This document shows positions 1-20,000 of a stretch of 20,000 bases of DNA, one piece after another. Both the position numbers and the translations under genes were made by a program. Positions within the stretch are counted from its first letter, which is position 1; every line of letters starts with the position of its first letter. Below the pieces are notes generated by a model. The model saw nothing but the letters and a program-made list of their open reading frames with translations. It made no database searches and was not told the origin of the DNA. Source of the stretch: Elsinoe ampelina (lineage: Eukaryota); assembly GCA_010093995.1 (NCBI GenBank), contig ML992502.1, positions 2,218,727 to 2,238,726 on the forward strand, in the 5' to 3' direction.

Positions 1-3000
1 GAGCTAGCGCTAAGACTATACTACGCTAATATAGCTCCTATAGAAAGTATAGCCGACACGGGAAATAATGCTATATATAAAGTACTTCTTGCTTATATTA
101 CTTAGCTTAAGAATATACTTAGTAGTTGCTTTCTAGTTATAGCGCTAGTACTACGTAGTTGTTTTAATAATATATAACTTAACGATATTTGTCTAATAAA
201 CCTACAAATTATAAGAGAGTATATACTAAACTTATACTACCTCGAGGCCTTAGAGTCTACTATTATAGCAAGAGTTAAGGAATTTATATATATATATAAT
301 AACATCTTTAAGATAGTACTAAATATCTACTTTAAAGAAGTTACTTAGTGCTATATAGCTACTAGCTACTTAAAAGGTTAGCTTAGCTATAATTAAAACT
401 CGTATACTAAGAGCGCTAGCGTTATACCCTTATAAAGCCTAATATAGTTCTAGCTTTAGGACTAAGCCTAGAGTCCTAAAAACTATAGTAATAGCTACGT
501 AGTAAAGTTCTTTACATCGCGCTAGTGTAGAGAATAGTTAATTACTAATTTCTATACGTTCCTTAATAGTTATAAGTTCTATATTAAGATAGTGCCGCTC
601 CTAGATAATGTCTACTATATATAGCTTATTACCTATACTACGCCGGAGCTACGCTTAGAAGTACTCTATTAAGGGAACCTACCTCTAATTAAGGTAGAAC
701 TTCTAGTATATCTATTCTATTTAGAGTAGAACCTACCGGGCTACTTTAACTCTATATAGGAGTAGTATAAGTATAATGCCGGAGAGAAGACTAATACTTT
801 TACTAAAAGGCCTTACTATAATAAAGACTATAAGGGCTAAAAGGACTAGTAGAGTAGCGCTAACGCTACCTCTATAGCTCCCCGACCTAGTGCTACTTAC
901 TCTTATAATATCTATAAGAGCCTAGACTATTAGGTGCTAAACTATCTCTAGAAGGACTTTTCGAAACGGATAGTGTTCTTACGTTTACTAATCCTAAGTA
1001 ACTCTAGCGCGATATAGGATATATACTAAATTTGTACTAACGTTATAGTTAACCTACCTAAAGGCCCTATCGAAGGGGTAGCTCTAATAGATAGTAGCGC
1101 CGATAGTAACTTTATTAGCTAGCATTTTGCTATATGCTATTATATCGCTATCGACCCTCTAGTAGTATACTAAGTACGTAGCTTAGACAAATACGAATTA
1201 ACTACCTATAGATATATCGAGTTAGTCTTTACTATTAAGGATAGTAAAGAAACAACGTAGGCGTTACGCTAGCGGTTTAAAAGTGTTAATATAACTAGTT
1301 ATAATCTTATATTAGGCCTACTATAGCTATTGTCCTATAACTCTAAGATTTAGTAGAGCGCTAGTATATAGAGGCATTATACTAGCGCTATATAGGTGTT
1401 AATCCTAGATGTACTCTTCTTCTCCTAGGAGCTAAATTAGTCTAACGCTTAGCTCTATCTAGTATATATATACTAGGACAAACCCGGCGCCCTAACTCTA
1501 CTATACTAGCTTAATAACTATATAGATGTTTTTAATAAGAGTATAGTAATAGTACTACTAGGTAATAATTTTACTTACTCTATTAATATTAAAGAGAGAG
1601 AATAGCTACCCTAGGGACCTATCTACTCCCTTAGTAAGAAGGAGCTTTAGGTACTTTAAAAGTATATAGATAATAGCTTAGTAATAGGTTAACTCTAGTA
1701 TAGTACTAGCTCTACGAGGTCTTCTATTCTATTTATTCTAAAGAAGGATAGTTCGCTATGCCTATATATTAACTATTATAGGCTAAATAATGTTACTATT
1801 AAGAACTATTACCTCTTACCTCTAATTGCTAAGATGCTTAATTATATTAAGAATATATACTTATTTAGTAAGCTAGACCTTATAGATGTCTACTATAGGG
1901 TATATATCTAGTATAGCGATAAATAGAAGATAGTATTCTATTATTACTATAGCTACTTTAAATATACTATTATACCTTTTAGCCTTACTAATGCCCTAGC
2001 TACGTTCTAGACTTATATATATTAGTACTTAAGTAGCTTAGTAGACTACTACTATATTATATACCTAGATAATATTCTAATCTACGCTAGTAACAAGTAA
2101 GAGTATTACTAGGCTATTAGAAGCGTACTAAACTACCTACGTAAGAATAGCCTCTATATAAAACTAAAGAAGTATATCTTCGAGGTAATATAGGTAGTAT
2201 TCCTAAGCTACGTTATTAGTAGTAATAGCGTTATAATAGAGTAGCTCTAGGTATAAGCCGTCGCTAACTAGCCTACCTCTACTAGCCTTAAGGAGTTATA
2301 AACCTTTCTTGGATTTGCTAATTTCTACTATTAATTTATTAAGAGCTTCTCCTATGTAGTACTACTACTAACTATACTTACGCGAGAGTTAGTCTAAGAG
2401 AAGTAAGTAGGCCTATTTCTATAGAGTAACGATATAGTATAAGCCTTCGATAGGCTTAAAGCTACCTTTATATAAGCGCCTATACTATGCTACTTTTTAT
2501 TAAGTAAGCCTCTCTAGCTCGAGACTAACGCTTTAGATTTTATACTTTCTAGAGTAATCTCCTAGTAAAATAAAGATAATACTCCTACGTAACACTAGTA
2601 CTCTATAGCGTTCTAGTCCTAGAAGCTATAAGGTATAGAACTAAACTATACTACCTATAACAAAGAGCTTCTCGCTATTATAGAAGTAATATAGTACTAG
2701 CGCTAGTACTTACTTAGTACTACTACTCTAATTAAAGTCCTCTTTAACTATAATAACCTTAAGTATTTCCTAACTACTAAGAAGCTTTTATAATACTAGG
2801 CCTACTACGCTAAGGTACTAGCATAGTTTAATATTATTATCTAGTACTATAGTAGAAAGACTAACCTAGCTAATAGCCTATTATGTAGGCCTAACTACTA
2901 TAAGCATAAAGAAGATATATAGGAAGAGTACTATATATTAGTTTCTCTCTTAAAGTAAGTATTATAAACGTAAAGTAAAGAAGTTATACCTATATCTATT

Positions 3001-4974
3001 ATAGACAAGGAACCTAAGGCTAGTAAGGCCCGAGAAGATAGTAATAAAGCTAGTATAGCTTATATGCCTTAAACTACTCTCTAACGTAATACGCTTATAT
3101 AATTCTAGCGTACCTCTAGAATAGCGCCTATAAGTCTACCTATTACCTTAGAAGCGCTATAGCTATACTAAGAAGAGTTAGAGCCTCTAGAGTAAGAAGA
3201 GTAGTACTTAGAAAGCACTTACGTAAATCTCTCTCTAAGCCTAACTAATAATGTTAAATTAGAACAATATATATCTACTTTAGTATCCTAGGACATGCTA
3301 CTACTTACCTAGGAAATAATAGAGAGCTAAGGGCATAAAGATAATATAACGCCTATATAACTCCGGGATACCTTTAGTAGAAAGCCCGCTATAATTTTAG
3401 ACTAGAGTTAGTAGATTATATACCTCTATACTATATAAGTACTAGCGGATAAGACTATATATATCTCTTCTACTCCTATATTACTCCGGGACCTTATCTA
3501 CGTAATATAGTAAAGAGATACTTTTACTTATAGTAAGAAATAGAAACTTCTAAAAGAGAAAACTTTAACTAGTAATAGTACTACCTCTAAGTAGAGCCTA
3601 TCTAGTAATAGCTTACTCTAGAATAGAGATAGAGTATATATCCTAGAAGAAACTACCTTAAGAGTAGAGCTTATATAGTATAATTATAATAACTCCTTAG
3701 GGAGTTACTTTAGCTATATAAAGACTTACTTTAATATAAGGAGGAAGTACTAGTAGCTAGGTATATCTATCGCTACGAAAGTGTATATTAAGCGCTATAA
3801 TAGCTACTAAAGGCATAAGGCAATATAGTATAAGCCTTATAGCCTCCTATAACTCTTACTAATTCTACTTATACTTAAGGCCTTATAATACTAGTCGCTC
3901 GATTTTATTACTAGCTTACCCTTAGTAGAGCTTTAGCCTAGTATTATTATAGATACAATTATTATATATGTCTATTACTTATCTAAGTTTAGTATCTATA
4001 CGCCGACGTTAACTAAGCTTCATACTAGGGACTTTACTAATCTATTTAAAATAGATATTATAACGTTATTTAGAACGCTAAAGATACTAGTCTTAGATAG
4101 AGAGTCTATCTTTATAAGCAAATTCTAAAGTGCGCTATACTAGCGCTAGAAGGCGTAATATAAGCTTAGTACTATTTTCTATCTATAGATAGATAGCTAA
4201 ACTAAAAGGCAAAACTAGACGCTAGAGTAGTACCTACGCTACTTTATCGACTATTACTAGATAGACTAGCTATACTAGGTTAAGTAGGCGCAATTCGTAT
4301 ATAATAATACATATTAAGTATTACTATATACTACGCTAGTGTAGTTCTTATTTACGTAGGAGATATACCTACCTAATAATATTAAGGCGCTAGTGCTACC
4401 TAGCTATACGCTAGTATATAACCTATTAGTTAATAACTAAGTATAATCTATTACCGAAACGCGCGTAGAGCTTGCCCGACACCTACGTAAAGTATAGAAA
4501 GACTAAGCGCTAGCCTATAATAGAGGTTAATAAGTAAAAGTCTTTTATAATAGCGACAAGGTTATACTTAGCACTAAGAACCTTTGTAGCGCTAGACCTA
4601 GCTATAAGCTATTAGCTAAGTATATTAGCCCGTTTATAATTGTATAACGAATTAGTATATAGGTGTATAAGCTACGCTTACTAGATAAAATAAAGCTAAT
4701 CTATAACGTCTTTAACGTTACGCTACTAGAGCTATATAGGCGTAGTAAGGGTATACACCTACTACCCCTAGAGGTAGAAGAGTAGGAAAAATATATTATT
4801 AAATATATTTTTAGTAAGAGCTATACTAGTACCTCGAAGGCGCTATACTACCTAGTAAAGTAGTAGAGTTACTCTATAGAAGAAAGTATATAGAAGCTAG
4901 TAAAAAACCTTATAAATGCTAAGGAATTGCTATACAAATATAAGGTAGCTTAGTATAAGTATAGCGCTAGCTAA
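1..4974 (+). pseudogene. gag-pol polyprotein relic of copy A (frame +1, many RIP-derived stops; 3' end approximate)
   Basis: RIP-altered residues in brackets. Zinc knuckle (C)NI(C)KS(P)D(H)(W)xxN(C) at 904-945; PR ALIDS(G)ADSNFIS at 1081-1119; RT ILFx(P)KKD(G)SL..L(C)x(D)Y..LN at ~1725-1790 and YLD(D)ILIY at 2062; RNase H ET(D)A(S) at 2521 and NYTT(H)(D)KELLAI at ~2644; IN SLDFIT(G)LP at ~3895, V(S)DR(G)SIF at ~4090, T(A)F(H)(P)(Q)(T)D(G)(Q)T(E)RQN at 4171; YI(G)PF at 4621; chromodomain YLVK(W)x(G)YSxEESx(W)(E)(P)V(E)NL at 4849-4911. Confidence 0.93.
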
Positions 4975-5166
4975 ACACTCTAGACACACTTAGGATTAAT
5001 AAGTTAAAGGCACAAATTTTAAAGTAAAGAGTACCTAGGCGTAGCGCTAGATTAGCTCGGAGTATTATTAGCTTATATAGGGAGAACGCTAGCGTAGCAA
5101 AAACTATAGAATTATACTAAAGCGAAAAGGGTATAGCATAGGTATAGCACTCTAGCTCTCTCTACC

Positions 5167-6037
5167 TTAACTATCTATATTATCTACTTTAGTCTTATTC
5201 TTATTATTCTCCTTAACACTATTAATATGCCTAGTTAGTGCCCTTATAGCATTATTAATCGCCTACGTAGTAGTAACTTACTTATTCTTAGTAACTACCT
5301 ATAAGAAAGTTAGTATAGCTTAGGCGTTATAGAGGCGCACTTCTAGACTTATATAATTAACTAAAGTCTTAAGCATAAAGCTAGTATTACTAATTATACC
5401 TAGGCGTAGCGCCTTTACTAGCTGCTTAGTATTAACTTTAGGGGCGGAGAGCGTAGTAATAGCGCTATTATAGCGTAAAGAAGTTATACTATTACTATTA
5501 CTCTTATTAACTACCTTACTCTTACCTTTAGCGTTAGACTTGCTCTATATATGCTTAGCGCTAGTCTTCTCGTATATATAGTTAGTATAGGTAGTAATCT
5601 AGCGCTTTAGAAGAATAATGTCCTTCTTAGAAGTAATAGCGTCGTTATAGAGTAGTATATATATAGTAAAGTATTTGTCCTAGAGCTTCTTAGTAGTAAC
5701 TTAATCCTTAGAGTTAAGCTTAGTAGGCTACTAAAGTTAGTATAAAGTAGACATAGCGTAGGCGTAGAGTATACCTAGTAGTAGTGTTTATTACTATAAC
5801 TATAACAATTATAGTAGGTAGCCTTAGCCTTAGTAATCTAGTAGAGAGGATCTTTAATAGGGAGTATACTATCTTTAAGCTAGAGGTACTTATTAATAGC
5901 AATAGCGTAGCGTAAGCATAGTATAGAGTACTAGTCCTAGTTAGTAAAATTGCTCTTATAAGGTCTATAAAGAGTTAGCGCCGGCGTAGCGTAAGTACTA
6001 TATATAATACTTACTCCTTAGGAACTTTAGAGGCTAT
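5167..6037 (-). pseudogene. Putative spliced antisense accessory gene inside element A (4 exons, about 240 codons, Cys-rich zinc-cluster-like N-terminus), RIP-damaged
   Basis: Three short intron-like segments on the minus strand: 6014-5965 (GTAAGT..GCTAAC..TAG, 50 nt), 5774-5728 or 5731 (GTATAC..ACTAAC..TAG, 47 or 44 nt) and 5352-5299 (ATAAGT from GTAAGT..ACTAAC..TAG, 54 nt). Removing them joins one frame from ATA (inferred ATG) at 6037. Its internal stops are all TAG/TAA, explainable as RIP products of CAG/TGG/CAA. The true stop position is uncertain. Confidence 0.7.
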
Positions 6038-6347
6038 AGTTGTTAAAGTATATAAGCGTATAGAAGGTAAGCTAGCGTAGAGCTAGAATAATAAAGAGAA
6101 AAAAAAATTTACTATATAGGTACTACGCTAGGTTAGTAAATAAACAACTAAATAGATAAGCCCGATAGCTAGATCTATAGTAGCGTAGGCTTAGTATATA
6201 CACTAAGTCTCCCCTACTAGCCCTTAGGCTAGTAAGACCTAGTCTATACTATATAGCACCTAAAATAGGTTACTAGTATAGTGTTAGACCTACGTAAGTA
6301 TAGAGCTAGCGTTAAGTAGAATACTTATATAAAGGAAGTATTATAAA

Positions 6348-6380
6348 GGAGAAAAGAAGAAGAGAAGGAAAAGAGAAAGA
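6348..6380 (-). promoter_or_regulatory. Pyrimidine-rich (CT) tract upstream of the putative antisense gene; candidate promoter/5' UTR element
   Basis: Plus strand GGAGAAAAGAAGAAGAGAAGGAAAAGAGAAAGA is a CT-only tract on the minus strand, about 310 nt upstream of the inferred start. CT boxes are common in filamentous-fungal promoters. Function is inference only. Confidence 0.3.
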
Positions 6381-6680
6381 TATATATCTAGCTCTAAGCT
6401 AAGACTAATCCGGAGAATAATAGGTAGTAGTATATAATAATAAATAGATTCTTATATATAAAAATAACAACGTAAGAGCGCTATATTCTATATATAAAGA
6501 ATTATACTATTATTACTATATCTAGTATACAAAGAATGTTATAGGCTACTATAGGTGTACTATATATACGAAAAGTACGCTACGCCTAAGAGGCGCTAGT
6601 AAGATGCTCTTTCCTAGTTTTCTCCTATACTAGGTTTTCTAGGTTTTATTAAGGCTTATAGACGTAAGAGCGTGCCTCTT

Positions 6681-6696
6681 AAAGGGGAAGAATAAT
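6681..6696 (+). other. Polypurine tract of copy A
   Basis: AAAGGGGAAGAA lies just upstream of the 3' LTR start at 6697. Confidence 0.85.
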
Positions 6697-6894
6697 TATA
6701 AGAACTAACGTAGTAAGTACGCTACGCTAGCTTACTCTAGAGATACTATTCTCTATAGAAGAATAAAACACTCCTTACCTATAGAATAGATAGAGTAGAG
6801 ATTAGTCTTATAATAATCGAGAGTATACTAGTATAACGCCTATTCTACTTCTATACACTTGTCTTCCTAGCTCTAATATTCTACCTTCGTTATA
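6697..6894 (+). repeat. 3' LTR of copy A (198 bp; TGTA..TACA ends mutated to TATA..TATA)
   Basis: Same length as, and differing by transitions from, the reverse complement of 18141-18338. Confidence 0.95.
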
Positions 6895-9800
6895 TATAGC
6901 GCCTTTAGAGTACTAGTATAGCCCTTACCGAGGATATGTTTAATAATATATTCTTGTTGCCCTTCTACCTCTAGAGGTAGTAGGTATATACCCTTACTAC
7001 GCCTATATAGCTCTAGTAGTGTAATATTAAAGACGTTATAGATTAGCTTTATTTTATCTAGTAAGTATAGCTTATATACCTACGTACTAATTTGTTATAT
7101 AATTATAAACGGGCTAATATACTTAGCTAATAGCTTATAGCTAGGTCTAGTGCTACGAAGGTTCTTAGTGCTAAGTATAACCTTGTCGCTATTATAGAAG
7201 ACTTTTACTTATTAATCTTTATTATAGACTAGCGCTTAGTCTTTCTATGCTTTATATAGGTGTTAGGCAAGCTCTATATACGTTTCGGTAATAGATTATA
7301 CTTGGTTATTAACTAATAGGTTATACGCTAGCGTATAGCTAGGTAGCGCTAGTGCCTTAATATTATTAGGTAGGTGTATCTTCTATATAAATAAGAACTA
7401 CGCTAGCGTAGTATATAGTAACGCTTAATACGTATTATTATATACAAATTACACCTACTTAACCTAGTATAGCTAGTCCGTCTAGTAATAGTTAATAAAG
7501 TAGCATAGATACTACTCTAGCGTCTAGTTTTACCTTTTAGTTTAGCTATCTATCTATAGATAGAAACTAGTACTAAGCTTATATTATGCCTTCTAGCGCT
7601 AGTATAGCGCACTCTAGAATTTGCTTATAAAGATAGACTCTCTATCTAAGACTAGTATCTTTAGCGTTCTAAACAACGTTATAATATCTATTTTAAATAG
7701 ATTAGTAAAGTCCCTAGCGTTAAGCTTAGTTAATATTAGTATATAGATACTAAACTTAGAAAAGCAATAGACATATATAATAATTATATCTATAATAACG
7801 CTAGGCCGGAGCTCTATCGAGGGTAAGCTAGTAATAAAATTAAGCGACTAGTATTATAAGGCCTCGAGTATAGGTAGGATTAGTAAGAGTTATAGAAGGC
7901 TATAAGGCTTATACTACGTTGCCTTATACCTTTAGTAGCTGTTATAGCGCTTAATATATACTTTCGTAGCGACAGATATACCTAGCTACTAGTACTTCTT
8001 TCTTATATTAAGGTAGGTCTTTATATAGCTAAAGTAACTCCCTAAGGAGTTATTATAATTATGCTATATAAGCTCTACTCTTAAGGTAATTTCTTCTAGA
8101 ATATATACCCTATCTCCGTTCCGGAGTAAGCTATTACTAGATAGGCTCTACTTAGGGATAGTACTATTACTAGTTAAGGTTCTCTCTTTTAGAAGTTTCT
8201 ATTTCTTACTATAAGTAAAAGTATCTCTTTACTATACTATATAGATAAGGTCCCGGAGTAATATAGGAGTAGAAGAGATATATATAGTCTTATCTACTAG
8301 TACTTATATAGTATAGAGGTATATAATCTACTAACTCTAGTCTAAAATTATAGCGGGCTTCTTACTAGAGGTGTTCTAGAGTTACGTAGGTGTTATACTA
8401 TCTTTATGCTCTTAGCTCTCTATTATTTCCTAGGTAAGTAGTAGCACGTCCTAGGATACTAAAGTAGATATATATCGTTCTAATTTAACGTTACTAGTTA
8501 GGCTTAGAGAGAGATTTACGTAAGTACTCTCTAAGCGCTACTCTTCTTACTCTAGAGACTCTAACTCTTCTTAGTATAGCTATAGCACTCCTAAGGTAAT
8601 AGGTAGACTTATAAGTGCTATTCTAGAGACATACTAGAATTATATAAGCGCGTTATATTAGAGAGTAGTTTAAGGCATATAAGCTATACTAGCTTTATTA
8701 CTGTCTTCCTAGGCCCTACTAGCCTTAGGTTTCTTATCTATAATAGATATAGGTATAACTCCTTTACTTCGTATTTATAATACTTACTCTAAGAGAGAGA
8801 CTAACGTATAGCGCTTTTCTTATATATCTTCTTTATACTTATAGTAGTTAGGCCTACGTAATAGACTATTAGCTAGGTTAGTCTTCCTACTATAGTACTA
8901 GATAACAATGTTAAACTACGCTAGTACCTCGGCGTAGTAGGCCTAGCGTTATAAAAGCTTCTTAGTAGTTAGGAAATACCTAAGGTTATTATAGTTAGAG
9001 AGGACTTTAATTAGAGTAGTAGCGCTAAGTAGGTACTAGCGCTAGTACTACGCTGCTTCTATAATAGTAAGAAGCTCTTTGTTATAGGTAGTGTAGTTTA
9101 GTTCTACACCTTATAGCTTCTAGAACTAGAACGCTATAGAGTACTAGTATTACGTAGGAGTATTACTTTTGTTTTACTAGGAGATTACTCCGGAGAGTAT
9201 AAAATCTAAAGTATTAGTCTTAAGCTAAAGAGGCTTACCTAATAAAAAGTAGTATAGTATAGGCACTTACGTAAAGGTAGCTTTAAGTCTATTAAAGGCC
9301 TATACTATATTATTACTCTATAGAAATAGGCCTACTTACTTCTCTTAGACTAACTCTTATATAAGTATAGTTAGTAGTAGCGCTACGTAGGAGAAGTCCT
9401 TAATAAATTAATAGTAGAAATTAGTAAATCTAAGAAAGATTTATAACTCCTTAAGGCTAGTAGAAGTAAGCTAGTTAGTAACAGCTTATACCTAGAGCTA
9501 CTCTATTATAACGCTATTACTACTAACGATATAGCTTAGAAATACTACCTATATTGCCTCGAAGATATACTTCTTTAGTTTTATATAGAGGCTATTCTTA
9601 TATAGGTAGTCTAGTATACTTCTAATAGCCTAGTAATACTCTTACTTATCGCTAGCGTAGATTAGAATGTTATTTAGGTATATAATATAGTAGTAGTCTA
9701 CTAAGCTACTTAAGCACTAATATATATAAGTCTAGAACGTAGCTAGGGTATTAGTAAGGCTAAAAGGTATAATAGTATATTTAAAGTAGCTATAGTAATA

Positions 9801-10396
9801 GCGGAATACTGTCTTCTATTTATCGCTATGCTAGATATATATCCTATAGTAGGTATCTATAAGGTCTAGCTTACTAAATAAGTATATACCCTTAATATAA
9901 TTAAGTATCTTAGCAATTAGGGGTAAGGGGTAATAGTTCTTAATAGTAACATTATTTAGCCTATAATAGTTAATATATAGACGTAGCGAACTATCCTTCT
10001 TAGGAACGAATAGGATAGAAGACTCTATAGAGCTAGTACTATACTAGAGTTAACTTATTACTAAGCTATTATCTATATACTCTTAAAGTACCTAAAGCTC
10101 CTTCTTACCGAGGGAGTAGATAGGTCTCTAGAGTAGCTATTTTCTCTCTTTAATATTAATAGAGTAAGTAAAATTGTTACCTAGTAGTACTATTACTATA
10201 CTCTTATTAAAAACATCTATGTAGTTATTAAGCTAGTATAGTAGAGTTAGAGCGCTAGGTTTATCCTAGTATACATATACTAGATAGAGCTAAGTATTAG
10301 GCTAATTTAGCTCCTAGAAGAAGAAGAGTACATCTAGGATTAACACCTATATAGCGCTAGTATAATGCCTTTATATACTAGCGCTCTACTAAATCT
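6895..10396 (-). pseudogene. pol relic of copy B (end of PR, RT, RNase H, IN, first half of chromodomain)
   Basis: Reverse-complement homology to A 1346-4847. Breaks just before the YLVKW chromodomain motif at the A LTR junction. Confidence 0.93.
10392..10396. repeat. Left target-site duplication of element C (AATCT)
   Basis: AATCT also occurs at 16589-16593. The uninterrupted sister copy A has a single AGATT at 1346-1350. Confidence 0.95.
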
Positions 10397-10600
10397 TAAT
10401 TACGACTAGTAAGATAAGAGAGTTAATTACGTCTATTCGTTAAGATATCGAGACTTAGAAGAAGAAGAAGAAAAGCTAGTATATAAAGCACATATAATAT
10501 TAAGGGCGAAGTAGCTAGAAGCCTAAGCTATAATACCGAGATTATATAACTAATCTAAACTATATCCTAACTAAATCTAGTTCGTATCTATCTTATATTA
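10397..10600 (-). repeat. 3' LTR of element C (204 bp)
   Basis: Direct repeat of 16385-16588. Ends TAAT..ATTA fit RIP-converted TG..CA. Confidence 0.95.
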
Positions 10601-10614
10601 CTACCTTCTCTCTT
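10601..10614 (-). other. Polypurine tract of element C
   Basis: Minus strand AAGAGAGAAGGTAG abuts the 3' LTR. Confidence 0.8.
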
Positions 10615-13600
10615 AAGCACGTTTACCCTTAAACACTATTATATATTATTTATTAATCTATTTCGGCCTTAGCTTATCCGTGTAAGAGTCTAGATAGTTA
10701 CGTAGCACGTTAGCTACTCCTTTAAGATTATTAATTAGCTACTAGATAAGATTCTCTAGATAGCTCTTCTAGCTTATATAAGTAACTAGTTTACTATGTA
10801 GTATATATATATTAACTACGTCGTCTACCTTATATTTCTCTTTACTATTAACTTCTATTAGAGGTAGTTCCTTAAAGGCTTAGCCTAGTAGAGGGTTGTT
10901 TAGATACTTAGTAAGTAGATTAGTATAAAACATAGAGTGGATTTGTTATAGCGCAGCTAGTAGATCTAGCTTATATACTAATAGTAACTACTTCTTAAGG
11001 ATCTTATATAGACTAACGTGTTTTAGTAGTAGCTTTAGATTGCTATATAGCTAGAGGTTCTTTGTTAATAACTATACTAAATCGCCTACCTCGAACTCTA
11101 TTAGCTAGCGGTGCTTATTAGCTTATTCTACTATACGTAATTAGGCAATAGTAAGGTTAGCTTTAGCAATAGCTAGCGCTTCTTCTAGTTGTTTAGCAAG
11201 TGCGTAGATGTCGACCTTATTTAGCTTAGCTCTTGTTAATAGTGCGTCGAAAGAGAGTTAAAAGCTTAGCCTTAGCTTATATTCTCTAGTAACCTCGAAT
11301 AGTAATAGCTTAGTACTCTCTAATAGGTTAATATTAGCGGAGAACTCTACTACTAGTAGAATAAGAGTCTAATTACTAAAGTGTGTAGCGTATAAATAGA
11401 TAACTCGCTTAAACTTGCAATTTATAACCTCTAATTAGCTGTCTATCTATAGATGCCCTATAGTAGATAGTTTAATAGTAATCTTTAGGATCTAGTAGAG
11501 TCTCTTCTATACGTCGCTAACGAACTAAGGGCCGCAATCCGAGGTGATACTATCTAGTAGGCTATATAGTTTCTACATATAGAAGAATAATAGCTTAGCT
11601 ATCTTAAATATAGAGGTTTCTTCTTCTCCCTAGAAGTAAGAGATTAAGTGTCGTTCCTTAGATAAGCAATCGATAACATATAGTACTACGTTATAGCTAT
11701 CTACTAGAGGTAGGCTAGTAACGAAGTCTATAGTAATATATTACTAGGGCCTAACTAGAATAGGCAATAGCGATAGAGAGCCGGCTAGTAAGCTATAGTA
11801 AGCCTTTAAGCGCTTATAGTTATAATAGTTAGTAACGAACCTCTTAACGTTAGAATCGCACTTAGGGATATAGAAAGTAGACTTAATTATAGTAGCTATC
11901 TTAGTGGCCCCTTCGTGTGTGTAATTCTTTAATATATAAACTCCTTAGATAACTTTTGTAGCTATAGAGAAAGGCATAATTAATCGGCTAGCGGCGTATA
12001 GTATTTCCTTCTCGATTATAACATTAGTCGACAGTAACTATTTCCTCTTTAGGAAGGCTTCTATTATATAGTAGACGCCGCGAACTGTCTCGAAGTTAAA
12101 GTCTTATAAGTTAGCTTTAGCTACTTCGTTAAAAAGGAGTAAAGGCTCTTCTACGGCAGAGATAGGTACTATATAGGTACCTAGCTCGCGAGCCGAAATA
12201 GGCGGCGAAATAGGTAGCGAAATAGGTGCTAAACTAGATCTTAGTTTAGCTTAGATTAGTAATCTAGCTTAGATACGACCTAGATTTAGTTTGTTAATAA
12301 TGCGCTAATCTAGCACTTTATATAGTAATAGTGTCTAGCGTAGATTAGAGTCTTCCTTCGAACGTAGTACATCTCTATTCCTCCTTATAAGTGCGTCGGC
12401 CTTACTATTAGTAGCGCTAGGCCTATATATAATCTTAAAGTTAAACTACGTAAGGTAGAGAGCCTAGCGTACTTAGTAGCGTAATAGCTTCTAAGTCTTT
12501 ATAAAATACATTAAGGATTAGTAGTTAGTAAGGATATAAATAGCCTTATCGGATTAAGTACTTATAAGCTTAGGGGCCTATTCCTTAAAGGCTTAGACAA
12601 TTACTAATAGCTCCTTATTATAGATTATATAGTTACGTTCGGCTTTGCTTATAGATTTACTAAAGAAGGCAACGGGCTAGAGAATGTTAGAATTGTTATA
12701 TTACGATAGAATCCTAGTAGTAGTAGTATTAGAGGCGTTAGTCTCGATAACTACTTACTTCGAGCAATCGAAGTGCGCTAAGATAGAGACACTTATAATA
12801 GTATACTTTATATAGTTAAACGTAGTAGTGCACTTATTATTCTATAGCGTAGCGTCCCTCTTAAGTAGGTTATTTAATAGCTTAGCGATAGTGCTAAATC
12901 CCTTAATAAAGCAGTAATAGTAGCTATAGAAACTAATAAAGCTTCTTACCTAAGTAGTATTACTAGAGGCTAGTTATTTCTAGGCTTATATAGCTTTAAC
13001 CTTCTTTAGATCTATCTTAACTCTATCTCGACTAATAATAATACTAAGATACTTTACTTCTATTAGGTAGAACTTACTCTTCTTAATATTAGCGTTTAGG
13101 CCTAAATCGTAGAGATGTTAGAGTACTAGCTTAATATACTTAGCGTGCTCTTAGCAAGTGTCGTTAGTATAGATAAGAATGTTATTAAGATAGATTAATA
13201 CGAAGTGCTTAAGTATGTTAACGAAGTTGTAATTTATAAATCTCTACTATACTACGGAGGCGTTAGTAAGGCTAAATAGTATTACTAACTACTTAAAGTT
13301 ACCTATGTATATAGAGAATATAGTAAGGTCTTTACTATCGACAGAGTTATAGAGGCAGTAGAAGGCTTAATAGATATTAATCTTACTAAAATATTTAGCT
13401 TTACTTACGCGCGTAAGTGTTTCTTTAATAAGAGGCAAAGGATAGACGTTTTACTTAGTTACCTTGTTAAGGCCGTAGTAATCGACGCAAAGGTAGAGTC
13501 TACTACTAGGCTTATAAACAAAGAGAATAGGCAAGGAATAGCTAGCTAAGCTTAGCGTAATAAAGCCTTTATTAAGGTACTTACGGATAAATAGCTCTAC

Positions 13601-14710
13601 TATATTAAGCTTCTCTAGTAATAGGCGGCGAAGGAGTTTAGTACGTAGTAGTTTAGCTCTATCCTTAAGTATAATTCGATTGTTAAAATCTAGCCGATAT
13701 AGAGGAAGCATATTAGATTACTCTTTAGAGAAGATATTAGTAAACTTCTATAGCTCTTCTAGGAGAACTACTATAGAGTCTAGTTCTAGCTTAGAAGCTA
13801 TCTAGTAGTAGTCCTTAATATTCTTTACTAAGATTATAAACACCTTATTCTTTTAGTATTTAGCTACTAATACAAAGGCAGCGGCGCTAATAAAAGTAAT
13901 AGTTAGCTCTTCTTACTTAGTGTTACTTACGTAGGTAAGTACGTAGGAGAACTTATATATTAGCTAAGTGCTATAAGAGATTAGCTTAAACTCTTCCTAA
14001 TTTAGCTTAAAGTTCGACCTAAGAGCTAGTAGTCGATATAGTCTAGTTTGTCCTATCTTAGTAGCCGAGCTAGAACCTAGTTCGCGAGTTAAATTAGAAC
14101 TAAACTAGTTCTAAACTAGAGTAGTAGCTTTACTAAGCTAGATTCCTAGATCTAAGCCGGGCTTAGATCTAGATTCTAGCCTTTTAATTAGCTATAGTAG
14201 CTCCTACTTAACGACCGTTAGTAAAAACTCTTCTTTGTATATAACTTAGCTATGCTTATAGTCGATAGTAGCCCTGTTAGCCTTAAGCCATCCGAGGCTA
14301 AGAATAATATTAAATCGGCTAATATCTATAATACGGAAGGTAGTAAGGTTATTTAGCTTACTAGAAATAGTAGTAGTAAAAGGGACACTATTAGTGACTT
14401 ATTCTATCGGAACACTATTGTAAGCCTAAAGCTAAATAGAGCTAGCTAGTGCCACTAGATAGCTAAAACTCTTTAGCTTATTAAGAATGTTATAGTTAAC
14501 TATAGCGCTAATAAGCGCGCTAGTGTTAATAAAGGCTTAAAGTGTAATAGTGTAAGAGTAGTTATAGGGCTCGTAAATAGTAATAGGAGTTATAATAGCG
14601 GGGATATAGTAGCTAACGACGCTATTTAATAACTATATACCTCCGGATCTATCTCGAATTACTCTTGTTTTACTAGAGAATAGAACTTGTCCTCTAGCTA
14701 CTTATTTCTC
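10613..14710 (-). pseudogene. pol relic of element C (PR, RT, RNase H, IN, chromodomain); ends approximate
   Basis: PR AFI(D)T(G)A from 14536. The supplied ORF 13451-13711 is a surviving RT fragment (PILFVYKP..LYLCVDYYGLNKVTK). IYL(D)(D)ILIY at ~13170-13196; IET(D)AS at ~12732-12749; IT(M)DFVT(G)LP at ~11710-11746; SITSD(R)GP(Q)FVS at ~11516-11551; LST.GH(P)(Q)(T)D(G)(Q) at ~11435-11470; chromodomain-like P.IEV(D)(G)(E)EKY(E)VDDV..S(W)K(G)Y at ~10720-10865. Confidence 0.92.
12194..12226. repeat. 3 x 12-bp tandem repeat (CGAAATAGG core) in the RNase H-integrase linker of C
   Basis: CGAAATAGG at 12194, 12206 and 12218; frame-preserving, minus strand reads xPIS repeats. Confidence 0.8.
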
Positions 14711-16050
14711 TAGCTAGATAGGTCGGTAGACTTATAATCTATTTCGGGGTTGAACTAAGGCTAAACTAGATCTAGTTTATAAGCCGAACTAGTATCGACT
14801 TAGTTACTTAATTCGGCTAAGCGATCCTAGAGCTATTATATCTCTTTTATAGCGCTAATACATACGGGATATATAGTAGCGTAAGCGGCCTTCTCTAAGG
14901 CACTAGCTATACACTTAGTAGAGATATAGCTAAGCTTACCGTATATGTAACAGGTAAGTATTAGAGCTAGACAAAAGAGCTATAGAGCTTCTTCGGTAAT
15001 AGAGTAAAAGGTAGCTAGGGCAGTAGGCGCGGAAGTAGAATAAGGTACATAGATTAGTACTATAGTAGCGCGGCTTATAGCTAGGCTAGAGCGTAAGGCC
15101 TAAGTGTGCTTAGTAATAAAGTTACTCTATTAGATATTATAGTTAGTAGCGTAGGCCTTTATAATAAAAGTAAAGAGGTTATTAGTGTCGAAGTTAATAA
15201 GGGCGACGTGTAGTTTATTAGATACCTTCTAACGTAACTAGTAGAGCTATTTGTCCTTAGCAATCTTAGCGCAAAGGGCATACTTATTAAATTCGCTAAT
15301 AAAGAAGTTAAAAGAGATATTACGCTAGAAGAGGCTAGCGAACTAGGCGCGCGTAGTAGCCTTATAGTTAGAGTCTTTAAAGCGCTAGGCTAAGATACTA
15401 AGGGCGGCTTTAACGTTAAGAGTATTATTACTAGCGAAGTCTATAATAAGAGTATATACTTCGCTAGAAAGGCGTAAGTAGAGATAGATAAACTAGGTTA
15501 CCTTAGTAGAGAAATAGTTAGTATTAGCGTGTATCTTGTTCTTTATCTAGTACTTAAAAACCTCGAACTGTTCTAGAGTGCTACTAGAGAAGATAGTAGG
15601 GTCTAGTATCTTTTCGAATAACGTAGTACTACGTATAGAGAGAGCTAGTATAGTACGTTCTATCTCGGCTCTTAGCTAGGCTAGTTCGGCCTTAAGTTTG
15701 CTAATATCTATAAGGTAGCGCGTAGTTTAGACAGTAAGATTGTTAGTAGTGCTATTAGTAGTATTTAGTTCTATTAGAGCGTTATCTAACTAGTTACGTA
15801 GGTCGAGAGCGTCGGTATATACTAAGTTATATATAGTAACCTATTTGTTATAGGTGGACTTAATAAAGGCAAAGGCCTTACGTAGAGTAGTTATCTTATC
15901 TATCTCTTATAGCCTCTTCTTAAGGTTAGTATCGCTAAGGCGGATAAGGTCGTAATAGGCTAACTAGACTAGTTTATTATTGTTATTAGCGAGGAATAGA
16001 GGGATCTTACTTACGTAGTAATTATCTTTACTATAGTTAGAGTAAGCTAT
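14698..16050 (-). pseudogene. gag relic of element C (start and stop inferred)
   Basis: Capsid-like DPTIFS(G)..EQFEVFK..NKIHAN...F...IYLY(S)RLS(G)E at ~15460-15603. Zinc knuckle CYI(C)GKL(G)(H)ISTKC at 14952-14911 in the same frame. Confidence 0.85.
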
Positions 16051-16370
16051 ACTCGGGGTAGTTAGTTATAAATAAAACAGTGTAAAAAGTTAACGTATAA
16101 CAAAGGGAATATTAAAAATTTTTAGCCGGTAGCCTACTTCCTTTAAGAGTCGTCTATAACTCGACTTATTACCTTTTTCTTATATCTTTAAGGTTTATAG
16201 TATTAACTTACATAGTAGTAGCGAGGATCTATTATAGTGTACGTAGGAACTATAGTTATAATAGCTTCTTCTTCGATTCTTTAATTCTTCGTAAGTAATA
16301 GTTAGTAGTTACGTAAGTAGTAGAATAACTAGATAATTTAATAGCTCCGTCGCTTAGTTATAGTTATTCG

Positions 16371-16382
16371 AAGTCTCGATAT
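16371..16382 (-). other. Self-priming type primer-binding site of element C
   Basis: Minus strand ATATCGAGACTT, 2 nt inside the 5' LTR edge, is perfectly complementary to the LTR-internal 12-mer at 10445-10456 (RIP-altered at 16433-16444). Confidence 0.8.
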
Positions 16383-16384
16383 AG

Positions 16385-16588
16385 TAATTACAACTAGTAA
16401 GATAAGAGAGTTAATTACGTCTATTCGTTAAGATATTAAGACTTAAAAGAAGAAGAAGAAAAGCTAGTATATAAAGCATATATAATATCGAGGGCGGAGT
16501 AGCTAGAAGCCCGGGCTACGATGCTAAGATTACATAACTAATCTAAACTATATCCTAACTAAATCTAGTTCGTATCTATCTCGTATTA
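16385..16588 (-). repeat. 5' LTR of element C (204 bp)
   Basis: Direct repeat of 10397-10600, followed by TSD AATCT at 16589-16593. Confidence 0.95.
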
Positions 16589-18094
16589 AATCTCGGAGTT
16601 ATAGGACAATAGCTATAGTAGGCCTAATACAAGATTGTAACTAGTTATATTAACGCTTTTAAACCGCTAGTATAACGCCTATATTGTTCCTTTACTGTCC
16701 TTAATAGTAAAGGCTAACTTAGTATATCTATAGGTAGTTAATTTATGTTTGTCTAAGCTATATACTTAGTATACTACTAGGGGGTTAATAGCAATATAAT
16801 AGCGTATAGCAAAATACTAGCTAATAAAGTTACTATTAGCGCTACTATCTATTAGAGCTACCCCTTCGATAGAGCCTTTAGGTAGGTTAACTACAACGTT
16901 AGTACGAATTTAGTACATATTCTATATTACGCTAGAGCTGCTTAGAATTAGTAAACGTAAGGATACTATCTATTTTAAAGAGTTCTTCTAAGGACAGTTC
17001 GACGCCTAATAGTCTAGGCTCTTATAGATATTATAAGAGTAAGTAGCGCTAGGTCGGGGAGCTATAGGGGTAGCATTAGCGCTACTCTACTAGTCCTTTT
17101 AGCCCTTATAGTCTTCGTTATAGTAAGGCCTTTTAGTAAAAGTATTAGTCTTCTCTCTAGCGTTGCACTTATACTACCTCTATATAGGGTTAGAGTAGCC
17201 CGGTAGGTTCTACTCTAAATAAGATAGATATACTAGAAGTTCTATCTTAATTAGGGGTAGGTTTCCCTAATAGAGTACTTTCGAGCGTAGCTCCGGTATA
17301 GTATAGGTAATAAGCTATATATAGCAGGCGTTGTCCGGGAGTAGTACTATCTTAATATAGAACTCGTAACTATCGAGGAACGTATAGAAATTAGTAATTG
17401 ACTATTCTCTATACTAGCGTAATATAAAGAACTTTACTACGTAGCTATTACTACGGTTTTTAAGACTCTAGGCTTAGTCCTAAAGCTAGAACTATATTAG
17501 GCTCTACGAGGGTATAATACTAGCGCTTTTAGCATATAAGTCCTAATTATAGCTAAGCTAACCTTTTAAGTAGCTAGTAGCTATATAGCACTAAGTAACT
17601 TCTTTAAAGTAGATATTTAGCACTATCTTAAAGACGTTATTATACATGCGTATAAATTCCTTAACTCTTACTATAATAGTAGACTCTAAGGCCTTAGGGT
17701 AGTATAAGTTTAGCATATACTCTCTTACGATTTGTAGGTTTGTTAGGTAAATGTCGTTAAGTTATACATTATCGAAACAACTACGTAGCACTAGCGCTAC
17801 AACTAGAGAGCAACTACTAAGTATATTCTTAAGCTAAGTAATATAAGTAAGAAGCGCTTTATATATAGTATTATTTCCCGTGTTAGCTATGCTTCCTATA
17901 GGAGCTATATTAGCGTAGTATAGTCTTAGTACTAGCTCTTCCCTAGCCTAGTAATCTTTAATAGAAGTTATCTCTAGAGTTATAGCTAATTCGGTAAATG
18001 TCTCGCTAATAGCTAAGCTATTAGAGAGTTGTCTATACTAGTGCTACTCTAGCGGTAGTTAGTCGTTTCGCTAGCGCTAAGTATAGGGTACTAT
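16589..18094 (-). pseudogene. gag and protease relic of copy B
   Basis: Reverse complement of A 1-1350 plus 52 further codons. Inferred start ATA (from ATG) at 18094 is in frame with A frame +1. The last zinc-knuckle Cys codon TGT is retained at ~16995. Confidence 0.88.
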
Positions 18095-18128
18095 CTTGTC
18101 TATATAGCTCTATCTAATAAGATATAAG

Positions 18129-18137
18129 AGAGATTAG
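18129..18137 (-). other. Candidate self-priming PBS of family 1 (copy B)
   Basis: Minus strand CTAATCTCT, 3 nt from the LTR edge, is complementary to AGAGATTAG inside the LTR (plus 18230-18238). Confidence 0.65.
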
Positions 18138-18140
18138 AAT

Positions 18141-18338
18141 TGTAACGAAGGTAGAATATTAGAGCTAGAAAGACAAGTATATAGGAGTAGAACAGGCGTT
18201 ATACTAGTGTACCCTCGATTGTCGTAAGACTAATCTCTGCTTTATCTATTCTATAGGCGAGAAGTGTTTTATTCTTCTATAGAGAATAGTATCTCTAGAG
18301 TAAGCTAGTATAGCGTACTTACTACGTTAGTCCTTACA
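18141..18338 (-). repeat. 5' LTR of copy B (198 bp, intact TGTAA..TTACA termini)
   Basis: Canonical TG..CA ends; reverse complement of 6697-6894. Confidence 0.96.
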
Positions 18339-18633
18339 ATTCTAGAGTAACTAATTACATCTATAATTACACTATAAAGGACAGATATAAGGTTACTAGA
18401 ATTATAGAACCTTATAAGAAGCTATTCTATAGTAATACCTTACTTAGTATTAAGAGTTAGAGAACTATTAATATTATAGCTCTTTACAAAGGAAAGCCTA
18501 TAACTATCTATCTTATAAAAGTAGCCTATATACTATTAATTATAACTAATCTAGTTAGCCTTAGGAGGTTTATTAATAGTAGAGTCTACTAGAATACTTA
18601 AACTATAAAGATTAGCTATAAAGGAAAAGTACT

Positions 18634-18800
18634 NNNNNNNNNNNNNNNNNNNNNNNNNNNNNNNNNNNNNNNNNNNNNNNNNNNNNNNNNNNNNNNNNNN
18701 NNNNNNNNNNNNNNNNNNNNNNNNNNNNNNNNNNNNNNNNNNNNNNNNNNNNNNNNNNNNNNNNNNNNNNNNNNNNNNNNNNNNNNNNNNNNNNNNNNNN
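18634..18800. other. Assembly gap (167 N)
   Basis: Run of N. Both flanks read as the same Copia pol in the same orientation. Confidence 0.99.
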
Positions 18801-19764
18801 NTTAATTACCTTCTAACTACTATAGTTAGTAGTAAACTAACTCTAACTAAGCCTAGTTTAGCTTAACTAATTTATCTTAGGTCTCTATATTAGACTTATA
18901 AGCTATTAAATACTTAGTAGATTATATTAAGGAGCTCTAATACTAAACTTGCTATATTAAAGCTATTTAAGAGAACTACCTTTAATATTATTATTAACAG
19001 ATTTACTAGCTATAATAAGGTAAGATATATAAGCTACTTTACTTATAGGACTACTAACTATTAACTAGTTACTACCTATACTTATAGATATAAGATTCAT
19101 AAAATCTATATTAAGATAATTACTTATATTAAAAGTAATCTTAGCTTTAAAATTAGATTTCTTAGGAGTAATAATAAGAGAGCCTTTAGCCTTAAATTTA
19201 CTATCTTCCTAGATAGTAAAGGAATCTATTATAAGCTATCTACTCCCTATACTTAAGCTTAGAATAGTTATAATAAAAGAATAGGAGCTATACTATTAAG
19301 GAGAGTAAGGGCAATTACTATCTTTACTAATCTACTAAGGGAATTATACTCTAAACTATATAGATTAGTAGCCTATCTAATTAATAGAATACCTCTTAAG
19401 AAGCTAGACTAGAAGACTTCTTTTAAGCTAGTTTATAGATGCTCTCTATTAGTTACTTATCTTAGGCTACTTAGATGTAAAGCTTATACTTTAGATAAGC
19501 TTATTATAAGTAGTAACAAGCTTACACTAAAGGCTTATATTAGCTATCTAGTTAGCTATAACTTAACTAATATCTTTAGGATCTTTATACTAGCCTCTAA
19601 GAAAGTTATTAGAACAAGAGATATTAGATTTAATAAAACTTAGTTCTATAAGCTAGAGGAATAACCTTAGCTAAAACTAATTAGATTACTTAATCTACTA
19701 AGGCTCCTATAGAAGATTAATAAATCTAAAAAAGTATATAAAGTAGAGGGAACAACTAAACTAA

Positions 19765-19860
19765 ATCTAGTTTAGAATCTAGTTTAGTATCTAGTTTAGT
19801 ATCTAGTTTAGAATTTAGTTTAGAATCTAGTTTAGTATCTAGTTTAGCATCTAGTTTAGA
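19765..19860 (+). repeat. 8 x 12-bp tandem repeat ATCTAGTTTAG(A/T/C) in the Copia IN-RT linker
   Basis: Units start at 19765, 19777, 19789, 19801, 19813, 19825, 19837 and 19849. Confidence 0.92.
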
Positions 19861-20000
19861 TACTATCTTAGACTCTAAGTTAGAACAATCTAGATTAAGA
19901 GCTAAGCCTATCTTAGTAGCTAGATAAGGGTTACCCTATTACACTAGATTAGTTACTACCTCTATTAGACTAATTAGATAAGGCTATTCTAGATCTAAAC

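Follow-up and report, generated by a model that had tools for sequence, protein, structure and literature searches.

We propose that an antisense gene with introns, carried inside a Ty3/Gypsy chromovirus, is the best reading of positions 6037 to 5167 on the minus strand of the stretch of Elsinoe ampelina DNA analysed here (contig ML992502.1; 20,000 nt, referred to below as the window), and we put the probability of this reading at roughly 0.6. As judged from the letters, what is left there would be a small protein-coding gene, some 223-258 codons long, killed by repeat-induced point mutation (RIP) and interrupted by at least two short spliceosomal introns, probably four.

The carrier is one of three nested Ty3/Gypsy copies (A, B and C) that were recognised in the window by repeat comparison and by Pfam searches of six-frame translations in which stops were written as X. 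Element A, which holds the antisense gene, lies on the plus strand; it starts before position 1 and ends at 6894. Its RIP-mutated gag-pol (1..4956, +, Pfam domains in frame +1) has its 5' end to the left of the window, and in pol we find RVT_1 (nt 1795-2184), RT_RNaseH (2440-2823) and SH3_Tf2-1 (4555-4737), together with RT_RNaseH_2. The Pfam families Chromo and rve (integrase core) were not reported for A pol at E ≤ 0.01; a chromodomain-like tail running to about 4956 was recognised by eye only. A purine run at 6681..6696 (+), the polypurine tract (PPT), stands immediately before the start of the 3' LTR (6697..6894, +, 198 nt), which was aligned to the 5' LTR of copy B (18141-18338, -). The terminal TG and CA are kept in the LTR of copy B and both ends read TA in A, and contigs of other copies, followed past 6894, carry the sequence that comes after B's 5' LTR. 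Given the order of reverse transcriptase, RNase H and integrase-SH3 domains, the LTR and the PPT, with the chromodomain seen by eye, the carrier is a Ty3/Gypsy chromovirus; its length is about 7.3 kb.

Copy B belongs to A's family and lies on the minus strand, where it descends from 18338 to 16584 and then from 10398 to 6895, split by the nested C. Its part at 6895..10398 (-) is an inverted match to 1344-4847 of A: the two are 91% alike over 3504 nt, 297 of their 302 differences are transitions, and no indel separates them. The match stops at 4847/6895 because A inserted into the chromodomain of B and cut the copy there. Element C (10397-16588), nested in B, is of a different Gypsy family and has its gag-pol on the minus strand; its LTRs (10397-10600 and 16385-16588, about 204 nt) are 91% alike. 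The C pol frame reaches to about 20 codons from C's purine tract and LTR, and C is therefore without an extra region, as a previous examination of the bare sequence (the sequence-only reading) had said. The same reading had put the extra DNA between pol and the PPT of A at about 1.7 kb, in good agreement with the 1,724 nt that we measured between the end of A pol (~4956) and 6681-6696.

All of this DNA bears the marks of heavy mutation. The window is AT-rich, with GC values of 0.16-0.38 per 500 nt, TGA is nearly missing from it (4 and 2 occurrences on the two strands) and the CA/TG dinucleotides are scarce (180 and 208, compared with 4002 TA), a combination that is the signature of RIP. No known gene was mapped to any ORF of at least 80 codons in the window. 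The process also leaves a trace at CG: between A and B (1344-4847 vs 6895-10398), 65 pairs of CG<->TA dinucleotide differences occur among the 302 differing positions, and other copies, seen in a DNA sequencing run (X1), also show such paired changes, for example at 5532/5533, 5643/5644 and 6163/6164. The mutation process therefore acts not only on CpA but also on CpG, on both strands; the window retains 526 CG, and CA and TG are almost gone from it.

Stop-codon density was tried as a coding test and dropped, the RIP-mutated true frame of A pol having 140 stops in 1652 codons (8.5%) versus 164 and 235 in other frames (9.9% and 14.2%). Since stop density cannot single out the coding frame in RIP DNA, we trained a codon-usage log-likelihood ratio (LLR) instead, for which the RIP-mutated frames of A and C pol were set against the five remaining frames of each; pol was the only training material. 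When cross-trained and applied to 130-codon windows, it picked the right frame in 42 of 51 cases (trained on C, tested on A) and in 39 of 39 (trained on A, tested on C). For A pol itself (+, frame +0) the coding-likeness ends near 4900-4950.

Within the extra DNA the score singles out the minus strand. The best-supported coding block, exon 3 (5341..5730, -, 130 codons), has an LLR of +33.5, and the remaining five frames range from -39.5 to +0.8; not one of 1875 wrong-frame pol windows reaches this value, and it also lies above all 375 true pol windows of equal length. Exon 2 (5775..5964, -, 190 nt) scores +11.4, the top of its six frames, a level reached by 0.3% of 1975 wrong-frame windows of 63 codons. 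Exons 4-5, read through, score +12.2, again the top of six frames and reached by none of 2000 wrong-frame windows. In all three scorable exon blocks, then, the best of the six frames is on the minus strand and is the frame of the sequence-only reading; exon 1, with 23 nt, is too short to be scored. Training on a single set keeps the frame for exon 3 (27.3 with A only, 38.0 with C only) and for exons 4-5 (11.6 and 11.1), and exon 2 is clear with A only (13.2) and weaker with C only (5.5 vs 5.8 for a plus-strand frame). Over the whole window, scored 60 codons at a time, the peak of the antisense gene (21.2) matches the highest values of true coding sequence (22.5-24.0). Within the elements, stray antisense peaks do not exceed 9.2, and elsewhere the score tracks the gag-pol frames of the three copies. 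No coding-like frame appeared in the rest of the extra DNA when the sliding LLR was run over 6690-6180 and 5184-4957. Between the end of A pol and the stop of the antisense gene lies a spacer of 210 nt (4957..5166) with no coding-like frame on either strand, presumed to be made up of the 3' UTRs of two converging units.

The blocks of coding-like sequence are joined by candidate introns, all on the minus strand. Intron 1 (6014-5965, 50 nt, phase 2) has GTAAGT, CTAAC and TAG and matches our strict motif, GTRNGY..CTAAC..YAG over 40-65 nt, which was searched on both strands of the 20-kb window (40 kb of strand). Intron 2 (5774-5731, 44 nt, phase 0; GTATAC..CTAAC..TAG) lies where the coding-likeness changes frame: on the sliding map frame 1 is positive from 5964 to about 5845 and frame 0 from 5754 to 5190, the switch falling at this 44-nt segment. 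Two further candidates match the strict motif as well, namely intron 3 (5340-5299, 42 nt, phase 0; GTGCGC..CTAAC..TAG), with a weak donor, and intron 4 (5281-5219, 63 nt; GTAAGT..CTAAC..TAG). The sequence-only reading had described three minus-strand introns of 44-54 nt in phases 2, 0 and 0; the signals and the phases hold, the sizes come out at 42-50 nt, and the fourth segment, of 63 nt, is an addition. At 42-63 nt, and going by their motifs, the four segments look like the short spliceosomal introns of filamentous fungi (GT, CTRAY, YAG, about 40-70 nt). The gene changes frame twice within 250 nt, each time at canonical intron signals, and we take these changes for introns rather than indels because A and B show no indel in the 3504 nt over which they match. 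Introns 3 and 4 are in frame and are therefore not needed for the frame of the antisense gene. Read through, they give 0.03 and 0.07 LLR per codon, with 2 in-frame stops each, against 0.18-0.51 per codon in the exons, and these low values are a weak hint that they too are introns.

Could such a pattern arise by chance? The extra DNA might be an ordinary long non-coding 3' region in which RIP, by making the sequence TA-rich, has mimicked introns and a low-stop frame. RIP does make TAG, CTAAC (from CTGAC or CCAAC) and GTAAGT (from GTGAGT); CTAAC is frequent, with 56 occurrences on the minus strand of the window, 7 of them in minus 5100-6100, and low-stop frames arise randomly, as in exon 2, where the proposed frame has 5 stops in 63 codons and another frame has 0 in 62. 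However, the strict motif has 8 matches in the window, of which 4, with 3 distinct acceptors, fall in minus 5100-6100, and dinucleotide-preserving shuffles of this 1 kb gave a mean of 0.151 acceptors and reached 3 in none of 2000 trials, so that the cluster of intron signals exceeds chance. The score of exon 3, above every wrong-frame and true pol window, and the absence of signal in the rest of the extra DNA also speak against a coincidence, an explanation that was already disfavoured and that we hold to be improbable.

If the antisense gene is accepted, its parts can be laid out from the start downwards. Exon 1 (6015..6037, -, 23 nt), read directly from the sequence, opens with ATA at 6037-6035, presumably a former ATG that underwent a RIP-type change of TpG to TpA. 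After exons 2 and 3 comes exon 4 (5282..5298, -, 17 nt), between candidate introns 3 and 4, and exon 5 (5167..5218, -, 17 codons, LLR 0.51 per codon) ends with TAA at 5169-5167. Removal of the three introns proposed earlier leaves 735 nt, that is 245 codons beginning (ATA)ASKVPKE, which bears out the single consistent frame of about 240 codons that had been predicted, the exon LLR being best in just those frames; taking out introns 1 and 2 alone gives 259 codons, and taking out all four gives 224. The copy in the window has no stop-free ORF with an ATG start: with the terminal codon included, 15, 13 or 11 in-frame TAA/TAG remain when two, three or four introns are removed, and there is no TGA. 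Stops are expected in the gene after RIP, A pol being likewise riddled with them. Since the window has hardly any TGA, it is no test that all of them are of the RIP type.

Upstream of the gene lies a region with no coding-like frame (6038..6680, -). On its minus strand a 36-nt pyrimidine run (6380-6345) is followed by TATAAT (6345) and TATAAG (6329). Pyrimidine runs are often found at promoters in filamentous fungi, and we infer from these motifs that the run and the TATA-like boxes may form the promoter of the antisense gene. Read on the sense strand, 6345-6380 is a 36-nt polypurine run. It precedes the true PPT by 300 nt and might be an additional site for priming the plus strand or, on the other strand, a pyrimidine-rich promoter box of the antisense gene. 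A motif around GCGTAGCG(TAAG) also recurs in the extra region of A, with five occurrences at 5039-6205 that fall within candidate exons and introns alike. Searches of 4800-6900 in Rfam at E ≤ 0.1 gave no match, and a tRNA scan of the window found none.

The segment is not private to A. We placed contigs of run X1 and of a run from a second organism (X3) on 4300-6950 at 80% likeness or more, dividing the region into 30 bins. Run X1, which may be the sample from which the window was assembled, gave 2017 short contigs covering 30 of 30 bins, of which only 558 were at least 99% alike, and 278 of its 279 variant places are transitions. The second organism contributed 245 contigs, which fill 29 of 30 bins and have transversions at 36 of 400 variant places, and single contigs bridge both the junction of pol with the segment (4725-5060) and that of the segment with the LTR (6625-6766). 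No joint that skips the extra segment was seen among the X1 and X3 contigs listed for 4300-6950. Summed depth is about the same at the end of pol and in the segment and is about three times higher in the LTR, contig depth not being a copy number. From the contigs we take it that the segment occupies one and the same position in many copies diverged by RIP, as well as in the diverged copies of the second organism. A handful of the X3 differences in exon 3, mapped by hand, were a mixture of silent, conservative and non-conservative changes, too few to count. Runs X5 and X8, which we guessed to be RNA, yielded no contigs on 4300-6950, a result that says nothing on expression.

These copies bear on two points raised earlier. 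The sequence-only reading had allowed that its proposal would fall if the segment were present only in this copy as an unrelated insertion, and the coverage of the segment by other X1 copies and by X3 shows otherwise. It had also proposed a separately transcribed accessory gene belonging to the whole family; of this, the intron-bearing, coding-like antisense relic and its presence in other copies are upheld by the LLR and by the X1 and X3 contigs, and the separate transcription and the accessory role stay at the level of a proposal.

We looked for relatives of the encoded protein with the read-through of exons 3-5 (188 aa, X at stops) as the query. None of 40 word candidates was a homologue, phmmer against 1.84 billion representatives returned none, and 369 and 14 pattern matches in metagenome and viral contigs contained no tblastn relative; a degenerate purine/pyrimidine DNA pattern, which allows for other RIP states, had no match in either the metagenome or the viral contigs. 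Pfam reported no domain in the antisense gene across six frames of 1-10500 at E ≤ 0.01, and the best matches of the exon translations at E ≤ 10, BBS2_N (0.073) and YMF19 (1.1), were taken as noise. A CCHC zinc knuckle or copia-gag-like motif considered in exon 2 was dropped as well, its spacing being unfit and Pfam giving it no support. Compared with the rest of the window and with an intact Gypsy polyprotein (P0001), the antisense gene showed nothing below E = 1.4; it has no likeness to gag-pol of A, B or C or to P0001 and is therefore no copy of gag or pol. RIP damage weakens all such searches, since even the integrase core and chromodomain of pol go unreported by Pfam, and the C-terminal part of A pol had a single match in the protein collection, to P0001 at 26% identity, too distant to help. 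The lysine- and asparagine-rich look of the predicted protein may itself be a product of RIP, through changes of Glu to Lys and Asp to Asn.

The absence of a protein homologue would also suit a spliced antisense non-coding RNA directed against the 3' end of the element, its coding look being incidental, and antisense transcripts from transposons are described as common in fungi in the part of the literature available to us (PMC10648671). Yet the three-base codon periodicity is strong, spans some 190 codons and holds in frames that the introns connect, which is hard to reconcile with a non-coding product, and we consider this explanation very unlikely, more so than a chance pattern.

More weight has to be given to the possibility that the segment is a passenger, that is, a host gene with introns or a foreign insertion that landed in the 3' untranslated region of the founder element and has since been copied without serving it. 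The lack of any homologue or domain that would tie the gene to a retroelement protein, or to the gag-pol of the three copies in the window and of P0001, speaks for a passenger, and a complete gene with its introns implies uptake as DNA. However, the segment and both of its junctions are retained in the diverged copies of the second organism, there are no terminal repeats or target duplication to mark a discrete insertion, and about 640 nt of non-coding DNA upstream and 210 nt downstream travel along with the gene as a whole unit. A nested insertion had been looked for through terminal or tandem repeats and was set aside, only short low-complexity matches having been found. We regard the passenger as an unlikely alternative, although a better one than either a non-coding RNA or a chance pattern.

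On the preferred reading, that of an antisense gene carried by the chromovirus, the gene would have moved as part of A's family. In the sense genomic RNA its introns would be present as reverse complements, would go unseen by the spliceosome and would be reverse-transcribed intact. Its own transcription might start from a promoter in the 640 nt between the start and the PPT, where the motifs at 6380-6324 lie, or from the antisense face of the 3' LTR. The product would be an accessory factor serving the element, as has been proposed for brtn of Boty and for the antisense ORFs of Grande and Retand, and it is by this analogy that an accessory function may be inferred.

Genes so placed have been described before. 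Additional ORFs of antisense orientation in the stretch from pol to the 3' LTR, termed aORF-3R, are reported for Grande1, RIRE2, Retand and PvRetro13, and also for Boty of Botrytis cinerea and Sclerotinia sclerotiorum; according to the portions of that source at hand they occur in most copies of an element and their function is unknown (PMC7264820). The antisense extra ORF of the Boty-like elements of Botrytis cinerea is known as brtn (Zhao et al. 2011, Virology 417:248, as cited in the accessible parts of PMC8365987, PMC4227169, PMC5987419 and PMC7264820), and the antisense ORFs of Retand mostly contain TRP28 (PF04195), for which DNA binding has been suggested in what is available of PMC11963269. 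In element A the position is that of an aORF-3R, with the end of pol at ~4956, the gene at 5167-6037, the PPT at 6681-6696 and the LTR at 6697-6894, and so is the strand, the coding unit being opposite to gag-pol in all three scorable exon blocks.

As far as these partial accounts describe it, Boty resembles element A in being a fungal chromodomain-bearing Gypsy carrier with an extra antisense gene beside gag-pol, of a class placed between pol and the 3' LTR; it differs in that the carrier here belongs to another element family (its LTR has 198 nt) and that all copies seen here are RIP-mutated, the two having been compared by description only. The plant aORF-3R elements, to judge by the same accounts, share the long region from pol to the 3' LTR with an antisense coding unit in it, present in most copies of the plant ones. 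Unlike the present case, they come from plants and mostly from non-chromovirus lineages, and the TRP28 domain of Retand (Transposase_28, PF04195) is absent from the antisense gene here, both from the exon translations at E ≤ 10 and from six frames of 1-10500 at E ≤ 0.01. Introns are not mentioned for aORF-3R in the available portions of PMC7264820 and PMC11963269, whereas the antisense gene here requires at least two for its frame. Among the papers listed by our literature search, which for brtn were those citing it, none described an antisense ORF with introns or a spliced transcript in an LTR element of fungi.

Two better-known systems offer a parallel of another sort. Retroviral antisense genes, HBZ of HTLV-1 among them, lie at the 3' end, have a spliced form and are transcribed from the side of the 3' LTR. 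HBZ resembles the antisense gene here in its antisense position at the 3' end of an element that replicates by reverse transcription; in contrast to it, HBZ belongs to a human retrovirus and encodes a known bZIP protein, and the two have no sequence relation. Antisense-intron indicator cassettes, laboratory constructs that score retrotransposition, carry an intron in the sense orientation relative to the RNA of the element and in the antisense orientation relative to the marker. They work by the principle invoked in the sequence-only reading, whereby an intron lying antisense to the RNA of the element stays unspliced in the genomic RNA. The gene here is a natural one and has its introns on the same strand as itself, opposite the element RNA.

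The layout being already in print for a few plant and fungal elements, the antisense gene of A is a further example and not a new kind, possibly a distinct variant by virtue of its introns. In the Elsinoe ampelina genome the gene is dead, all copies seen carrying RIP-type transitions, and as a fossil it is of comparative rather than functional value. That value would lie in the scarcity of such cases, antisense accessory genes of LTR retrotransposons being few and brtn the only fungal one found in our literature search; were this another fungal case, with introns and no sequence relation to brtn, the layout would seem to have arisen repeatedly. A wider proposal, which is conceivable and which we think rather doubtful as a whole, holds that a chromovirus of at least two fungi has had a lineage-specific antisense intron gene since before their split, taken up as DNA and kept for serving the element, and that this is the second fungal case, unrelated to brtn. 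If true, this would be the first case in which the frame of such an antisense accessory gene depends on splicing, as far as the literature covered goes, and it would mean that retroelements can keep intron-bearing cargo for a long time when the cargo points backwards. For annotators, the case is a reason to inspect the antisense strand of long regions between pol and the LTR.

Some minor features lie at the right edge of the window. At 19452-19649 (+), an integrase SH3 domain of the Copia type (SH3_retrovirus, E = 1.3e-07) marks a fourth RIP-mutated retroelement, and just behind this Copia-like fragment, at 19740-19895, stands a tandem array of a 12-nt unit in about 9-13 copies. Just outside the 5' LTR of copy B there is a run of 168 N (18634-18801), either a gap or a stretch withheld, inside very AT-rich DNA, the GC content of 18501-19000 being 0.16.
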